Shown here piece by piece: positions 1-64,000 of a stretch of DNA of 64,000 bases. The stretch comes from Candidatus Borrarchaeum weybense (GTDB taxonomy: Archaea > Asgardarchaeota > Sifarchaeia > Borrarchaeales > Borrarchaeaceae). The stretch lies in contig JAHQJS010000004.1 of NCBI GenBank assembly GCA_019057385.1, forward strand, positions 598,408 through 662,407, read 5' to 3'. A program made the position numbers and the translations under genes. A model generated the notes under the pieces. The model was given only the letters and a program-made list of their open reading frames with translations, had not been told where the DNA came from and made no database searches. How positions within the stretch are numbered: the first letter of the stretch is position 1; each line of letters opens with the position of its first letter.

Positions 1-255
1 AACACAGACATTTTTATTGTGGATATTCGGATGCCATGTTTTTGTAAGCCATCTCACCTTTGGTGGTCTATACGGAAAGTTTCTTGGTAGTACAATTTCA
101 ATTTCAAAAACCCCTCCATCATAGAGCTCAGTGCCGAGAATAAAGCCTCTTAACTTACGAATATCGTTTTTTACTGGTGAGAAGGTTGGTTCTTCCCGCT
201 GTAGTAACTTAAGTTCATATACAAGTCTCGCCGCGAAGTCTTCATCAGAGAGCAC
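1..255 (-). CDS. Ubiquitin-conjugating enzyme E2 (UBC fold), 3' end runs off the window
   Basis: Manual translation from GTG at 255: MLSDEDFAARLVYELKLL...LYDGGVFEIEIVLPRNFPYRPPKVRWLTKTWHPNIHNKNVCV. Contains the E2 motifs YxGGxF, FPxxPP and HPN, and a Cys at the catalytic position (nt 4-6). Not in the ORF track. Confidence 0.9.
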   Translation of the reverse strand, partial: MLSDEDFAARLVYELKLLQREEPTFSPVKNDIRKLRGFILGTELYDGGVFEIEIVLPRNFPYRPPKVRWLTKTWHPNIHNKNVCV

Positions 256-509
256 TTTAATTCTACCTTCAAGATCTTATATAAGAAATCGCTGATAACT
301 AATTGAAATGTCTTTCCATGTTCTATCAGCTATGAATGATTCGTGAACAAAACTATTTATTAGACTTAAGTTCAGGTAGTAATTTGTTACCAAACAAATG
401 AAGCCTAAAGAAGTTTTCTGTGTTCACCAAAAAATTTATACTATTTCTAGTGGTGTTGTTGATTGCCAGAATTACAAATTCTGTAACTGAAGTTTATGGT
501 GCCAACATA

Positions 510-1181
510 TTGAAAATCTTAGTTGTTGAAAATTCTATCATGGGTAGGAAACAATATGAATGGCTAGGTGATCTAATTCCAAATTACCGTGAGTCTATGG
601 ATGTATGGATTAGTTACAATTGCGAACCTCCTAAAACAATTAATCAATATGACCGTCTTATTTTGCTAGGTTCGGAAGCTTCAATTTTAGATGAACATGA
701 ATGGCTTAAACCAGAAATGGATATCATTCAAAACTCAATTGAGCATGGGATCCCGCTTCTAGGAATCTGCTTTGGTCATCAACTGATTGTTCATACAGTA
801 CTTGGTCGTGAATGTGTTAAAAGAAGGTCTAAACCTGAATTAGGATGGCCCGAAATTCGAATTTTAAAAAAGAATAAGCTTTTTCAAGGTATCTCCAGTC
901 GTTTTTTTTCATATTCTTTCCACTTTGACGAAGTAATCAAGTCATTCGCTCTAGAAATATTAGCAAATTCCAATGAATGTAAAATACAGGCCTATAAATT
1001 GAAGAACAAAGATGTGTGGGGTATTCAGTTTCATCCAGAGATTAATATTGAAACTGGTGCACAAATCCTTCGCGAAACTGCATCTAGTTTTAGATGGAAT
1101 AATATTGAAGAGATAATCAAAAAAGCAAATGATTCCAATATCGGATCACAGTTGCTTCTCAACTTTTTAAACGAACTTTAG
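510..1181 (+). CDS. Class I glutamine amidotransferase (GMP-synthase-like)
   Basis: GICFGHQ nucleophile motif and QFHPE His-Glu motif; start probably TTG at 510 rather than 420. Confidence 0.85.
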   Translation: MKILVVENSIMGRKQYEWLGDLIPNYRESMDVWISYNCEPPKTINQYDRLILLGSEASILDEHEWLKPEMDIIQNSIEHGIPLLGICFGHQLIVHTVLGRECVKRRSKPELGWPEIRILKKNKLFQGISSRFFSYSFHFDEVIKSFALEILANSNECKIQAYKLKNKDVWGIQFHPEINIETGAQILRETASSFRWNNIEEIIKKANDSNIGSQLLLNFLNEL

Positions 1182-1699
1182 TTTTTATTTACGTCTTTAA
1201 TTACATGAAAGTGCGCTTTCATGCCATTCATTACAGGAATTTTATATATTAATTCTATGACATGATCACAGGATAGTTTTTGAACGCGCATTTGAAATTT
1301 CTTGTCTAGTTTCTATTTCGAATTTTATTATGGATTCTACCAACTTGTTGTGCTATTTAGTAAGCAAGTCAGATTAAGGCTGTCGACTGCTGAATCTTGA
1401 TATCCGAAAAATTCTGACATTCGAAGAAATCGGAAGCGTGATGGCCATTGCTCACAACTTAATAAATACAATGATAAGGTGACATGTTCGCGATAAATTT
1501 TATTATTTGATGAAAATTTTGCCATTATATTAATGTAAATTATTTTCTCCCCCTAAATGATGATTCTTATTTGAGAAAAAATTCAAATACATGAAAATAC
1601 AATTTCTTTTAGAGAATGTTGATAATTTTCAAGAATGAAGGTAAATGTACACGAGGTATCGACTATAAGAAACTACCTTTGTGAACTATATCCTACTCC

Positions 1700-4432
1700 A
1701 TGTCTCGGATTTTATGGATGCTGTTGTATATGACTGATATAAACCATAACGTCACGGAACGTGAGAAAATGAAGGAAATCTTGCGCGAGAGTGAAAAAAA
1801 ATACCATTCTGTGTACGATTCAATGAATGAAGGAGTTGCGCTCCATCAGATTATTTATGATGAACAGGGGGAGACGGTAGACTATACAATCATAGATGTT
1901 AACCCCGCTTATGAATCGATTACCGGTTTGAAGAGAGAAAAGGCAGTAGGGAGTAGAGCATCAGAATTATATGGAATAGGCAATTCTCCTTACCTCGACA
2001 TATATGCAAAAGTGGCTGCTACGGGACAACCAACGTCATTCGAGACCTATTTCCCACCAATAGACAAGCACTTCAGCATCTCCGTTTTTTCACTAAGCAA
2101 AGGCCAGTTTGCCACGGTGTTCACTGATATCACAGCCCACAAAAAAGCAGAGAAGGCACTCATTTCTGAAAAAGAACGCCTTGCAGTCACGTTGCGTAGT
2201 ATTGGTGATGGCGTAATCGCCACCGACACCGAGGGAAAGATAGTCTTAATCAATAAAGTCGCTGAAAAATTAACTGGATGGCCTCAGAAGGAGGCCTTTG
2301 GCAAACCTCTTGGTGAGGTTTTTCGTATCATTAATGAGAAAACTAGTACGCCCTGTGAAAATCCTGTGGAGAATGTACTAAAAACTGGTGTTACAGTCGG
2401 TCTTGCCAACGATACAGTACTTGTATCTAGAGATGGTAAGGAGCGCATTTTAGCAGACAGTGGAGCGCCTATTCGTGATGGAGACGACAAAATTATTGGT
2501 GTTGTTCTTGTATTCAGAGACATCACCAAGCGCAAGCAAACGGAGAAACAACTGAAATACTATACTGAAAATCTGGAAAAGCTTGTTGAGGAACGGACAG
2601 ATGCCTTAAGTGAATCGGAAGAAAAACTTAAGGTAATACTATCGGGAATCGGAGATTTCGTCACTATTCAAAATAAGAATTTAGACATTATCTGGGCAAA
2701 TCAATCAATAAAGGATATCTGGGGAGATGTTATCGGAAAGAAGTGTTACGAAGTATATAAAGGGTTAACTGTACCCTGTCCTGACTGTTACGTCGAAAAG
2801 GTGTTTAATGAAGGAAAAACAGTCGTTTCGGAACGAGTTGACATAGGTCCGGATGGAAAACATATTCACCTTTTGATCTCCAGTTCTCCGATGCGAGATG
2901 TTGAGGGGAACATCGTAGGTGTTGTGGAAGTGGTTAAGGACATCACGAAACGAAAAAATGCAGAGGAGGCCCTAAAGGAGTCGGAGGAACGCTATCGTGG
3001 GCTGTATGAATCCTCAATTGATGGTATTGCCTCTTTGGATCTGAAGGGACATATTGTAGAATGCAATCAGGCCTTTGCAGAAATGCTCGGCTATACAAAA
3101 GAAGAACTGTACAACCTTACCACTTTTGACCTGACGCCTAGTAAATGGCTCGATACGAATAAAAGGTTCCATAAACAGTTACTTACGACAAATTATTCGA
3201 AAGAGCTAGAAAAAGAATACTACAAGAAAGATGGATCCATTATCCATGTCTCCATAAAAGGATGGCCCATAAGAGAAAAAGAGGGCAAGCCGATTGGTAT
3301 GTGGGGCATTATTCGCGACATCACAGAACGTAAGCAGGCTGAGAAAAAAATAAATGAATCAGAAAAAAAGTACTCAACTATCGTAGAAAAAGGAAACGAC
3401 GGAATAATTATTATTCAGGACGGCTTACTGAAATTTGCAAATTCAAAGATGGTAGAAACTACGGGTTTTTCGTTGGAGGATGCAATTGAGAAGCCGTTTA
3501 TTAATTTTATTGCTCCAGAATATAAAGAATTAGTGCTAGATAGATACAAAAAGAGACTCTCTGGAAAGGAGGTGTCAAACAAATACGAAATAGAACTTTT
3601 TTCAAGAGATGGCAGAAAGATACCTATTGAAACAAGTGCCAGTGTGATTGAATACGAAGGTCGTCCTGCAGATATAGCTATACTCCGTGACATCACCGAG
3701 CGCAGGGAGGCTGAAGAAAAGTTAAAACAAACCTTAGAGGAGTTATCACGTTCCAATTCGGAACTAGAGAAATTCGCCTATATCACTTCTCATGACCTAC
3801 AGGAGCCACTACGCATGGTTGCGAGTTTTTTACAATTGCTGGAGCACCGATATAAAGATAAACTCGACGAAGACGCAAATGAGTTCATTGCCTTTGCCGT
3901 AGATGGAGCAAACCGTTTAAAGGGGATGATTAAGGATCTGCTGACGTATTCACGTGTGGGGACGCGCGGTAAGTCCTTCGAACTATTTGACAGCAAAGAG
4001 GCACTTGATTTGGCACTGATCAATCTCAAGATGGCGATTGAAGAGAGTAATGCAGTGATAACCAATGATCTTCTGCCGAATATAATGGCAGATCGTTCAC
4101 AATTGATTCAGCTATTTCAAAATTTAATCGGGAATGCTATTAAATTTCGAGGTAAGGCGCTGCCAAGAGTTCATGTCTCTGCACGACAAGAAGGCAGCGA
4201 TTGGATATTTTCTGTACGCGATAATGGAATTGGCGTAGATCCTAAATATTTCAATAGGATATTCGATGTTTTCCAGCGATTGCACAGCAGAGATGAGTAT
4301 CCAGGTTCTGGTATTGGGTTATCGATATGTAAAAAGATTGTAGAGCGCCATAATGGGCGAATTTGGGTGGAATCACAGCCCGAAAATGGTTCAACGTTTT
4401 TTTTTACAATCCCCTTTAGACATGCTGTTTAA
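1700..4432 (+). CDS. Multi-PAS cytoplasmic histidine kinase (phytochrome-type HisKA/HATPase)
   Basis: About five PAS/PAC repeats, H-box SHDLQEPLR, N-box NAIKF, DNGIG, GSGIGL; no obvious TM segment. Confidence 0.92.
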   Translation: MSRILWMLLYMTDINHNVTEREKMKEILRESEKKYHSVYDSMNEGVALHQIIYDEQGETVDYTIIDVNPAYESITGLKREKAVGSRASELYGIGNSPYLDIYAKVAATGQPTSFETYFPPIDKHFSISVFSLSKGQFATVFTDITAHKKAEKALISEKERLAVTLRSIGDGVIATDTEGKIVLINKVAEKLTGWPQKEAFGKPLGEVFRIINEKTSTPCENPVENVLKTGVTVGLANDTVLVSRDGKERILADSGAPIRDGDDKIIGVVLVFRDITKRKQTEKQLKYYTENLEKLVEERTDALSESEEKLKVILSGIGDFVTIQNKNLDIIWANQSIKDIWGDVIGKKCYEVYKGLTVPCPDCYVEKVFNEGKTVVSERVDIGPDGKHIHLLISSSPMRDVEGNIVGVVEVVKDITKRKNAEEALKESEERYRGLYESSIDGIASLDLKGHIVECNQAFAEMLGYTKEELYNLTTFDLTPSKWLDTNKRFHKQLLTTNYSKELEKEYYKKDGSIIHVSIKGWPIREKEGKPIGMWGIIRDITERKQAEKKINESEKKYSTIVEKGNDGIIIIQDGLLKFANSKMVETTGFSLEDAIEKPFINFIAPEYKELVLDRYKKRLSGKEVSNKYEIELFSRDGRKIPIETSASVIEYEGRPADIAILRDITERREAEEKLKQTLEELSRSNSELEKFAYITSHDLQEPLRMVASFLQLLEHRYKDKLDEDANEFIAFAVDGANRLKGMIKDLLTYSRVGTRGKSFELFDSKEALDLALINLKMAIEESNAVITNDLLPNIMADRSQLIQLFQNLIGNAIKFRGKALPRVHVSARQEGSDWIFSVRDNGIGVDPKYFNRIFDVFQRLHSRDEYPGSGIGLSICKKIVERHNGRIWVESQPENGSTFFFTIPFRHAV

Positions 4433-5056
4433 CTTAATGATGCGGAAAACACTCAAATCTGATTGAAAGATAAATTCGTTGGAAATTCTTTTTGGAACTA
4501 TTTGCAAATAAAGAAATAATAATAATAAGGAAGATGCCAAACCGTGACTTTAACGAGTTCAATCATGTGTTCCGACCTCTAGATTGTGATAACAAATTTT
4601 TGTGTTTCTTTTAGAAATAAATAATACTCGCCAAAAATATCCAATATCTTATATCAGAACAAATTGCAATGCAAATTGGATCTAGACATCTCCAAGGCTC
4701 TTAAAAAATAGAACCTTAATGCAAACTTCAACCGATTCATAGTTTTCAAATTTGACTTTTCTAAATGAAATACTTGTTGTTTGACATGCGGAGAATTTAC
4801 TGGAAACACTTAAATGAAAAGCTAATGGTTCTCTAAGTAACACACAGTTCTGAAAAACTTAAGAAAAAGATTATAAAAGAACTAAAAAATAAAAATATCG
4901 CGGATTTAATTATAAAATATTGTGAATATCACAATCTCTATTGAAAAAATTGTAGTTTTTTGGAACTTTATTCTTATCTATCCACATATTCAATGTGTGA
5001 TATAATCCCTGTTCAAACACTCGAATGAGCTATACTTTAACGGAGTTCATCCAAAA

Positions 5057-6991
5057 ATGGATAAATATCGTGATCTCTCAACTCTTAAGGACCTTGACGA
5101 CTATTTTTTTAAAAAATTACAATTTGATTCTATGCAAAAAGGAGTATTAAATGCACTACCTTACATGGTAAGAATTATTGATAAAAGCTTAAATATTGTC
5201 TGGGCAAACAAAATATCGATAGAAAGGTGTGGTAACACTATCGGAAAAAAATGGAATGCCGTTTATGAAAATTGCGATGAGGATTATCCAGATTGTGTGA
5301 TAAGACAAATCTTCGCTAAGGGAGAAAAATTTGAGACAGAAAACTCGATTATTTTCACAAATCATACGAGGAGAGATTTTTTAATAAGCCATTCTCCTCT
5401 CAAAGACTTGAATGGAAAAGTCATCGCTGTTATAGAATCCTTAAAAGACATTACAAAGCGAAAACAAGTTGAGAAAGAAATAATGGAATCACAAAGAAAA
5501 TACTCAACCATTGTAGAACGAGGAAACGATGGAATTGTTCTTATTCAAGATGGCTTACTAAAATTTGCAAATTTGAAGTTTATTGAAATTACGGGGTTTT
5601 CTTTGCATAGCTTATTCGGAAAGCCGTTTATGGATTTTTTTTCTACTGAATATAAAGAATTATTCGTAGAAATCAATTTAGAGACTTCAGATCAAAACGA
5701 GAATGAAAATATATTCGAAGCAGAAATCATTCCCGAAGATGGAAGTAAGATATCCGTTGAAATAAATTCAAAGAAGTTTAAATACGAAGGGAGAACCGCG
5801 TATGTTTCCATAATCCGTGATATCACTAAGCGCAAACTCGCTGAAGAAAAATTAAAAGATTATACAGAAAATCTCGAAAATAAGATTAAAGAACGAACAA
5901 AGGCCTTAAGAGAATCTGAAAAAAAATACTCGACTATAGTTGAAAGAGGTAACGATGGAATAGTCATTATTCAGGATGATGTATTAAAATTTGCAAATTC
6001 AAAAATAGTTGAATTCACTGGCTTTTCATTAAAGGAAGCAATTGGACAGCCATTCATTAATTTTATTTCCCCAGAATATAGAGAACTAATATTAGATAGA
6101 TATAAAAAAAAGTTGTCTGGAGAGAATGTTCAAAACAAGTATGAAGTAAAGATTCTTTCCAAAGATGGAAGAGAGATACCTGTTGAAATAAATGCCAGTA
6201 TAATTGAATACAAAGGATATCCTGCAGATATGGCTTTAATTCGTGACATTACGGAAAGAAAGCTGACCGATGAAAAACTAAATCAAACGTTAGTAAATCT
6301 GGAACGTTCTAATACTGAACTTGAGCAATTTGCATATATAGCCTGTCATGATCTGCAAGAGCCGTTACGTATGGTTGCGAGTTTTTTACAGCTGCTGGAG
6401 CGACGATATTGGGATAAGATAGATGAAGCTGCTACTGAATTTATTTCATATGCCGTAGACGGGGCAACTCGTATGCAGCAAATGATCAATGATTTGTTAG
6501 CATTTTCACGCGTGGGGACACGTGGAAAACCATTTGAGAACGTAAACAGTAAGAATGTTTTAGATTTGGCAATTGCAAATCTTGCATTATTAATTGAAGA
6601 AAATGATGCGATAATAACTCAAAGTTCTCTGCCGATCGTATACGCAGATCCCTTACAATTAACCCAGGTATTTCAGAATCTAATAGTAAATGGAATCAAA
6701 TTCCGAAGAGCTGATCCACCGAGGATTCATGTTTCATCAGAAAGAAAAGGCGAGTGGGTTTTTTCTGTAAAAGATAATGGCATAGGTATAGACTCAAAGC
6801 ATTTTAATCGCATTTTCTCGATCTTTCAACGTTTAAATACAAAGGGAAAATATCCAGGTTCAGGTATTGGTCTATCAATATGTAAGAAGATTGTAGAACG
6901 TCATGGGGGAAGAATACGGGTCGAATCAAAGCTTGGAAGGGGCTCAACATTTTTTTTTACGATCCCGATGATAGAAGGTGAAATCTTATGA
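5057..6991 (+). CDS. PAS histidine kinase
   Basis: PAS repeats, H-box CHDLQEPLR, DNGIG, GSGIGL. Confidence 0.92.
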   Translation: MDKYRDLSTLKDLDDYFFKKLQFDSMQKGVLNALPYMVRIIDKSLNIVWANKISIERCGNTIGKKWNAVYENCDEDYPDCVIRQIFAKGEKFETENSIIFTNHTRRDFLISHSPLKDLNGKVIAVIESLKDITKRKQVEKEIMESQRKYSTIVERGNDGIVLIQDGLLKFANLKFIEITGFSLHSLFGKPFMDFFSTEYKELFVEINLETSDQNENENIFEAEIIPEDGSKISVEINSKKFKYEGRTAYVSIIRDITKRKLAEEKLKDYTENLENKIKERTKALRESEKKYSTIVERGNDGIVIIQDDVLKFANSKIVEFTGFSLKEAIGQPFINFISPEYRELILDRYKKKLSGENVQNKYEVKILSKDGREIPVEINASIIEYKGYPADMALIRDITERKLTDEKLNQTLVNLERSNTELEQFAYIACHDLQEPLRMVASFLQLLERRYWDKIDEAATEFISYAVDGATRMQQMINDLLAFSRVGTRGKPFENVNSKNVLDLAIANLALLIEENDAIITQSSLPIVYADPLQLTQVFQNLIVNGIKFRRADPPRIHVSSERKGEWVFSVKDNGIGIDSKHFNRIFSIFQRLNTKGKYPGSGIGLSICKKIVERHGGRIRVESKLGRGSTFFFTIPMIEGEIL

Positions 6992-7443
6992 ATCAGCACA
7001 AGAGTAGAAATTCCATTGATATCCTGCTTGTCGAGGATAATCCTGGCGATGTGCGTCTGACCATAGAAAGCCTTAAAGAAGCAAAACTACTAAATAAACT
7101 TCACATTAGTTCTGATGGCGAGGAAGCTATGGCATTCCTACGCCGTGAAAGAGAATTCAAAGATGCACCACGTCCAGATCTTATCCTACTTGACCTTAAT
7201 CTGCCTAGGAAGGATGGACGTGAGGTTTTGGCGGAAATCAAAGAAGATTCAGATTTAAAACAAATACCCGTCGTTATCCTTACCACTTCAAACTCATGTG
7301 AGGACATTCAAGAAACATACAATAGCTATGCAAACTGCTATATTAAGAAGCCAGTTGTACTTGATGAGTTTATCAAAGTAGTGATGTCCATTGAAAACTT
7401 CTGGCTATGTATTGTACAACTCCCACCAAAAGTCTTTAGGTGA
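6988..7443 (+). CDS. Single-domain response regulator, Rcp1-like
   Basis: LLVEDNPGD, PDLILLDLNLP, C-terminal FW; ATGA overlap with the upstream kinase. Confidence 0.92.
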   Translation: MNQHKSRNSIDILLVEDNPGDVRLTIESLKEAKLLNKLHISSDGEEAMAFLRREREFKDAPRPDLILLDLNLPRKDGREVLAEIKEDSDLKQIPVVILTTSNSCEDIQETYNSYANCYIKKPVVLDEFIKVVMSIENFWLCIVQLPPKVFR

Positions 7444-7448
7444 TTTAA

Positions 7449-7886
7449 TTGGCACGTAATCTATTTAAGGTCTTATTGATCGAAGATAATCCTGGAGATG
7501 TGCGATTAATACAAGAAGAACTCACAGATATAGAGGCAATTACTCTTCATAACATAAATTTCGAATTAACAAAAGCTAATCAACTCTCAAAAGGTTTGAA
7601 ATGTCTTCATGATCAAAAGATTGACCTAATCTTATTGGATCTAATGTTACCGGACAGTCTAGGGATTGATACTTTCATGGAAGTGCATTTGTATGCTCAA
7701 AAAGTTCCGATCATTGTCTTAACGGGAATTAACGATGAAAAATTGGCAATTAAAGCAGTTAATGAGGGTGCGCAAGACTATATCGTCAAAGGAAAAATGG
7801 ATACGCAATTATTGATGCAATCTATAATTCGTGCGATCGGGAAACATCGAGTGTCATCGAAATTGAAAAAATCATCATATTATTGA
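7449..7886 (+). CDS. Stand-alone receiver (REC) domain, truncated paralog of the N-terminus of 10632..12200
   Basis: LLIEDNPGD, LLDLMLPDS, GAQDYIVK; collinear with the REC of the hybrid kinase. Confidence 0.85.
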   Translation: MARNLFKVLLIEDNPGDVRLIQEELTDIEAITLHNINFELTKANQLSKGLKCLHDQKIDLILLDLMLPDSLGIDTFMEVHLYAQKVPIIVLTGINDEKLAIKAVNEGAQDYIVKGKMDTQLLMQSIIRAIGKHRVSSKLKKSSYY

Positions 7887-8225
7887 CGATAGAAATTACA
7901 GATTACTTTGGAGCAGTCTTCGATAATAATTTTTTAGTGTTTATGGTATATTATAACTTCTGTTGTATTTTGAGAAATTCGCAAAAATTGATATTATTGA
8001 TGATATCTTATACTTTAAAATCTTATCAACTTGCGGAATATTATGTGAGAATCTTTATATTATTTTAATAATTAGTATATTAATTAAGGAATTCTTATTA
8101 AAGAATATTTATTATTGAGAATGTCGTAAAAATTATAAAACTGATTCCAATTTCTAAAAGAAGCATGTCTAATGAGTCCCTCACAAGTCAGATATTATAT
8201 GCTATATCCAAGCGACGGATGAAAA

Positions 8226-10184
8226 ATGCTCTCTCGACGAGATCAATTACAAAACAATGGAGCCTATGACATGATAGACCAAAACCAAGATATCTCAAAA
8301 CTTGAGATCGTTGAAGACAAACTTACGAAAGTCTTTCGATCGAAGGTTATGTATGAACACATATTAAACGGAGTAACTCATTTGATCATTATAATTGATG
8401 ACACTCTTAATCTTATCTGGGCAAACAAAGCAGCAGTGGAAAAGTGTGGCGATATTATCGGAAAAAAGAGCTACAAAGTATATAATAGTCTCGATTCAGA
8501 GTGTCCCGATGGTATTGTGAGACAAGTACTTGAAGATGAAGAAGTATTTGAATTAGAGCGTTCAATTACATTTCCGAACGGTACACAGGGAGATTTTATT
8601 ATCACTAGTTCTCCCCTCAAAGATTTAACTGGAAATGCTGTCGCGGTTCTACAAATATTCACAGATATTAGTGAACGTAAACAGGCTGAAGAGAATTTAA
8701 AAAAGAGTGAATTGCATTTTCGTACACTCATCGATAATATCTCAGAAATTATTACTGTATTGGACTCTAAGGGAGAAATCAGTTATCAAAGTTCGTCGAT
8801 TGAACTAGTTCTTGGTTACTCAATTGAAAAAATCCTCGAAAAATCTTTTTTTGACTTTGTACATCCCGATGATCTTCCATTGATACTTAAGGTTTTCCAA
8901 GATATTATCAAAAAGCCAGGAGCATCTCGTACTCTTAAATATCGTTTTCATCATAAGAATGGCTCGTGGCGTGTTCTTGAAAGTACTGGGAGAACGTTTA
9001 TTGACGATTCAGGTTCAATAAGTGTCATTTTAACTTCTCGCGATATAACTGAGAGAATGCACGCTGAAAAAGCTCTGATAAAGGCTCAAGAAGAATCGGC
9101 TGTTGCCAAGACGGCCAAACAAACAATTGGTTGTATGATGGATCCTGTTATCATTACTGATCTTCATGGAAAGATAACTCAATTTAATAATGCTTTTACA
9201 AATTTGTTAGGTTATGAATCAGAGATGATAGGTGAGTCTCCTACAAAAATTATTGTTGAAAAGGATGCTTTAAAGATTCAAGAGGCAATAAAAGAATGTC
9301 TTAAGACGGGATTTTTAAACAATTTCGAATGCACAACATTAAGTAAGTATGGAAAAAAAATCCCGGTTTTATTCAATATTACAGTGTTGAAGAACTCGAC
9401 GAATAAATCCATAGGTTTGATTTTTGATGCAAGAGATATTACTGAACAGAAAAAAGCAGAACAAAAATTGCAACTAACTTTAAACGATCTAGCTCGTTCT
9501 AATGCAGAACTGGAACAATTCGCCTATATTGCATCTCACGATCTGCAGGAACCACTACGCATGGTGGCAAGCTTTTTACAATTACTGGAGCGTCGCTATA
9601 AGGATAAGATCGACGACAACGCAAATGAGTTCATTGCCTATGCCGTAGATGGGGCAACTCGTATGCAGCAAATGATCAATGATCTGTTAAAATATTCCCG
9701 CGTCGGAACACGGGGTAACCCCCTCGAAAAAACTGATAGCAAGGCTGCCCTTGACTTGGCAATTGCAAATCTCACCGTAGCAATTAGAGAAAATAATGCA
9801 CTGATAACCAATGATCCTCTGCCGATTATTATGGCAGATTCATCTCAATTAATTCAAGTATTTCAGAATCTAATTGAAAATGCCATTAAATTCCGGAGAG
9901 ATGTACCACCAAAGATCCATATTTCTGCTGAACGTAAAAAAAACGAATGGATATTCTCTGTAAAAGATAATGGCATAGGTATAGACTCGAAACATTTCGA
10001 TCGCATTTTCTTAATCTTTCAAAGCCTACATAATAAGATTTCGTATCCAGGTTCGGGTATTGGTCTCTCGATCTGTAAAAAAATTGTTGAACGCCATGGA
10101 GGAAAAATATGGGTGGAATCACAGCATGGAAAGGGCTCAACATTTTATTTTTCAATTCCAGTCACAGGAGGAAAAAACTCATGA
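8226..10184 (+). CDS. PAS histidine kinase
   Basis: Three PAS domains, SHDLQEPLR, DNGIG, GSGIGL. Confidence 0.92.
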   Translation: MLSRRDQLQNNGAYDMIDQNQDISKLEIVEDKLTKVFRSKVMYEHILNGVTHLIIIIDDTLNLIWANKAAVEKCGDIIGKKSYKVYNSLDSECPDGIVRQVLEDEEVFELERSITFPNGTQGDFIITSSPLKDLTGNAVAVLQIFTDISERKQAEENLKKSELHFRTLIDNISEIITVLDSKGEISYQSSSIELVLGYSIEKILEKSFFDFVHPDDLPLILKVFQDIIKKPGASRTLKYRFHHKNGSWRVLESTGRTFIDDSGSISVILTSRDITERMHAEKALIKAQEESAVAKTAKQTIGCMMDPVIITDLHGKITQFNNAFTNLLGYESEMIGESPTKIIVEKDALKIQEAIKECLKTGFLNNFECTTLSKYGKKIPVLFNITVLKNSTNKSIGLIFDARDITEQKKAEQKLQLTLNDLARSNAELEQFAYIASHDLQEPLRMVASFLQLLERRYKDKIDDNANEFIAYAVDGATRMQQMINDLLKYSRVGTRGNPLEKTDSKAALDLAIANLTVAIRENNALITNDPLPIIMADSSQLIQVFQNLIENAIKFRRDVPPKIHISAERKKNEWIFSVKDNGIGIDSKHFDRIFLIFQSLHNKISYPGSGIGLSICKKIVERHGGKIWVESQHGKGSTFYFSIPVTGGKNS

Positions 10185-10651
10185 CTATACAAATAAGCCA
10201 AAAACCTCTTGAGATTTTATTAATTGAGGATAATCCTGGTGATGTTCGTCTGACGGTAGAAGGTTTTAGAGAAACCAAAGCATTTAATAAACTCAACGTA
10301 GCCTATGATGGCGAGGAAGCTATGGCTTTTCTACGACGAGAAGGTAAGTTTAAAAAAGCACCTCGTCCAGACCTCATTTTACTCGATCTTAATTTACCTA
10401 AGAAAGACGGTCGTGAGGTATTAGAAGAAATTAAAGATGATAGAGACCTGAAATGTATCCCCGTAGTGATCTTAACGACCTCTCATTCTATTGATGATAT
10501 TGAAGAGACGTATTCTAATCATGCTAATTGCTATATCACAAAACCAGTTGATCTGAATCAATTTGTCAAAGTAGTAAAATCCATTGATGACTTTTGGTTG
10601 AACATTGTGAAATTGCCGAATAAGGAGACTGGTGATTATAATGGAGGGTAA
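10181..10651 (+). CDS. Single-domain response regulator, Rcp1-like
   Basis: Paralog of 6988..7443; ATG at 10181 overlaps the kinase stop and follows GGAGG. Confidence 0.9.
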   Translation: MTIQISQKPLEILLIEDNPGDVRLTVEGFRETKAFNKLNVAYDGEEAMAFLRREGKFKKAPRPDLILLDLNLPKKDGREVLEEIKDDRDLKCIPVVILTTSHSIDDIEETYSNHANCYITKPVDLNQFVKVVKSIDDFWLNIVKLPNKETGDYNGG

Positions 10652-12200
10652 TCAACTCAGAGTCTTATTAATAGAAGATAATCCAGGCGATGCAAGGCTA
10701 ATACAAGAAGAACTTGCTGAAACAGACCCCTTATGTCATGAAATTACCCACTTCTTTCTGTTGCATGTTGATCGGCTCTCGCAAGGCCTTGAATGCCTTA
10801 AAAACGAAAAGATCGATATTGTACTTCTGGATCTCGGATTACCAGATAGCCTAGGGCTAGATACGTTCACAAAACTATATGCTTATTCGCCACAAGTACC
10901 GATTATTGTCTTGACTGGTTTTGATGATGAGAATCTGGCAGTTAAAGCTGTGGGAGAGGGTGCACAAGATTATCTTGTCAAAGGAAAATTTGATAAAAAC
11001 CTGCTGACACGTTCTATATGCTATGCTATTGAGCGACACCGATTGATCTCAAAATTAAGAGATTATGCAGAAAACCTTGAAAAAATGGTTGAAGAGAGAA
11101 CAATGGATCTTAAAGAGTCTGAGGAGCGCTATCGCGGTTTATACGAGTCATCTATAGATGGCATTGCCACAGCAGACATGAAGGGCAATCTTATAGACTG
11201 CAATCAGGCTTTCGCGGAATTGCTCGGCTATACAAAGGAGGAACTGCTTAAACTAACCTATTGGGATCTTGCGCCTAAGAAATGGCATGAACTCACGGCA
11301 AAAATCCACGCTGAACAGGTATTAACTAGGGGCTATTCTGATGTGTATGAAAAAGAATACATGAAGAAGGATGGAACAATCTTTCCCATCTCTATTAGAT
11401 CGTGGATCATCAAAGACAAGGATGACAAGTCAGTGGGAACCTGGGCAATCGTTCAGGACATCACTGAAAGATATAAGATCATGGAAATGAAGGATCGGTT
11501 TATATCAGTCGCCACCCATGAACTTCGAACACCACTTATCTCGGTCAAGGGATACATTGACTTCCTTCTATCTAAGAATTTGAACGTAACACCCGAGTTA
11601 CTTGAGTCGAGCCTGCAAGTGGTGAATCGCAACACTGACCGGTTGATTTATCTGACCGACGAGTTGTTGGATATCCAGCGCATTAAATCTGGACGAATCT
11701 CCTTAAATTTGGAGTTTCAGGATCTTATTAATATCATAAATCATTGTATAGAGGAAATTCAACCCTTTATTGATGAGAAAAAACAAAATCTCAACTTGAA
11801 AATTCCAGAAAGGCCCTTAAAGATTCGAGTGGATCGTGTTCGCCTTAGCCAAATTATTATGAACATTCTTAATAATGCTACTAAATTTACGCCAGAAGGC
11901 GGAGACATAACGCTTGCCGTTGAAGAGACGGACGGTGTCATGCAAGTTCAAGTTTCAGACAATGGAATTGGAATTCGTGAGGAGGATTTGGAGAAAGTTT
12001 TTCGCCCCTTCTCGGACATAAAGAAGCCAACCTACATCAAGGGCACAGGTCTTGGTCTCAGCGTAACCAAAGGTCTGGTGGAAGCACATGGAGGCAGGAT
12101 CTGGGCACATTCAGATGGAGAGGATCGAGGAGCAGCTTTCACTTTTACCTTACCAAATACAGAATCAAACCCAAAACCAAAGGTAAAGGAGGTAAATTAA
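10632..12200 (+). CDS. Hybrid REC-PAS-histidine kinase
   Basis: N-terminal REC, PAS, H-box THELRTPL, NATKF, DNGIG, GTGLGL. Confidence 0.92.
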   Translation: MIIMEGNQLRVLLIEDNPGDARLIQEELAETDPLCHEITHFFLLHVDRLSQGLECLKNEKIDIVLLDLGLPDSLGLDTFTKLYAYSPQVPIIVLTGFDDENLAVKAVGEGAQDYLVKGKFDKNLLTRSICYAIERHRLISKLRDYAENLEKMVEERTMDLKESEERYRGLYESSIDGIATADMKGNLIDCNQAFAELLGYTKEELLKLTYWDLAPKKWHELTAKIHAEQVLTRGYSDVYEKEYMKKDGTIFPISIRSWIIKDKDDKSVGTWAIVQDITERYKIMEMKDRFISVATHELRTPLISVKGYIDFLLSKNLNVTPELLESSLQVVNRNTDRLIYLTDELLDIQRIKSGRISLNLEFQDLINIINHCIEEIQPFIDEKKQNLNLKIPERPLKIRVDRVRLSQIIMNILNNATKFTPEGGDITLAVEETDGVMQVQVSDNGIGIREEDLEKVFRPFSDIKKPTYIKGTGLGLSVTKGLVEAHGGRIWAHSDGEDRGAAFTFTLPNTESNPKPKVKEVN

Positions 12201-12202
12201 TT

Positions 12203-13075
12203 TTGACAGATAAAATTTTGATTGTAGATGACGAACCAGATACTGTTAACCTAGCAAAAATGATTTTGGAGAGAGATGGCTACCACGTAATTAGTGCATA
12301 TAATTGGGATGACGCTATAAAGAAGGCGGAATCGGAGATGCCGGACTTTATCTACTTAGACATGGTTATGCCAGGTAAAAGTGGCTTGGAGGTCTGCAAA
12401 ATTTTGAAGGCCCAGCCCAAGACCAAGAAAATTCCGGTAGTGATGTTTACAGCTCTTGGACGGGATGTTGATAAAAAGTTAAGCAAGGAAGCCGGGGCTG
12501 ACGGTCATTTTTTGAAACCCTTCGAGGCTGAGGATTTAATTGCCGAGATAAAAAAACATCTAAAATTTATTCGCCCTGAAAAGTTTTCTAATACCCTGGA
12601 ACTTGATCATGAACGGTTAAAGGGTAGAAAAATCCTGCTAGAGTTCGATCCCGTAGTTCCTTATGAAAGGGTGGTCAGAGATTTTGTGATGGAATGTCAG
12701 GTACACGAAGAAGTAATTGTTCTCTTAGGAAACAAAGCAAGTGTAGTCTATCAAACGCTTCAAAAATATGATGGTCTAGAGTTTATCGCTTTGATCCCCC
12801 AACCGATACTTACCCCTATTCTAGAGACAAATGCTGGAACACCAGTAAACATAATCTGTGATAATCTAACAGACCTTATTTTCTCTATGGGCTTCCAGGC
12901 CACATATAAATTCATAAAACACACGTTAGAACGACTAACCACAGTTTTATCGACTGCCCTATTTCTTTTGAACCCCAAAGCTCACCCGTCAAACGAAACC
13001 TATAGTATCAGAAGCCTCTTTAGCGATCAAATAACCTTTGGAAAAGATGGACTGACAATTAATAAGTTAACTTAA
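12203..13075 (+). CDS. Response regulator with REC fused to an inactivated KaiC/RecA-fold (DUF835-like) output domain
   Basis: REC (IVDDEP, LDMVMP, KPF); C-terminal ILLEFDP...IICDNLTDL...LFLLNPKAH...LFSDQI pattern lacking a Walker A lysine. Confidence 0.7.
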   Translation: MTDKILIVDDEPDTVNLAKMILERDGYHVISAYNWDDAIKKAESEMPDFIYLDMVMPGKSGLEVCKILKAQPKTKKIPVVMFTALGRDVDKKLSKEAGADGHFLKPFEAEDLIAEIKKHLKFIRPEKFSNTLELDHERLKGRKILLEFDPVVPYERVVRDFVMECQVHEEVIVLLGNKASVVYQTLQKYDGLEFIALIPQPILTPILETNAGTPVNIICDNLTDLIFSMGFQATYKFIKHTLERLTTVLSTALFLLNPKAHPSNETYSIRSLFSDQITFGKDGLTINKLT

Positions 13076-13288
13076 TTCGGAGGCAAAAATTTGTGCGTTG
13101 ATCTTGAGAATTAAGGAAATCCAAGAATACCATCGCAAGGCACCGAAGAACTCATAAAAGGACACTAGAGCACCAGAAAACTGAAGGAACTCATAATTTG
13201 ACGTGAGATCATGTTGATGCCAGACTTCAAGGTCTGACAAAGCGATCCCAAGATTCTTGAAGTTCGAATATTAAGTGGTAGACAATCA

Positions 13289-13493
13289 GTGAGCTACCTC
13301 ATGCTCAAGCGCTGAGGCTTCCTGCTTCAACGACAGACTCGATCTCCTTGACGGGTTACGGAGGTCTCGATGTTCACAGGCTTAATATCCCTATGCCCCG
13401 TAGGTACTCATAGGCTCTATCACCAACAAAGTATATAAACCCAAGTCATTCATCACCACGCTACAGCAATGGTGCTTTCTTGCTTAGTTGTTT
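13289..13493 (-). mobile_element. Non-autonomous IS200/IS605 mini-element: left end + promoter + tnpB 3' end/omega-RNA + right end
   Basis: On the minus strand, target TTAC (13494-13497) is followed 15 nt later by guide AAAG and a hairpin, then TTTATATA, a VPTGHRDIKPV tnpB-tail remnant, and GAAG-hairpin-TAGCTCAC. The left end closely matches 62577-62650. Confidence 0.8.
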
Positions 13494-13636
13494 GTAAGAA
13501 TTATTGATGGTTACTCTCGTCTAAATTATGTAAATAATAACATTTGAATTAAATCAAAAAAAATATGAATAAGTTAAGTGGGTTTTACTCAGAGTATTTC
13601 TCTCTGTTAATTTAAGGTAAATTTAAGATCTGTGAG

Positions 13637-14317
13637 GTGCTTCAGATGGAACGTTTGAATACAGGAATTAGAGGTTTAGACCAACTTATTGATGACGGAA
13701 TTCCCCGCTCATGGGTTATTCTCATTAAAGGGCCAGCCGGCTGTGGAAAAACAACTTTTGGTCTTCAGTTTTTGTGTTATGGCGCAGAAAATGACGAGTT
13801 TGGTATTTATATCACTATAGGTGAGCCAATATCACATGTAAAAAAATATATTCGATTTAACTTGAATCTGGAAAAATTAACAACAGAAGGCAAGCTTATT
13901 CTTGTTGATACAAAACTCATAAAACTTTCTGATCTCAGTGAGATTTTACAAGATGCAATAGGTAAGTATAACGCACAAAGAATTGTTATTGACTCATTTA
14001 CATCTCTCATTTCCCTCTATAAAGATGAACCGACACTTCGTCAAGAATTTTCTAATTTTCTTGATGTGGTAAGACAAGTGAAGAATGCCACGTGGATGAT
14101 TATAGAAGAAGGAACGCCGCGCTCTCCTGATGCCCTTAGTGAGTTTATGGCAGATGGAGTTATTAATCTCACTTATTTCTTAAGAGGAAACCATCGTGTT
14201 AGGGGAATAGAGATTACTAAGATGAGAGGAACTGCGCATTCTGAAGGAATTCATCTCTATAAGTTTAATGAAGATGGAATTACGGTGTATCCCGAGGAAA
14301 AAGTGTTTGAAATGTAA
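13637..14317 (+). CDS. Single-domain KaiC-like ATPase (RAD55/KaiC family)
   Basis: TGIRGLD, Walker A GPAGCGKT, IVIDS, KMRGT. Confidence 0.9.
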   Translation: MLQMERLNTGIRGLDQLIDDGIPRSWVILIKGPAGCGKTTFGLQFLCYGAENDEFGIYITIGEPISHVKKYIRFNLNLEKLTTEGKLILVDTKLIKLSDLSEILQDAIGKYNAQRIVIDSFTSLISLYKDEPTLRQEFSNFLDVVRQVKNATWMIIEEGTPRSPDALSEFMADGVINLTYFLRGNHRVRGIEITKMRGTAHSEGIHLYKFNEDGITVYPEEKVFEM

Positions 14318-14449
14318 TTGTGATCGTATCTATTGGCGGACATTGTATTCTGAATGTAATTCTAAGATATTCTATCATATAACTTGACACAAAAAAATGA
14401 TTCGATCCAATTTGCAAGTCACACAAAGATGATTATCGAGGTATGACAC

Positions 14450-14968
14450 GTGTTCCTGCTCGTGAAAGTGATCGTTATTGGCGATGGGGCTGTCGGGAAA
14501 ACAACTCTATCAACTCACTTCACATTCAGCAAATTTATTGAATATTACAAAATGACAATAGGAGTAGATTTTTTTGCGAAAGATGTGAAGATAGGAAAGG
14601 ATGTAGTCAGATTGCAAATTTGGGATATGGCAGGTCAAGAAAAGTTCGCATTCATGCGCCCTAATTATTATGACGGTGCAAGCGGAGGATTTTTAGTATA
14701 CGATGTAACTCGTCCTGAAACCTTTAAGGATCTTGATATGTGGCTACACGAGGTATATAAAAGATGCGGGAAGATTCCTCTTTTTTTGTTAGGCAATAAA
14801 ATAGATTTAGAGACTCGCAAGGTTAAAAACTCGCAAGCCGAACAATACGCGGAAAAACAGGGACTAACGTATTACGAAACCTCTGCGAAAACAGGAGAAT
14901 GCGTCTTTGATGTCTTTTCTAAGCTAGCACATACGTTATATAATAAATATTTAGAGTCTGGGAATTAA
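14450..14968 (+). CDS. Rab-like small GTPase
   Basis: GDGAVGKT, TIGVDF, WDMAGQE, NKID, ETSAK; no C-terminal Cys prenylation motif. Confidence 0.93.
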   Translation: MFLLVKVIVIGDGAVGKTTLSTHFTFSKFIEYYKMTIGVDFFAKDVKIGKDVVRLQIWDMAGQEKFAFMRPNYYDGASGGFLVYDVTRPETFKDLDMWLHEVYKRCGKIPLFLLGNKIDLETRKVKNSQAEQYAEKQGLTYYETSAKTGECVFDVFSKLAHTLYNKYLESGN

Positions 14969-15080
14969 GCATTATGGTTGATAAGGATCTTGAAGAAATA
15001 GCATTAAAGAGGTTTCGCACAATTAGAAACATACAAAACCTCTATTTAAAATCTGATGGAAAAAATCGGAGAAATTAGAT

Positions 15081-16286
15081 GTGATTTTAAGCGTTTACAT
15101 CATCAATTCTTTCTCTGGCCTTTGCCTATTATCATGGTCAAGAATACTAAAGAAATTTGATGATACTTTAATTGGTGGCTTTCTCATTGCAATAAGCAGA
15201 TTTGGTCGAGAAATTGGGGGAGAAAACGCCCAATTTGTTGATTTTCGTGAAAGGAAATTCATATTTGCATACAAAGACAAGCTGATTTTTGTTATTGAAA
15301 TAACAAGTTATAAAGAAGTGCAAATAGGACGTAGACTTCTGCAACAAATAATGGTTGCATTTTTCAGGGACTATGGAGGCGCGAAAGAAATAATCACTGA
15401 AACTGATGTCTCGATATTGTGGCCTTTTTGTGATACAATTGAAGAACTGATTTCAAGTCAAATTGTTGAATTAGAAAGGCTAGTCGAAAGCATTCAAAAA
15501 AGTTCAAAGGCCTCAGGCATACTATTGCTAAATTTAAGTGGAGACATATTCAGTACCACGCCAAGACAAATAGTAGATCTTGGCGAGAAATTTATCAAGA
15601 GCGTTAAAATGATACTTAGTGCTCACGAGTCAGTTACAAAAGATGATAGTCCATTTGAGATCGTCATTAATGGACTTCATCAGACTTTTTACAGCCGCCG
15701 AATAATTGGAGATCATTTTATCGTGGTTTACGGACCAAAGGAAATGGGAGAGGATAATTTAAGGATCTTAATTCAGGGACATCTAGATGAACTTGCGAGC
15801 GTCTTAATGACTTTTGGTCATATTAGACCAAGAGCAGTAGGTACGGAGACCACAATTCAGAAATTTCTGGAATGGAGTGCTAAACACCCCCTGTTGTCAC
15901 AATTAAGATTTCAAGAGTATGAAGCTTATTTCGATACTATAATAAATGCAGAAAAAGGGCTTTACGAATTTGATTGTGTCCTAAAATCGCCGACTAATAT
16001 TGCATTTATTCGAATTTATAGACATTTTGGCCAATCTGATAGCAAATTCATCCAAAGATTTTTAGATGATGCTAATTCGGTATGCAGAAAACTAGATTCC
16101 TCGCCAGTTTTGTTTTTAGCCATAAGTAAAGATAATTTCTCAAAGAAGGCTAGGGAAATCATAAAAAAAACAATGATACAGTATAAAGACAAGTATTTTC
16201 AATTAGTTCTTTGTAAGCAAACTAACGATGAATTTCAAATTATTGAAGGATTAAGAGATAAAAAAAGCAAAGGAGGAATTCTTTGA
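15081..16286 (+). CDS. Longin + roadblock + degenerate PD-(D/E)xK (Mrr-like) fusion protein
   Basis: N-terminal VYIIN..SGLCL..LIGGFLIAISRF (longin); middle GILLLNLSGDI..IVING..HFIVVYG (roadblock); C-terminal YEFDCVL..FLAIS..FSKKA (restriction-endonuclease-like, ExK absent). Confidence 0.6.
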   Translation: MILSVYIINSFSGLCLLSWSRILKKFDDTLIGGFLIAISRFGREIGGENAQFVDFRERKFIFAYKDKLIFVIEITSYKEVQIGRRLLQQIMVAFFRDYGGAKEIITETDVSILWPFCDTIEELISSQIVELERLVESIQKSSKASGILLLNLSGDIFSTTPRQIVDLGEKFIKSVKMILSAHESVTKDDSPFEIVINGLHQTFYSRRIIGDHFIVVYGPKEMGEDNLRILIQGHLDELASVLMTFGHIRPRAVGTETTIQKFLEWSAKHPLLSQLRFQEYEAYFDTIINAEKGLYEFDCVLKSPTNIAFIRIYRHFGQSDSKFIQRFLDDANSVCRKLDSSPVLFLAISKDNFSKKAREIIKKTMIQYKDKYFQLVLCKQTNDEFQIIEGLRDKKSKGGIL

Positions 16287-17035
16287 GGAAAGTTCCCACA
16301 GGAATTAAAGGGCTTGACAAATTACTTGAAGGTGGTGTTCCCGAAAGTTGGGGGGTTCTGTTGACTGGTAGCACTGGAACAGGGAAAACAACTCTTGCAG
16401 TACAATATCTATACAATGGCTGTGTGCAATATGACGAGCCCGGAGTATTTGTTAGTTTAGAAGAAGACAATCAGAAGATTGCGCGTGTGATGAGATTATT
16501 TGGATGGGATCTTGAGGTTCTACAGAACGACAAGAAACTTGTAATGATAAATGCTGTTCCAAAAAGAACTCCCGGCAAATCAGGATACGTTATTGAAACC
16601 CCATTTTTTTCTCGAACCTTTAGCTTTGATTCAATTTGCGATTTACTAGAAGACAAGATAAAGGAAACAAACGCAAAACGCGTTGTCATTGATGGCTTAA
16701 GCGGTCTCACACTTCAATATCAGAACGAATTCGAAATTCGACAAGGTCTTTTAGATATTACAAATGTCATTAGCGAAGCAGGCTGCACTTCGCTCTATAC
16801 TTCAGAAATGCCTGAGGGAAAACCAGGGATCAGCAGATTTGGAGTCGAAGAATTCATCGCTTCTGGTGTCATTGTACTTTATTATCTTCGTGAAAGAGGA
16901 AAAAGAATACGTGCCATAGAAATTCGAAAAATGCGAGGTACTAACCATGACGAATCTCTGCATCCATATAAAATTACTGAAAAAGGAATCGTCGTCTTTC
17001 CGGAAGAAATAATTTTTATGGAAAAAGATGTGTAA
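16283..17035 (+). CDS. Single-domain KaiC-like ATPase
   Basis: GSTGTGKT, SLEE, VVIDG, GVEEF, KMRGT; TTGA overlap with the upstream gene. Confidence 0.92.
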   Translation: MRKVPTGIKGLDKLLEGGVPESWGVLLTGSTGTGKTTLAVQYLYNGCVQYDEPGVFVSLEEDNQKIARVMRLFGWDLEVLQNDKKLVMINAVPKRTPGKSGYVIETPFFSRTFSFDSICDLLEDKIKETNAKRVVIDGLSGLTLQYQNEFEIRQGLLDITNVISEAGCTSLYTSEMPEGKPGISRFGVEEFIASGVIVLYYLRERGKRIRAIEIRKMRGTNHDESLHPYKITEKGIVVFPEEIIFMEKDV

Positions 17036-17629
17036 AAAATAAAAAGAAAATAAGAACTTTAGCGAAACCGCGCCTTTTTATGATGAAATTGCCGTTGAGA
17101 GGATATTATTTGTTTGAGGAACTCTGATTCACTTATGATGCGGATAATTACTTTTCACTAGTCTTACTAACCTGTTTTTGTAATCTAAAATACAACTATA
17201 TTTATTTTTCACAATTAAATCTTAATTTTTCGCAAAATAGTAGAGAAGTAATTATAAAACTGCGAATTATCTTTTTAGTATTAATTTATTTTGAAAAAAC
17301 TCTGCAATTTGAAAATGTTATAGAGGAAACTTGTACTAGATAGAGCTCAATTTGTTATAGAAACCGCATTTTTCTTATTAAAAGAGAAATATATTGTGAT
17401 ATCACTTAAGAAAATCGCGAATATAGTCTAATGACTATTATTTTTCTCGGAAATTTTTTCCAGAAACTTAAAAAGTAAGATCTTTGCATCATAATACTCA
17501 TACTTCTTATGAAGGATCAAAGGGCAATAAACACAAGCGTTTAGAATAGAACAAAGAACGCAACGTGTCTAACTATTTTGTCGATAACATAAGCAAAAAT
17601 CCGAAAAAAATCCGCGAGGGTTAATTTCA

Positions 17630-18100
17630 TTGAAAGAGGACGAATTAATCAGCCGTAAACACACACAAACTTCAGATAAGGAGAAAGCAAAAAAAGATCC
17701 TATTTCTGGTACCGGAAATATTTTGATAATGGAAGATGACGATGTTATCAGAGAGGCACTAGGAGAGATATTAACTCATTTAGGCTATCAGATTGAACTC
17801 GCTAAGAATGGTGAAGAAGCTATCTCTTTGTTTAAAGCAGCAAAATCAGTAGGACAGTCTTTTAATTTAGTAATAATAGATTTAACAATTCGTTGTGGGA
17901 TGGGCGGCAAAGAAGCAATTATGAAGTTGCTTGAAATAGATCCTAATGTTAAAGCTCTTGTTTCCAGCGCCTATTCAATAGAATCAGTTATGTCTGATTA
18001 TAAGAGTTACGGATTCTGCGGCGTTGTTTCCAAACCCTACAATATTTCAGAATTAAGTGAAATCATATCGGAAATAATTGGTAGTAATTGCGTAAAATGA
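17630..18100 (+). CDS. Orphan receiver domain resembling the C-terminal REC of hybrid kinases
   Basis: GTGNILIMEDD, DLTI..GMGGKE, VSSAYS, KPY. Confidence 0.8.
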   Translation: MKEDELISRKHTQTSDKEKAKKDPISGTGNILIMEDDDVIREALGEILTHLGYQIELAKNGEEAISLFKAAKSVGQSFNLVIIDLTIRCGMGGKEAIMKLLEIDPNVKALVSSAYSIESVMSDYKSYGFCGVVSKPYNISELSEIISEIIGSNCVK

Positions 18101-18123
18101 GCCTTTCATGCAATTATTCCTTT

Positions 18124-20157
18124 TTAGATTAGTGCTTTGTATATCGTTACAGCATTATTCTTAAACGCAATTTCAAATAAATCAGGATGCTCATTAAATC
18201 TTTGCAGTTCTTCCATTGTGAATTTTTGGCGTTCTCTTGGAGATACAAGTACGTAGTTCACATCATATTTTTTTAAGAGATCAGAAACAAGGTTTTCATT
18301 ATCTGAGGTGTACATTGAAATTGTGTCGTTATATCTCTGATCAAAGTATAAACGTTGGCTCTCTACGTGAATTTCACTCCCTACAACGACTCTCCTTGCT
18401 CCATACATGATAAGAGGACTTGGTGCTTCTATAGAAAGTGAAGGGGCAACTAAGAATACTGCATCTGAAGATGTATTTGCTTTAACCCAATTATATGCCT
18501 CCATCTCTTCTTCAGTGATGATATAATAGGGTGTTTCCATCGTAGCAGTAGTATACCATCTTTGCCAGAAAGGAACAAAAGCAATAATCATAATTATAAT
18601 AAGTACTATAAGAGGCATTGAAGAGATTCGAATCCTTTTGTTCACAAGATTCATTGTTTCTTTAATCCCGACTGCGCCTAAGAAGACTACTGGGATTGTT
18701 ATGGAGTAATAATAGGTATAATTACCGCCACGATACAAGTGCGTAAATACTATAAAGAGGATTGTACATAATATCCACGATCCAAGTAGTAGAGATAATT
18801 TATGCTCTTTTTTGATTTGCGTCAAAAATCCTATACACCCGAATATAGAACAGACACCAAAGTAGATGAGTATCGCTTGTATAGATTGCAAAGGAACAAA
18901 AAGTCCAACTAAAGGTCTTATTCGGAAATATCCGCCAGGGTTTCCTCTCGCTAGATCTATAAGATATGGAGCGAATGTGACGGTGTATGCTCCAAATGGT
19001 ATCATTGATGCAATTGTTGAAAGTGTAAATATTATGCTTTCTTTATACTTCCTTAATGACAATAAGATGAGATAGAAGATTGCAAAAGTCCCTATAATCG
19101 TAAGGTGAAGAATTGGATGGTAAAATGGCAATGCTGCAAGAAGAGCGAATGCTATAATATAAAACCGTTTAGTTTTTTGTATTAAATAAGAATAGAGAAA
19201 AAAAGCAAATAGTACTGCAACAATATATCCTGGTGCACGTATGAAGCCAGAATAAAGGGATTCGATAGCTAAAGCCCTCACAAATACTTGTGGTCCTGGT
19301 GTCCTTTGATATAGTGCAAAAAGTGGAAATGTACCTGTCTCTATGGCAACAATGAGCCAATAAATAGCAATGCCAACTGACATAAGATATGCAGCTATTA
19401 GCCCTGCCTTTTTACTCTTAAATGTATCGACAACAAAAATAAAACACAAAGCGATAAATATCGTATTCATTGTAGCGTTTTGAATTATCATAGTTAAAAC
19501 TACATTGATTCCACTCGTTTTCATTATAGCTGCATAGTGAAGCATGTATAACCATGGATAGGTAAGCACAACCCCTGCATATTCGGGGGTCTGAGGAGGG
19601 ATACTGCGTGCACATTCCTCTATAATTGCACAATACCAGAAATGATCAATAGGATCGAAATAGAAGAGAGTATTTCCCTGATCAACGCGAATCAACAGAG
19701 TGTAAAAGACTATGTTGTTTGAAAATTGAAATAAGAGTAAAATGGCTAGTATAACTAACGTTATTTTTTGAAATGGCACTCCAGAGTAATTAATCGTTCT
19801 GTTTACATATTGAGAGAACAGAATGCCAATAGCAAGGGCAACATCAATAGATAAAACAATAAGCCAAATGCTAAGTCTTCCAAAAATACTTCCTAAAGGC
19901 AAGATGATTAACGGAGATGCAACTATGTTCAAAGCTGCTGAAAAAAGCAGCATACGTATTCTGTCAGTTTGGATTTGTAAGAAAAATCTTAATAGAATAT
20001 AACCAGGCAAAATATTTAGAAGAGAGATATACACTAGACTGCGAAATGGGTTGATAAAGAAGAACGATATATTAAGCAAGAACATTGAAATAATCAAAAT
20101 TTTTTCTGAGTTCCATATAGGAAGCAACCTTGCTTTCGCTTCATCAAAGGTTTTCAT
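18124..20157 (-). CDS. Polytopic membrane protein, probable GT-C-fold glycosyltransferase
   Basis: Many TM helices, external loop D..W..P..P.YAG..L.YPW.Y, C-terminal soluble domain (WVKANT, YDVNYVLV). Confidence 0.6.
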   Translation of the reverse strand: MKTFDEAKARLLPIWNSEKILIISMFLLNISFFFINPFRSLVYISLLNILPGYILLRFFLQIQTDRIRMLLFSAALNIVASPLIILPLGSIFGRLSIWLIVLSIDVALAIGILFSQYVNRTINYSGVPFQKITLVILAILLLFQFSNNIVFYTLLIRVDQGNTLFYFDPIDHFWYCAIIEECARSIPPQTPEYAGVVLTYPWLYMLHYAAIMKTSGINVVLTMIIQNATMNTIFIALCFIFVVDTFKSKKAGLIAAYLMSVGIAIYWLIVAIETGTFPLFALYQRTPGPQVFVRALAIESLYSGFIRAPGYIVAVLFAFFLYSYLIQKTKRFYIIAFALLAALPFYHPILHLTIIGTFAIFYLILLSLRKYKESIIFTLSTIASMIPFGAYTVTFAPYLIDLARGNPGGYFRIRPLVGLFVPLQSIQAILIYFGVCSIFGCIGFLTQIKKEHKLSLLLGSWILCTILFIVFTHLYRGGNYTYYYSITIPVVFLGAVGIKETMNLVNKRIRISSMPLIVLIIIMIIAFVPFWQRWYTTATMETPYYIITEEEMEAYNWVKANTSSDAVFLVAPSLSIEAPSPLIMYGARRVVVGSEIHVESQRLYFDQRYNDTISMYTSDNENLVSDLLKKYDVNYVLVSPRERQKFTMEELQRFNEHPDLFEIAFKNNAVTIYKALI

Positions 20158-20298
20158 TTTAAGACGTTATCCTTTGTTTGTTCTATCAGTTTCTACAATG
20201 TATCTGGATTTATAAAATATATTTAGGCAATGAGTCTGCAGCTTGAATAATTTATAGCATTTGCGAATCTATCTTTTTTTCAATTAGGGTGATTTTTT

Positions 20299-21018
20299 AT
20301 GTTACTTGAAGAAATGAGTTGGAATATAGTCGAAGAAATGCTAGAAACAGTTAAAACGATAATTTTGCCTTATGGTTCATGTGAAGCACATGGTTTTCAT
20401 GCTCCCCTCTTCACGGACACTAAACTTGCTTTTGAGATTGCAAATAAGGCAGCAGAAGAATTAAACGTTTTTATTGCCCCCGTTATTCCGTACGGAATTT
20501 GTAGAACGACAAGAGGATTTAGCGGAACTCTTAGTCTATCATTTGATTCGCTCAAAATCCTAACTTATGATCTTATTAAAGAACTTGCTGAAACTGGCTT
20601 CGAAGAGATAATTTTATTCACAGCACACTGTGGAAAAAGTCAGATGATAGCCTTAAGGGAAGCAGGATTCTCTTACACAAAAAACTCTCACAAATCTAAG
20701 GTTTTTCTTGTTTCTGCAGCTGATTTGGTGGATGAACGCATAAAGAAATTGACGGAATCTCCGCTTTACCATGCTGATGAACTCGAAACTTCTTTGATGC
20801 TGTTTCTAGAGCCTTCTTTGGTTAATATGGATAAAGCAGTCAAAGAAACTCCTCAAGTACCTAAGTACCTTATTAAAACAACTGGAAGACCCTGGATGAA
20901 GTCAAGTGTCTTAGGAGATGCCACAAAAGCTTCTTATGAGAAAGGTGAAAAAATCTTCAATTTGTTAGTCGATAACCTCGTACAAATTATTAAGGACTTC
21001 CAGACCCCATTGATGTAA
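20299..21018 (+). CDS. Creatininase / creatinine amidohydrolase family
   Basis: PYGSCEAHGFHAPLFTD, FSGTLS, HADELETS. Confidence 0.88.
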   Translation: MLLEEMSWNIVEEMLETVKTIILPYGSCEAHGFHAPLFTDTKLAFEIANKAAEELNVFIAPVIPYGICRTTRGFSGTLSLSFDSLKILTYDLIKELAETGFEEIILFTAHCGKSQMIALREAGFSYTKNSHKSKVFLVSAADLVDERIKKLTESPLYHADELETSLMLFLEPSLVNMDKAVKETPQVPKYLIKTTGRPWMKSSVLGDATKASYEKGEKIFNLLVDNLVQIIKDFQTPLM

Positions 21019-21199
21019 AATGATACTTCAATATCATTTCTATTTAATAATGAAAAAATATAAGATAAACGAAATACTATTTGTATTTACAGCAATTTAA
21101 TTTCGTGATATAAGCGGGTAACAAAAGCGGGTATAGCAACCTGTTAGGTTTTACTAACGCAGGTTACCCCCGCAGTTGCAAGCAAAACGGTGATAAACT

Positions 21200-21535
21200 A
21201 TGTCAAAAGGTGCTGCTCTACTAGGCGGTATACTGATTGGAGCCGCCGTTTGGATCGAAGTGTTTGCACTCCTAGGTCTATCATATTATTGGTTGGTGGT
21301 GCCACTCATTCTCGGATTCCTAGCTGGCTTATTTATCGGAGGCTCAGGAGAGGCAAGCGGAGGTGTCTGGCTTGGCGGTATATTCCTAAGCGCAATGGTC
21401 GGCTTTTTCGTCTATTTCTTATGGTTCGATGTAAACCTAACGCCAATGTCTAATGCCGCATTACTTACCATACCTGCTAGTCTCTTAGCATTTGCAGGCA
21501 CATTTTTGATGGCGAAAAGTGCATCTTATTACTGA
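21200..21535 (+). CDS. Small Gly/Ala-rich 4-TM membrane protein
   Basis: Four hydrophobic segments; GGTGA ribosome-binding site upstream. Confidence 0.7.
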   Translation: MSKGAALLGGILIGAAVWIEVFALLGLSYYWLVVPLILGFLAGLFIGGSGEASGGVWLGGIFLSAMVGFFVYFLWFDVNLTPMSNAALLTIPASLLAFAGTFLMAKSASYY

Positions 21536-21711
21536 TTCATCTCCCTGGTCATCCTCCGACATTTTTTCCTTTTTTCTGATTTATTATCGCGAAGTTTTCT
21601 TGCTTATTCTTGTAGTTTATTTAACGTATGACTCTATGTACGAAAAAATTAAAACTTGAAAAGAAAAGCATATCAACCAGAAGGACTTTTTTAATTCTAG
21701 GAGGCAAAGTC

Positions 21712-22572
21712 TTGCTTAACAGTATTTGGATCATCGACAAAGACACGGGTACATGTGTATTCCTGAGGAGGTATGGGTATGGCATACCAGATGATCAAAC
21801 ATTGATTTCACGTTTCTTCTCTGCCCTTTGGAACTTTTTTCAAGAAATTGAGGGCCGGGGAATATCTACTTTGACTACAACTGAACTTGACTTTGCTCTA
21901 GCGGAGTCAGAAAAACTGCTCTTCATAGTTGCCACTGCCCGTGATTCAGTTCATCAATTGAAGATGGTCAGTTGGGTCAAGAATTTAAAAGAAGAGTTTT
22001 TGAAATCTTATGAAGAGGACTCTAATTTTCAAGACTCAAGATTTGTTGATGAATTGAATGAAAAACTAGATCAGGTATTAGATGCTTGGATTGACGAATA
22101 TATTGACGAATCGGAAGTTTTCTCTACAGCAGATTTACGAAGGGCATCACAATTAGGGACCGAACTCAATCAACTGTTGACAATGCGCTTTGGCCATCAA
22201 GGTCTTGAAACCCTTAAATCCTTGGATGGATTAAAAACAGTAAAAGATGTTCAGGAAGAGTCTGGACTCCCTAATAAAGAATTAAAAGAACTCTTTCGCA
22301 TTAGTATTCAACACGGTCTCATCGAACAATCACAAAGGGCCACAGATCTGCGTATACCCTATCGAACAACAAGCACGCCTGAAGTTTTCGCTTATGGAAC
22401 TCCTCTGAGAAATAGAGTATGGAATAGATTTGGAAATCGAGGAATTGATGTCCTTGGAACGATCGATGGGATACGCCATGTAAGAGATATTTCTGCTTTT
22501 TTGGGGATTGATATGGATATCGTGAAACAAATACTAGAATTAGCCCAAAAAGAGGGTTTAATCGAATGGTAG
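21712..22572 (+). CDS. Longin domain + two winged-helix repeats (NPRL2-like architecture)
   Basis: IWIIDKDTGTCVF..LISRFFSALWNF longin; repeats RFG..G...L..(L/I)DG...V.D...GLIE; TTG start after GGAGG. Confidence 0.7.
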   Translation: MLNSIWIIDKDTGTCVFLRRYGYGIPDDQTLISRFFSALWNFFQEIEGRGISTLTTTELDFALAESEKLLFIVATARDSVHQLKMVSWVKNLKEEFLKSYEEDSNFQDSRFVDELNEKLDQVLDAWIDEYIDESEVFSTADLRRASQLGTELNQLLTMRFGHQGLETLKSLDGLKTVKDVQEESGLPNKELKELFRISIQHGLIEQSQRATDLRIPYRTTSTPEVFAYGTPLRNRVWNRFGNRGIDVLGTIDGIRHVRDISAFLGIDMDIVKQILELAQKEGLIEW

Positions 22573-22606
22573 GTTATTAAGACTTAGTTTTGAATACAAT
22601 GGGTAA

Positions 22607-23161
22607 TTATAATTCTAACGCTTCGACATCTATAACAATCTGTTCTGTTAGTTGAGTGAAGGTATCTTCCACATGTAGTCCATCTTTTGCAGATGTTTCA
22701 AAGAAGGGTATACCACGTTCATCCGCAAAACTTTGTCCTTCATCAACTCCAACAACTCTTAACTCCTCAAGATCCTTTTTCGTACCTATTAAGATCGATG
22801 GGATGTTTCCACAATGCTTTTCGATATCACCAAACCATTTTGGCAAATTTTGGAAACTCTTACGATTTGTGATATCATAACAACAGAGTGCTCCTAGCGC
22901 TCCCCGATAATATAACGGACGGACATAAGAAAAGCGTTCTTGGCCTCCTGTATCCCATATTTGTAGCTTTACAGTAGAAATTTTACTCTTGCTTTCTTGG
23001 CTTATTTTCAATATCTTGATTGAGAAATCTACACCAATAGTCATTTTATAACTTTCTCGAAACTGCCCTGTGGTAAATTTACGCGTAAGCGATGTTTTAC
23101 CGACCGCTCCATCTCCGACAACGATCACCTTGAACAAATAATCGAAAGTCATTAAATTCAC
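22607..23161 (-). CDS. Rab-like small GTPase
   Basis: FDYLFK, GDGAVGKT, TIGVDF, WDTGGQE, TKKD, ETSAK. Confidence 0.93.
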   Translation of the reverse strand: MNLMTFDYLFKVIVVGDGAVGKTSLTRKFTTGQFRESYKMTIGVDFSIKILKISQESKSKISTVKLQIWDTGGQERFSYVRPLYYRGALGALCCYDITNRKSFQNLPKWFGDIEKHCGNIPSILIGTKKDLEELRVVGVDEGQSFADERGIPFFETSAKDGLHVEDTFTQLTEQIVIDVEALEL

Positions 23162-23467
23162 TTCATTCTTGTCATTTTAGTACGTATTTCTTCCCTTGTT
23201 AATTATAACTGCAGACAAGTAAAAAAGATTTTTCCATAGTATAAGTATTTCTTTCGTTTACTATACACATTTTTTGTATTTTCTAACACGTTCTAAAACT
23301 TTGATTTTCTTGGAAAAAGCGTTCTTATATCTGTTTTGTGGTTGCGGAAAAAAGTCTTAGGTAATAATATTATACGAAAGTTAAATATATTAGAGCGTAT
23401 CAAGTTTTGTTGTCTAACACTTTCCATTCGAAGCTTTCGTTATTAAGCTTATAATTGAGGTGGACAA

Positions 23468-23842
23468 ATGTCTGTTGAACCACGAGAGGATTTAATGGAA
23501 ATATTAAGTGAAATTGAGAGTTCAACTGATTTAGAGGCATGTGCAATTGTGACGAAAGAAGGATTAAGGATAGCCCATGCAACTGGCACTAATACTGATG
23601 CTGATATTTTTTCAGCGCTTACTGCTGTTATACTATCGATGGGTTATAAAGCTATAAATGAACTTGGTCACGGTGATTTCAAAGAAGTAATTATAAGAGG
23701 AACTGAGGGTTATACAATTGTAACCAGCATCGATAACGAGCACGTATTGGTAGGTGCTGGTCGTAATCCGATTCGAATTGGTTATTCTGCACTTGTTTTA
23801 AGAAAATATGCGCTGAACATGGCTTCAGTACTTGAAAAGTAA
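23468..23842 (+). CDS. Roadblock/LC7 (MglB/Ragulator-like) protein
   Basis: ACAIVTKEGL, SALTA, ELGHG, VIIRG pattern; 124 aa. Confidence 0.9.
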   Translation: MSVEPREDLMEILSEIESSTDLEACAIVTKEGLRIAHATGTNTDADIFSALTAVILSMGYKAINELGHGDFKEVIIRGTEGYTIVTSIDNEHVLVGAGRNPIRIGYSALVLRKYALNMASVLEK

Positions 23843-23967
23843 TAGATTTAGCAAACAAAACTTCTGAAAAATCTAATTCAGTAAATCTCTCTTTTTTAGC
23901 TTCATTTTAAGGAAGCAAATTAGTAATAGGAGTTGTGCTTTTGCTTTTTAATTGTTTTACAAGAAAT

Positions 23968-25725
23968 TTAAGTTGAAATGAAAATCGCAATGCCTTCTGT
24001 TTCGATAATCAAATTAAAGGACTCAAAATCTTTGAGTTTTTCCATCAATAACGGATTTTCTTGCAGTAATTCCACATTACCTTTATTTATTAAGACAAAT
24101 CGGGCATTATATTTGTTCATTATAGCAAGAATCTCATTTTCTTCTGTATTTAGTTCAAGCGCTTTTTTCACGTCTTCCTCTCTCTCAATTTGGTTTGTGT
24201 CTTCCCAATTAAGCAAGTGTCCTCTATCTAAGGCAATGGGGTACACCGAACACCAGAAAGGTAAGATATTACCTGTTTTAAGGTCTGTTAGAACTATATT
24301 TCCCTCTGGAATTATCGCTCGGATCGTTTCTATATCTTGGTCCGAGAGATAAAAAGAGTCTATATCAACGATTTCTCCTGTAAACGGTTTGTAAATTAAA
24401 AGACCTCCAAAAACTGATAATGGACCAATGGCAACTGCACTCAGAATTAGAACGGTTATTGCATTTTTAGGAAGTCTTATTCGGCCTGTCCCAACTGAAA
24501 TAGTCGCAATTTCTTTAATACCATATATCCCTATAGTAGCCACATTAAAATCAAGAAGAAGTTTAACAAACCTATATTTGTATATAGCGAATCCACGAAT
24601 CACAGGAATAAAATCTTCAAGTAAAACAGCTACAAAAATAATTATAATTACTCCAATTAAAGTATAAAGTAACAGGCGAATTTCTTGTTTTTCAAATGCT
24701 CCTCTATGCCAAATTATTATCCATCCAAGTCCTATAATTATCAGATAGAAAATGATGCTAATCGATTTGTAAAAGAAGAATCCCAAGAAATATTCTAGTG
24801 CGAAAATTCCTTCATTTAAGAATAATCTATCATAAATTGCCCCAAAACTGTTTTTTGTGAAGTCTTCTGTGGGGTACCAACTTATCAATCCTAGTATAAA
24901 TGATACAATTAAACTAATGCCAAAAACAATTTCATTAATTTTAACAGACCTTTTAATGAGTGAATTAAAGAAGATATAACTTACCGCTCCAATTAGGAAA
25001 AAAGTAGGCATCTGTACGTGAATAAGCATTCCTATTAATGCAAAAGGTATCGTTAAAAAAAGATGTCTTTGATTATCATTTTTTAAGTAGCGAACAAAGT
25101 AATAAAATGCAAATAACGTGAGGAAATTTGAACCGTTGAAGTGTATTGCAGGATAAAAAACACATGAGTAGACTGCAAATAATAACGCCGAATAAATTCC
25201 CGTTTTTTCATCAAAAATCTCTTTTGAAAGTTTATAAAATGCCAAAGTCGTCAAAACTGCACCAAGAGGACCGAAAGCTGATGCAAAGAGGTAAATTTGT
25301 AGGGGATGCCTAAGATTAAGCAATCCACAGAGGCCTCCTATAATTACCTGCGAAAGTGAGGTAGGTTTTGTCCAAAATTCCGTGCCATAGTGTACATCTT
25401 TTGCAGGATAATTTCCTATCGCAATTTCTTTAATCTTAGTGTAATAATCCCACTCAAATTCAGGGTGCATATTTGCACCAGTGGCATATGTAGATATAGT
25501 TGTAATTACAATGACAAGAAAGATGATTCCGAAGAACTGTAATTTTTCTTTCTGTAGAGAAAAAAACCAAAGGGCAACTATCGTACCGATTATTATGCCA
25601 AATATGGCTAAATACGCTGTCGTTCTTGAAAAAATAAACAAAAGTGAGAATACAAATTGTAAAATTATTGCACAAAAAATACATCCTACTAATAGGAACG
25701 ATTGCCGTTCCATCAATTTTCTCAA
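23968..25725 (-). CDS. Polytopic membrane protein, probable GT-C glycosyltransferase
   Basis: About 13 TM segments plus a C-terminal domain (IVLTD, YNARFVLI) similar to that of 18124..20157. Confidence 0.55.
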   Translation of the reverse strand: MRKLMERQSFLLVGCIFCAIILQFVFSLLFIFSRTTAYLAIFGIIIGTIVALWFFSLQKEKLQFFGIIFLVIVITTISTYATGANMHPEFEWDYYTKIKEIAIGNYPAKDVHYGTEFWTKPTSLSQVIIGGLCGLLNLRHPLQIYLFASAFGPLGAVLTTLAFYKLSKEIFDEKTGIYSALLFAVYSCVFYPAIHFNGSNFLTLFAFYYFVRYLKNDNQRHLFLTIPFALIGMLIHVQMPTFFLIGAVSYIFFNSLIKRSVKINEIVFGISLIVSFILGLISWYPTEDFTKNSFGAIYDRLFLNEGIFALEYFLGFFFYKSISIIFYLIIIGLGWIIIWHRGAFEKQEIRLLLYTLIGVIIIIFVAVLLEDFIPVIRGFAIYKYRFVKLLLDFNVATIGIYGIKEIATISVGTGRIRLPKNAITVLILSAVAIGPLSVFGGLLIYKPFTGEIVDIDSFYLSDQDIETIRAIIPEGNIVLTDLKTGNILPFWCSVYPIALDRGHLLNWEDTNQIEREEDVKKALELNTEENEILAIMNKYNARFVLINKGNVELLQENPLLMEKLKDFESFNLIIETEGIAIFIST

Positions 25726-25859
25726 GTTCTCCTTATAATGTCTTCTTAGATTATTTGTAGAGTGTCTTCATTCAGACTGCCAAAAATTTCCAATAAGATT
25801 TATATTCATCTCTGTATTAAACGCTCTTTATAAATGCATGGAATTTTGTCTATGTAGAG

Positions 25860-27521
25860 TTGGACGCAACAATGGAATCATTATTCACTGAGCAATTGAA
25901 AGCTAAAATTAAGGAGCATAAGGAACTTTTACTCATTCTAATCCTCTCAATCATTATTCGACTTTTATTTTTAAATCGTCCAGAATTACAGTCCAGGGAT
26001 GAAGGTGTTCATGCTGTAGTTGCCCAAAGCCTTCTTATTAATCCATTAAAGCCGATTCTTATAGCAAATCCTATTCCAGGTTTAGAAAATATTAGAGAAT
26101 TCCCTCATATTTTTTTAGAAAAGCCCCCGCTAATCTTCTGGCTAATGGCAGTTTCCTATAAAATATTCGGAGTGAATGAATTTGCAGTGCGATTTGTTCC
26201 GGCTGTATTTGGCATTATCTCAATTCTGCTTACTTATATGTTAGCAAAGCAATTTTTTGAAAAAAAGATTGCGTTACTTTCTGCTCTTCTTTTATCGCTG
26301 TGCCAGTTTAATGTAAAATATAGCCGTCAAGGAATGTTAGATGTCCCATTAACGTTTTTTAGTATTCTAACTCTTTTTTTGTTCATTAAAGGGTTCAATT
26401 CAAAGTCATCATCATCAATGTTGTTCGTATTAGCTGGCATTTCTCAGGGATTAGGGATACTTACAAAATGGCATGCTGCAATATTTCCGACCGTCACAAT
26501 TCTACTATTTGTCTGTCTACAAAAAAAATGGGAATTCCTTTTTTCTAGGAAAATTGCATTTTATTTTATTTCTGTTGTGCTTTCTACATTGCCTTGGCTT
26601 GTTTATATATATGTGAGTTTTCCAGAGGCCACTAGAGCCTTGCTCTTATTTGAGCTAGGTGGCCGCCCATCTTATGTGAGTTCACGAGGTCCATTTTGGT
26701 ATTTTGGCATGTTGATGTGGGGGTTAACGCCGTGGGCACCAATTACTCTAATTTCTGTCTTCTATTCTGCTTGGAAACGCAGTTCCGGAGATTTATTCCT
26801 TCTTCTAATCAGTGGGACAACGTTTTTTACTTTCGAGCTAAGTTCCTATAAACTATATTTTTACATCCTTCCAATAATTCCATTTCTCCTCATTCTGACT
26901 GCTCGATTCATCTACAAAATCATCTTACTAAAGGAAAAAACTATTCTTTTGTTTGCCGTTTCTTTAATCGGATCATTCGTATATATCTCTTTAAAAGGAG
27001 TTTTTCCGAATACTTTGTTTGGAATTGATCAACTATTGTTTTTATTGATAGTTAGTGCTGGTGTAGGACTTTATTACATTGCTATCTGGTTTTATGAAAA
27101 TAAAATGAATAATTCGTATCCAATTAAATCTGGACTCCTCCTGCTCCTTATCCCACTTTTTATCTCTAATCTTACGTTTACTGGAGTAGATATATACACA
27201 GAAGTTTCATATGGTGATGTGGGTATAAAGGAAATAGGATTTTATATTGAAAACCATTCTTCAGAGGACGATTATGTCTTTAGCACACCTGGTCTAGGTT
27301 GGTCAATAATGTTTTATGCAAAACGGTCAACCTATGAATTCCATGTTGTCCCGCGAGAGATTTTTGAAAACTATATTTTAGCGAAACAGGTGAAGTTTAT
27401 TGTCATTTCTGAGGAATTTCTTTCTTCTGCAAATCAAAAAGTAAACTTTGTTTTGACGCATTCAGTTGAAGTGAATATTCCAGGCGTTTCGCCTAGTTTA
27501 CATGTGTTTTCCGTAGTCTGA
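25860..27521 (+). CDS. ArnT/PMT-family (GT39/83) glycosyltransferase
   Basis: RDEG, EKPPL..WL, FGVNEFAVR, MLDVP, LTK. Confidence 0.85.
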   Translation: MDATMESLFTEQLKAKIKEHKELLLILILSIIIRLLFLNRPELQSRDEGVHAVVAQSLLINPLKPILIANPIPGLENIREFPHIFLEKPPLIFWLMAVSYKIFGVNEFAVRFVPAVFGIISILLTYMLAKQFFEKKIALLSALLLSLCQFNVKYSRQGMLDVPLTFFSILTLFLFIKGFNSKSSSSMLFVLAGISQGLGILTKWHAAIFPTVTILLFVCLQKKWEFLFSRKIAFYFISVVLSTLPWLVYIYVSFPEATRALLLFELGGRPSYVSSRGPFWYFGMLMWGLTPWAPITLISVFYSAWKRSSGDLFLLLISGTTFFTFELSSYKLYFYILPIIPFLLILTARFIYKIILLKEKTILLFAVSLIGSFVYISLKGVFPNTLFGIDQLLFLLIVSAGVGLYYIAIWFYENKMNNSYPIKSGLLLLLIPLFISNLTFTGVDIYTEVSYGDVGIKEIGFYIENHSSEDDYVFSTPGLGWSIMFYAKRSTYEFHVVPREIFENYILAKQVKFIVISEEFLSSANQKVNFVLTHSVEVNIPGVSPSLHVFSVV

Positions 27522-27596
27522 AACTCTCTATGAGGGTCTTAACATTATAGTAGCAATTCTCTCTAATTCACATTCCACATTTTTAAATATATTTAA

Positions 27597-28984
27597 CTTA
27601 ATAGGCGGGAACTCTCCTTCCAACAGGTGGGGGCTGAAAGTCGCTGGCTTTATATAGAGTTTATGGCTATAACCTAGTAAGTAACAGAGTTCTACGTGAA
27701 GTCCATGAAACTCACACAGAAAATCAGGATTTTTCCGACACCAGAACAGGAAGCAGTTCTCTGGAAACTTTCGGAGAAATGCAGGCTCATCTATAACTTT
27801 GCCCTTGCCGAGAGAAGGGACGCCTATAAACACGGGATATCGGGTGTGAATTACCGCACACAACAAAACGACCTGCCACTCATCAAACAACACTTCCCAG
27901 AGTATACGTGGGTGTATTCCAAGGTCTTACAGTATGCTCTCAGGTCGTTAGCCGCCGATTACGAGTCGTTTTTTGCCCTTCGGAAAAATGGGCATGCCGA
28001 TGCCTGTCTCCCGCGATTCAAAGGCAAACAGTACTTCACCACCATGGTGTATAACCAGTCGGGGTTCAGGATCAAACCCGGAAAGATTACCTTTTCCCAC
28101 AAATACAATGATATGCCTTTGGAGTTTACCATCCCTGACAAATTTTCTTTTGACGAAAAGCAGGTAAAACAGGTCGCCATCTCATCATATAGAAGTCAAT
28201 ATTTTGTGAGCCTCACCTACGAATTGGAAGACCACCCCTATGTGGATAACGGACGATACCAAGCCATCGACCTCGGCATTACCCATATCGTTACGGCGGT
28301 CAATTCCAAGGGGAAGTTCTTGATGGTGAAAAATCAGCGTCCTGACAAATATTGGAATCCGAAAATCGCCGAGGTACAATCGCGGAAGGATAAGTGTAAG
28401 AAGTTCAGCAAAAGGTGGAAACTGCTCAATAAGATCAAACACAAGTACGAGCGAAAACGGGATGAACAGACCCGTGATTTCCAGCATAAACTCAGCAGGA
28501 AACTGGTGGAAAACACTAGGGCTAACACTCTGATCGTGGGCGAACTGGACGTCAAACACATGGCACAATCGAACAAGGTGCCGAAACCCATGAGAGCGGG
28601 ATTGAACCGCGCCACACAGAACAGCGGGTCGCTGGGACGGTTCGTGCATTTTCTAACCTACAAGTCCAGGCGAGTAGGTAAAAGGACAATAGAAATTGAC
28701 GAACGAAACTCGACCAAAGAATGTTGGGTGTGCGGTAAACTGCACTGTATGCCAATTTGGAAACGAATTATGAGTTGTGACTGTGGTAACGTGATAGCGA
28801 GGGACAAAAATAGTTGTGTTGTCCTTATGAAACGTTATCTATCACAGAATGCCAAGTGGACAGGCTATCGGGTATTTCTCGATAATCTGCGATACACAGC
28901 CAAATGTAAAACGAAAGTTTCTCCCCCGGTAGGGAGTTAGGAGGACTCGCAGGAAGCCCCATCCGTCAGGGTGGGGTAGTTCAC
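27597..28984 (+). mobile_element. IS200/IS605 (IS1341-type, tnpB only) element
   Basis: Left hairpin near 27610-27633; right end GAAG-CCCCATCCGTCAGGGTGGGG-TAGTTCAC ending at 28984; no tnpA; left boundary approximate. Confidence 0.8.
27696..28940 (+). CDS. tnpB: TnpB RNA-guided endonuclease
   Basis: N-terminal HTH, RuvC residues AIDLG / VGEL / RDKN, Zn ribbon CWVC..CDC; catalytic triad intact. Confidence 0.92.
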   Translation: MKSMKLTQKIRIFPTPEQEAVLWKLSEKCRLIYNFALAERRDAYKHGISGVNYRTQQNDLPLIKQHFPEYTWVYSKVLQYALRSLAADYESFFALRKNGHADACLPRFKGKQYFTTMVYNQSGFRIKPGKITFSHKYNDMPLEFTIPDKFSFDEKQVKQVAISSYRSQYFVSLTYELEDHPYVDNGRYQAIDLGITHIVTAVNSKGKFLMVKNQRPDKYWNPKIAEVQSRKDKCKKFSKRWKLLNKIKHKYERKRDEQTRDFQHKLSRKLVENTRANTLIVGELDVKHMAQSNKVPKPMRAGLNRATQNSGSLGRFVHFLTYKSRRVGKRTIEIDERNSTKECWVCGKLHCMPIWKRIMSCDCGNVIARDKNSCVVLMKRYLSQNAKWTGYRVFLDNLRYTAKCKTKVSPPVGS

Positions 28985-29074
28985 GGTGAGACAAAGAACC
29001 AATTAACTACGAATATAATTGGACGAAGGAGAAACCACGCCTTTTGCCCACGCCAAAGATAAGGTGATGGAAAG

Positions 29075-31069
29075 ATGTCAGATAATTTCGTAACAGTTAA
29101 AGGAACGAAATATTACGTTGAAAACGGCACACTAGACCTTCACGGAAAAGGAATTGCTGATCTTACCGAAATCAAAGGATTAGAAACACTCACTGATCTT
29201 CGAAGAATAGACCTTAAGAAGAACCAAATAAAAGAAATTAAGGACTTAGAATATCTTATCAATCTCCGAGAACTAGATCTTAGGGAGAATCAAATAGAAG
29301 AAATTCAAGGCTTAGAGACGCTTACCAATCTCCGAGAACTAGATCTTTGTGTAAATCATATAAACGAGATCAAAGGCTTGGAAAACCTTACTAACCTACA
29401 AATACTGAATCTTTGTGACAATCGAATATCAGAACTCAAGGGCTTAGAGACCCTTACTGACCTCCAAGAACTAGACCTTGTTTGGAATCGAATAAAAGAC
29501 CTTAAAGCGTTGGAGCGGCTTACCAATCTAAGAAAACTTTATCTTCAGCACAATCAGATAAAAGAGCTTAAGGGTTTGGAGACGCTTACTAATCTCAAAG
29601 AACTGAATCTTAGTGAAAATGATATAAATGAGATCAACGGCTTGGATCAACTTACTAATCTCCAAAAACTAAATCTTAGTGGTAATCAAATAGAGGAACT
29701 CAAAGGATTGGAGCGTCTCACCAACCTCAAGACACTAATACTTAGTGTTAATCGGATAAGAGAAATCAAGGGTTTGGAAACACTCACCAATCTCCAAGAA
29801 CTATACATATGGGCTAATCCCATAAGAGATGATGAGAGGCTCTTAATAGGGCGACTTGGACAGGAACTTGTGAAATATTGTCAAGAGAAAACAAAAATGG
29901 AATTTGTAAAATTTAGAGAAACAAAGTACTACGTAAAAAATGGCAAACTAGATCTTTCTGGAAAAAGAATCAAAGATATTAACGAGATCACAGGATTAGA
30001 AACACTTGCTAATCTCCGAGAACTAGATCTTCAGCACAATCATATAAAAGACCTTCAGGGTTTGGAGATCCTTACTACCCTTCAAAAACTTAACCTTAGT
30101 GAGAATGACATAAAAGAGATCAGGGGACTGGAAAAACTCATAAATCTTCAAATACTCGATCTAAGTCATAATCGCAAAATCAAAGAGATCAAGGGATTGA
30201 ATCACCTTGTAAATCTCCAAGAACTAAACCTTAGTGACAATCAGATAAAAGAGCTCAAAGGATTGGAAACACTCACTAACCTTCAGGAACTAGATCTTAG
30301 TGAAAATTACATAGAAGGGATCAAGGGACTGAAGACGCTTAGTAATCTACAAATACTACATCTCTATGATAATCGGATAAATGAGATTAAGGGCTTAAAG
30401 ACTCTTACCAATCTCCGAAAGCTATACCTCTATGATAATCGGATAAAAGAAATTAAGGGCTTGGAGACTCTTACCAACCTTCAAGAACTAGATCTTTTTG
30501 CGAACCAGATAAGAGATGAAGAATGGTCTTTAGTAGAGAGACCCGCTCAAGAACTTGTGAAATATTGTCAAGAAAAAGCAGAAATGACGAAAGAGGAACT
30601 CAAAATCACTTTAAAGAAAAAAATTGATGAGCAATATATTGCGGATAATTTTGTGACGGTTAAAGGAACAAAATATTATGTCGAATACGGCACACTAGAT
30701 CTTCACAGAAAAGGAATTACTGATCTTACCGAAATCAAAGGATTGGAGCATCTCAGTTACCTCGAAATACTAGATCTTAGTTATAACCATATAGAAGAGC
30801 TTAAAGATTTAGAACATCTTTCTGACCTAAAAGAACTACATCTTTATGCGAATCAAATAAAAGAACTCAAAGGATTAAAAAGGCTTATTCAGCTCGAACT
30901 ATTAGACCTTAGGGACAATAATATAGAAGAAATTAAAGGGTTGGAGCACCTTGTTCACCTAAAAAGGCTATATCTCGGAGGAAATCCGATAAGAACAGAT
31001 GAACACTATCTTATACCAAGACCTGCGCAAGAAGTTGTGAGATACTGCCAAGAAAAACTGAAAAAGTAA
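29075..31069 (+). CDS. Leucine-rich repeat protein (SDS22/internalin-like) built of three capped LRR cassettes
   Basis: 22-aa LxxLxLxxNxIxEIKGLExL repeats; repeated N-cap FVxVKGTKYYV and C-cap AQELVKYCQEK. Confidence 0.93.
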   Translation: MSDNFVTVKGTKYYVENGTLDLHGKGIADLTEIKGLETLTDLRRIDLKKNQIKEIKDLEYLINLRELDLRENQIEEIQGLETLTNLRELDLCVNHINEIKGLENLTNLQILNLCDNRISELKGLETLTDLQELDLVWNRIKDLKALERLTNLRKLYLQHNQIKELKGLETLTNLKELNLSENDINEINGLDQLTNLQKLNLSGNQIEELKGLERLTNLKTLILSVNRIREIKGLETLTNLQELYIWANPIRDDERLLIGRLGQELVKYCQEKTKMEFVKFRETKYYVKNGKLDLSGKRIKDINEITGLETLANLRELDLQHNHIKDLQGLEILTTLQKLNLSENDIKEIRGLEKLINLQILDLSHNRKIKEIKGLNHLVNLQELNLSDNQIKELKGLETLTNLQELDLSENYIEGIKGLKTLSNLQILHLYDNRINEIKGLKTLTNLRKLYLYDNRIKEIKGLETLTNLQELDLFANQIRDEEWSLVERPAQELVKYCQEKAEMTKEELKITLKKKIDEQYIADNFVTVKGTKYYVEYGTLDLHRKGITDLTEIKGLEHLSYLEILDLSYNHIEELKDLEHLSDLKELHLYANQIKELKGLKRLIQLELLDLRDNNIEEIKGLEHLVHLKRLYLGGNPIRTDEHYLIPRPAQEVVRYCQEKLKK

Positions 31070-31136
31070 AGAAATGAGTGGCAACGCTTATTTTGAATGA
31101 GTTTTGACCCCTTCTAGAATATCTTTTAATTGGCGT

Positions 31137-31331
31137 TTAGGCTCTCAATCCTTTCACTATAAATCGTAATCCTAGAAGCAAGAGAAAAAAAGCGAGTCCA
31201 TAGGCGAAAATCGGTACAAATGGTGAATATGGATATAACTGTATCCATACCGCTTGATTTAGAATTATTAGAAGGAGAATACCAATAATAATGCAGCTTA
31301 CTCCCACTATCATAAAACTTAACTGTTTCAT
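31137..31331 (-). CDS. Small 2-TM membrane protein
   Basis: ATG at 31331 after GGAGG; two hydrophobic helices. Confidence 0.6.
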   Translation of the reverse strand: MKQLSFMIVGVSCIIIGILLLIILNQAVWIQLYPYSPFVPIFAYGLAFFLLLLGLRFIVKGLRA

Positions 31332-31383
31332 TGCCTCCCTCTCCGTAAAACCTCTCTTAAAGGCTAGACTAATTAGATCAAAG

Positions 31384-31575
31384 TTATTCAGTTTCGCTTG
31401 AGGCATCTGCATGTCCGATTTGCGCACGTTTTAGTGCGACATTTATTTTTCGCTTGTCTGTTCCAATGGTTTTTATGATTTTTTCAATTAATCTCCGAGT
31501 CTTAGCACCTTTAAGACCTCTCTCTTTCATAATTTCCTTTGCATATTCCTTTGCAAATTCGTCACTGTTGCTCAT
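31384..31575 (-). CDS. Small basic helical hypothetical protein
   Basis: 63 aa, GGTGA ribosome-binding site, in a run of co-oriented genes. Confidence 0.55.
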   Translation of the reverse strand: MSNSDEFAKEYAKEIMKERGLKGAKTRRLIEKIIKTIGTDKRKINVALKRAQIGHADASSETE

Positions 31576-31592
31576 ATTGTCACCTGTTTTTT

Positions 31593-32141
31593 TTATTTTA
31601 TATCAGAAAGTTCCAATACTCGCATCTTACATTTTAAAGACTCATCATATTCTCCTAAGAGCTTATATAATTCTGCTAAATTTTCCCATGTATGAATATC
31701 TGTATCATCCATGTCTAAGATCTTCAAAAAGTAGTCGATAGCCTCTTTTGCTTTTCCTATACGCGTATATAATATAGCTAAGTTGTTTAATGCGTCTTTA
31801 TTTGTTTCATCAGAAGTTAGTGCATTTTCTAAGTATTCCTGTGCCTTTGAATATTCTCCTAGTTGAATATATGCGACAGCAAGAGCATTTTGTATCTTTA
31901 AATTTCTTGAAATATATTTTCCTTCTTTTTCTGATGTAACTATGCTTAATGCGGTTTTTAGATGCTCAAGCGCTTGATTAAATTTTCTTATCTGAATGTA
32001 TGCTTTCCCTAAAGCCATCAACGCGTCTACATCGGAGGGATTCTCCTCAATTAATTTTCTATAGTGTTCTATCTTTTCTACACCCTCTTTAACGGCAAGG
32101 AGATCGATATTTAGTTCATTACCCTTGACAGAATTTTCCAA
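31593..32141 (-). CDS. TPR-repeat protein
   Basis: ALMALGKAY, NALAVAY, ALNNLAILY, WENLAELY repeats. Confidence 0.88.
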   Translation of the reverse strand: MENSVKGNELNIDLLAVKEGVEKIEHYRKLIEENPSDVDALMALGKAYIQIRKFNQALEHLKTALSIVTSEKEGKYISRNLKIQNALAVAYIQLGEYSKAQEYLENALTSDETNKDALNNLAILYTRIGKAKEAIDYFLKILDMDDTDIHTWENLAELYKLLGEYDESLKCKMRVLELSDIK

Positions 32142-32167
32142 GTTTCTCTCTTCCTTGAGTTTCAGTG

Positions 32168-32581
32168 TTACTTTTTCAAGGGTGTAGGCCCTAATGTGCG
32201 TAATTTTTCTGTAAATTCCTCTACAACATTTTTGAACTTCATACCTTCAGAAGCAGAAACCCATTCTAAACGAAGACGTTCTGGAGATATACCCATGAGT
32301 TCTAAAAATTTTTTAGTCTGTTCAACGCGTTCTTTTGCGCGTTCGTTTCCATTTTGATAATGGCAATCACCAATGTGACATCCACCTACCAAAACCCCAT
32401 CTACACCTCGATTGAAAGCGTCAAGAATGAACGACGGTTCTACTCGTCCAGAACACATTACGCGAATAATTCGAATATTTGGTGGATATTGAAATCGTGA
32501 AACTCCAGCTAAATCTGCTCCCGCATAGGAACACCAGTTACACAAAAAGGCTACTATCTGCGGTTCATAGGATTTACTCAT
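32168..32581 (-). CDS. mvhD: MvhD/FlpD [2Fe-2S] subunit, all-Cys form
   Basis: FLCNWCSYAGADLAG, RVMCSGRV, GCHIGDCHY, WVSASEG. Confidence 0.95.
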   Translation of the reverse strand: MSKSYEPQIVAFLCNWCSYAGADLAGVSRFQYPPNIRIIRVMCSGRVEPSFILDAFNRGVDGVLVGGCHIGDCHYQNGNERAKERVEQTKKFLELMGISPERLRLEWVSASEGMKFKNVVEEFTEKLRTLGPTPLKK

Positions 32582-32598
32582 CTTTTATCACCGAAGGA

Positions 32599-32628
32599 GA
32601 TTCCCTCCTAAAGGAAGGGGTAGTTGAC
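32599..32628 (+). repeat. Degenerate solo IS605-type right end (REP-like hairpin)
   Basis: TTCCCTCC-TAAA-GGAAGGGG-TAGTTGAC resembles the right ends at 28953-28984 and 63823-63855. Confidence 0.5.
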
Positions 32629-32769
32629 TTTATATTATCGCACGAGAAGGTTTCCCCAGTTTATAGGGGAGATGAATCGTACTACCTTTAAATAATTTTC
32701 CCGTATTTAAATACCTGTGTTTCGTTGTGAGCGTGATGTTTGGGGGGTATAGAAGCCAGTTCACTCATC

Positions 32770-35700
32770 TTAAGCCTCTTCGGATAAACAGGCTCTTACC
32801 ATATCCACTATTTGCTCTGTCGTAAAGTGTCTGTGAGATATTGCGTTTACTGGACACGCTGCCACGCAAGTTCCACACCCTTTACATGTTGCTTGGTTAA
32901 CGCGGCTTTTCCTCTCAATTAACTTAATATCTTCAAACTCTCTAACTATTTCGACAGGCTCGATGGCGTTATATGGGCAGATTGAAATACATGTCCCGCA
33001 TCCTATGCATCTATCTTCATCAATAACAGCTGTTGTACCAATCGTTTCTAAAGTTCCTCTGCTCAATAAAATACCTGCCCTTGAGGCCGCACCACTTGCT
33101 TGTGCTATTGCTTCCCCTACACTTTTAGGACCATGTGCAACTCCACATAGAAAGATTCCATCTGTAGCGAAATCAACTGGGCGCAGTTTCACGTGTGCTT
33201 CGAGGAAAAAGCCTCCTTCCTCTTCACTAACAAGTGGGACTTTCAGCTGCTTTGATAATTCCTTTGCATCCTCTTGGGCAATTAAGGGTGTGCTTAAAAC
33301 AATTAGGTCACTGTCTAAACAGAGTTTCGTGTTCGATACCGTATCGAAAACCTCTACATTTACTTTGTCATCCATAACATTTACAGATGGTGGTTTGTCT
33401 TCGGTATACCTTAAGAAAGTGATGTTCTGACCTCGTGCTTTGCGATAATATTCCTCTAGATTTTTCGCGGGCGTAACGATATCTCTGTTGCAGATATAGA
33501 TATTCGCATTTGGTAGTCGCTCACGAAGAAGCATTGCATTTTTTAGTGCCGCTGTACAACAAATTCTACTACAATACGTTCTGCCTTCCTTTTCTCGGGC
33601 ACCTACACATTGAATCGTCACAATGTTTTCTAAGTCGTCAATTTCTTCGTTTTTGAGGCGATTTTCTAGTTCTAACTGTGTGATAATATTACCGCTTTTT
33701 CCAAAAGCAAACATTCCTTCTGGTTCAAAAACCTGACCACCAGTTGCAACAACAATTACGCCGACTGTAATTTCTTTTGTATCAGATTTATTTTCTAAAA
33801 TTTCTACGTTGAAATTGCCTACATATCCTTCAATTGATTTAATCTCAGAATTCAAGAAGGTTTTAATATTAGGTTGTTCTTTTACTGCTTTAACCTTTTT
33901 CTGAATGATATCTTCCGCTAATTCATCTTTTGGCGCTATTTTATATAGGTCCTTAAGTAAACCTCCTAGCTCATTCTCCCGTTCAACAAGATATGTTTGA
34001 AAGCCTCGACTTGCGATATCTAAGGCGGCAGCCATACCGGAAACACCTCCACCGATGACTAACGCCTCTTGTTTGACGTCTATATATCTTACTTCAATTG
34101 GTTCGAAACGTCTTGCTTTTGAGGTGTACATCCGTACAAGGTCTTTTGCTTTCTGTGTCGCTTCGGTAGGTTGCTTCATATGAACCCATGAACACTGATC
34201 TCTGATGTTTACTAGTTCAAAAAGGAATGGATTGAGTCCCGCTTCTTCACACGTCTTCATAAATAATGCTTCATGTGTCCTTGGAGTGCATGATGCCACA
34301 ATTAATCTGTTCAAATCACGTTCCTTTATCATATCTTTCAAAACATTTTGAGCTTCAGATGAGCATGCATATCGGTTTTCAACAGCAACTTCTACGTTAG
34401 GAAGCGATTTTGCATATTCCACCACTTCAGGAACGTCCACCACACCACCAATATTGATACCACAATGACAGACCATAATACCGATCCGTGGTTCTTCATC
34501 TGGTTTTATTTCTCGAACAGGGGCAATACGGTCTTTCTCCTCAAGAACTCCTCTTTCAATACGTCCAAGAATTTTTCCTACCTTGGCAGCAGCACCACTT
34601 GCTTGGGCAACAGTATCAGGGATATCTTTTGGTCCTTGGGCAAGACCTGCGCTAAATATCCCAGGAACGCTTGTTTCATTGATTGCGTCCGCGCTTTTTT
34701 CTTTAATGAATCCATTCTTATCTGTTTCTATGCCAAGAATCTTTGCCAATTCTTGTGTGCCTGCTGATGGAATAAGAGCCGGGCATAATACAGCCATATC
34801 TACTTTTAACTCTTCTACTGCGTCTTTATTAAAATTATAAAGATATAACGTCAACTCATGAGTATCGAGATCTTCTTTGATATTACAAACTCTTCCACGA
34901 TTGTATGTTACCCCATATTCGTCGCGCGCTCTCATGGTATATTCATTAAATCCTTTACCATGTGCCCTTAAATCGATATAACAAATATGCTCTTCCATAT
35001 CAGGTTCATGTTCTTTAGTGATAATAGCCTGCTTTGTAGCATACATACAACACACTGCTGAGCAATATTCCTTTCTTCTTACGTCACGAGAACCGACGCA
35101 TTGAATCCACGCTATTTTTTTAGGCGGCTTTTGATCCGAAGGGCGTAATATATGTCCATGAGTTGGTCCTGAAGCACACATAATTCGTTCGTATTCTAAA
35201 CTTGTGACAACATTTGGATATGTACCATATCCGTATTCTGTCATGTCTGAAGGATCATAGACATCCAAGCCAGTAGCGACAATGATAGCACCTACATTAA
35301 GGTCTAGAATCTTTTCTTTTTGTTCAAAATCTATTGCGCCTTGGGTACATGCCTCTTGACATGGGGGTGTTTCTCCTTTCTTCCCGCATTGTCCTATTTT
35401 AAGATAAAGACATTTATTCTCATCAATGGTTGCGACTTGGGGGACTGCTTGTAAAAATGGGATATATACAGCTCCTCTCTTACCTATACCCACTTCAAAC
35501 TCGCTTGGAATTCTATCTTTAAGTCGACAAACAGCAATGCATTGCACACAGCCAGTGCATTTGCTTTCATCGATGTATCGTGGTTTTTTTCGAACTGTTA
35601 CTGTAAAATTGCCAGCAGCACCAGAAACCTCAGAAACCTCAGAATATGCGTGTAACTTGATATTTGGATGTCGTGCAACTTCTACCATTTTTGGCGCTAG

Positions 35701-35889
35701 TATACAAAGTGCACAATCACCTGTTGGGAATGTCTTGTCTAACTGTGACATTCGTCCACCGATGCTTGGCGTTCTTTCAACTAAATGAACAGTATAACCA
35801 TTATCAGCTAAATCTAAGGAGGCTTGCATTCCAGCAACTCCTCCGCCAATTACTAGCACTTCAGATACTTCAGATGCTTCCATCTTCAT
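32770..35889 (-). CDS. hdrA: Large HdrA-like flavoprotein with two FAD modules, all-Cys
   Basis: Two GGGxxG motifs, PTGDCALCILAPK, CHCGINIG, CSxxCC, C-terminal ferredoxin. Confidence 0.92.
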   Translation of the reverse strand: MKMEASEVSEVLVIGGGVAGMQASLDLADNGYTVHLVERTPSIGGRMSQLDKTFPTGDCALCILAPKMVEVARHPNIKLHAYSEVSEVSGAAGNFTVTVRKKPRYIDESKCTGCVQCIAVCRLKDRIPSEFEVGIGKRGAVYIPFLQAVPQVATIDENKCLYLKIGQCGKKGETPPCQEACTQGAIDFEQKEKILDLNVGAIIVATGLDVYDPSDMTEYGYGTYPNVVTSLEYERIMCASGPTHGHILRPSDQKPPKKIAWIQCVGSRDVRRKEYCSAVCCMYATKQAIITKEHEPDMEEHICYIDLRAHGKGFNEYTMRARDEYGVTYNRGRVCNIKEDLDTHELTLYLYNFNKDAVEELKVDMAVLCPALIPSAGTQELAKILGIETDKNGFIKEKSADAINETSVPGIFSAGLAQGPKDIPDTVAQASGAAAKVGKILGRIERGVLEEKDRIAPVREIKPDEEPRIGIMVCHCGINIGGVVDVPEVVEYAKSLPNVEVAVENRYACSSEAQNVLKDMIKERDLNRLIVASCTPRTHEALFMKTCEEAGLNPFLFELVNIRDQCSWVHMKQPTEATQKAKDLVRMYTSKARRFEPIEVRYIDVKQEALVIGGGVSGMAAALDIASRGFQTYLVERENELGGLLKDLYKIAPKDELAEDIIQKKVKAVKEQPNIKTFLNSEIKSIEGYVGNFNVEILENKSDTKEITVGVIVVATGGQVFEPEGMFAFGKSGNIITQLELENRLKNEEIDDLENIVTIQCVGAREKEGRTYCSRICCTAALKNAMLLRERLPNANIYICNRDIVTPAKNLEEYYRKARGQNITFLRYTEDKPPSVNVMDDKVNVEVFDTVSNTKLCLDSDLIVLSTPLIAQEDAKELSKQLKVPLVSEEEGGFFLEAHVKLRPVDFATDGIFLCGVAHGPKSVGEAIAQASGAASRAGILLSRGTLETIGTTAVIDEDRCIGCGTCISICPYNAIEPVEIVREFEDIKLIERKSRVNQATCKGCGTCVAACPVNAISHRHFTTEQIVDMVRACLSEEA

Positions 35890-36806
35890 TCACCTTGTTC
35901 AATTTTAGATAGAAATGTTTTAATTTTATCAGCAGGAACTCTATTGAATTGGAATCCAAGATCATCGAAAGTGTATCCAAGAGTTAAACCAAGAAGTTGT
36001 GGATAAAATAGTGCAGGGAGATCATACTTTGTCTTCAGTCTCCGTTCAATGTTTAATTGCTGTGTATCGAACATTTGTTCACAGAATGGACATATCATGA
36101 TTGTACAGTCGGCCCCTGCCGCTTTAGCACTGTCTAATTTTTCTTGCGCGAGTTTTACAGCCACATCTTCGTTTATTGCTAAAATCGGCCCACCACAGCA
36201 CTTTAGCTGGTATTCCCAATCGATTGCTTGCGCTCCAGTTATGTCTACTAGATCTTCCAGGATATGCGGTCGCTCAGGATCATCTACTTGCATAGCTTCT
36301 GATGGTTTAAGGCTGTGACATCCATAGAAGACGGCTGCTTTTAGACCATCAAAACGCATTGTCATTTTCTTTTCAATATTCTCAAGCCCATAATCATAAA
36401 GCATTTTAATGTAATGATTGACCTCGATGGTTCCCTTAAATTCCGGCAACTCACTTTCTGTTAAAACAGTATTTACGCGTACGCGTAATTGCTCATCATG
36501 TTTCAAATGATGATTTGCTTCTTTTAAGGCCCCAAAACATCCATTGCATAACGCTACAATATCCAAATTCATCTCTTCAGCGATTACTAAATTTTTAGCA
36601 GCCATTGAAATCCATGTATCGAAATCCACAGACCTTAAGAAAACTGGGCCACAGCAGCCTGCGCCCCTTTCCTGCATGTCCACAAATTCTATTTCTAATG
36701 CTTCTGCGCACTTTCGGGCACTCACATCATAATTATTATATCGTTTTGGAATAGTACATCCAAGGAACAAAGCATATCGATGGTTCTTGCTCATATTAAT
36801 CGGCAC
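35886..36806 (-). CDS. hdrB: Heterodisulfide reductase subunit B
   Basis: LGC, CCG (x2), CNGC, YGCH, CPFC. Confidence 0.92.
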   Translation of the reverse strand: MPINMSKNHRYALFLGCTIPKRYNNYDVSARKCAEALEIEFVDMQERGAGCCGPVFLRSVDFDTWISMAAKNLVIAEEMNLDIVALCNGCFGALKEANHHLKHDEQLRVRVNTVLTESELPEFKGTIEVNHYIKMLYDYGLENIEKKMTMRFDGLKAAVFYGCHSLKPSEAMQVDDPERPHILEDLVDITGAQAIDWEYQLKCCGGPILAINEDVAVKLAQEKLDSAKAAGADCTIMICPFCEQMFDTQQLNIERRLKTKYDLPALFYPQLLGLTLGYTFDDLGFQFNRVPADKIKTFLSKIEQGE

Positions 36807-37329
36807 CCTCTTCCTCGATTAAATCCGTCATTTTAGTTTTTTTGAAGAGTCTTCTAATTCCTTGAACATCCGCTTCATCTAATGTGGGTAGTCCTAAATC
36901 TTCTCTATCCTCATTTTCAAAATCAGATATTTCATCTATCCTACCCATCTCAAAGATATTTTTTATTAAGGTCTTGAAAGCATCAGGCATATCTTTTTCT
37001 CTGGTGGCAATATTTTTGATAGCAAACAACACACTCGAAAGGTTAACCCGTTGTGGGCACCTTTCTGTGCATCCAAAACACGTTGAACATATCCAGATCG
37101 CTTTGCTGTTTAAAACCTCTTCTCTGAAGCCCAATAATGATTTTTGGATTATTTGGTGCGGTAAGATATCAAATGCGTCTTGAACTGGACACGTTGCCGA
37201 ACATGTTCCGCATTGGTAACAATAAAATATCTGCTCTCCGTCAGGGTTTGCAGCAATTTCAAATTTGAAATTTGGGTCAAGTTGAGCGGTTTCAATGCAT
37301 ACCTTTTCAGTTTTTTCTTCATTTTCCAT
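36796..37329 (-). CDS. hdrC: Heterodisulfide reductase subunit C
   Basis: CYQCGTCSATCP and WICSTCFGCTERCP. Confidence 0.92.
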   Translation of the reverse strand: MENEEKTEKVCIETAQLDPNFKFEIAANPDGEQIFYCYQCGTCSATCPVQDAFDILPHQIIQKSLLGFREEVLNSKAIWICSTCFGCTERCPQRVNLSSVLFAIKNIATREKDMPDAFKTLIKNIFEMGRIDEISDFENEDREDLGLPTLDEADVQGIRRLFKKTKMTDLIEEEGAD

Positions 37330-37369
37330 AGGGTTTCCCTCTTTTTCCTCTCTTTCGTCAATTTCCTAT

Positions 37370-38587
37370 TTAAGTCTCGGATAACGTCTCTTTTAGCCCC
37401 ATAGCTTTAGCAACTATGTTTACAACATCGAATACTTTAAGTTGTATCTCTTGCTCTTCTTCATCCTCTCGTTTTTCATTAAGTAGGCAATTAAAGTGGA
37501 TTTGGCATTTCGGACAGGTAGTAACGAGTATTTCTGCCACATTTGCGGCTTCTGTTAATCGATCAGTTCGGATACCTTTAGTAAAATCATTACAACCCAT
37601 AAAAGCAGGGACGCCGCAACATAATGCCCTTTCTTTGTTTCGTTCCATTTCGATAAAACGCACCCCAACGTTTTCCATACTATTAAGAATCGTTCGTGGG
37701 GCATCATAAACTTTCATATACCGCCCTAATCGACAAGGATCATGGTAGGTTACGGTTATTTCGGGAGAAAATGACTGAGTAAATTCAACAGTCCCCTCAT
37801 CTATTTTTTGCGCGATTAATTCAGTTATATGGAGTACTTCCACCTTACCAAGATCAAAATACTTAGGATATTCTTTTTTAAGGGCCATATATCCTTCTGC
37901 GCAAGAAGTAATGACTCTTTTAGCACCACTAGCTTTAATTGTTTCAATATTTTGCTTAGCTAGGCTCTTAAAGACATCAACATCTCCTCGCCACAGTGCA
38001 TCGTGTCCACAACACTTTTCCTGGCGAAGAATTACTGGAGGTTCTTCAAACAAGGCGTCCAAAATTCTAAAAGTATCGTGGGCTATAGATAACGCATTAA
38101 AACCAATATCTTTTTTGAAATAATCATATGCATCAAAAAACGGGAGACATCCTATAAAATACGCCGTTTCCCCAGTCTCAGTGACTTCAACCCCAGGCGG
38201 TACCACAAAGTCTGGTAGATTTCTTTTAAGAGATTCGTTTGCCATCATTTTTTGAGAAAGTGAAAATTCGCCATGCGCTACTTCGCCATGAAGTGCTAAT
38301 TCCTGTACCATTTCAGCCCTAGCATCTTTCACCATTTCTGGAAAATTAATATTCTGAGGGCATTTTTCGTAGCAATAACTGCAGGTGAGACAAGTCCAAA
38401 GATGACCTTCCTTTAGAACTTTTTCCCTATCACCAAGTAGAAGCTCATAGATATAAAGGCTCGGCTGATACGCCTCAAGAAAATATCCTAGCGGACAACA
38501 ACCAGTACAGACACCGCACTGGTAACAACCTTTTACTATTTCTTTCAGGATTTTTTCATCTTCAGATGCCATCTTAGTCGATGTCAT
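37370..38587 (-). CDS. HdrD/GlpC-like Fe-S oxidoreductase (2x4Fe-4S + CCG domains)
   Basis: CYQCGVC, CLTCSYC, CCGH, YHDPCRLGR, CCG, CPKC. Confidence 0.88.
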   Translation of the reverse strand: MTSTKMASEDEKILKEIVKGCYQCGVCTGCCPLGYFLEAYQPSLYIYELLLGDREKVLKEGHLWTCLTCSYCYEKCPQNINFPEMVKDARAEMVQELALHGEVAHGEFSLSQKMMANESLKRNLPDFVVPPGVEVTETGETAYFIGCLPFFDAYDYFKKDIGFNALSIAHDTFRILDALFEEPPVILRQEKCCGHDALWRGDVDVFKSLAKQNIETIKASGAKRVITSCAEGYMALKKEYPKYFDLGKVEVLHITELIAQKIDEGTVEFTQSFSPEITVTYHDPCRLGRYMKVYDAPRTILNSMENVGVRFIEMERNKERALCCGVPAFMGCNDFTKGIRTDRLTEAANVAEILVTTCPKCQIHFNCLLNEKREDEEEQEIQLKVFDVVNIVAKAMGLKETLSET

Positions 38588-38618
38588 ATATTTAACCTTC
38601 GTAAGAATTTAGCTTTTT

Positions 38619-40130
38619 TCATTTACTTTTCTTCTGAGCCAACTCTTTAATTGAGAAGTAATAGTGTGGGGGTAAACCCGGCGATTTCTGATATTTCTCA
38701 ATCACAGCCTTTGCGTTTCGACTTTTCTTCCGCTTTGACAGTTTCTCAACTAATTCTACATTGATAGGCTTCTCATTAATCTTTAAATAGCCTTCTTTTA
38801 CTGCATTCTCAAAAATTTTCTCGCCTATGCCTGTTCGGACAACGGCAGTGGACCATCCTGCCCCCGCTCCAATCGAGCCAACTGAAATATCTGCCAATTC
38901 GGAAGTTAAATCTACACAATAATGACATGCTTCTCTTGCAAATTCTGCAACTTCAGCAATCGGTAATTCGATCGGGTCACCTTCAATCCTGTGGAGGAAA
39001 AATTTGCCTTTATTGATATCTGTCTTCTTCACATCACTTAGTTGAACTCCGCCCTTCTCTGCGATCTTTTTTACTCCTTCATAAGGGAAGCTTTCCATGC
39101 AAAATAGCCCGAAAATCGCGACTATCTCGCCAAAAGTATCCTTAAAGGTCTCGCCATAGTAACACTGGTATTTTCGCAAGGCTTGAAGCATGCAAGGTGT
39201 TCCAACTACGCATATTTTCTCGCATTCAGATTTTCGTACGGTGTCTAAAATTGATAGATTGGGAGACATTGCGTATTTAGTCCCTGCACATTTGACTAAT
39301 TCTGCAACATTTCTTACAATTCGCGGTTGTGGTTTCCATGGGTCATCTTCAAGTCCTACGACAATTGCTCCATCAATTTCCCCTTTTTCCAATAAGTAAG
39401 CGACTAATGACGTGACGACTCCACCATCTTGTTTTACCGTTTTTATGGTATCATCAGTGCATTGTGCCATTACGCATTTCTTATAACGTCCAATTGGTTC
39501 TTCTTTAAAGTGATCACGATTAATGATGTTGTTTCCTAAGCCTTTAAGCAGTCCTATCGGCAGGAAAGTCCTCGGACAATTTTCAAAGCAAAGTGAGCAG
39601 TGTATACATACGTCTTCATCGAGAATTGGTCCATCATCACTTACTGAAAGTGCATTTACTGGACAAACTGAGACGCATAATCCGCAGAAAGTACATAGGC
39701 GCGTTGCTAAAATGTTTTGTACTGATTGACCTACAGCAACGTCAGTTGGCGGAAGTAGGCTTAATCTAAGTAATTCATCTTCAACGATTTCGGAAATTCT
39801 TGTTCTGAAGACCAGCTCATCTTTGGTAGATATGCTTTCAACTTTTCCCTCCGATTCTAGATGTAAAAGATGTGAATAGACGTCAAATTCTTCTAAGTCC
39901 AATTCGTTTGCCAATCGAGAAATAGAAACTCCGTCTTTAAGGGCTAACTTAGATAAGATTAATTGTCTTCTTAAATCGTCTTCAAACACTTGATCTTCAA
40001 TATAGTGAATCATGTTAATATCAAGTTTGCCCTTTTTTATAATCTCCTCTTCATTCTCTAGAAGAACTTTCGTTCTAAAGTTCTCTGCGGTATCTACAAT
40101 TGCATTCAATTTTTCCTTCAGTTCAACCAA
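38619..40130 (-). CDS. N-terminal winged helix + ferredoxin + F420-binding FrhB-family protein
   Basis: wHTH (VSISRLANELDL..VYSHLLHLESEGKV), 2x CxxCxxC, QDGGVVT, GTKY, VGTPC, GLFCMESF, CHYC, DISVGS. Confidence 0.85.
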   Translation of the reverse strand: MVELKEKLNAIVDTAENFRTKVLLENEEEIIKKGKLDINMIHYIEDQVFEDDLRRQLILSKLALKDGVSISRLANELDLEEFDVYSHLLHLESEGKVESISTKDELVFRTRISEIVEDELLRLSLLPPTDVAVGQSVQNILATRLCTFCGLCVSVCPVNALSVSDDGPILDEDVCIHCSLCFENCPRTFLPIGLLKGLGNNIINRDHFKEEPIGRYKKCVMAQCTDDTIKTVKQDGGVVTSLVAYLLEKGEIDGAIVVGLEDDPWKPQPRIVRNVAELVKCAGTKYAMSPNLSILDTVRKSECEKICVVGTPCMLQALRKYQCYYGETFKDTFGEIVAIFGLFCMESFPYEGVKKIAEKGGVQLSDVKKTDINKGKFFLHRIEGDPIELPIAEVAEFAREACHYCVDLTSELADISVGSIGAGAGWSTAVVRTGIGEKIFENAVKEGYLKINEKPINVELVEKLSKRKKSRNAKAVIEKYQKSPGLPPHYYFSIKELAQKKSK

Positions 40131-40159
40131 ATTCTAAACGCCCCTTTGCATTCTAAGGG

Positions 40160-40203
40160 TTGTCTTCTTGAAACCACAATGTTTACGTTTCAAGAGTCAT
40201 TCA
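40160..40203 (-). promoter_or_regulatory. Eukaryote-like SECIS element of mvhD(Sec), overlapping its stop codon
   Basis: AUGA-c-UCUUGAAAC-guAAAcauugug-GUUUCAAGA-a-GA: tandem GA core, 9-bp helix, AAA in the apical loop. Confidence 0.75.
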
Positions 40204-40607
40204 GTTTTTAATGGATTTGGTCCAAGCTTTTCGACTTTCTTGAGGGTATCCTCTACAGCTGCCACAAATCTACCTGCTTCTGCAGCAGACAGGAAGTACA
40301 TATTGACTCGGTTTTCGCCGAGACCATGTCGTTTGAGGATTCGTTTTACAAAGTTGACGTTTCTATCTGCCTTCAAATTTCCGTCAGGAAATTCACATTC
40401 ACCCTTGTGACATCCAACTACCATAACACCATCAGCGCCCTGCCGAATGGCGTGAAGAAGATGTCCTGCGTTGATTCGTCCAGTGCAACGAATCCTTACA
40501 ATATTTATGTTTGGTGGGTACTTCATGCGACATGTGCCAGCTAAATCGGCTGCAGGGTAACCTCATTTGTCGCAAGCAAGAGCAACTATGTTATAATTGT
40601 CATCCAT
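40197..40607 (-). CDS. mvhD: Selenocysteine-containing MvhD (136 aa, Sec15)
   Basis: ATG at 40607 after GGAG: MDDNYNIVALACDK-U-GYPAADLAG. TGA at 40563-40565 aligns with the second Cys of CNWC in the paralog; length matches the 137-aa paralog. Confidence 0.92.
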
Positions 40608-40679
40608 AGGCTCGATCTCCACTCATGAAATTATATTATGATTTTATTTTTGATGTGTGCACCCTTCGGTTGCAACCTA

Positions 40680-40727
40680 ACTGCTTCTATGAAGGCATAA
40701 CTTTTTTCCATTCATGATCCTTGCAGT
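40680..40727 (-). promoter_or_regulatory. Candidate SECIS element of hdrA(Sec), GGA-core variant
   Basis: ACUGC-aa-GGA-ucAUGAAuGG-AAAAAAguuaug-CCUUCAU-a-GA-a-GCAGU, starting about 10 nt after the stop. Confidence 0.6.
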
Positions 40728-40736
40728 ATATGGATG

Positions 40737-42689
40737 CTATGTTTTTACTTTCAAAGTTGGTTTTAATGTGCCTGAGATCTCGCGAAGAAGTTGTTCGTCC
40801 CTGTGATATCTAACTGAAAGTGCTTTTGTTGGACAGACTGAAACACACAATCCGCAACCCTTACACGCAATTTCTGATACTTGAGCGACTTCATCTATAA
40901 CTTCAACTGCGTTAAATGGACATATGCGTTCGCATGTCCCACATGAAATACACAAAGACTCATTGACAATTGGAACCATAAGTTCCAACATTATTTTACC
41001 CTGTACAAATGCAGCAGCTAATGCAGCAACACCGTTTGCACCAGCTACACTGTAAGGAATATTCTTAGGACCGTGTGCTCCTCCGGCAATGTATATACCA
41101 GGAGTCTTTGTGTCCTGTGGATTGAGACACTCATGGATTGGCTTAAGAAAGCCGCTTGGGCCACGATCAAGTCTTAAGACTTCTGCGATTTTCAGCGTTC
41201 CTTCTCCTGGGGCAATTCCTGCGGAAAGCACCAACATATCCACGTCATCGCGGATTAGTTCTCTCGTCAAAGTATTTTCTACTCGAATCTTCAGGTTCTT
41301 TGTTTCTTTGTTTTCTCGCACTTCAGCAATCTTGCCCCTGACGAATTTAATGCCTGCATCCCTCACACGGGCATAATATTCTTCGCAGGCTTTATCTGGG
41401 GTGCGGATATCAATGTAATAGATAGTTATATCAGTGTCAGGATATTCTTGATGAATTAACTGAGCGTTCTTCATCGCTACCATACAGCAAACCTGACTGC
41501 AATGCGGGTTTGTTTTTAGATCTCTAGATCCAACACATTGAAGCATCCCTATTTTTTTAGGTCGCTTATTATCGGAAATACGTAATAAGTGACCACCTGT
41601 AGGTCCTGTTGGATTCAACAGTCGTTCTAGATCTGATTGTGTAACAACGTTCTCATAGATTCCGTAGCCATAATCGTTGTTTTCCAATGCGTCATAAGGG
41701 GCAAATCCAGTTGCCACGATGATTGCACCGACATCGATTTTCTTCGTTGATGGTTGTTGTTCTAAGTCTATTGATTCAGATAAGCAAGCCTTTTGGCATG
41801 CGCCACAATCGATACAGTCATCTTTGTTAATCACCGCTATTTTCGGGACTGCTTGTGCAAAGAGAATGTAGATCGCATTTCGAGTTCCCAACCCATTGTT
41901 GAATTCATTAGGAACTGTTATTGGACATTTTTCCAGACACGCTTCGCATCCTGTACAGGTTTCTGTGTTGACATAGCGGGCTTTTTGCAGTAATTCAACC
42001 TTGAATTCACCAGGTCTACCGCTTACGCTTTGAACTTCTGTATAGGTTAAGATCTCTATATTTGGATTTCTGGCGACTTTAACCATTTTTGGAGCTAGTA
42101 TTCAGATACTACAGTCATCGGTTGGAAAGACTCTATCAAATTTCGCCATAGAGCCCCCGATAGATGGCGAGCTTTCCACAAGAAATACTTTGATTCCCTG
42201 TTTTGCCAAATTCAAAGCTGATGTCATTCCAGTAATTCCTGCACCAACGACCATAACTGCTTCTACTGTTTCCAACTCAAGTACTGGGATATCTTCTAAT
42301 AATTCCGCGCGTGCCACACCAGCTGCAACTAAACGTTTGGCTTTTTCAGTTGCGGCTTCTTTATCTGTATGTACGAAAGAATCATGTTCTCTGAGATTTA
42401 CCATTTGGAAATAGTATGGCGACAATCCTGCTTCTTTTAGCAACGCGCGATATGTTCCCTCGTGTATCATGGGTGTACATGCTGCAACAACAATGCGGTT
42501 CAAATCGTATTCCTTTATAGCTTCTTTGATCTCTTGTTGTCCTGCATCGCTACAACTAAACACGCTTGTGCTCGTGTATACGACATTAGGTAAAGTTTTC
42601 GCAAACTCGGCGACTTCTTCTACGTCTACCACTGAACCAATGTTCACGCCTCACGCACAAATAAAGGCTCCGATGCGTACATTTTTCAT
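40737..42689 (-). CDS. hdrA: Selenoprotein HdrA (650 aa) with two Sec (U13, U196)
   Basis: ATG at 42689 after GGAGG: MKNVRIGAFICA-U-GVNIG (TGA 42651-42653) and PTDDCSI-U-ILAPKM (TGA 42102-42104). Both align with Cys in the in-window paralog (CHCGINIG, CALCILAPK); one continuous frame joins the ORF-track fragments. Confidence 0.93.
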
Positions 42690-42760
42690 AGAACCCCTCC
42701 TAGGGGTCACCTCCAATTGTGAACTTTTACTATACTTTCGCCAATTTTTAATAGGAGTAC

Positions 42761-42821
42761 AGCTGTCTAGTACGGGTATTTAAATTTACCTCTATTTATC
42801 TAGCTTTCCAAATAGACAGCT
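42761..42821. promoter_or_regulatory. 9-bp inverted repeat flanking a TATA-like box of the hdrA promoter
   Basis: AGCTGTCTA (42761-42769) and TAGACAGCT (42813-42821) around TTTAAATA (minus strand, 42777-42784). Confidence 0.4.
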
Positions 42822-43057
42822 ACAAAGTGTGTATACCGTTATAAACCTATCTTTAAAGAGATAAGAACGAATATGCTATAAGCAGATAAACTATTAGTTA
42901 TAGATAGTATATCGCATTGTAGAAATCCCATTATTTCGATAACTAAAAAAAGTACAAAAAAACTTTTTAAACCAAAGCTTGTATAGGTTTAGCTGGATTT
43001 CGACCCTAGAGCAGGGCGAAACTCAGAATTATTATTATCTAAAAAGAGGTTTAAAAA

Positions 43058-44473
43058 ATGGCAAACGAGCGAATGATTGAGTATTTACAATCTCGTATTG
43101 AAGGAATAGGTTTTAGAGACTTACAGGGCTTTGTTGTCGATAAAGACGTCTGTTGCTTCTGCGGAACCTGTGCATCACTTTGCCCCAGGATTGGTTTGGA
43201 AGAAAAAAAGCCAAAGCTTCAGGAATACGACCCTACCTGTTCTATGTGTTTCAGATATTGTGCAAGAACTTATTTTCCAGAAGATGAAGTTGAAAAGGAA
43301 TTTCTTGGTGGTCAACGTCAGAACTTTCTTTTAGGCTATTATCAGAAAGCAACCGCTGCGAAAAGTACCGATAATGCAGTAGTAAAGGTAGCTCAAAATG
43401 GAGGAGTAGTTTCCACACTATTGATTCGTGCTTTAGAGACAGGTTTAATTGATGGAGCACTTGTTACAGGGAAAGCTGGCAATTGGGTGCCGAACCCCTA
43501 CGTAGCGAGAACTCCAGAAGAGATATTAGCCGCTGCTGGTTCTAGATATACGATGGCGCCAAGTATGCTTCCATATTCTGAGGCAATATATGAATATGAA
43601 CTTGAAAAACTTGCTTTTGTTGGTATGCCGTGTCAAATCCAAGCAGCAAGAAAACTTCAACTATGGCCACCCCTTTCTGATGCACTTGGAAAAATCACAT
43701 TGATTATTGGGTTATTCTGTTCATCAAACTTCACGATGGACCTACTCAAGAATACAGTATATCAACAAATGGGTGTTTCACTGAGCGATGTAAAGAAGTT
43801 TGATATTGCACGTGGTAAATTCTTTGTTTACCTAAATGATGGATCGGTAAAAGATCTCCCAATAAAAGAGACTAAAGTAAACAATTGGGCATCTTGTCAG
43901 TATTGTAAGGACTATACTGCTGAATTTTCTGATATTTCAGTTGGCTCAGTAGGTGCGCCAGCCGATGATTGGAATACTGTCTTAGTAAGGTCAGATGTTG
44001 GTGCAAAACTGTTTGATGATGCGGTAGCAGCTGGAAAAATAACTGTTGCAGATACACTTGATCTCTCTAGGGTAGAAAAAGAATCCCTTAGGAAGAAATC
44101 GCAATTAGCGAAGATGGATGAGCGAGTGTATTCCGCCGTACAACTTTTGAATGTGTCAGACGTTGAAGCAAAGACCTATGCAACTCTCGTGTCTTTAGGA
44201 TACGCAGATATAACGATGTTAGCTAAAGTCATGAAGACAGAAGAAGCAGATGTTCGTAACTCACTTAATACATTACAGCAACGAAAATGGATATCTGCAA
44301 CTGATTCTAAATACACTCCCGTCAATCCGGCGAATGTTATCAAGGCAGAAATAGACAAATTCGAGGCAAACATCAAAAAAATCAAATCTGATGCATTGGT
44401 AGATCTCCAAGCGCTTTATGTGCAGAACAATCTCATGCATGTGCGCTACAAGGAATTTATGGACTTAATCTAG
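43058..44473 (+). CDS. FrhB-family F420-binding protein fused to a C-terminal TrmB-type HTH
   Basis: QNGGVV, GSRY, VGMPC, GLFC, CQYC, DISVGS; C-terminal LNVSDVEAKTYATLVSLG..LNTLQQRKWI..YTPVNP. Confidence 0.82.
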   Translation: MANERMIEYLQSRIEGIGFRDLQGFVVDKDVCCFCGTCASLCPRIGLEEKKPKLQEYDPTCSMCFRYCARTYFPEDEVEKEFLGGQRQNFLLGYYQKATAAKSTDNAVVKVAQNGGVVSTLLIRALETGLIDGALVTGKAGNWVPNPYVARTPEEILAAAGSRYTMAPSMLPYSEAIYEYELEKLAFVGMPCQIQAARKLQLWPPLSDALGKITLIIGLFCSSNFTMDLLKNTVYQQMGVSLSDVKKFDIARGKFFVYLNDGSVKDLPIKETKVNNWASCQYCKDYTAEFSDISVGSVGAPADDWNTVLVRSDVGAKLFDDAVAAGKITVADTLDLSRVEKESLRKKSQLAKMDERVYSAVQLLNVSDVEAKTYATLVSLGYADITMLAKVMKTEEADVRNSLNTLQQRKWISATDSKYTPVNPANVIKAEIDKFEANIKKIKSDALVDLQALYVQNNLMHVRYKEFMDLI

Positions 44474-44729
44474 CGTGCGATTTTTCTCTTTTCTTTCTTT
44501 TTTCACAATTTTGGATTATTTCACATCATTTTTTAGAAAATCTGATTCAGTTAGAGCTTATGGGATCTCTTCTTTTAGAAATCAATTGCAGCTGATTTCT
44601 CGATTATAATTTGTGACATAATGGAATCGTCAATTTTAAATAGGGACATGAGATACCACAAACTAACTCTGAGTTTTGTTATTCTCATAATTACAAAAAT
44701 TGATAACACCGGTAGAGATGTGATTCAAG

Positions 44730-45695
44730 ATGTTGTTAAAGATGCATGAATTTGGTGATAAAAACCTGGGAAATCTTCAAGCAGAAGTCATCTATAATAG
44801 CCTTTGTACTGGATGCGGGGCATGTGCTGCTTTCTGCCACAAGTACATTAGCATGGTAGATGGATTTCCAACTGCAATTTCAAGATGCTTAACTCCCTGT
44901 GGGCTCTGTTATAGTGTTTGCCCACGGACATTTGTATCGCTTAAAGCGCTAGATCAATTTACTTTTGGCGAAAATCGTGAAGATCAAGCGCTGGGCTATT
45001 ATAAAACTATAGTTCAAGCTAAAACAAAAGGAAACGCTAAAGCAAGTGTATTAACGTCCTTGCTAAAGGCGGCGCTAGATCTTAAACTGATCGATTCAGC
45101 AGTGCTAGCTAAAGGTATCGATCCGAAAGATAAGTGGAAAGCAGAACCATTTATCGTTACAAATAAAAAAGAGATTGAGAAAGGTGCGGAAGGTAAACTG
45201 AACGCAAGTCCTCAGATAACAGGATTGGCTGAAGCTATTGCTATGGGTAAGAATAATATTGCACTAGTTGGTGTGCCCTGTCAGATGATTGCCTTACGAA
45301 AAGTTCAGTCAAACAAGAACTATGAAGTTTGCCAAGACAAGATTGTGTTTGCCCTTGCTGAATTCTGTGTACGGGCTCGTCATGATGGATGTGCAAGCTG
45401 CTTGGATATGACTGCTGAATTTTCAGATATTTCTGTAGATCCTACTGCCAAAGAGGGTTGGAATACCGTGATAATTCGCTCTGAGAAAGGTTTATCTGTT
45501 TTTAAACAAGCCGTAGAGAAGGGTTATCTCGAAACACAAGAGATAACCGATGAAGTCATGAATAAGCTCAAAACAGCGGCAGAACGAAAATTAAAGAAAA
45601 ACCTGCAGGCTATTCTTAAAGACGTAGATTATGTTAAATTGTCATACCTATTAGCGGATGCTACCGAACTCTCTACACTACTGAAACTGATTTAA
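44730..45695 (+). CDS. Divergent, internally shortened FrhB-family protein
   Basis: CTGCGAC, CPRT, VGVPCQ, EFC joined almost directly to CASCLD, DISV; QxGG motif lost. Confidence 0.75.
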   Translation: MLLKMHEFGDKNLGNLQAEVIYNSLCTGCGACAAFCHKYISMVDGFPTAISRCLTPCGLCYSVCPRTFVSLKALDQFTFGENREDQALGYYKTIVQAKTKGNAKASVLTSLLKAALDLKLIDSAVLAKGIDPKDKWKAEPFIVTNKKEIEKGAEGKLNASPQITGLAEAIAMGKNNIALVGVPCQMIALRKVQSNKNYEVCQDKIVFALAEFCVRARHDGCASCLDMTAEFSDISVDPTAKEGWNTVIIRSEKGLSVFKQAVEKGYLETQEITDEVMNKLKTAAERKLKKNLQAILKDVDYVKLSYLLADATELSTLLKLI

Positions 45696-45989
45696 AAATA
45701 CTTTTTTAGTCTCCCAAAAACCTGGGAGTTCTTTTTTTGTTTTCTTCGATAATCTCTTCCGTTTTGGGGACTTAAAGCCAAAAAATATATCTAAATTCTT
45801 CTTTTCTACGGTAAATAGAAGTTGGAATCAATTATTCGTTATATTCAGTTAAATTCGTGTGAAATGGAAAAATTAAATCGTACTTCTGCCTATTTTTAAA
45901 TTTGCAGTGTGTATTGCAATTAAAAATATTTTTAAAAAAGATCCTCTACAATACGCCTAAACATGGACGATAAATAGGGAGACTTTATC

Positions 45990-47378
45990 ATGATTGATGA
46001 TGAACTAAAAGAACGTATTAAATCGATTGTTGGAGAGAAGAATTTTACCGACAATACCATTGATTTACTTTCATACAGCCAAGATGGCTCAGAAGCGGAA
46101 GGTACGGCTGATGCGATAGCTTGGGTAACCACGACAGAACAAGTATCAGAACTTATGAAATTAGCTAATGAAAAACGATTTATTGTGGTTCCAAGAGGTG
46201 CTGCAACGGGACTATCTGGTGGCGCAGTAGCTTCACAAGGTCTCATAATGGACTTCTCAAGGATGAATCGAATTCTGGAGATTGATACGGAAAATTTAAC
46301 CGCAACTGTTGAGCCAGGAGTTGTTTTGGCTGATTTAAATAATGAATTGGCGAAGCGAGGAACTGGCTTATTTTTCCCACCAATGCCTGCTTCCGATTCT
46401 GTTGCACAAATGGGAGGTTCCATATCAGAGAATGCCGGAGGAGTTCGTGCAGTGAAATATGGCGTAATGAGTGACTGGGTGCTAGGGCTAGAGATGGTCC
46501 TACCCACAGGAGAAGTAATTCAGGAAGGTGGAAAAACACGAAAAAATGTATCAGGATACAATCTGATCGGCATGATCTCTGGATCAGAGGGAACATTGGG
46601 TGTGATCACGAAAGCTACAGTCGGTTTAACTCCAATTCCAGAAACTCAACTATCAGCTCTCGCCTATTTTAATACTACTGAGAACGCAGGCAAATTTATC
46701 TTTCGATTATTCAAATCAGGATTAAACCCATCTGCTGGAGAAATATTAGATGCCAATACATTGCAATCCGTGTCAAATTACACTGGGATGACTTTTCCAG
46801 AATGTGGAGCGATGATACTTGTGGAGATAGATGGAGACAAAGAGGATGTACAACGCAGACTGAAGGGTCTGGAAGAACTTTTTAAGGAATTCAAGGACGC
46901 AGGTTATCTACTCGAATATAAACTAGCGTGGGATCCAGTTGAAAATTTTGAGCTCTGGCAAGCCAGAAAATCAGCTTTGCCGTCTATGACGCAGATAAAA
47001 CCTACTGTAATCATCGAAGACACAACAGTTCCTCTTGATAAAATTCCTGTACTTCTTAAGAGTATGGAACAGTTAGCTAAAAAATATAACCTCTTGATCC
47101 CATGTTACGGTCATATAGGCGACGGTAACATACACCCAAACTTCCTTTGCGATCCTAGAGACCCTGACGAGTTCGCAAGGGCTCATGAAGCGATTAAAGA
47201 AATGGGAGCTACTGTCCTTGGGTTAGGAGGTACTGTAACTGGTGAACACGGAGTCGGCACAGAAAAAAAGATGTTCATGTTAGCTGAACATGGACAAAAT
47301 AAAATAAACTTATGGGAAAGGATCAAACAGGCCTTTGATCCAAACAGAATCTTAAATCCAGGCAAAATATTCGATTAA
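45990..47378 (+). CDS. FAD-linked 2-hydroxyacid oxidoreductase (GlcD/D-lactate dehydrogenase family)
   Basis: PRGAATGLSGG, ENAGG..VKYG, GSEGTLG, GHIGDGNIH, GEHGVG, DP..ILNPGK. Confidence 0.9.
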   Translation: MIDDELKERIKSIVGEKNFTDNTIDLLSYSQDGSEAEGTADAIAWVTTTEQVSELMKLANEKRFIVVPRGAATGLSGGAVASQGLIMDFSRMNRILEIDTENLTATVEPGVVLADLNNELAKRGTGLFFPPMPASDSVAQMGGSISENAGGVRAVKYGVMSDWVLGLEMVLPTGEVIQEGGKTRKNVSGYNLIGMISGSEGTLGVITKATVGLTPIPETQLSALAYFNTTENAGKFIFRLFKSGLNPSAGEILDANTLQSVSNYTGMTFPECGAMILVEIDGDKEDVQRRLKGLEELFKEFKDAGYLLEYKLAWDPVENFELWQARKSALPSMTQIKPTVIIEDTTVPLDKIPVLLKSMEQLAKKYNLLIPCYGHIGDGNIHPNFLCDPRDPDEFARAHEAIKEMGATVLGLGGTVTGEHGVGTEKKMFMLAEHGQNKINLWERIKQAFDPNRILNPGKIFD

Positions 47379-47392
47379 ATAGGTGATTTTAA

Positions 47393-48565
47393 ATGGGAAA
47401 ACTTGAATTAGAGAAAAAATATGAAGATCAAGTCCTCAAATGCAGCCGCTGTGGCTTTTGTAGAACAATCTGCCCCACATTTGAAGCCAAAGACTTTTTG
47501 GAGTCTTATGGTGCTCGCGGTAGAATGATACTGCTTAAAGCCGTAGACGAAGGTAAAATTCAACTCAATCAGATTCAGTCCGATCAATCTTTGGTTGATA
47601 GAATCTTCACATGCACATTATGTGGAGCTTGTATGGAGACGTGTCCTTCAAAAGTTGATTATATCGCAACAATGGAGGCTGCAAGAGCTGGGTTGGTCAA
47701 ACTTGGATTAGCTCCTCCTGATTTTGACGAATTTGGTAAGATGACTTTAGAGAAAGGAAATGTGCTGGGCCAGGACAACGCACGACGAATGAAATGGGCT
47801 TCAAAACTTGACAATATCAAAGTGAATGAGCCGGCAGAAACTCTTTACTTTGTTGGCTGCAATGTTATGCGACCTCGTGTGAGACCAATGGCTACGGCCG
47901 CTGGTAAAGTCCTTCAAGACGCTAATGTCGATTTTGCAGTCATGGGGGAAGACGAATGGTGCTGCGGGCTGGTCTTCATTAACACAGGCCACTTAGACGT
48001 CGCAAAAGAATTTGCAAAGCATAACATTGAACTGATTGAGAAGATTAACCCAAAACGCATTGTAACAATTTGCCCGGGATGTGCACAAGCCATTCAACAC
48101 TACGAGCATTTAGTTGGATGGAATCCAGGTGATATTCAGATAATTCATGCAGTGGAATATATTGCAGAGCTCCTCGATCAGGGCAAATTTACATTCACGA
48201 AAGAATTCAATGGTGGCAGTAAAGTAGCATACCATGATCCTTGTGAACTTGGCAGGCAAATGGGTGTTTTTGACGCACCTAGAAAGATTCTTAATGCGAT
48301 TCCAGGCTTAGAATGGGTCGAATTAGAGAATAACAAAGAACTTTCACACTGTTGTGGCGGCGGAAGTGGGTTACAAGGTATTGATACTGAGTTAGCGAGA
48401 GAAGTTGCGAACTATCGATTAAAAGAAGTTCAAGATGCAGGTGCTGACGTGCTGGTTACAGCTTGTCCCACGTGTCGCAGCAATTTCTTAGACACCATCA
48501 AACAGAATAATCTAGCCATCAAAGTGATGGATATTCACGAAATACTAGCGCAAGCCCTTGAATGA
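47393..48565 (+). CDS. GlcF/HdrD-like Fe-S CCG oxidoreductase
   Basis: CSRCGFC, CTLCGAC, WCCG, YHDPC, CCGGG, CPTC. Confidence 0.88.
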   Translation: MGKLELEKKYEDQVLKCSRCGFCRTICPTFEAKDFLESYGARGRMILLKAVDEGKIQLNQIQSDQSLVDRIFTCTLCGACMETCPSKVDYIATMEAARAGLVKLGLAPPDFDEFGKMTLEKGNVLGQDNARRMKWASKLDNIKVNEPAETLYFVGCNVMRPRVRPMATAAGKVLQDANVDFAVMGEDEWCCGLVFINTGHLDVAKEFAKHNIELIEKINPKRIVTICPGCAQAIQHYEHLVGWNPGDIQIIHAVEYIAELLDQGKFTFTKEFNGGSKVAYHDPCELGRQMGVFDAPRKILNAIPGLEWVELENNKELSHCCGGGSGLQGIDTELAREVANYRLKEVQDAGADVLVTACPTCRSNFLDTIKQNNLAIKVMDIHEILAQALE

Positions 48566-48835
48566 ATTAAGTTTTGATTTCTTTTTTTTTTCTTATTTAT
48601 CTCTTTGATTGAATTCTCACGCTTCTAATATGAACTTTCGCATGTGCTTTCACATGTTAATCGCTTGATATAGTTTTTAATTGATCCTGCTGAATCCTTG
48701 AAAAATTTATGTTTTGCGGAGAGTTTTTCTAGATATGCTAGTAAATCTGCTAGAAGATTTAAAAGAATATATGTTCTATTTTTGTTAAAAAGCAAATTTA
48801 CGAGTACATTAGCGCGTATTCATGGGGGTCATTAA

Positions 48836-49396
48836 TTGAGCGTGCGTCATGTGAAAGTCATTTTTGCAGGTGATGGAGCCGTAGGCAAAACAGCAGTTGT
48901 AAATAGGTTTACAAGGGGGGAATATGGCGCCAATTACAAAATGACGATTGGTACTAATATTTCTGTGCACAAAAGCGTGAAAAATGGAATCGAAGTGACG
49001 CTTGTCTGCTGGGATCTCGGTGGACAACCAAGATTTGAAGCCGTAAGAGGATCCTTCTATCTTGGAGCACAGGTTATTGTTTTAGTGTATGACGTTACAT
49101 CTTCGGGCAGTTTCAAAAACTTAGCCAACTGGCTTGAAGAAGTGAATCGAGCTATTAGTGAATCGAACTATGAAGGCTATAAGGGTATTATAATTGGAAA
49201 TAAAGTAGATTTACCAGCTGAATTTCGTGCAGTAGATATTGACGAAGCAAAATCATTTGCTGAAGCGATTGGTTTTATGTATCTTGAAACATCTGCAAAG
49301 GATGGTAACGGAATTACTGACTTGGTTGAAATGCTTGTCGATAGTGCCTTTGTACAGCCATCACAAGAATTAGTGGAACTTGACACATTGTCTTAA
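48836..49396 (+). CDS. Rab-like small GTPase
   Basis: GDGAVGKT, TIG, WDLGGQ, NKVD, ETSAK. Confidence 0.92.
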   Translation: MSVRHVKVIFAGDGAVGKTAVVNRFTRGEYGANYKMTIGTNISVHKSVKNGIEVTLVCWDLGGQPRFEAVRGSFYLGAQVIVLVYDVTSSGSFKNLANWLEEVNRAISESNYEGYKGIIIGNKVDLPAEFRAVDIDEAKSFAEAIGFMYLETSAKDGNGITDLVEMLVDSAFVQPSQELVELDTLS

Positions 49397-49608
49397 CAGG
49401 CAGTTTATATATGTAGAACTAAGCCGATTTATACCGCTCTATTTGAACTCGATTTTCTTAAAACATGACTGGATTATGCAAAAAGCCATATCACATCTAG
49501 TAATTTTATTGTGGATGGTTTTTCTAGAAAACTTAAATTCTATAATTTGGAACTTTCTTGTGAAGTGACATCTTCCTACGTTTTTGCGCGCCCGCTGGAG
49601 AGAGGAAT

Positions 49609-50187
49609 ATGGGGATTCAGCAAGTTAAAATCGCTTTTGTAGGAGACGGATCAGTCGGCAAGACAAGTTTAGTTAATTCATTCACTGGTAAATCCAGCTT
49701 CATGGAACAGTACTTATTAACAATTGGTGTCAATATTGTCGTACATAAACTTGAACTAGATGATGATATAACAATAAACTTCGCGATTTGGGATATGGGG
49801 GGTCAAAAACGCTTTATTGCAGTCCGCCCCACGTTTTACCTGGGCTCACAACTTGTTGTTTATGTATTTGATCTTACTAATAAAAATAGCTTCGATAATC
49901 TGATCAGGTGGCTTGAAGAGGTGAATAGGAGCTGTGCTAGCCATAAAGGCATCATTGTTGGCAATAAGGTAGATTTATCTGAATCTCGTGTTGTAGATTT
50001 TGAAACAGCAAAAGAATTTGCAGAAGCGAGAGGTTTTAAATACCTTGAAACCTCTGCAAAAGACGGTACTGGAACAATTGACTTAGTTGAACTGCTCACT
50101 GATTATGTCGTTGTTCGCCCTTCTCAGAAATCAATGGAACCTGCACCTCTATTTAGACCGTACTTCTTGTATATGGGGCGAGCTTAA
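49609..50187 (+). CDS. Rab-like small GTPase
   Basis: GDGSVGKT, TIG, WDMGGQ, NKVD, ETSAK. Confidence 0.92.
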   Translation: MGIQQVKIAFVGDGSVGKTSLVNSFTGKSSFMEQYLLTIGVNIVVHKLELDDDITINFAIWDMGGQKRFIAVRPTFYLGSQLVVYVFDLTNKNSFDNLIRWLEEVNRSCASHKGIIVGNKVDLSESRVVDFETAKEFAEARGFKYLETSAKDGTGTIDLVELLTDYVVVRPSQKSMEPAPLFRPYFLYMGRA

Positions 50188-50371
50188 CAAATTTTGCAAA
50201 TTATGTTAGAGGATGATTCTTATCAAACTTTGTCACCTAAAGGAAACAATTTTTCGCAACTACACTTCTATTGTGGATAATTTTTCTAGAAAACATAAAA
50301 CACACATTTATCATAGTGTCATACAAGATTCTACAACCTATCCTTTTATCGCGCGCCCGCGGGGGTATATA

Positions 50372-50986
50372 GTGGTAGTTATTCAAGCCAAAATTGCTTT
50401 CGTTGGAGATGGAACTGTCGGAAAGACCAGTCTAGTAAATTCTTTCACTGGTAAGACGAATAAGACGCGTTTCATGGAAGCTTATAAAATGACTATCGGT
50501 GTAAACATCGTTGTTCATCCAACAGAGCGAGATAATGGAACAAAGATAAATCTGTGTATCTGGGATTTAGGTGGTCAGCCTCGCTTCGAATCTGTGAGAG
50601 GTTCCTTCTATAGGGGGTCTCAATTGATTGTGTATGTTTATGATCTTACAAATAAAGAGAGTTTTGACAATTTAGCTAATTGGCTTGATGAGATTCATAA
50701 GTCCGTCCCAGCTTCTACCTATAACGGTATTGTAGTTGGTAACAAAGTTGATTTGGCTGAATACCGGGTCGTAGCTCTTGAAAATGCAAGAGATTTTTCA
50801 GAAACACAGGGCTTTCAATATATTGAAGCTTCGGCTAAAGATGGCACTGGAACACTGGAATTAATTGACATGATTGCAGAAAATATATTAAAGAAGAATT
50901 CAATTCCGGATGATAAACACTCGACACAGAACATAGTAAAACAAATTGGGGTAGTATCCGGACCTTCTCTAACTAGTTTTTTCTAA
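50372..50986 (+). CDS. Rab-like small GTPase
   Basis: GDGTVGKT, WDLGGQ, NKVD, EASAK; start probably GTG at 50372 by alignment with its paralogs. Confidence 0.9.
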   Translation: MVVIQAKIAFVGDGTVGKTSLVNSFTGKTNKTRFMEAYKMTIGVNIVVHPTERDNGTKINLCIWDLGGQPRFESVRGSFYRGSQLIVYVYDLTNKESFDNLANWLDEIHKSVPASTYNGIVVGNKVDLAEYRVVALENARDFSETQGFQYIEASAKDGTGTLELIDMIAENILKKNSIPDDKHSTQNIVKQIGVVSGPSLTSFF

Positions 50987-51164
50987 TCTCTCGAAATTAA
51001 TAAAACTCATATAGTTTAAATCATAATATCGTTTTCTAACTTTACACCTTGCCGAAATAACACTAGTGTCAAAGGAATGTAAAATCCTTCACAACTCTCA
51101 GAAAGGAAAAAATCTATATATACCATTCAAATCTAAAAAAAATCTATAAATGAATACGTGAGGG

Positions 51165-51794
51165 ATGCTTATCGTCATTCATAATGTTTATATGTACAGG
51201 GATTCTGGTGAATTGTTATACCATGAAGATTACCATTCCATATCTCAGGAAGTCGATCCTGTAGTTGTGAGCGGCTTTTTTTCTGCCATACAGTCCTTTG
51301 GCAAAACGATGACTGGCGATGAAAGTGATATTAAAGAGATTGACACAGAGAAATTTTTGATCACTTTTAGCAGGGATCCTGATTTTGGTGTAACTGTAGC
51401 ACTAGTGGTCGATCCAGAAGATAGAAAATGGGCTGGTACCGCAATTCTACAGTTATTAAAATTAGTTAAAGAAAAACTACGTGGCTTCCCTGAATCTCTA
51501 TTCATCACAGAATTACCCCTTAAAAGCTTAAAAGGATTTGATGAAGAAGTCGATAAGATCATCAGGCAATTTGTTGACAAAGCTATAAGTCAAAAAAAGA
51601 AGGTAATTCCGATTCTACTAAAGAAGGATAATATTAAAGTCTCGTTGGAACAAAGCCAAATTTTGAATCTTGTAGATGGTGAACGTTCGATTTCGGAGAT
51701 CGCTGATCTTTTAAATTTGCTCTATTTCCGTGTTATGATGATATGTTTAGACTTGAAGAAAAGGGGCATTATAGATACGAAGGAGATATTTTAG
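51165..51794 (+). CDS. Longin + winged-helix protein (NPRL2-like)
   Basis: YMYRDSGELLY..VSGFFSAIQSF longin; VIPILL..QILNLVDGERSISEIA..RGII winged helix. Confidence 0.75.
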   Translation: MLIVIHNVYMYRDSGELLYHEDYHSISQEVDPVVVSGFFSAIQSFGKTMTGDESDIKEIDTEKFLITFSRDPDFGVTVALVVDPEDRKWAGTAILQLLKLVKEKLRGFPESLFITELPLKSLKGFDEEVDKIIRQFVDKAISQKKKVIPILLKKDNIKVSLEQSQILNLVDGERSISEIADLLNLLYFRVMMICLDLKKRGIIDTKEIF

Positions 51795-51943
51795 TTAACC
51801 TTTTAGACCGCAAATTTGTCCCCCCCTCTTAACACCAAAAGAAATATATTTAGCCCTTACGTCATTCTCTAAGAGAACTGTGAGTTTAGAATTTTGATTT
51901 TTCCATAACGGTTGAATTAAAGGAACTCAATGAGGTTAGAAAC

Positions 51944-52456
51944 ATGGGTGTTAAGGGTTGGCTAGGCCATAAATTAAAGACAAAGAAAACAAGTCTTGAA
52001 TTATATCAAGCGACAATTGCTGGTATTGTGGATACCTTCTTAGCAAAAAATGAGGGTGACATTGAGAAAACAAATGCAGATATCAAAGATCTTGGAGAAA
52101 GGATGACAGCAACACTTCTCATGGGTTACGCAGAAAAAATGAAAGAACATGCCCCTTCCTTTGAAAAATTTAAAGATACGTTGTCTTTAGCTTACAAATT
52201 CTACTCAGGAAATAGTTTTACAGATGCAGTATATGATCCACAACGCAAAGTAATCCGCTTTGAGGACGACAATTGCTTTATATGCCGTGGTATTACATTA
52301 TCTGATGACTTGAAAGATTTAAAATACTGTAGTGTAGTCCCAGGTATTTTTACTGGTGTAATGAAGCTTAGAGGTTTTCCTGCCGATTGTAACCAAATCG
52401 AATGCAAAGCTGCTGGTGGGCAGACGTGTGCTTATGAATTAGTGTCCTTTGAATGA
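51944..52456 (+). CDS. V4R / TRAPP Bet3-like protein
   Basis: KDLGERM helix, DNCFIC, YC...PG...G, ECKAAG...CAY Cys pattern. Confidence 0.75.
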   Translation: MGVKGWLGHKLKTKKTSLELYQATIAGIVDTFLAKNEGDIEKTNADIKDLGERMTATLLMGYAEKMKEHAPSFEKFKDTLSLAYKFYSGNSFTDAVYDPQRKVIRFEDDNCFICRGITLSDDLKDLKYCSVVPGIFTGVMKLRGFPADCNQIECKAAGGQTCAYELVSFE

Positions 52457-52641
52457 GGTTTTTCTATTAACGATTTCTCATTCTTTTTTTGTCTTGTTTT
52501 TCTAGATATTCAAATATAAAAGGTCGCGCTGCATTCTGCAGCAAATTGCCTTCCAAGTGATACTGTGGCTATTACAAAAATTTTTTATAATTATTTACGT
52601 TTTTTAACGCGAAAGAAATAATAATAGTATCAGATTTCTTC

Positions 52642-54621
52642 GTGTTATATCCACTTTATATAATTACAAATAAGAAGGCTTCGCGTTTGAAATCTATCGA
52701 CAAGACACCGGTTGATCAAGAAGGGAATGTTTGTGATTTAAAGCTAGCTGTGTGTGACCCAAAAGAGTTATACGAGAAACTGACAGATGACAGAAGCGGA
52801 ATTGTGGGACGTAAGCGCGAACTTAAACTAATTTTGAGTGCAATTTGCTCAGGCAAATCCATCCTCCTCGAAGGACCTCCAGGCACCTCAAAATCCACTA
52901 TACTTCACGAACTGTGCTGTTCGCTCGGATTATGTCTATTTTATTGTGAAGGTAATGCTGATTTAACTGCATCGAAGATGGTGGGATACTTTGATCCAGC
53001 AGCTGTACTACAAACTGGATACGTTCCCGAAAATTTCAATGAAGGAGTTCTCACTAGAGCAATGGGAAGTGGTGGTATACTGTACATCGAAGACATAAAC
53101 AGAGTACCGCCCGATGCACTTAATGCGTTAGTGACGGTGCTCTCTGAAAGAGAAGTTCACATTCCCCGATATGGGATGATTAAAGCTCACGGTGATTTCC
53201 GTGTTGTGGCCTCATTAAGTATTTTCGATAGTTTAGGCCCTGTTAAATTAAGTCGTGCAATTCTTGACCGTTTCGTCAAGATCAAATTAGATTATCAATC
53301 TGAAGAAGAGGAAAAAGAAATAGTAAACCGCGTCACTCAGATCGATGCACCTTGGTTGGTGGATCTTGGTGTAAAAATTGGTCGTGCAACACGAGAACAT
53401 CCTGACCTAAAGGTGGGTGCGAGTATTAGAGGTGCCATTGATTTTGCGCGTCTTGCTTCCGATGAGATACGCTTTAATTCATCTCTGCAGCTCCAAGATC
53501 ATCTTCTACAAATTGCGTATCTCGCTTTTTCAGCGAAAATCAAGAGAAAACCGACATGTGAACTGACAGAAGAAGAAATCATAGAGGAATTATTCAGAAC
53601 AGCTATGATGGGAGGTTCTCTTGATGAGTTATTAAAAAGAAGGGCAGAGGACAAAGGCGAAGACGCACAAATGAGTTTCGTTCGTGGTCCCGAGCCTGAC
53701 TGGGACTTAGTTGATGCAATTCGTGAGAAAAGACTATTAAAACTTAAACAGATTGCTGAAGAGGGTGATATGGGCGCAACAAAATTAGGACAAGCGTTGT
53801 CTAAAATCCCTGATAAAAGTATGTTTCAAGACGTATTTCAAGGGCCATTAGCGCCAGAACTCTATGTCCTCATAAGACAGGCTTTAGAAAAGCGTCGTAA
53901 AGCCTTAGCGAGAGAATTAGCAACTCAAGTTATTCTTGATCGGGCCCAAAACATGACTTTTTTTGGATTACGTGATGGTGATCGAAAGCGGTTTAGGTTT
54001 GATGGAGATGGGGTTATCGATATTGATCGAACCGTAGAAAATATTGTGGAGAAGGGACCGCGAAATGTTGAGCCAGATGATATAATTGTTACTAAACGTG
54101 AGAGAGTAAAACGAGCATGTTTATTGATGATTGATGCTTCGGAAAGCATGCTTAAAGAGAAGTTAGGACTTGCAGCACTTGCAGCGGCAGTTATTTCGCT
54201 TAAATATTCTTCAAGGAATGATTTCTACGGTGTAGTTGCATTTCATTCAAAGCCATTCCTTCTCAAACAAATAGATCATGATACCCCAGTCGATAAGGTT
54301 ATAGAGTATATTCTAACTCTAGAAGCGAGTTCACTGACCAATTACTACTCAGCGTTCAAAGAGGCAAGTACTGAATTTTCAAAGATAACTTCATTCAAAA
54401 AAGAGATTTTTCTGATGACTGACGGTGTTTGGACTTACGGAGAAGATCCAATACCTTTTATTCAAAATAATGCCAATATAAGCCGAGTTAATGTTCTGTA
54501 TTTAGATCCGGGAAACCTCCAATTCGCTAAAGAATTAGCTTACAAAGGACAAGTGATTAAGATTGATGGATGGCCCTCCATTGTCAGAGGTATCAATCGA
54601 ATTATGAACACGCCTTATTAA
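52642..54621 (+). CDS. MoxR-type AAA+ ATPase fused to a vWA domain
   Basis: EGPPGTSKS, YIEDINR, AILDRF, ASIRGA; MIDAS motifs DASES and TDG. Confidence 0.88.
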   Translation: MLYPLYIITNKKASRLKSIDKTPVDQEGNVCDLKLAVCDPKELYEKLTDDRSGIVGRKRELKLILSAICSGKSILLEGPPGTSKSTILHELCCSLGLCLFYCEGNADLTASKMVGYFDPAAVLQTGYVPENFNEGVLTRAMGSGGILYIEDINRVPPDALNALVTVLSEREVHIPRYGMIKAHGDFRVVASLSIFDSLGPVKLSRAILDRFVKIKLDYQSEEEEKEIVNRVTQIDAPWLVDLGVKIGRATREHPDLKVGASIRGAIDFARLASDEIRFNSSLQLQDHLLQIAYLAFSAKIKRKPTCELTEEEIIEELFRTAMMGGSLDELLKRRAEDKGEDAQMSFVRGPEPDWDLVDAIREKRLLKLKQIAEEGDMGATKLGQALSKIPDKSMFQDVFQGPLAPELYVLIRQALEKRRKALARELATQVILDRAQNMTFFGLRDGDRKRFRFDGDGVIDIDRTVENIVEKGPRNVEPDDIIVTKRERVKRACLLMIDASESMLKEKLGLAALAAAVISLKYSSRNDFYGVVAFHSKPFLLKQIDHDTPVDKVIEYILTLEASSLTNYYSAFKEASTEFSKITSFKKEIFLMTDGVWTYGEDPIPFIQNNANISRVNVLYLDPGNLQFAKELAYKGQVIKIDGWPSIVRGINRIMNTPY

Positions 54622-54662
54622 GATTCTCAATTTCTTTTGGAACAAACCAGAGAATAGTGGAA

Positions 54663-55691
54663 ATGGTTATGCAGATTGAAGAATGGCCGCTTAGGGATGG
54701 CGATGTTATTTTAACCAAAAAGGGCTTTATTTTTTACACCTTTGGATATAATCATCCAAAAGATCATATTATTACATTTCTAAAGTATATTCCGCTGAAA
54801 TACAAAGACTTATTTGACGCAAAAATTAATTTTCTAGAATGGCAATGGATGCTTAACAACGAACCACTCGTTCGACCCACTGAATTGTACTATGGAGACA
54901 TTTTATTATCCATATTACGAGAAAACTTTCCAGAATATCTTTATTTTTCTAAGGTTTTCAACAAAGAAATCATTGTAGTTCCAAAGCTAGAAATCAAAAC
55001 TATTTTTGTCCCAAAAAAGGGGTTTTCGCTACTTGTAAATAAAGAAAATCCGGATACACTAGAAAAAGAAGCGATTTCTCTCATTAAATTACTATCTAAG
55101 ACAAGCGAAGTGCCTCTTAACAACTTTGGAATCCATGGATCAATACTGCTTGGAACTCACAATGAAAAAAGTGATATAGATATAGCAGTTTACGGGTATT
55201 CTAATTTTAAAAAAGTTAAAGACTCAATGAGGACTTTAGTATCGTTAGATCCGTCAATTGAATATCTTCTTGATCATAAATATGACATGTTCCGGAAAAA
55301 TCGAGGTCTCTACAATTCCCGACGTTTTGTGATCAATGCTACCCGGCAAAAAGAAGAAATTCAAGAAGTGTATGGCAATAAAGTTTATACGCCTCTGGCT
55401 GACATTTCCTTTCAGGCAAAGATAACTGATAACACAGAAGCAGTCTTTCGTCCGGCACATTATAAAATTATAGATTTCATTAATTTAAGTTCTAGTCTTC
55501 CGTATGTTATACCTGATGAAGTTATATCTATGATTGGTCAATACCGCGATATTGCGGACGTAGGTGATAGGCTTCAAGGAAAAGGCGTTCTTGAAGAAAT
55601 TCGCAATATCATAACAAACGAGAAAACCTATAGAATAGTTGTTGGTTCAGGAAGGCCCCATGAGTATATTGAGCCTTATGAGCAACCATAA
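54663..55691 (+). CDS. Archaeal Pol-beta-superfamily nucleotidyltransferase (COG1665-like)
   Basis: LRDGD, GYNHP, GIHGS, SDIDIAVYG; start approximate. Confidence 0.75.
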   Translation: MVMQIEEWPLRDGDVILTKKGFIFYTFGYNHPKDHIITFLKYIPLKYKDLFDAKINFLEWQWMLNNEPLVRPTELYYGDILLSILRENFPEYLYFSKVFNKEIIVVPKLEIKTIFVPKKGFSLLVNKENPDTLEKEAISLIKLLSKTSEVPLNNFGIHGSILLGTHNEKSDIDIAVYGYSNFKKVKDSMRTLVSLDPSIEYLLDHKYDMFRKNRGLYNSRRFVINATRQKEEIQEVYGNKVYTPLADISFQAKITDNTEAVFRPAHYKIIDFINLSSSLPYVIPDEVISMIGQYRDIADVGDRLQGKGVLEEIRNIITNEKTYRIVVGSGRPHEYIEPYEQP

Positions 55692-55711
55692 AGTAAACCC
55701 AGTGATTCATA

Positions 55712-56803
55712 GTGGATGCAGATAACCTCAAATTAAGAGATAGAGACGATATACTTACACAAGAGGGAATTATCTTCCGTGTCTTGGGTTATCAGCATCC
55801 TCCAGAGGGTTGGATTTGTGAGCCTATTTATGCTCCTAAATCTATATTTTCATCAAACAACCCGAAAAGTCCAAGAGGGTTTCCCGAAACATCTTATTAC
55901 AAATTTTATGAAAACGAGGGAATGACGTGGGTGTGGAAGAATTATCCCTCCTACAGGGTTTATAACAGACCACTTCAAACTAAATTAATCGGTGTAAAAA
56001 ATAATCAGATCGTCATACTTAGAAAACCAAGTGTTGGATTAAAGGAATTAATGAAAGAAAGGAAATCTAATGATGTTCTTGCACAGAAAGCAATTGAGAT
56101 CCTTGAATTTGTTTTAGATGAAACTGAGTTACGAGTTGACGACTTCGGGATATTTGGATCATTATTACACGGTTTTCATCATCCATTAAAAAGCGATCTT
56201 GATTTTGTGGTTTATGGTCGTAATTCGCTATCGAAGCTCTTGCCTACTCTTGAGGATTTGTATTCAAGGAACAAAGGGAATATTGTGTTGAAAAATGAAT
56301 ATGATGGATTCCATAAAACCTATATTGAACAAAAAAACTGGCGCTTCACATGGATGTCTATTGAAGAATATATCTCTCACGAAAGACGAAAATTAATTTG
56401 GGGCTCCTATAAAGACTCCTCGACAAATAGGGATATTAAAATCGAATTCGAGCCTGTAAGAACTTATGATGAAATCGAGGATGAATATTCAAATACAGAG
56501 AGAATCATATCCGAAGGATGGATTGTTATAGAAGGTGAAATAGTCGAAGATAAAGATGCGTATTTCATGCCATCCGTCTATGGCATTACATTAGAAAAAA
56601 TCGTAGAAGGAAAGATCCCAGATAACGAATTAAAAAGAATTATTTCATTTGTCGAAGAATTCAGGGGTCAAGCAAGAATCGGCGACCGAGTATTGGTCAC
56701 TGGAACTCTTGAAAAGGTTGAAATGAAATCTAGCGAATTTTATCAAATCACTCTTACTTACTGTGAAAGATATTTCGACCAAGTAATGAAAGTGATCTCT
56801 TAA
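55712..56803 (+). CDS. Archaeal nucleotidyltransferase (COG1665-like), tandem paralog
   Basis: LRDRD, GYQHP, GIFGS, SDLDFVVYG. Confidence 0.75.
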   Translation: MDADNLKLRDRDDILTQEGIIFRVLGYQHPPEGWICEPIYAPKSIFSSNNPKSPRGFPETSYYKFYENEGMTWVWKNYPSYRVYNRPLQTKLIGVKNNQIVILRKPSVGLKELMKERKSNDVLAQKAIEILEFVLDETELRVDDFGIFGSLLHGFHHPLKSDLDFVVYGRNSLSKLLPTLEDLYSRNKGNIVLKNEYDGFHKTYIEQKNWRFTWMSIEEYISHERRKLIWGSYKDSSTNRDIKIEFEPVRTYDEIEDEYSNTERIISEGWIVIEGEIVEDKDAYFMPSVYGITLEKIVEGKIPDNELKRIISFVEEFRGQARIGDRVLVTGTLEKVEMKSSEFYQITLTYCERYFDQVMKVIS

Positions 56804-56820
56804 TCAGCATTTTAAGTAGA

Positions 56821-58002
56821 TTGGGAAACATGACTAAACTCAACTTAGAACTAGTCAATCATTTTGTTTTGAATAAACAACATTTAACAGATCGTTCAAA
56901 AATTGATGATATTACACAAATTGCCAAAGACCTTGTAGGTCTACATGCCACCTTGCCAACAACACCCTATTTGTCTCTTTTTGCTAGAACTCGAAAATTT
57001 ACAAAAGAGCAGTTCGATAAAGAGTCCTATATTGAAAAAAATCTCGGTAAGATTCGATTTGTCCGAAAAACGATACATATTCTCCCACGAGATATGATTT
57101 CATATGCGTTTTCAGCAACAAGAAAGATGGCGGAAGTGGTTTCTGAACGATACAGTAAATATCTTGGTGCCGATCAAGATACGTATGAAAGGATCTCTCT
57201 ACTGATCTTAGAAATACTTAAAGAAAAAGGCATGACAACCACAGAACTCAAGAAAGCGTTAGACACTAAGTTAAAACTCTCTTCAATTCTTAATTTAATG
57301 TGTGATCAAGGTCTATTGATTCGTGGGCCTCCAAAAAAAGGATGGAATAGTAATATTCACATATATTATCTTTTTCAAGAGTATTTTCCAGAAGTAACTT
57401 TGAATGAGTTTGATGAAGAAAACGCAAAAAAATTCGTGGTGAAACAATACATTGGCTCGTTTGGCCCTGTAACAGTAAACGATGTTTCATGGTGGACAGG
57501 ATTTCGTAAGACAGAAACTAAGCAGATATTAGAAAGTTTCCAAAACGATTTAACTCATGTTGAAATTTCGCACTTAAAAGGAAATCATATCATCCTTCTT
57601 TCGGATCAAAAAAACCTAAATTCTCTAACTGCGCCACAAAAACACGTTGTTAATTTTTTACCACCACTTGATCCGTACACGATGGGGTATAAAGATCGTG
57701 AGAGATATTTATCTAATGAATACTATTATCATGTCTTTGATCGTTCTGGTAACGCTACATCATCAGTACTTCTTGATGGAAAAGTAATAGGGGTCTGGGA
57801 TTTCAAAGAAGACAAAACCGCTCAAGTTAAGTTGTTTCTTTTTGAAGAAGTTGAAAAAAACGTCTTAAAAGACATTCATACAAGCGCCCAAAAAGTTGGA
57901 AAATTCATATCTGAGAAGGAAGTTGAAATAAAAGAAGTTGACTCTATGATCCCCTTGACAAAGCGAACCGCTGGAGGATTTATGTCACCGCTTAAAGACT
58001 AA
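56821..58002 (+). CDS. AlkZ/YcaQ (HTH_42) DNA crosslink glycosylase family
   Basis: GLHAT..PYLSL..R, RKTIH, FGPVT..D..WW.G, LPPLDPY.MGY.DR. Confidence 0.82.
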   Translation: MGNMTKLNLELVNHFVLNKQHLTDRSKIDDITQIAKDLVGLHATLPTTPYLSLFARTRKFTKEQFDKESYIEKNLGKIRFVRKTIHILPRDMISYAFSATRKMAEVVSERYSKYLGADQDTYERISLLILEILKEKGMTTTELKKALDTKLKLSSILNLMCDQGLLIRGPPKKGWNSNIHIYYLFQEYFPEVTLNEFDEENAKKFVVKQYIGSFGPVTVNDVSWWTGFRKTETKQILESFQNDLTHVEISHLKGNHIILLSDQKNLNSLTAPQKHVVNFLPPLDPYTMGYKDRERYLSNEYYYHVFDRSGNATSSVLLDGKVIGVWDFKEDKTAQVKLFLFEEVEKNVLKDIHTSAQKVGKFISEKEVEIKEVDSMIPLTKRTAGGFMSPLKD

Positions 58003-58152
58003 AAAGTTGCTTTAAATTTATTATATGAGGTTTCAAATTTTAATAGAAAACAAGGCAGTGCCACACTTTTTGGCATCCAACAAAAGTCTTAAGAACCTAC
58101 TTACTTATGATAATTCTTAACTAGGTCAAACTTGGTGCTAGGAGGCTAATAA

Positions 58153-58389
58153 TTGAGTCGTAGTAAAGGAAAAGTATGCTCAATTGAAAACTGTGAAACT
58201 GAGTCAGTTAGATCTCTCTCAATCGAAAAGGCGGGAGAAGCTCTTAACTCAGCAGGTTTAAGCTATAAAGTAGCCCGACGACGGAACAGAATCTATCTCT
58301 GTGCAGAACATTATAAAAAGATAAAGAAATACTTAAAGAAGGCTCAAAAAGAGGAACGTTTACGTCAAACTAGAGGTCGTCCGTTTTAG
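58153..58389 (+). CDS. Small basic putative Zn-binding protein
   Basis: CxxxxC and CxxH motifs, GGAGG ribosome-binding site. Confidence 0.7.
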   Translation: MSRSKGKVCSIENCETESVRSLSIEKAGEALNSAGLSYKVARRRNRIYLCAEHYKKIKKYLKKAQKEERLRQTRGRPF

Positions 58390-58398
58390 CTTGATTTT

Positions 58399-58551
58399 TT
58401 AGTCTGGTAAGCCTCCTATATTGCTCTCGCTAATAAATTCGAGTAATTCTTCTACTAAAAAGTTTTGCCCTATTGTCAGACCCACAGCAAATGTAAGTAC
58501 TGCAATAACTAATAAGATTAATCCAATGACACGCGGTCTCAATTTTACCAC
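58399..58551 (-). CDS. 50-aa single-TM small protein (below the ORF-track cutoff)
   Basis: MVKLRPRVIGLILLVIAVLTFAVGLTIGQNFLVEELLEFISESNIGGLPD; basic N-terminus followed by a TM helix. Confidence 0.55.
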   Translation of the reverse strand: MVKLRPRVIGLILLVIAVLTFAVGLTIGQNFLVEELLEFISESNIGGLPD

Positions 58552-58614
58552 TCACTTAACTGAGCTTTAGTTTAAATCAATTTATATAAGTATTTACTTT
58601 TAATATCAAATATT

Positions 58615-58702
58615 GATAACCCGATGATTTCGCTCGGTAAACTGATTTCAAAGCCATGAAGGTTTGAAACATGACTGTCCCACGCAGGTACTGAGGGTTG
58701 TC
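58615..58702 (+). ncRNA. Box C/D guide sRNA
   Basis: 8-bp terminal stem GAUAACCC/GGGUUGUC, C-like AUGA at 58624, D' CUGA at 58642, internal hairpin, C'-like AUGA at 58671, D CUGA at 58691; TTTATATA at 58581 and a T-run after. Confidence 0.78.
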
Positions 58703-58736
58703 TTTTCTCAAAAAGTGAAGCCAGAAACAAAACAGA

Positions 58737-59486
58737 TTAACGTTTAGTTATTAAAATTTTCCCTTCTGTGAATTCATACCAGAATTCATCACGAGAGTAC
58801 TCACCTTCTGGCATTTTTTGGATCCTCAATGTGGTACGGAATGTATGCCATTCTTCTAACTCAGTCTTTGTAAGACTTATCACACCGTCAACCATATGCT
58901 CAAACGCTCTAAGGTAATGTTTCTGATGTGCATCGGCATGCACTATCATAACCAATACTCTGTCAGTTTTCTTCTGAGCTGCTATTTGGTGTTGTAAATA
59001 TGCCAATGGTGCTTTTTCGATATCAGAAGTTACAACCATTGTTGAAAAACTATCAACGACGCCTCGAATTTGAATCTGCGGGTTTACATGGAGTAGAGCT
59101 GACCTCACGACTTGGTTCACTTCACGAGTATCTGAGATGTTGCGGACGAAATATTTTGTCTCAGGTCTGAACTCTCCCCAAGAAAAGGGGTCTGTGAATG
59201 CATCAATATATATGAGTCGCCTAGTCTCTGTAACGATTTCGGGGTTTACTCCTAACGCCTTTAATAAACCTGAGTAAAATACAAATGGATGTTCTGTGCT
59301 TAAGATATATCCATATTCACCCTTCCGTAAAGCTTCCGTAAGAAATTTCATAACCAGTGGAGCTGGCTCTACACCAACTTTATCTTCTATTAATATAACT
59401 GATCCTCTAGGGATTCCTCCTCCTAATGCTAAATCTAATGTTGGAATACCAAATTTGGCTTTTGTAAGTTTTTTTTCTTCTTCCAA
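58737..59486 (-). CDS. Inactivated KaiC-like (RAD55) protein
   Basis: FGIPTLD..GGIPRGS start, Walker A degenerate (EDKVGVEP), VVDS, DGVI. Confidence 0.8.
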   Translation of the reverse strand: MEEEKKLTKAKFGIPTLDLALGGGIPRGSVILIEDKVGVEPAPLVMKFLTEALRKGEYGYILSTEHPFVFYSGLLKALGVNPEIVTETRRLIYIDAFTDPFSWGEFRPETKYFVRNISDTREVNQVVRSALLHVNPQIQIRGVVDSFSTMVVTSDIEKAPLAYLQHQIAAQKKTDRVLVMIVHADAHQKHYLRAFEHMVDGVISLTKTELEEWHTFRTTLRIQKMPEGEYSRDEFWYEFTEGKILITKR

Positions 59487-59501
59487 AATTGTCCCTTCCT
59501 A

Positions 59502-61190
59502 TTATAATTGATTATTGTGTCCCTTTGGTATAATTTCGTCGAATTGTTTCTTATAATACTCCCCTGTTTCCTCTGATATAAAGTTTTTTTCTTTCAGTTC
59601 AGATAAGCCTTTGAACAAAACTTCCTTCTTTGCCTTATCTGTTGTAAAATTTAACTGCAACAAAGCCTCATCAAAGATTTTCTGTAGTTTTTGATCTCCT
59701 TTTAACTTATCATTAATCATTTTATTTAATGCACTGATCCTTTCTTGAATCGGATGTGTTGTTGATTTCATTTGTTCATTAAGAGCTTTTGAAGACTCTA
59801 AGTCGATAATGACAGGAAGTCTTATGTTTAACCTAATACGGTTTCTATCATCTTTCTTCGCATATTTGTTAAGAATAAGCGGAATATACACCAATTTATG
59901 TTCATTAACCTTTTCAATCCATTTCGGTTGAAATAAAACTGATGATGTCCATTGAGTGCTTTGAATGGTTGACTCCGTATTATTTAGTGCTTCTTTAAGA
60001 TTTTTTATTTCTTTTAGTAGTTGTTGCTTTAGAAGTTCTAATGCTTCCAGTTTTTTTTGCTTATCATTTTTCAGGTTCACGATTTTTTGCTGTTCATTTT
60101 CTATTCTTTCAGAATTGTCCTTCTCAAGCTGCTCTTTTTTAGCTTCAGATTCCTCATAAATATGCTTAATCTTGTTATTGCATTTCTCATAGGAATAAGC
60201 AATTCTTCGAACGATATCTTCTATCTTTTTTGCGTCTTTCTTTGCAAATTTTACCATTGTGCCAGCTTTGTTCAATATATTTTCCGCAAACTGCTCTCCT
60301 TGAGCTTTTTGAACGTCATTGATTTCTTTATATGTATCGCGTACTTCTACATACAGCAAGCGAAGAACGTTTATATGTGGCTCTAATTCTTCTCGAAGCG
60401 TATGTATTTCACTATTTGTTTTGTTTTGTTTATCTTCATTTAACTGATGGATTTCACTTTCTAGCATTGCAATATATTCACTAATATTTTCATTCACTTT
60501 TGTAGTCATTTGATTGATTTGTGAATCATAATTTTCTTCTTGTATTATGCTCGTTTTAGCAATATCTTGAACCCAATTAGAGCTATTAGTTAAAACGGCT
60601 TGTTTAAATCCCTTGAACTCAACAAGGTTTTTGTCTATTGAAGACAGGAGATTATTGAATTCTTTGGTATATTCTTTTGCAGTGGTTTGTGATATTAAAG
60701 GCATAATGGGAATAATCTCTTCTTTATCAGTTTTTTTTGCGAGTTCAAGTAGAGAGGAAATCATTTCCATTAAATCTGGTTTAAAAAATCCAGAAATCTT
60801 TAGTTTATCTTTCTTTGGTCTTCTTTTCGATATTTCTGTCTTAATACTCTTTAGAATGTTCAAATAGTCATCTATCTCGACATTTAGTTTCTTTAAGTCG
60901 TTATAACGAGGAGGGGTTGTTATCTGGATATCTGCGCTTGAGATCTGTAGCCCATCAATAAAATACCCATAGTTTGTGTCAATAAGAAACGTCCAAAAAG
61001 GCCAACCTATTTTCGAAAATCCAATTATATCTTCATCGTCCTCTTTGTTCATATCCGTAGTCATAAATTGAATTGCAAATTCTATCGCCTGTGAAATCAG
61101 CGATTCTGCGTCTTTAATAGTTGCTTCTTTTTCAGCTTCTACTGTCCCTAGCACAAAAGGAACGAAAAGATGCGTATCTATTGATTCCAT
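59502..61190 (-). CDS. Hypothetical protein with a long central coiled coil
   Basis: E/K/Q-rich heptads between globular ends (WPFW; VYIP). Confidence 0.7.
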   Translation of the reverse strand: MESIDTHLFVPFVLGTVEAEKEATIKDAESLISQAIEFAIQFMTTDMNKEDDEDIIGFSKIGWPFWTFLIDTNYGYFIDGLQISSADIQITTPPRYNDLKKLNVEIDDYLNILKSIKTEISKRRPKKDKLKISGFFKPDLMEMISSLLELAKKTDKEEIIPIMPLISQTTAKEYTKEFNNLLSSIDKNLVEFKGFKQAVLTNSSNWVQDIAKTSIIQEENYDSQINQMTTKVNENISEYIAMLESEIHQLNEDKQNKTNSEIHTLREELEPHINVLRLLYVEVRDTYKEINDVQKAQGEQFAENILNKAGTMVKFAKKDAKKIEDIVRRIAYSYEKCNNKIKHIYEESEAKKEQLEKDNSERIENEQQKIVNLKNDKQKKLEALELLKQQLLKEIKNLKEALNNTESTIQSTQWTSSVLFQPKWIEKVNEHKLVYIPLILNKYAKKDDRNRIRLNIRLPVIIDLESSKALNEQMKSTTHPIQERISALNKMINDKLKGDQKLQKIFDEALLQLNFTTDKAKKEVLFKGLSELKEKNFISEETGEYYKKQFDEIIPKGHNNQL

Positions 61191-61290
61191 TTTTGAGCCT
61201 TCTTACATTATCATTGATAATTAACTATTTAACGACTTAATGGTTTTTATGAAAAATAAGCATTAGCAATAACTAGTAGGAGATAAACCT

Positions 61291-61722
61291 TTGACTGAAG
61301 AAAAATTTATTCGATTCTCAGTAAGTCTGTCAGAGGATTTACTAAACGAATTCGATAAAATTAGGCAATTAAGTGGTTTTGAAACCCGAAGCGATGGAAT
61401 ACGATCTGCAATGCGAGACTTCATTGTCAATTACAAGCAGTTAGAACAATTAGAGGGTGATCGTGCGGGAACTATCACTATTATACTCGATCATCATGGA
61501 GAAGCGGGGGTTATGGACCAATTAACTGATTTGGAACATCATAATAGATCCATTATTACGGCGAATCTCCACATTCATCTAGATGAAGAAAATTGTATGA
61601 ATATTCTAGCCGTCCGTGGGGATGTAGAACAAATAAAGAATTTGGTTAGTAAACTCAATGCATTGCCACTTAAATACATCCGTCCAACATTGACAGTCCC
61701 TGGAGAAGAAATCCCAACGTAA
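61291..61722 (+). CDS. nikR: Nickel-responsive regulator NikR
   Basis: RFSVSL ribbon, RSDGIR, HIHL...C metal site. Confidence 0.92.
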   Translation: MTEEKFIRFSVSLSEDLLNEFDKIRQLSGFETRSDGIRSAMRDFIVNYKQLEQLEGDRAGTITIILDHHGEAGVMDQLTDLEHHNRSIITANLHIHLDEENCMNILAVRGDVEQIKNLVSKLNALPLKYIRPTLTVPGEEIPT

Positions 61723-61828
61723 ATTGGGGCGAATGGATAATCACCACTAAACGATTGTTGCTTTGAAAACAAGATGTAAAAAAATGAAATGTGATTAATT
61801 AAGCCTTAGATATTGATAAATCTAAGTA

Positions 61829-62509
61829 CTATACTGTTTTCTCGATTTTATGCAAGAGGCGGTCACTAAATTTCTTTTTATAGACAATATAGGCCACTAT
61901 TATGACCACAATGGCCACGAGGGTGATCGTCTCAAAGAAATCAATTGCTTCTGCTAGACCTGCATATGTGCGCCCGACAATCCAACCAAGGGCAGCCAAA
62001 GAAAAACAACGCGGCAGTGCCCCAAGAAATGTCCAAATTGTGAATTTTTCAACTCTAATTCGTAAAACGCCAAAAATAAAGGACATTACAGAAAGTGGGA
62101 TGATTGGGATTGCCCGTAATGTAAAGATAATGCCTGGGATAGCCCCTGGACGTGCTTCAAATTTATTTTGCATAATATCAAGTTCTTCTACTGAGACTCC
62201 GAAGAGCCATTTGTATTTTTGAATCGCTGGACGTCCGCCGTAATATCCAATCCCATATCCGATGTAGGAGCCTAATGTTGATGCAAACGCACCAACTACT
62301 GCGATTAATAGAAGTTGGATTATCGCAGCAGTTATTCCTAGATCTGGGGACAGCAAAATGAACCCCGCTCCCATCATTATCAAAGGAGAGGGAATAGGAA
62401 TAATAACTGACTCGATTATTACACCCAGAAATACTCCAAATAAACCTAATGTACGTATCCAGTTTATCACGGTAGTAGTGAAGGTTTCTACTAGTTCTCC
62501 AAGAATCAT
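61829..62509 (-). CDS. DedA/VTT membrane protein
   Basis: IESVIIPIPS, GYYGGRP, RAIP. Confidence 0.88.
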   Translation of the reverse strand: MILGELVETFTTTVINWIRTLGLFGVFLGVIIESVIIPIPSPLIMMGAGFILLSPDLGITAAIIQLLLIAVVGAFASTLGSYIGYGIGYYGGRPAIQKYKWLFGVSVEELDIMQNKFEARPGAIPGIIFTLRAIPIIPLSVMSFIFGVLRIRVEKFTIWTFLGALPRCFSLAALGWIVGRTYAGLAEAIDFFETITLVAIVVIIVAYIVYKKKFSDRLLHKIEKTV

Positions 62510-62580
62510 AATAATTCAACCATCCAAGTTTAGATTTTGAAAGCAATGAGTCAAATATGTGGAATCATTAAAAATCTTAC

Positions 62581-62975
62581 TATGACTAAGCCAGAAAGCA
62601 CTACAGCTTCAGCGTGGTGATGAATGGCGCGAGGTTTATATAGTTTGTGAAGATAGGTTATAGGAACAGCAAGACGGCTCAAAACATTAGCACGGGGGAG
62701 TTCACATCATGCAACAGGTGATTACGGGAGTGCCGACCGCACCCTCAAAAAACGAAGCCATCAAAGCTACCTTGAAAGCTACTAAAGCGCGCCACACGCG
62801 TCAACGCTGTCGGGTGTTTGAGGTAAAACTCGACAGCTCACACCTTAACCAGCACACACAAGCACAGTTGAAGTGTTTATTTCTGGAAGCCAAATGGCTG
62901 TATAATCATATTCTCTCGCAGCCTACTGTGTTTGCCATGGACTATAAACTCGCTGCAGTGCCGGTCAAAGTCAAC
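62581..62975 (+). mobile_element. Truncated IS200/IS605 element (left end + 5' part of tnpB)
   Basis: TTAC target at 62577-62580, AAAG guide plus hairpin, TTTATATA; matches the left end of the 13289-13493 element. Confidence 0.72.
62709..62975 (+). pseudogene. tnpB: tnpB N-terminal fragment
   Basis: IKATLKATK..CRVFEVKLD..LFLEAKWLYN resembles a TnpB N-terminus; no RuvC; the ORF runs on into antisense uppP. Confidence 0.65.
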
Positions 62976-62998
62976 TTCCCTTTGAAAAACTCAAAGCG

Positions 62999-63811
62999 TC
63001 AAATTAGCGGCAAAAGTCCTAGAATAACCGCTATTAATCCTATAATAACACAAAAGTAGGCAAAATTGACCTTTTTAGCAATTACTAAAAGAAAATCCAT
63101 GCTAAGTAAACCAAAGACAAATGCTACACCGATCATTATTATTAATACATAGATGGAAATGCCTGCCAATTTAGGGACGCCTGAAATTAACAAATCGAAG
63201 ATAAATGCCCCAAGAATCACAGGAACACTCATAAGAAAACTATATTTCAGACAATTTTCTTGCTCAATTTTCCTCCCTAGAAGGGTAGCAACTGTAGTTC
63301 CAGAGCGACTTATTCCAGGAAGGATACTAAACCCTTGAATCAATCCTAAAAGAATTATTTCCTGAAGTGTAAGATCTGTAGCAGGTCGATATTCACGGAT
63401 ATTCCTAAAGAAATAAAGGATGATACCTGTAACAATAAGGAATATGCCAATCAAAGCCGAAATGATATCCCCGTAGATTGGGTTAAATAGTTCATTTAGA
63501 AGAAGATAAAGTGGAATCGCTGTTACCCCAGTGGCCAAAGTTGCGATAATTAGAAATCTTCTAAGATAACTGAATTCGGCTGTTTTAGAAAATATTATAT
63601 TAAAATACTCTGAGCGATATTTTAGAAGTGCTGATCCAGCTGTTCCAAGATGTAACCAAATAATTAGTGACAATATTGTTGATAGTTCGGTGATATTGAA
63701 TACGTAAAGCATAACAAGCGTGATTTGTCCTTCCGAACTAATTGGTAACCATTCTAGCAGCCCTTGTAGTATTGCAATAAGAATAAATTGCAAAAAACTC
63801 AAATAAATCAC
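62999..63811 (-). CDS. uppP: Undecaprenyl-diphosphate phosphatase (UppP/BacA)
   Basis: QGLLEWLPISSEG, LHLGT, PGISRSGTT, SFLMS. Confidence 0.92.
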   Translation of the reverse strand: MIYLSFLQFILIAILQGLLEWLPISSEGQITLVMLYVFNITELSTILSLIIWLHLGTAGSALLKYRSEYFNIIFSKTAEFSYLRRFLIIATLATGVTAIPLYLLLNELFNPIYGDIISALIGIFLIVTGIILYFFRNIREYRPATDLTLQEIILLGLIQGFSILPGISRSGTTVATLLGRKIEQENCLKYSFLMSVPVILGAFIFDLLISGVPKLAGISIYVLIIMIGVAFVFGLLSMDFLLVIAKKVNFAYFCVIIGLIAVILGLLPLI

Positions 63812-63822
63812 ATCTCCCGACC

Positions 63823-63855
63823 CAAGCCCCTACCCTTTAGGGTGGGGTAATTGAC
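63823..63855 (+). repeat. IS605-type right end (solo or distal)
   Basis: CAAG-CCCCTACCCT-TT-AGGGTGGGG-TAATTGAC; the CAAG guide predicts a TGAC cleavage site by the IS608 pairing rule. Confidence 0.7.
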
Positions 63856-63917
63856 GTTCCTGCTTATTCTTTGGTCTATATAGTAGCAACTGGTTTTTTT
63901 GGATATTATAACTGAAT

Positions 63918-64000
63918 TGATGACTAAACTCTTTTATGATTATTCTGATGACTAAACTCTTTTATGATTATTCTGATGACTAAACTCTTTTATGATTATT
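63918..64000. repeat. Perfect 28-bp tandem repeat, about 3 copies, runs off the window
   Basis: Unit TGACTAAACTCTTTTATGATTATTCTGA at 63921, 63949 and 63977 (partial); no spacers. Confidence 0.9.

Follow-up and report, generated by a model that had tools for sequence, protein, structure and literature searches.

Does a bacterial-type two-component cascade control a eukaryote-type GTPase switch in Candidatus Borrarchaeum weybense? The question is raised by one gene array in a 64,000-nucleotide stretch of this genome (here called the window), which the initial annotation had read as a possible hybrid chain running from a His-Asp phosphorelay through a response regulator with an inactivated KaiC output (REC-iKaiC) and KaiC ATPases to a Rab-like GTPase and a protein that joins longin and roadblock domains (here called X). 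The genes for REC-iKaiC, KaiC1, the Rab-like GTPase, X, and KaiC2 were all found on the plus strand at the coordinates given there, and the domain calls for REC-iKaiC, two active-looking KaiC proteins, the Rab-like GTPase, and the longin-roadblock protein held up as well.

8226..10184, plus strand: sensor histidine kinase with 3 PAS, HisKA, and HATPase_c (Pfam)
10109..10651, plus strand: stand-alone REC (Pfam Response_reg, 68.7 bits)
10632..12200, plus strand: hybrid kinase REC-PAS-HisKA-HATPase (Pfam)
12203..13075, plus strand: REC-iKaiC response regulator, P0001 (Pfam REC, 88 bits)
13076..13287, no strand: conserved non-coding block ahead of the KaiC1 operon (nucleotide comparison)
13288..13492, no strand: MITE-like repeat, ~205 bp (genome repeat matches)
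13551..13574, plus strand: A/T-rich promoter-like block (invariant across the window and related loci L009, L012, and L013)
13637..14317, plus strand: KaiC1, single-domain KaiC-family ATPase (PF06745, 173.9 bits)
14450..14968, plus strand: Rab-like small GTPase, P0004 (Pfam Ras, 173.7 bits)
15081..15395, plus strand: X domain 1, longin fold (AF2 model)
15426..15815, plus strand: X domain 2, roadblock/LC7 fold
15843..16250, plus strand: X domain 3, a/b domain with PD-(D/E)xK-like topology (DSSP of the model)
16283..17035, plus strand: KaiC2, single-domain KaiC-family ATPase (PF06745, 240 bits)
17630..18100, plus strand: stand-alone receiver, downstream (Pfam REC, 59.9 bits)

The upstream cascade and the spacer

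Orthologs of the sensor histidine kinase occupy the equivalent position in L009 and L012, where the stand-alone REC orthologs are 151 to 152 aa long; the true start of the REC gene in the window is probably later than listed, near the kinase stop codon. The hybrid kinase ends 2 nt ahead of the REC-iKaiC gene. Pfam found no HPt domain in the upstream two-component genes, so they make up a cascade in which kinases are paired with receivers, not a His-Asp-His-Asp relay of the classical kind. A REC gene also lies downstream of the cluster, here and in L009 to L011, and its membership in the module is uncertain.

The gap between REC-iKaiC and KaiC1 is non-coding and spans 560 bp in the window (13076-13636), or 350 to 560 bp when relatives are counted. 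The block at 13076..13287 is single copy in the genome and has about 75 to 80% nucleotide identity to L009 and L012; a conserved open reading frame and covariation were looked for in this block, and neither was found. The MITE-like repeat beside it is inserted in the spacer here only, with the aligned L009 and L012 spacers lacking it, and matches the genome at 58 places, about 20 of them near full length at 77 to 86% identity and the remainder partial end matches. The A/T-rich block, about 72 to 95 nt 5' of the KaiC1 ATG, is invariant even in the more distant L013 and is a putative promoter. The KaiC1 start itself is more likely the ATG at 13646, behind GAGGTG. A gap holding both a MITE and a conserved promoter-like block suggests that KaiC1-Rab-X-KaiC2 is probably its own transcription unit. 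Within this unit, KaiC2 is translationally coupled to X as annotated: its TTG start, preceded by a conserved AGGAGG, overlaps the X TGA by 4 nt, a layout identical in L009.

Support for the hybrid chain is partial and comes from gene context, and the spacer between REC-iKaiC and KaiC1 weakens it. A long spacer with its own promoter-like block favors an explanation in which the two parts are unrelated neighbors: the cascade and REC-iKaiC would serve another target, such as KaiC-family proteins elsewhere (the genome has 14 KaiC-family ORFs as possible targets), the operon would be regulated independently, and adjacency would be a lineage-specific accident kept by descent.

Proteins encoded by the array

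P0001 begins with a REC receiver (PF00072; aa 1 to 120, with D8/D9, D53, T83, and K105), followed at aa ~140 to 290 by a putative KaiC-like domain without a P-loop (AF2 model, pLDDT 91.7). The Walker A P-loop is lost, with EFDPVVPYER standing where KaiC has GxxGxGK[ST], and the Walker B position reads IICDNLTDL in an hhalign alignment to P0078. The motif E-F-D-P..Y-E is nearly invariant among 21 P0001 homologs. As a single pair, P0001 and the P0078 KaiC/DUF7504 domain aligned in hhalign over 129 collinear columns (E value 7.9e-4, probability 25%); the probability against the A5 KaiC profile was 2.4%. P0001's own Pfam scores for DUF7090, DUF7504, and DUF835 are below threshold (14 to 16 bits versus cut-offs of 27 to 33), homologs pass DUF7504, and P0069 falls just below DUF7090 (26.6 bits; cut-off, 27). 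Atlas features placed P0001 with DUF7504/KaiC-like clusters (score 0.90), and REC+AAA+ proteins align with it along 239 to 249 residues.

KaiC1 and KaiC2 both exceed the KaiC family cut-off of 26.6 bits. KaiC1 carries Walker A GCGKTT, E63, and Walker B IVIDSF, and KaiC2 carries GTGKTT, E60/E61, and VVIDGL; Walker A, the catalytic Glu, and Walker B are invariant in alignment A5. The double-domain circadian clock KaiC (TIGR02655/NF006799) was rejected for these single-domain proteins of 226 aa (KaiC1) and 250 aa (KaiC2), which score 141 and 194 bits against the equivalog cut-off of 408. P0004 has the Rab/Ras-family motifs G1 GDGAVGKT, T36, G3 WDMAGQE, G4 NKID, and G5 SAK, and its best solved relatives in the PDB are Rab2B (6e-38) and the Thorarchaeota Rab 7ezb (2.5e-37). 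It was rejected as a eukaryotic Rab proper, since its C terminus (...YLESGN) has no tail Cys and thus no prenylation motif.

X is a 401-aa protein with three domains, longin, roadblock, and a C-terminal third domain that is a new point and that, like the 560-bp gap and the missing HPt domain, the first reading had not stated. Domain 1 has a bb-a-bbb-a fold in the AF2 model, superposes on longins, and is the most conserved section of X, with invariant residues seen in alignment A7; its homologs match Pfam Fuz_longin_1 at 28.5 and 40.8 bits. Domain 2 (a-bb-a-bbb-a) superposes on roadblock proteins and is of the roadblock/LC7 (MglB-like) type. X itself has no Pfam match, including to Robl_LC7. 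Domain 3, about aa 255 to 390, is predicted as a-bbb-a-b-a-bb-bb by DSSP of the full-length AF2 model, a strand order that fits the PD-(D/E)xK core a-bbb-a-b. Atlas features gave weak leads (0.83) to PDDEXK_3 and Mrr_cat, and a search for Pfam and PDB sequence matches to this domain returned none. The catalytic D...(D/E)xK is not conserved in alignment A7: D298 is retained in only two of three lineages, and the b3 motif (FIRIY, FLKVI, or IIHVF) has no acidic residue. Packing between the domains is uncertain in the model (pTM 0.54).

Foldseek with full-length X returned Fuzzy, HPS, Mon1, and Ccz1 at E values of about 1e-8 (best matches, 9rs9_A at 1.3e-8, 8zwc_B, and 9lol_B), with the VIA alignments to Fuzzy, Mon1, and HPS ending at about residue 245. 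A tri-longin-domain Rab GEF subunit was rejected as the identity of X, the strand order of domain 3 predicted in the full-length model being neither longin nor roadblock. The genome has no second full-length X-like gene, as profiles of domains 2 and 3 match X alone.

Conservation, a paralogous triad, and alternative readings

The complete array, HK-REC-REC/HK-REC-iKaiC-KaiC1-Rab-X-KaiC2, is kept in relatives. Where X is 65 to 70% identical (L009 to L012 and G307:C118), KaiC1-Rab-X-KaiC2 lies in this order downstream of two-component genes, and the order is also kept on a 3.8-kb contig (L014). The synteny that the initial annotation proposed to check exists, but at 53% identity (L013) Rab and REC-iKaiC are missing from the cluster, and a kinase gene still precedes KaiC1. 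Conserved order at 65 to 70% identity may be plain inheritance. The arrangement exceeds chance, with order kept in these relatives and proximity to Ras-family genes above expectation: at a distance of no more than 500 bp from such a gene, this genome has 2 KaiC genes versus 0.24 expected and 4 of its 22 X-type longin ORFs versus 0.32 expected, the latter number being reached in none of 500 permutations.

Full-length X was present in 5 of 400 Asgard genomes, from three lineages. Wukongarchaeia-type homologs of about 25% identity (L015, L047, L049, and L059-61) lie directly behind a 246-aa KaiC that clusters with KaiC1/KaiC2 apart from six other KaiC paralogs of the genome (tree support, 87/89), and these pairs sit among housekeeping genes such as HypD, Memo, and thymidylate kinase, with neither Rab nor two-component genes. 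The Heimdall-type X has neither a KaiC neighbor nor a Rab and lies between a DSPc phosphatase and ThiI. KaiC and X form the ancient core, to which Rab was added later.

A paralogous locus in the same genome (G000:C4:900460-903453) encodes Rab' and KaiC2' (71% and 68% identical, respectively) together with a fusion of KaiC/DUF7504 to REC, and it has no X. This triad is conserved in relatives L066 and L068. The domain order of its fusion is opposite to that of REC-iKaiC, and it is therefore a separate fusion; the Rab-KaiC2 pair is common to both loci by descent. An IS605-type OrfB gene adjoins the triad.

These patterns bear on whether cascade and operon are unrelated neighbors. REC-iKaiC homologs at 42 to 55% identity are always preceded by a PAS kinase, have KaiC-type genes nearby in only one of three cases, and are followed by variable genes, which fits unrelated neighbors, as do the L013 cluster with a kinase and no REC-iKaiC and the Wukongarchaeia-type pair without two-component genes. 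However, REC-iKaiC, X, and KaiC2 are jointly present in this genome (G000) and in G307 and jointly missing from G308, which belongs to the same genus and is 100% complete; it has no iKaiC-domain match, no full-length X, and no KaiC2 ortholog but retains the KaiC2' type. A REC/KaiC-like fusion is again joined to Rab' and KaiC2' in the paralogous triad, and the kinase gene precedes KaiC1 even in L013. We consider unrelated neighbors rather improbable.

A different possibility, also unlikely in our judgment, is that X acts on KaiC, as an adaptor or regulator, and does not regulate the GTPase. The longin and roadblock domains would then serve for dimerization or as a scaffold, and the gene for the Rab-like protein would have joined the operon later as a passenger. 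KaiC with X is the sole pairing that survives at about 25% identity, Rab is missing from L013 and from the Wukong- and Heimdall-type loci, and Rab' and KaiC2' are paired without X in the triad. A GP motif has been described for GAP-type Asgard longins (PMC12290439), and X is without it, the b1-b2 loop reading NSFSG in alignment A7. On the other side, Rab lies between KaiC1 and X in all relatives of at least 65% identity, genes for X-type longins lie near Ras-family genes across the genome more often than expected, and longin and roadblock folds typically serve small GTPases as platforms (MglB, Ragulator, and Mon1-Ccz1). In addition, an Atlas fold search found an archaeal cluster matching X residues 1 to 223 in which 45 to 47% of members have Arf/Ras/Roc domains.

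A defense or mobile-element cargo module, combining an ATPase with a nuclease-fold protein, would account for the strand order of X domain 3, the MITE within the spacer, the OrfB gene beside the triad, and the patchy distribution. It is very improbable given the unconserved nuclease motif, the signaling genes all around, and the housekeeping surroundings of the Wukongarchaeia-type pair; PADLOC had no match for X and only weak partial matches on REC/P-loop parts of the other proteins.

A proposed mechanism and its nearest known systems

The reading we prefer, to which we give about even chances with its mechanism included, is of one accessory signaling island made of two linked units. In the first, a PAS kinase, a REC protein, and a REC-PAS kinase would lead to a last response regulator with the P-loop-less KaiC-like domain as its output; the second would be the KaiC1, Rab-like GTPase, X, and KaiC2 operon with its own promoter region. 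Oligomers of KaiC1/KaiC2-type ATPases would be the hub. X may bind KaiC2, perhaps via domain 3, and offer the Rab-like GTPase a longin-roadblock platform, altering the nucleotide state of the GTPase in a GAP-like (compare MglB) or GEF-like (compare LD1-LD2 of Mon1-Ccz1 and Fuzzy-Inturned) manner. Phosphorylated REC-iKaiC could dock on or join the KaiC oligomer, bringing sensor input to the module.

A stricter version, in which the bacterial-type cascade gates the eukaryote-type GTPase switch through KaiC, is unlikely. Phosphorylated REC-iKaiC would enter or cap a KaiC1/KaiC2 ring, and the ATP- or phosphorylation-dependent state of that ring would set the GAP or GEF role of ring-bound X toward the Rab-like GTPase. 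If true, this arrangement would time a GTPase regulator by an ATPase, something without a described counterpart, and might represent a precursor of the longin/roadblock platforms for GTPases.

Archaeal KaiC-centered signal transduction neighborhoods, including REC-iKaiC regulators, were described by Makarova, Galperin, and Koonin (2017), as relayed in PMC5847659. REC-DUF835 and REC-MEDS are named as iKaiC regulators by Galperin et al. (2018, PMC5847659), from Methanomicrobia, Thermoplasmata, Nitrososphaera-type archaea, and Methanosarcinaceae, with Asgard archaea not named. The present locus shares with such neighborhoods single-domain KaiC ATPases beside signaling genes, a response regulator with a putative inactivated KaiC-like output, and, at the paralogous locus, a KaiC-REC fusion, but differs in that its KaiC genes belong to a predicted operon that also encodes a GTPase of the Rab type and the longin-roadblock protein X. 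None of the papers searched combined KaiC, Asgard, and "small GTPase."

The tri-longin Rab GEF subunits (Mon1, Ccz1, Fuzzy, Inturned, HPS1, and HPS4) are the best full-length folds for X and are similar in size (about 400 aa), and the X gene adjoins a Rab-like gene; unlike them, X has no paralogous heterodimer partner encoded nearby. MglA-MglB is a bacterial Ras-like GTPase with its roadblock GAP. MglA-MglB and the Asgard Roadblock proteins (7f8m, 7yh1, and 9jue) have 12 to 17% sequence identity to X, and MglB and Asgard Roadblock are roadblock homodimers, whereas X joins longin, roadblock, and a third domain in a single chain.

Asgard small GTPases are known alongside longin, roadblock, and TRAPPC3 regulators without assigned partners (Tran et al. 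2024, PMC10933270), the same protein types as P0004 and X, and the conserved operon names candidate partners for such otherwise orphan GTPases. In MK-D1, GTPase genes generally do not share operons with genes for roadblock, longin, or TRAPPC3 proteins, making pairing hard (PMC10933270), whereas here the pairing is operonic, conserved, and statistically enriched in the genome.

The nine-gene array

ORF listing and Pfam/NCBIfam scans established nine genes on one strand, bearing out the gene set and shared orientation described in the initial annotation.

Genes of the array (ORF listing and, except for X, Pfam/NCBIfam scans)
8226-10184, +, PAS kinase
10109-10651, +, REC
10632-12200, +, REC-PAS kinase
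12203-13075, +, P0001, the REC-iKaiC regulator
13637-14317 (start likely 13646), +, KaiC1
14450-14968, +, P0004, Ras-family (Rab-like) GTPase
15081-16286, +, X (P0002), 401 aa
16283-17035, +, KaiC2 (P0005)
17630-18100, +, further REC

A His-Asp phosphorelay had been proposed for the upstream genes. Kinase and receiver genes are indeed present, but the scans found no HPt domain, and these genes are therefore described as a cascade of kinase/receiver pairs. Translational coupling of the second KaiC held up: KaiC2 overlaps X by 4 nt (cTTTGA) with AGGAGG in front, and the overlap has the same layout in the related locus L009. KaiC1 and KaiC2 are 34% identical, and both retain Walker A, the catalytic Glu, and Walker B. 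P0004 has every G motif, lacks a C-terminal Cys, and finds Rabs as its closest solved structures (Rab2B, 6e-38; Thorarchaeota Rab, 2.5e-37). Rfam and tRNA scans of the window gave no matches. A third, divergent KaiC-family gene (67 bits) lies at 58737-59486 (minus), adjoining the gene for a 562-aa protein with no Pfam match.

Ras-superfamily GTPases number in the dozens in Asgard archaea, which also have many longin and roadblock proteins. The B. weybense genome contains 14 KaiC ORFs, 32 Ras-family ORFs (phmmer; 37 by Pfam), and 22 longin ORFs of the type found in D1, the longin domain of X. Four of these longin ORFs fall within 500 bp of a Ras-family gene, versus 0.32 expected, a count reached in 0 of 500 permutations; the corresponding number for KaiC ORFs is 2 versus 0.24 expected (P 0.01), and these are not independent because they come from two loci.

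Several other gene sets combine such domains. At 21628-23842, an X-type longin N terminus and weak wHTH matches mark a 314-aa protein whose gene is convergent with a Ras-family gene (22607-23161, minus), which is followed by a Robl_LC7 roadblock gene (23468-23842); these genes are a candidate second GTPase-regulator set. Three tandem Ras-family genes (48836-49396, 49609-50187, and 50213-50986) precede an X-type longin ORF (51165-51794; HMM E value of 4e-6) and, at 51944-52456, the gene for a protein of 170 aa that matches V4R and TRAPP weakly. Elsewhere in the genome, locus L056 (5040-10094; G000:C6:532039-537093) contains X-type longin genes of 179 and 185 aa in tandem; about 3 kb away and in the same orientation is a tandem KaiC-family pair, and an Fe-ADH-like gene separates the two pairs.

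The REC-iKaiC regulator and its downstream spacer

The C-terminal 165 residues of P0001 had no above-threshold Pfam match, only weak matches to DUF7090, DUF7504, and DUF835. Homologues of P0001 (E values down to 1e-22) reach the DUF7504 threshold, one of them (P0069) scores 26.6 bits for DUF7090, just short of the 27-bit cut-off, and in some MEDS replaces REC as the fusion partner. DUF835 and MEDS are both counted among the inactivated KaiC (iKaiC) domains that act as outputs of response regulators in archaea (PMC5847659). In the AF2 model of P0001 (pLDDT 91.7) the C-terminal part is a b-a-b Rossmann-like domain; match lists from fold searches with the whole model were filled by REC domains, and REC+AAA+ regulators aligned across 239-249 residues.

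A paralogue in the same genome, P0078, scores 76 bits for KaiC and 37 bits for DUF7504 on identical residues. When this domain was compared with the P0001 C-domain profile using hhalign, 129 columns were collinear (E value of 7.9e-4), with EFDPVVPYER aligned to the Walker A sequence GPPGVGKSE and IICDNLTDL to Walker B. Language-model features of the C-domain fell into DUF7504/KaiC-like clusters (0.90). The hhalign match to the KaiC alignment profile A5 was weak (probability of 2.4%), and a search of PDB sequences with the iKaiC profile gave no meaningful match. Taken together, these comparisons support the earlier proposal of an inactivated KaiC-fold output on the last regulator, with the C-domain probably a KaiC-like fold that has lost its P-loop.

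P0001 and KaiC1 are separated by 560 bp, which include the elements below.

Elements of the spacer
13076-13287, conserved non-coding block (nucleotide conservation)
13288-13492, MITE-like repeat of ~205 bp (genome matches)

Matches to the repeat number 58 in the genome: about 20 copies are nearly full length (77-86% identity), and many are split or partial. The aligned L009 and L012 spacers lack it, and the insertion is confined to this genome. The remaining spacer is 75-80% identical to those two loci, and an A/T-rich block at 13551-13574 is invariant even in the more distant L013. The block at 13076-13287 occurs once in the genome, and its ~75-80% nucleotide identity is about the level of conservation of the flanking genes in relatives whose proteins are 65% identical. 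For this 5' part, both a small gene and a structured RNA were rejected, as reading frames break between relatives leaving no conserved ORF, folding of the consensus is weak (-11.4 kcal/mol), and compensation is seen in only 1 of 41 pairs. The block may be regulatory DNA, and we infer from the sequence that KaiC1-Rab-X-KaiC2 probably has its own promoter. A promoter scan was no better than shuffles, using a bacterial model not suited to archaea.

Conservation of the cluster and a paralogous triad

The initial annotation named synteny across Asgard genomes as a check, and such synteny was found in part. The entire array is retained in L009/L010, L012, and contig G307:C118, where REC-iKaiC and KaiC1 are about 360 bp apart; L011 retains KaiC1-Rab-X-KaiC2 and the downstream REC, and L014 retains KaiC1-Rab-X-KaiC2. 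However, L013, with an X 53% identical, has the kinase end, KaiC1, X, and KaiC2 but lacks Rab and REC-iKaiC. REC-iKaiC homologues at 42-55% identity are always preceded by a PAS kinase, with variable downstream genes, and KaiC, MEDS, or DUF835 genes are near only one of the three. Such variability would be expected if the two-component cascade and KaiC1-Rab-X-KaiC2 were independent neighbours; we consider independence improbable, at roughly one chance in four.

By profile search, full-length X occurs in only 5 of 400 genomes of the phylum and D1-type longins in 390 of 400. G307 has the iKaiC domain, full-length X, and KaiC2. G308, a 100% complete genome of the same genus as B. weybense, has no iKaiC-domain match and no full-length X, and its KaiC2 homologue is of the KaiC2' type only (68%). 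In a distant clade labelled Wukongarchaeum yapensis and Hodarchaeota (L015, L047, L049, and L059-61) the order is HypD-DUF123-KaiC-X-Memo. A maximum-likelihood tree (support of 87/89, long branches flagged) places the X-adjacent Wukong-type KaiC in one group with KaiC1 and KaiC2/KaiC2', to which six further KaiC paralogues of B. weybense do not belong; this fits KaiC and X being an old pair. A KaiC-X pair with no Rab beside it is also what would be seen if X were a KaiC adaptor only, an unlikely reading that we rank slightly below independent neighbours; Rab is retained next to X in L011, L014, and the loci with the entire array. A third X lineage, Heimdallarchaeota S146_22, has the order DSPc phosphatase-X-ThiI with KaiC absent. 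In the Heimdallarchaeota-labelled MAG (L048, 3886-6512), the X homologue, of 23% identity, is flanked by dual-specificity phosphatase (DSPc, 77 bits) and ThiI-like genes, with no KaiC nearby.

The B. weybense genome also has a paralogous set of genes.

Paralogous triad
L055 6443-9454 (G000:C4:900460-903453), Rab'-KaiC2'-P0078

Rab' is 71% identical to P0004 and KaiC2' 68% to KaiC2, while P0078 (436 aa) has a KaiC/DUF7504 domain with intact Walker A and a C-terminally fused REC. Thus, P0001 and P0078 are two different REC/KaiC-like fusions, each beside a KaiC2-type ATPase and a Rab-like GTPase. L066 and L068 retain the triad with 76-77% identity. In B. weybense it is flanked by an IS605 OrfB-type gene on its upstream side and a GIY-YIG gene on its downstream side.

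Protein X and the proposed module

Among 1.8 billion representatives, X has five close relatives (53-100% identity) and two that are full-length but distant (24-26%), while many small proteins match residues 1-140 only. D1, the most strongly conserved part of X, has homologues that reach the Pfam Fuz_longin_1 threshold. The AF2 model (pLDDT 84.3, pTM 0.54) has three domains, of which D3 (~255-390) has the predicted order a-bbb-a-b-a-bb-bb. In this model the strands follow the order of a PD-(D/E)xK core, and weak leads to PDDEXK_3 and Mrr_cat (0.83) came from language-model features. The PD-(D/E)xK catalytic motif is not conserved in D3, Pfam searches with 10 members (E values up to 5) gave only scattered single matches, and PDB sequences gave none. 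A nuclease-like strand order might recall defence cargo, but a PADLOC scan had no match to X, and we regard that reading of the locus as very improbable. In another Asgard family, ~370-aa proteins (L050, 6237-7355; L051, 6054-7163) have Fuz_longin_1 N termini (40.8 and 32.1 bits) and are possible longin multi-domain proteins.

Beyond the domain assignments and gene contexts, which are direct observations, the reading with most support is a module centred on KaiC, where X would link a KaiC2-type ATPase to a Rab-like GTPase, each binding step being putative. The two-component cascade would be a probable lineage-specific input to this module via REC-iKaiC. In MK-D1, operon-based pairing of Asgard GTPases with longin/roadblock proteins generally fails, and gene order is uninformative on cognates (PMC10933270). 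Literature searches found no paper joining KaiC, Asgard, and small GTPase, and nothing relevant on KaiC with roadblock and GTPase or on tri-longin with archaea.

The locus provides a concrete conserved candidate set of one Rab-like GTPase, one longin-roadblock protein, and two KaiC ATPases, which a sensor cascade may feed and for which the triad is an internal comparison. If these links are true, what Asgard small GTPases respond to becomes testable with five small soluble proteins, and GTPase-regulator folds used by eukaryotes at membranes would be tied to an archaeal KaiC signalling hub. Fold-search lists for X were filled by domains 1-2, and the best full-length Foldseek matches were subunits of tri-longin Rab GEFs, namely Fuzzy, HPS, Mon1, and Ccz1 (E values of about 1e-8). 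VIA alignments to these subunits end at about residue 245, and D3, unlike those subunits, lacks the longin/roadblock strand order; the resemblance of X to them is therefore confined to LD1-LD2.

Follow-up and report, generated by a model that had tools for sequence, protein, structure and literature searches.

The window, the whole stretch of 64,000 nucleotides of Candidatus Borrarchaeum weybense DNA that was analysed, harbors on its minus strand a tandem of hdrA and mvhD with three in-frame TGA codons, followed by two genes that form the operon context. At lower coordinates lie two paralogs, to which the pair was compared. The features are as follows.

40737..42689, minus strand: hdrA, encoding a homolog of heterodisulfide reductase subunit A (650 aa with two Sec, translated with TGA as U; TAG stop at 40739-40737)
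42651..42653, minus strand: Sec13 UGA of hdrA in the N-terminal CxU motif (FICAUGVNIG), at the second Cys of the CxC in solved HdrA
42102..42104, minus strand: Sec196 UGA of hdrA at the canonical HdrA Sec site (DDCSIU-ILAPK), column X in PDB 9sfi_A
40681..40725, minus strand: non-canonical SECIS-like hairpin (from fold, covariance model R1 and position in relatives) in the 129-nt spacer between hdrA stop and mvhD start
40197..40607, minus strand: mvhD, vhuD/frhD family (136 aa with one Sec, from translation and Pfam; TGA stop at 40199-40197)
40563..40565, minus strand: Sec15 UGA of mvhD (ACDKUGYPAAD), the first of two known VhuD Sec positions
40159..40204, minus strand: canonical Asgard SECIS, eukaryote-like, type I (from covariance model R1 and fold)
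40139..40161, minus strand: short second hairpin (CCCUU..AAGGG), a few nucleotides after the SECIS (from fold)
38619..40130, minus strand: frhB/fdhB-like Fe-S flavoprotein gene (Pfam FrhB_FdhB_N/C), 66 nt after mvhD
37370..38587, minus strand: hdrD-like gene with two CCG domains and a 4Fe-4S dicluster (Pfam CCG, Fer4)
32770-35889: fused HdrA paralog with Cys at the HdrA Sec columns
32168-32581: MvhD paralog with Cys at the MvhD Sec column

Both hdrA and mvhD start with an ATG preceded by a GGAGG/GGAG motif. By Pfam, HdrA consists of an N-terminal Fe-S domain, an FAD/TrxR-like domain with the Sec at DCxxU-ILAPK and two ferredoxin (Fer4) domains, and it aligns over residues 2-643 with the solved methanogen HdrA 9sfi_A (5.5e-215). 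In this structure the U13 column is occupied by Cys and the U196 column by a non-standard residue X, presumably Sec; Sec196 corresponds to Cys197/Sec197 of methanogen HdrA (PMC9012536, PMC13518236). MvhD is a FlpD domain (8e-45, Pfam) with U15 in an N-terminal CxxU motif and Cys at the second site, column 66. The product of the hdrD-like gene is the probable disulfide-reducing partner. All three Sec columns are occupied by Cys in the paralogs of the same genome that carry the domain, including the two in the window, and two further hdrA-mvhD pairs of the genome contain TGA in these columns; among the 14 own-genome paralogs that cover the MvhD U15 column, 13 have Cys and one has TGA. A preliminary description of the locus had placed the three TGAs at Cys positions of paralogs, in genes with proper starts and ribosome-binding sites, and had recognized the CxxU before ILAPK as the known methanococcal Sec site, and on these points it agrees with our analysis.

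The same description had assigned a eukaryote-type 3' SECIS to each of the two genes. Hairpins indeed follow both stops, but only the one behind mvhD has a canonical core. It was scored with a covariance model (R1) built from the SECIS elements of 34 relatives, nine of them spacer elements, from which the window's genus was excluded. The element after mvhD reached 33.9 bits (E 1.7e-5) and was the sole match in the window below E 0.5, and its minimum free energy of -10.1 kcal/mol lies below the -5 kcal/mol threshold used in the literature. From 5' to 3' it is composed of AUGA (40200-40197), C, a 9-bp stem (40195-40187 with 40174-40166) around a 12-nt loop (GUAAACAUUGUG), and A, GA (40164-40163) and C; its AUGA includes the UGA stop of mvhD. 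Covariation supports the stem in the training set of the model, where it is 94% paired and none of 500 shuffles was as good, and none of the 34 training sequences deviates from the U of AUGA. Rfam SECIS families, including SECIS_1, gave no match up to E = 10 between 40050 and 40800, in agreement with the reported failure of standard SECIS tools on Loki genes (Mariotti et al., PMC4989117).

As in the lokiSECIS, AUGA, a 9-bp stem, an A-rich loop and GA are found just after the second gene, whereas the loop has 12 nt and begins with GUAAAC instead of 11 nt beginning with AAAAA, and one additional unpaired nucleotide separates core and stem on each side (PMC4989117). The element fits the Asgard type I eSECIS-like elements as defined by Huang, Xiao & Zhang 2024 (core GA_[G/A]A, upper stem of 7-15 bp, loop of 8-20 nt), and its loop start is the G[U/G]AAA variant that they give for hdrA/frhD of Sifarchaeia/Borrarchaeales (PMC11227280). 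With eukaryotic SECIS elements (Rfam SECIS_1 and relatives) it shares the AUGA...GA core with a predicted kink-turn, the A-rich apical loop, the 3' location and, as predicted here, the ability to act from afar once a minimum spacing is exceeded; unlike in these, the upper stem is much shorter and helix I is missing. Published searches found no SBP2 in Asgard archaea.

The hairpin in the hdrA-mvhD spacer differs from this pattern. Its core consists of AGGA (40721-40718) on the 5' side and AA (40686-40685) on the 3' side, its 9-nt arms (40717-40709 and 40695-40687) form seven of nine pairs around a 13-nt A-rich loop, and it scored 5.1 bits on R1, with a minimum free energy of -3.7 kcal/mol against the same -5 kcal/mol threshold. 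In genus relatives, seven or eight of the nine pairs form (-4.9 to -7.1 kcal/mol) and across the window and these relatives the loops of 11-13 nt start with GAAAAA; in the relative L172 the stem is a clean 9 bp and the loop is 11 nt long. The metagenome scan with a spacer 17-mer, which returned 45 contigs, yielded only three relatives (L163, L172 and L189). An AUGA string in the window's spacer was considered as the core and rejected, as it is itself paired as part of the stem and is replaced by AUGG in four of the five other genus-level contigs and by UUGA in L172; no SECIS in AUGA register was found by a pattern scanner in the spacers of the window, L036 and L037.

Spacers of 110-207 nt occur in 15 of 63 Asgard pairs, the window's included. 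Among the 13 long-spacer orthologs of neighbouring clades (Jord, Frey, Hel, G011/G021/G031/G040), a canonical AUGA/GUGA spacer SECIS was found by scan in 12 and by eye in the thirteenth (L069). The window's hairpin occupies the place that the canonical spacer SECIS takes in orthologs of Jord-, Frey- and Helarchaeal lineages, and the clades nearest to the window's HdrA possess such an element. In contrast, the main text of Huang et al. 2024 describes hdrA-frhD intergenic regions as always very short, with almost all pairs sharing one SECIS (PMC11227280); outside the window's genus, nearly all of our long-spacer pairs have a canonical second SECIS.

These orthologs argue for a division of labor in which the spacer hairpin would recode the hdrA UGAs, 1.4 and 1.9 kb upstream of it, and the downstream element would serve mvhD only, because two elements per pair are a real arrangement in the neighbouring clades. 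We hold this division to be possible but doubtful. In its favor, the hairpin has the position and geometry of the relatives' spacer SECIS and a loop similar to the one in the downstream SECIS; five distinct genus-level sequences all have AGGA and AA; two stem substitutions within the genus keep or improve pairing (C.A to C-G); and the 3' AA is a published core variant. A GGGA-type core, moreover, works in SECIS elements of Toxoplasma. Against it stand the 5.1 bits compared with 33.9 on a model whose training set did contain spacer elements, the AGGA in place of a core whose U was invariant in training, and the two stem mismatches and weak folding in the window. The hairpin has also changed at several times the rate of the downstream SECIS (about 20% versus about 3% divergence between the window and L163). 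Behind other TGA-containing ORFs of the genome, AGGA-core hairpins occurred at background level (23 strict cases versus 14-42 for control cores), and these counts thus lend the AGGA core no independent support. The claim that each gene has its own SECIS is not supported in the form in which it was made.

That the spacer hairpin is still functional in the window's genus appears to be the less probable case, and we lean slightly towards the view that it is decaying or auxiliary and not the chief signal for hdrA. Rather unlikely is the fuller version, in which the genus would belong with the Jord-, Frey- and Helarchaeal pairs to a two-SECIS subfamily (one element per gene, spacer of 110-207 nt) and the AGGA..AA element of hdrA would be working here. 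If true, this would be the first archaeal SECIS to lack the U of AUGA, which is invariant elsewhere, and nature would thereby offer a test of the demands that the archaeal SECIS reader makes on the kink-turn core. The spacer also contains an AT-rich, TATA-like stretch before mvhD, from which separate transcripts of hdrA and mvhD may arise.

To what extent the TGAs are kept was examined in an ortholog survey. U13 is encoded by TGA in 91 of 93 and U196 in all 93 Sec-type Asgard HdrA genes, and column 71 is TGA in three Asgard HdrA genes. For mvhD genes paired with a Sec-type hdrA, U15 is TGA in 63/63 and column 66, where the window's MvhD has Cys, in 54/63. The codons are kept across many Asgard lineages, in orthologs from 94% to 44% identity. 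The hdrA stop is never TGA in the 63 Sec pairs, as expected if the downstream SECIS reads through UGAs (rule: PMC4989117), and mvhD ends with TGA in nine of the 63.

Default ORF calling splits hdrA into pieces of 181 and 449 aa and shortens mvhD to 109 aa, as would be seen if the TGAs were real stops or errors, that is, if pseudogenes, split genes or a misassembly were at hand. This is effectively refuted. Dozens of orthologs share the three TGA columns in frames that are otherwise intact, with conserved flanking residues. In other studies, independent sediment metagenomes yielded contigs that span all three sites, and none of them differs there among the differences listed, which speaks against the sequencing errors of which the preliminary description had warned. 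The disruptions are all TGA at Cys columns and never TAA, TAG or a frameshift, and the genome has both a SECIS and the Sec machinery. The sole contig from an RNA library, 259 nt long, covers the Sec196 site; it could be DNA and is too little to claim transcription, and contig depth is unfit for ranking expression.

The complete Sec-decoding machinery, which had been proposed as a check, was recovered from the genome. SepSecS (490 bits) and SelB (286 bits) matched above their cut-offs. PSTK, directly upstream of and adjoining selB, gave a full-length match of 186 bits, below the NCBIfam curated cut-off of 290 bits, and SelD (250 bits) contains one in-frame TGA and hence is a Sec-containing SelD. 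The tRNA gene was located as follows.

C6:464916-465039, minus strand: tRNA-Sec with UCA anticodon, 9/4 acceptor/T stems and a long variable arm

This gene was found solely by BLAST with the anticodon arm of a relative's tRNA-Sec, and ARAGORN calls it tRNA-SeC once a 32-nt T-loop intron is removed. ARAGORN on the raw DNA of the genome, with intron mode on or off, detected no tRNA-Sec, and neither did Rfam RF01852 over the whole genome, whose best match (39 bits) was an ordinary tRNA. Two hand-written pattern scans (9/4 and 8/5) likewise found none because of the T-loop intron in the gene. A T-loop intron in tRNA-Sec has been published for Lokiarchaeota (PMC4989117). An Rfam scan of the loci around the Sec-machinery genes returned nothing. 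A genome-wide reassignment of TGA (e.g. to Trp or Gly) without any need for SECIS-dependent recoding accounts for nothing beyond the open frames and is the most improbable reading of all, given that mvhD itself ends at TGA, as do nine of 63 mvhD in relatives, that TGA occurs in frame at no other places than Cys columns of known selenoprotein families, and that the UCA anticodon sits on tRNA-Sec and not on a suppressor tRNA-Trp or tRNA-Gly.

Taken together, the window very probably contains an Asgard hdrA-mvhD selenoprotein pair as described by Mariotti et al. 2016, with UGAs decoded via the SECIS after mvhD. The three UGAs would be translated as selenocysteine by machinery of the archaeal/eukaryote type, comprising the intron-bearing tRNA-Sec, PSTK, SepSecS, SelB/EFSec and the Sec-containing SelD, and decoding would be directed by the eukaryote-like, kink-turn-type SECIS right after mvhD. 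The two genes are likely transcribed polycistronically. On the same transcript, the UGAs that precede the SECIS by 0.36, 1.9 and 2.45 kb would be recoded, and the UGA stop of mvhD, which lies inside AUGA, would terminate translation because it is too close to the SECIS. The downstream element is thus predicted to serve hdrA too. The spacer hairpin probably derives from a second SECIS dedicated to hdrA, which orthologs of Jord-, Frey- and Helarchaeal lineages retain in canonical form and which in the window's genus would now be reduced to an AGGA..AA core on a weak stem.

Mariotti et al. 2016 described multi-Sec HdrA, the hdrA-vhuD tandem and a SECIS that acts across some 2 kb of a polycistronic mRNA, and proposed that, as an hdrA SECIS degenerated, its function passed to the vhuD SECIS (PMC4989117). 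Multi-Sec HdrA, the tandem and a SECIS shared from a distance are covered by Huang et al. 2024 as well (PMC11227280). The Lokiarchaeota pairs resemble the window's pair in that a multi-Sec HdrA always retains the canonical site near residue 200, vhuD/mvhD lies directly downstream on the same strand, the hdrA stop is UAG or UAA and a UGA stop can sit in AUGA; the T-loop intron of tRNA-Sec and recoding of UGAs up to about 2 kb away are further common traits (PMC4989117). They differ in their 'invariably very short' spacer, as opposed to 129 nt with a second, weakened SECIS-like hairpin, and in a VhuD with two Sec, where the window's MvhD has one (PMC4989117). In Methanococcales/Methanopyrus, HdrA contains one Sec and VhuD two (Wilting et al. 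1997, as cited in PMC4989117). Sec196 and MvhD Sec15 are the same sites, and the proteins likewise belong to the FAD-based electron-bifurcating HdrA family with MvhD as electron entry. The methanogens have a euryarchaeal SECIS (GAA_A bulge) and Cys at the N-terminal CxC, neither of which is found in the Asgard pair; the Asgard host is no methanogen, and its partners here are the FrhB-like and HdrD-like proteins.

The window's pair is thus the Asgard selenoprotein arrangement published since 2016, and the preliminary view of a cryptic, novel operon is not sustained: Mariotti et al. 2016 had already reported the N-terminal Sec, multi-Sec HdrA and the hdrA-vhuD tandem (PMC4989117), and U13 is nearly universal in our survey. 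Only the long-spacer subfamily with two SECIS elements is of modest novelty. There, one-SECIS and two-SECIS states stand side by side and the window's genus looks intermediate, which bears on the takeover idea of Mariotti et al. Otherwise the locus is chiefly an annotation matter. Gene callers split HdrA in two and shorten MvhD, and as a consequence electron-bifurcating complexes of Asgard archaea are mis-scored in metabolic reconstructions.

Concerning the role of the Sec residues, Sec13 and Sec196 of HdrA probably share one site of action. In methanogen HdrA, Cys197 extends over the dimer interface to the [4Fe-4S] cluster in the N-terminal domain of the other subunit (PMC9012536), and Sec196 is predicted to do likewise; residues 11, 13 and 71 are the invariant Cys positions of this domain. 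BLASTP of the HdrA N-domain against MvhD gave nothing usable, and only profile-profile comparison aligned the two: hhalign placed U13 on U15 and C71 on C66 with modest confidence (probability 30%, E 5e-4). From this alignment we infer that Sec15 takes the homologous ligand position at the cluster of MvhD. The Asgard Sec sites 13, 71 and 196 of HdrA and 15 and 66 of MvhD would then all be homologous ligand positions of a single cluster type, which suggests that selenium is concentrated at one electron-transfer node.

Two minor structures were noted around the SECIS elements. A three-way junction closing the downstream SECIS in the minimum free energy fold (CUGAAUG with CGUUUAG) was discarded, as changes in its 3' arm are uncompensated in L037 and L163. 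The short second hairpin at 40139-40161 has a counterpart after the spacer hairpin (about 40657-40680), and a likewise placed hairpin follows the SECIS of relatives.

Two predicted selenoprotein genes, hdrA and mvhD, lie on the window's minus strand, and translations and domain matches showed that all coordinates and motifs assigned to this pair in the preliminary description were right. The pair, the genes downstream of it and the tRNA-Sec gene of the same genome are as follows:

42689 (ATG) to 40739-40737 (TAG), minus strand: hdrA; GGAGG before the ATG, two TGAs read through, 650 aa
40607 (ATG) to 40199-40197 (stop TGA), minus strand: mvhD; 129-nt spacer from hdrA, 136 aa, FlpD/MvhD match at 8e-45
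40130..38619, minus strand: FrhB-like gene downstream of mvhD
38587..37370, minus strand: HdrD-like CCG gene after the FrhB-like gene
C6:464916-465039, minus strand: tRNA-Sec gene, outside the window; located by BLAST, then by ARAGORN on the intron-removed sequence

The hdrA product contains the FAD/thioredoxin-reductase-like and ferredoxin domains of HdrA (Pfam) and is matched over nearly its full length by solved methanogen HdrA chains (9sfi_A, 5.5e-215). Its two TGAs correspond to U13 (FICAUGVNIG) and U196 (DDCSIUILAPK), and the single in-frame TGA of mvhD to U15 (ACDKUGY). In the alignment with 9sfi_A, U13 falls on the second Cys of CxC and U196 on an X, a non-standard residue that we take to be selenocysteine. 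The surrounding region is rich in electron-transfer modules: three FrhB/FdhB-like genes flank the pair (43058-44473 and 44730-45695, plus strand; 38619-40130, minus strand), the first with a TrmB-type winged-helix domain at its C-terminus, and a D-lactate-dehydrogenase-like FAD oxidase (45990-47378) and a second HdrD-like CCG protein (47393-48565) are encoded farther along.

The genome (4.18 Mb, 37% GC, 8 contigs; the window spans C4:598408-662407) encodes about 15 HdrA and 15 MvhD paralogs. Where the domain is present, Cys is found at HdrA columns 11, 13, 71, 193 and 196 and at MvhD columns 12, 15, 41, 66 and 71, save in two more pairs, both on contig C6, where TGA stands precisely at those Cys columns. 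The in-window paralogs used for comparison in the preliminary description were identified as a fused 1039-aa HdrA (32770-35889) and an MvhD (32168-32581). Orthologs were then surveyed in 40 relatives' genomes and 80 public contigs; they range from 94% to 44% identity, with MAG labels of Promethearchaeota, Jord-, Frey-, Hel-, Hermod-, Hod- and Thorarchaeota, which marks the host as an Asgard archaeon. All 93 HdrA orthologs with in-frame stops have TGA at column 196, and less common extra sites occur at 71, 255, 292, 401/402 and 615. The N-terminal CxU had been set apart as a site not seen in methanogens; we agree, yet Asgard HdrA normally has it (TGA at column 13 in 91/93). Among the mvhD genes paired with a Sec-type hdrA, column 15 is TGA in 63/63 and column 66 in 54/63. 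Sediment metagenome contigs from other studies cover all three sites of the window, with no change there among the differences listed. Because the TGAs are conserved in orthologs and recur in these independent contigs, sequencing error and pseudogenisation were excluded for practical purposes as their source. One contig labelled 'Candidatus Nanopelagicaceae bacterium' (DATKTW010000119.1) encodes a two-Sec Asgard-type HdrA nested among Promethearchaeota in the tree and is probably mis-binned. In L163, a relative's copy of the pair from a metagenome, the 3' part of mvhD is interrupted ~120 nt before the stop by 32 nt with an internal inverted repeat (TCAGAC...GTCTGA), possibly a mini-insertion, possibly an artefact of assembly.

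The preliminary description had left the Sec machinery to be searched for, and all of SepSecS, PSTK, SelB, SelD and tRNA-Sec proved to be present. SepSecS (490 bits), SelB (286 bits) and SelD (250 bits, with an in-frame TGA of its own) were detected, as was a full-length PSTK directly upstream of SelB, its 186 bits lying below the curated cut-off. On genomic DNA tRNA-Sec was not found by Rfam RF01852, ARAGORN or two custom pattern scans; BLAST with a relative's tRNA-Sec matched the anticodon arm at C6:465008. The anticodon is UCA, the acceptor and T stems measure 9 and 4 bp, the variable arm is long and the gene encodes its CCA end; its T loop is split by a 32-nt intron, upon removal of which ARAGORN calls tRNA-SeC. 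The Lokiarchaeota tRNA-Sec has a T-loop intron too, of 31 nt (Mariotti et al., 2016, PMC4989117). Since RF01852 and ARAGORN miss the intron-bearing gene on genomic DNA, automated annotation that reports no tRNA-Sec in such MAGs is untrustworthy. ARAGORN also calls a tRNA-Pyl with a CUA anticodon at C7:143743-143811 (minus strand); among Asgard archaea, complete Pyl recoding was described for Sifarchaeia only (Sun et al., 2021). Taken jointly, this tRNA and the GUAAA SECIS loop are a hint of a Sif-/Borrarchaeales-like host. The contamination estimate of the genome is 7%, and contig C1 (179 kb, 39% GC, 800 N), with a tight intron-free tRNA gene cluster unlike the other contigs, may not be part of the archaeon. 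Contig C4, which holds the window and selD, is not in doubt as the archaeon's own.

To characterize the SECIS elements, a covariance model was built from regions after hdrA and mvhD at orthologous loci (34 SECIS candidates, the window's genus left out, 9-bp stem fixed). In this training set 94% of the stem is paired, both sides change at 9/9 pairs, and neither 500 shuffles (0/500) nor any slid register came close to the real alignment. Across the 64-kb window a single element was detected below E 0.5, at 40159-40204 (minus strand; 33.9 bits, E 1.7e-5). It reads AUGA-C-UCUUGAAAC-GUAAACAUUGUG-GUUUCAAGA-A-GA-C, the stop codon of mvhD being the UGA within AUGA, folds at -10.1 kcal/mol and is ~3% diverged within the genus, versus ~14% for coding sequence. 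Its form is that of published Asgard SECIS (AUGA, 9-bp stem, A-rich loop, GA; PMC4989117), and it shares the G[U/G]AAA loop start described as a variant for hdrA/frhD of Sifarchaeia/Borrarchaeales (Huang et al., 2024, PMC11227280). Rfam SECIS families gave no match to the SECIS region of the pair; standard SECIS tools had likewise failed in Mariotti et al. (2016, PMC4989117). A second short GC-rich hairpin follows each of the two elements of the pair after 2-5 nt (40139-40161 and about 40657-40680, minus strand). It occurs in many lineages (L038-L041, L066-L070, L075, L096) with differing stems and loops such as GUAAGCG and UAAGCAA, and may correspond to the 'eaSECIS-like' structures that Huang et al. 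(PMC11227280) named downstream of eSECIS-like ones.

It had been proposed that hdrA, too, is followed by its own eukaryote-type SECIS. This reading of the spacer hairpin at 40681-40725 needs correction, as its score is low, its core non-canonical and its fold weak. It scored 5.1 bits when the model was run on the spacer alone and was absent from the hits over the window at E up to 10. In the register of the model (AGGA-UCAUGAAUG-GAAAAAAGUUAUG-CCUUCAUAG-AA) the geometry is correct, with G for the otherwise invariant U of AUGA, AA as the 3' dinucleotide and 2/9 stem pairs mismatched. The hairpin folds at -3.7 kcal/mol and falls short of the -5 kcal/mol threshold used by both Mariotti et al. (2016) and Huang et al. 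(2024). A conspicuous AUGA string was rejected as the core: it sits within the stem and, of the five other contigs at genus level, reads AUGG in four and UUGA in one.

The hairpin is nevertheless more than a chance structure. In the survey, hdrA-mvhD spacers were bimodal in length (10-53 nt in 48 pairs, 110-207 nt in 15), and the 15 long-spacer pairs form two adjacent subclades of the HdrA tree, in which a Helarchaeota-like pair and the window's genus are sister groups (SH-aLRT 90). Outside the genus, a pattern scan detected a canonical spacer SECIS in 12/13 long-spacer loci (AUGA; GUGA in one); that of L069 was missed by the scan and is canonical by eye. These elements follow a common TCC-W-TAT-R-C motif and precede a common second hairpin. 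Since the window's hairpin occupies the same position as the canonical SECIS of the 13 loci, it is, on comparative grounds, orthologous by position to a true SECIS specific to hdrA. With three metagenome contigs added, AGGA and AA were unchanged in five distinct genus-level sequences, and the stem changes included one C.A to C-G and one A-U to G.U. In one relative, L172, the mismatched U is lost, giving a 9-bp stem with an 11-nt loop (-7.1 kcal/mol). Two results count against function: between the window and L163 the hairpin is ~20% diverged and the downstream SECIS ~3%, and AGGA-core hairpins were not enriched behind other TGA-containing genes of the genome. We conclude that the spacer hairpin appears to be a weakened descendant of a second SECIS; that it still directs Sec insertion is possible but rather doubtful.

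In the published Asgard model, hdrA and vhuD are translated off one mRNA, one SECIS serves up to 6 UGAs over about 2 kb, and distant upstream UGAs are recoded, not a UGA within or adjoining the element (PMC4989117). The window fits this model, the Sec UGAs being 363, 1902 and 2451 nt upstream of the AUGA core that holds the mvhD stop. The downstream SECIS would recode these three UGAs on a shared mRNA, and the mvhD UGA inside AUGA would terminate. The hdrA stop is UAG, and 0/63 hdrA genes of Sec pairs end in UGA. No oligo-T terminator was seen in the hdrA-mvhD spacer; because an AT-rich TATA-like stretch precedes mvhD, separate transcripts are conceivable.

Cys197 of one HdrA was described as ligating the Fe-S cluster of the partner HdrA's N-terminal domain (Chadwick et al., PMC9012536), and a Cys-Sec197 selenylsulfide relay linking this cluster with FAD was proposed in a cryo-EM study of 2026 (PMC13518236). 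Residues 11, 13 and 71 are invariant Cys of the N-terminal domain in the genome's own paralogs, and profile-profile alignment placed HdrA C11/U13/C46/C71 on MvhD C12/U15/C41/C66 (E 5e-4, probability 30%). Taken with the role of Cys197, this suggests that residues at the Asgard Sec sites (HdrA 13, 71 and 196; MvhD 15 and 66) serve as ligands to homologous clusters.

Loki HdrA with its five possible Sec positions, the HdrA-VhuD tandem with a single shared SECIS, the AUGA overlapping a UGA stop and the intron-bearing tRNA-Sec were described by Mariotti et al. (2016, PMC4989117), and extended to Jord- and Sifarchaeia (Sun et al., 2021) and to 227 Asgard genomes (Huang et al., 2024, PMC11227280). 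The main texts of Mariotti et al. and Huang et al. call the stretch between the two genes 'invariably' or 'always' very short and give 'almost all' pairs one common SECIS; neither the long-spacer subfamily with a second SECIS nor the AGGA..AA derivative of the window's genus appears in these main texts.

The two further Sec-type pairs lie at C6:183971-186445 and C6:368681-372200 (plus strand). One has U13 and U196 in HdrA, U15 and U66 in MvhD, a spacer of roughly 5 nt and a SECIS of the form AUGA..AA. In the other, mvhD is fused in one frame to a rearranged HdrA with TGAs at the HdrA 196 and MvhD 66 columns, and the SECIS has an extra apical mini-stem (type II-like). The genes of two small paralogs (roughly 110-130 aa; motif WLNVS-x-x-U-S-x-T) have one in-frame TGA each, with a strong SECIS after each gene, at C6:502370-502413 and C4:174435-174477 (minus strand; 31.0 and 29.9 bits); the core of one SECIS is GUGA. 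The proteins match Pfam Fe-S_biosyn (HesB/IscA-like) weakly (E 0.008), and no HesB-like family is among the seven that Huang et al. (2024, PMC11227280) list in their main text for Asgard selenoproteins. The domain order of the fused 1039-aa HdrA (minus strand) is rearranged: its first half keeps the Cys193/Cys196 pair without the N-terminal domain, and its second half has the N-terminal Cys triad without Cys193/196, the pattern of complementary halves read as a built-in heterodimer by Chadwick et al. (2022, PMC9012536). HdrC-like (36796-37329) and HdrB-like CCG (35886-36806) genes lie just upstream of it, and the MvhD that follows it (minus strand) is all-Cys.

Follow-up and report, generated by a model that had tools for sequence, protein, structure and literature searches.

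A conserved fusion of an FrhB-type redox module with a TrmB-derived tail, encoded divergently from a seleno-Hdr operon in an Asgard archaeon

The DNA analyzed here, a stretch of 64,000 nucleotides from Candidatus Borrarchaeum weybense (referred to as the window), carries a gene in which an FrhB redox module is fused to a TrmB-type tail. The fusion is real. Pfam, alignment, an AlphaFold model and Foldseek confirmed the arrangement given in a preliminary description of the locus, namely a complete FrhB domain with its Fe-S cysteines followed by a TrmB-type winged helix-turn-helix and a dimerisation helix. Literature searches turned up no paper on this fusion, in agreement with the earlier statement that no characterised example was known. 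With regard to its function, we give an even chance to the reading that the protein is an F420-linked oxidoreductase with a tail that pairs or docks the enzyme.

The fusion gene, its domains and the adjacent divergent operon are located as follows (positions within the window):

43058..44473, plus strand: FrhB-TrmB fusion gene, an open ORF of 471 aa, single copy in the genome.
43112..43306, plus strand: N-terminal ferredoxin-like Fe-S domain (residues 19-83) with invariant Cys 32, 35, 38, 42, 61, 64 and 68, a homologue of the ferredoxin domain of zeta and of the FrhG C-terminus.
43352..44053, plus strand: FrhB_N and FrhB_C F420-reductase core (residues 99-332) with invariant Cys 192, 221, 280 and 283, the presumed [4Fe-4S] ligands.
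44063..44143, plus strand: pair of linker helices (residues 336-362), K346 and K347 being invariant.
44147..44326, plus strand: TrmB-type winged helix (residues 364-423), helix 3 comprising residues 396-408, the wing being 3 residues shorter than in canonical TrmB.
44327..44434, plus strand: long amphipathic helix (residues 424-459) whose hydrophobic stripe is heptad-like, E431, N457 and N458 being invariant, the counterpart of the TrmB coiled-coil dimerisation helix.
40737..42689, minus strand: hdrA with two in-frame TGA codons (Sec13, Sec196), head of a cluster hdrA-mvhD-frhB(502 aa)-hdrD-like-hdrC-hdrB-double hdrA.
42690..43057, no strand: spacer of 368 bp that separates hdrA(Sec) from the divergent fusion gene.
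42761..42821, no strand: exact 9-bp inverted repeat AGCTGTCTA/TAGACAGCT (arms 42761-69 and 42813-21) around TATA-like stretches, closer to hdrA.
42993..43026, plus strand: predicted hairpin in the probable 5' leader.

The head-to-head orientation of the fusion gene and hdrA(Sec) was confirmed, including the two in-frame TGA codons of the latter. The divergent layout stood as described, with hdrA starting at 42689 and not at 42690 as initially given. Within the operon, hdrA is followed by FlpD/MvhD, a 502-aa ferredoxin-FrhB, an HdrD-like protein, hdrC, hdrB and a 1038-aa double HdrA. On the 3' side of the fusion gene, another FrhB-like gene and a pair encoding GlcD and GlcF are located.

The FrhB pair (PF04422 and PF04432) and TrmB (PF01978), which had been suggested beforehand, all scored above their Pfam cut-offs. 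FrhB_N matched residues 99-169 (5e-24, 84.6 bits, cut-off 22) and FrhB_C residues 183-332 (3e-43, 147.5 bits, cut-off 23.3). TrmB matched residues 364-422 with 26.2 bits against a cut-off of 25.6, and with 29.7 bits when the tail was scanned alone. The TrmB_C effector domain had no Pfam match in the fusion protein. In the AlphaFold model of the full fusion (pLDDT 80, pTM 0.80) the tail consisted of two linker helices, three helices (368-380, 385-392 and 396-408), a two-strand wing (412-415 and 418-421) and a 36-residue helix (424-459). The same picture of helices and strands was obtained when the tail was modelled alone.

One copy of the fusion was found in the 4.18 Mb genome (8 contigs), in which six further places match as FrhB-family paralogues. 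Orthologues of 94% identity were present in Candidatus Borrarchaeum yapensis and in a related MAG. Furthermore, more than 120 clusters of full-length relatives with 49-95% identity and 472-497 aa in length were found, the named ones belonging to Promethearchaeota, Loki-, Thor-, Heimdall- or Hodarchaeota. Among 151 genomes sampled from the phylum, only three families had the full-length form, and the other FrhB matches in these genomes end near residue 330-350. Several Asgard lineages thus carry the full-length fusion as a conserved family present in single copy. When a profile of the tail was searched against 1.84 billion representatives, the tail subfamily was found only inside the fusion; at E 1e-9 and weaker the profile matched ordinary N-terminal TrmB domains only. 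A stand-alone form of the tail was considered and rejected, the short matches being fragments of fusion genes that still bear the FrhB_C end.

The ferredoxin domain and the FrhB core were the most conserved parts of the protein, with a mean column entropy of 0.99-1.11 bits among 121 family members, in contrast to 1.68 bits for the winged helix and 2.13 bits for helix 3. The Fe-S motif CxxCxxCxxxCP is located at residues 32-43. C192, C221, C280 and C283 of the core were invariant in 30 sequences and align with cysteines of the solved zeta subunit (8RIU_B). Six of the seven N-terminal cysteines (C32, C35, C38, C42, C64 and C68) are invariant and aligned with zeta cysteines as well; C61 is likewise invariant, the corresponding zeta cysteine sitting 3 residues earlier. 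Chain B of 8RIU was also the best solved relative (38% identity, E 3e-81, residues 21-363; Foldseek 5.8e-30, rmsd 2.4 over 349 columns), followed by FwdI (8RJA_E) and by FrhB chains (1e-26 to 1e-23 in Foldseek). Residues 9-83 of the fusion additionally match the C-terminal ferredoxin part of FrhG.

Zeta is part of the CO dehydrogenase/ACDS of Candidatus Ethanoperedens thermophilum. Its ferredoxin domain (1-83, two [4Fe-4S] clusters) serves as anchor to the CO dehydrogenase and as electron bridge, its F420-reductase domain (84-349) contains one [4Fe-4S] cluster and FAD, and its C-terminal extension (350-370) builds the homodimer; F420-reducing activity was measured for this subunit (PMC11493965). 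Zeta (8RIU chain B) and FwdI (8RJA chain E) share with the fusion the ferredoxin-like N-terminus, the FAD/[4Fe-4S] FrhB-type core, the cysteine pattern and the RKK helix. The RKK motif of the linker helices was found in zeta and in the in-operon FrhB paralogue. However, zeta ends after a dimerising extension of approximately 20 residues, where the fusion has a TrmB module of approximately 110 residues. Moreover, zeta is encoded in the ACDS operon, whereas the fusion gene is monocistronic.

The same two Pfam domains, PF04422 and PF04432, are found in FrhB from the F420-reducing hydrogenase, in the FrhB domain of Fsr and in FpoF, with 38-40% identity of the fusion to FrhB, but unlike the fusion all of these are without a winged helix. 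FrhB is also without a fused ferredoxin domain, a role which FrhG takes in Frh, whereas the fusion has its own. FpoF reportedly acts as a soluble ferredoxin:F420 oxidoreductase and is a possible model for a stand-alone role. Some members of the FrhB/FdhB family use ferredoxin in place of F420.

Judged by its conserved residues, the enzyme half is complete, including the relay domain that wires the flavin to a partner in every solved relative. The protein would belong to the zeta/FwdI/FpoF type of oxidoreductase modules, which depend on F420 (deazaflavin). By homology with enzymes that have been solved and assayed, electrons would pass between F420/F420H2 at the FAD, the [4Fe-4S] cluster of the core and the N-terminal ferredoxin-like clusters. 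From the ferredoxin-like domain they would move onward to ferredoxin or to an Hdr/MvhD-type partner. The use of F420 by the fusion protein is probable by the same analogy. In this genome CofD and CofE were found above cut-off and FO synthase (CofG/CofH) was not; F420 biosynthesis in Asgard archaea is a prediction (PMC8498797).

The derivation of the tail from TrmB is established, because TrmBL2 was on top in the comparison of both folds and profiles. In Foldseek TrmBL2 ranked first (3e-6), followed by MarR-type regulators, and the sequence profile of the tail matched TrmBL2 at 1.8e-6. TrmB, TrmBL1, TrmBL2 and MreA resemble the fusion tail in having a winged helix and then an amphipathic dimerising helix, which in TrmB forms a coiled coil (PMC4158304). 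The fold-core residues Y374, L406, R409, W411, Y419 and P424 are common to the fusion tail and TrmB, and the long helix has kept its hydrophobic stripe throughout the fusion family. The arrangement differs, since in TrmB regulators the DNA-binding domain is N-terminal, often together with TrmB_C, whereas in the fusion the module is C-terminal and TrmB_C is absent.

The preliminary description had interpreted this architecture as a candidate F420/redox-sensing transcription factor. In a one-component regulator of this kind the FrhB half would read the F420/F420H2 or ferredoxin state, and the TrmB domain would bind the divergent promoter and control the seleno-Hdr cluster. A TrmB winged helix with dimerisation helix above the Pfam cut-off and TrmBL2 as top fold match argue for it. 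On the other hand, sensing would not need a fully conserved electron-relay domain, and the genome gave no match to FO synthase above cut-off.

For DNA recognition by TrmB, TrmBL1 and TrmBL2, Tyr50 of the recognition helix matters, as does Asp51 to a smaller degree (PMC4158304). We aligned 121 fusion tails with a control set of 27 canonical TrmB domains from this and other Asgard genomes, which were 30-49% identical to the query except for the query copy and its 96% orthologue. As judged from this alignment, the DNA-reading residues of TrmB have been lost in this lineage. The proline at the start of helix 3, the Lys/Arg, the Tyr and the basic wing tip of TrmB regulators are all missing in the fusion. 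Helix 3 starts with Pro in 26 of the 27 canonical domains but with Glu/Asp in 105 of the 121 fusions (Glu in the window protein). Lys/Arg two positions before the Tyr was present in 26 of 27 canonical domains as compared to 8 of 121 fusions (entropy 3.1 bits), the window protein having Asp (D398). The Tyr was found in all 27 canonical domains and in only 11 of the 121 fusions (3.25 bits); in the window protein it is replaced by Arg (R400). Both the Lys/Arg and the Tyr were absent in 103 of the 121 fusions. The wing tip, Arg/Lys-Pro-Lys in the canonical domains, was affected by a three-residue deletion in all 121 fusions including the window protein. As a whole, the helix 3 motif reads T-E-E-A-D-V-R in the window protein versus V-P-x-x-K/R-I/V-Y in the 27 canonical Asgard TrmBs.

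An acidic recognition helix had been named in advance as a sign against DNA binding, and it was found for the N-terminal half of helix 3, which opens with E-E-A-D in the window protein. The exposed positions of helix 3 were the most variable of the whole protein (2.4-3.3 bits). Together with the loss of the DNA-contact hallmarks and of the wing tip, both observations argue against a regulator. A TrmB-like P-E-I-I-Y helix was seen in 10 of the 12 members of one nested clade; the eleventh Tyr was a singleton elsewhere in the tree, and in the clade of the window protein none of the 7 members carried the Tyr. An ancestral Tyr in the fusion was considered and not adopted as a conclusion, since the Tyr-bearers formed this nested clade and one singleton in the tree, which was rooted on divergent fusion paralogues.

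Net charge was initially regarded as an argument against DNA binding and was dropped. Helix 3 and wing together carry approximately +1.9 as the mean of the fusion family and +1 in the window protein, compared to approximately +2.3 in canonical TrmB; the totals differ little and only the positions of the charges differ. The basic residues K393, K407 (Q407 in the window protein) and R409 are kept in the family, a point in favour of the regulator.

In the enzyme with a structural tail, to which we gave an even chance, the C-terminal TrmB module would have been captured from a regulator and would no longer read DNA in this lineage. It would rather hold two enzyme copies together or dock them to a partner. 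By analogy, this pairing or docking role would be situated at the site of the dimerising extension of zeta. The fusion gene would form its own transcription unit, and its regulator would probably be something other than its own tail. We favour the structural tail because the hallmark residues are lost, helix 3 is most variable and the operator discussed below is not conserved, and furthermore because the redox half is complete and most conserved and the tail starts where zeta has its dimerising extension.

Several points weaken the structural tail. Prokaryotic enzyme-HTH fusions are usually real DNA binders. Additionally, selection has preserved the complete winged-helix fold across Asgard lineages, although the helix alone would suffice for pairing. 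The charge of helix 3 and wing is not far from that of canonical TrmB, the gene was never found in a tight operon with a partner, gene-specific conserved upstream motifs are present as autoregulated factors often have them, and the nested clade has its TrmB-like helix. Moreover, since the proven TrmB-family regulator MreA is also without the Tyr (PMC4158304), the fusion tail could bind DNA by another surface.

The fusion might also combine both activities. A precedent is PutA, a flavoenzyme with demonstrated DNA binding, and the redox state of a flavin could gate such binding. The likeness is a functional analogy only, as the folds are unrelated and DNA binding by the fusion is doubtful. As a bifunctional PutA-like "trigger enzyme", the fusion would be an active F420-linked flavoenzyme with a second activity in DNA binding, which would depend on the redox state of the flavin and might be weak or non-specific as in TrmBL2. 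Purifying selection on both halves is consistent with this, and positive charge is redistributed, not lost. TrmBL2 as the closest relative of the tail is a chromatin-like, largely sequence-unspecific binder, and binding of this type would tolerate a variable helix surface. However, this reading too has to reckon with the missing Tyr and wing tip, whereas TrmBL2 keeps the Tyr, and we regard a trigger enzyme of this type as quite unlikely.

The intergenic region bears on the regulator through the 9-bp inverted repeat (42761/42813). Its exact presence was verified, but its role as an operator was rejected on two grounds, the lack of conservation within the genus and a frequency that does not exceed chance. 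The 451-bp stretch 42650-43100 contains 18 inverted pairs, among them this repeat, and the repeat 10-mer with one mismatch occurred 2 times in the window versus 2.6 times in shuffles. In genome G020, with a fusion protein of 94% identity, the hdrA-proximal arm is not kept, though the flanks are approximately 90% identical. In Candidatus Borrarchaeum yapensis (G050) a TnpB-type element is located between hdrA and the fusion gene, and only the other arm remains. A dyad common to window-type promoters was not found. With respect to the 5' leader, positions 42964-73 are predicted to be able to pair with 43048-57, spanning the ribosome-binding site; a search for known RNAs in the intergenic region gave no Rfam match at E up to 1.

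The gene layout within the genus was the same as in the window. A HdrA, MvhD, HdrD-like or 502-aa-type FrhB gene was found within 10 kb in 21 of 40 full-length fusion loci. The remaining 19 were without an Hdr or 502-aa-type FrhB neighbour. These included the orthologues of 72% identity, which have as neighbours an MFS sugar transporter, hydrolases of families GH127 and GH4, and a radical-SAM gene. Within 6 kb, the commonest neighbours in 37 loci were an HdrA-like protein (14 loci), the 502-aa-type FrhB (13 loci, often adjacent), an uncharacterised 209-aa protein (10 loci) and a 553-aa protein whose N-domain is that of methylene-H4MPT dehydrogenase (9 loci). The fusion gene was orientated divergently, convergently or in tandem to its neighbours, and in at least six other loci it was divergent from the 502-aa-type FrhB gene. 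A tight operon was not found. In each of the 37 loci the gap upstream of the gene measures 189 nt or more, and the downstream gap to a gene on the same strand is no shorter than 66 nt.

Linkage to redox clusters of the Hdr type does exist, yet it does not discriminate a regulator from an enzyme. The divergent position from hdrA here and from the 502-aa-type FrhB gene in at least six other loci, the Hdr linkage of 21 of 40 loci and a gene that is always monocistronic with long conserved upstream regions are in favour of the regulator. In opposition to this are an inverted repeat that is not conserved within the genus and 72%-identity orthologues without an Hdr neighbour. Of the regulator as first proposed, the architecture, the divergent layout and the Hdr link held, while the operator, the DNA-contact residues, the context of the 72% orthologues and the FO synthase did not, and we consider it rather unlikely. 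DNA binding in general, that is the regulator and the trigger enzyme taken together, has an appreciable probability that falls somewhat short of even. It is possible, though we would put it forward only tentatively, that the tail binds DNA by a non-canonical surface and that a flavin/Fe-S trigger enzyme reports the F420/ferredoxin redox state to Asgard Hdr-cluster promoters.

The 502-aa-type FrhB was present in all fusion-bearing genomes searched and also in many genomes without the fusion. This paralogue has a conserved N-terminal segment with weak winged-helix matches. The tail may accordingly be imagined to bind something else, such as RNA, a small ligand or a winged-helix subunit like the N-terminus of the in-operon 502-aa FrhB. 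The surface residues E431, N457, N458, K393 and E395, invariant in the fusion family and without counterpart in canonical TrmB, would be in agreement with this, as would the position of the paralogue as commonest immediate neighbour (13 of 37 loci). Homology of the two appendages was rejected, as BLASTP was negative and hhalign gave a probability of 2%. This negative comparison and the many genomes that carry a 502-aa-type FrhB gene without the fusion both argue against such a partner, and another ligand of the tail appears very unlikely to us.

Asgard archaea contain many Hdr/MvhD/FrhB clusters, and the fusion family adjoins them in about half of the lineages examined. If the protein is an enzyme, F420 or ferredoxin electrons might enter or leave through it, and it would be a clear case of a DNA-binding domain that was re-used as a structural part. 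If it binds DNA, it would represent a new class of redox regulator and offer a direct handle on the tuning of electron bifurcation.

The upstream regions of the fusion genes had no dyad or k-mer common to all of them and fell into two lineage-specific motif classes instead. GATCATTTATATGT, with AT-rich repeats on either side, was shared by 15 loci from various lineages, in which it is located 81-135 nt before the start. Its 11-base core GATCATTTATA gave 22 matches in 138 fetched loci, most of them at that same upstream place. Approximately 12 other loci carried a GC-rich pair CGGTTTTGTTCGCTTGAA ... GGTCATTGGTGGGTTCGTTGCGCTT at 70-95 nt before the start. The fusion gene in the window has only a weak look-alike of these lineage motifs. 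Conservation of this kind favours tight control of the fusion gene, and the motifs could be operators. We doubt that motifs of the GATCATTTATATGT type are read by the tail of the fusion itself, because the same motif occurs together with very different helix-3 surfaces. The motif classes do not co-vary with the helix-3 surface, and the loci bearing GATCATTTATATGT encode, for instance, K-P-E-I-I-Y-N, R-E-P-S-E-I-K, I-D-E-S-E-I-K and I-N-E-V-K-V-R at this position.

Two classes of conserved elements were found upstream of the FrhB-TrmB fusion gene when its loci in related Asgard genomes (L-numbers) were considered. The first is the GATCATTTATATGT element, which lies between ATATAT repeats about 100 nt 5' of the fusion gene and is conserved in many Asgard lineages. 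Additional inverted copies of GATCATTTATATGT were present at L095:11804 and L106:7374, both adjoining genes of the 502-aa FrhB type. The second class is a GC-rich word in direct repeat (GGNTTTGTTCGCTTGAA / GGGTTCGTTGCGCTTGAA) that encloses an AT-rich stretch and is located 70-95 nt ahead of the fusion start codon.

Elements upstream of the fusion gene
L105:9894-9904, L106:9894-9904, L109:9894-9904, L113:9885-9895 and 11 further loci: GATCATTTATATGT element
L102:3258-3386, L108:9872-10000, L119:6844-6972 and about 9 further loci: GGNTTTGTTCGCTTGAA / GGGTTCGTTGCGCTTGAA element

In the window, the stretch that probably forms the 5' leader of the fusion gene (42960-43060, + strand) had a predicted fold of -24.7 kcal/mol, more stable than that of shuffled sequences (z -3.06), and gave no match in Rfam. 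Here, a perfect predicted pairing of 10 nt (42964-42973 with 43048-43057) covers the ribosome-binding site, and a hairpin is predicted as well.

Window 42993-43026, + strand: predicted hairpin in the probable leader

In Ca. Borrarchaeum yapensis (G050) the divergent intergenic region between hdrA and the fusion gene carried an element (L037:7713-9002) that appears TnpB/OrfB-like from reading of its translation alone. It comprises two ORFs (156 and 262 aa), and a CxxC...CxxC zinc ribbon lies at the C-terminus. With this element in place, the intergenic region measures 1.8 kb instead of 368 bp.

A gene for a 553-aa protein recurred near the fusion gene, often directly next to it. The protein is composed of a 265-aa unknown N-terminus, the N-domain of methylene-tetrahydromethanopterin dehydrogenase (PF09176) and an NAD-binding domain. 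In one lineage group, that of L108, a DsbA-like gene points away from the fusion gene on its upstream side, at a distance of about 430 nt, and is followed by a DUF423 gene.

L098:5365-7026, - strand, and 8 further loci: 553-aa protein
L108:8967-9587, - strand, and 4 further loci: DsbA-like thioredoxin-fold gene

With regard to F420 biosynthesis, CofD and CofE exceeded the curated cut-offs in the genome of the window (C4:788011-788916 and C6:268717-269373), which also carried four extra CofD-like paralogues. Neither CofG nor CofH (FO synthase) reached the cut-off in this genome, rated 100% complete, and its gene content suggests Fo uptake or another route.

The 502-aa FrhB paralogue within the hdrA-led operon contained a conserved N-terminal segment of ~110 aa.

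Window 39786-40130, - strand: N-terminus of the 502-aa FrhB gene (whole gene 38619-40130)

A profile of the segment weakly matched winged helices of the ArsR/MarR/Lrs14 type (best 0.0015). The putative helix 3 in it is acidic. An hhalign comparison with the TrmB tail of the fusion revealed no relation (probability 2%). Judged by these matches, this protein would add a second case of an FrhB paralogue bearing a winged helix-like appendage, one not related to the TrmB tail. In genomes G140, G064, G076, G108, G131 and others, a 502-aa-type FrhB region, corresponding to about residues 20-450 of the query, lies within open frames of 915-938 aa; therefore, larger fused forms of this FrhB type exist.
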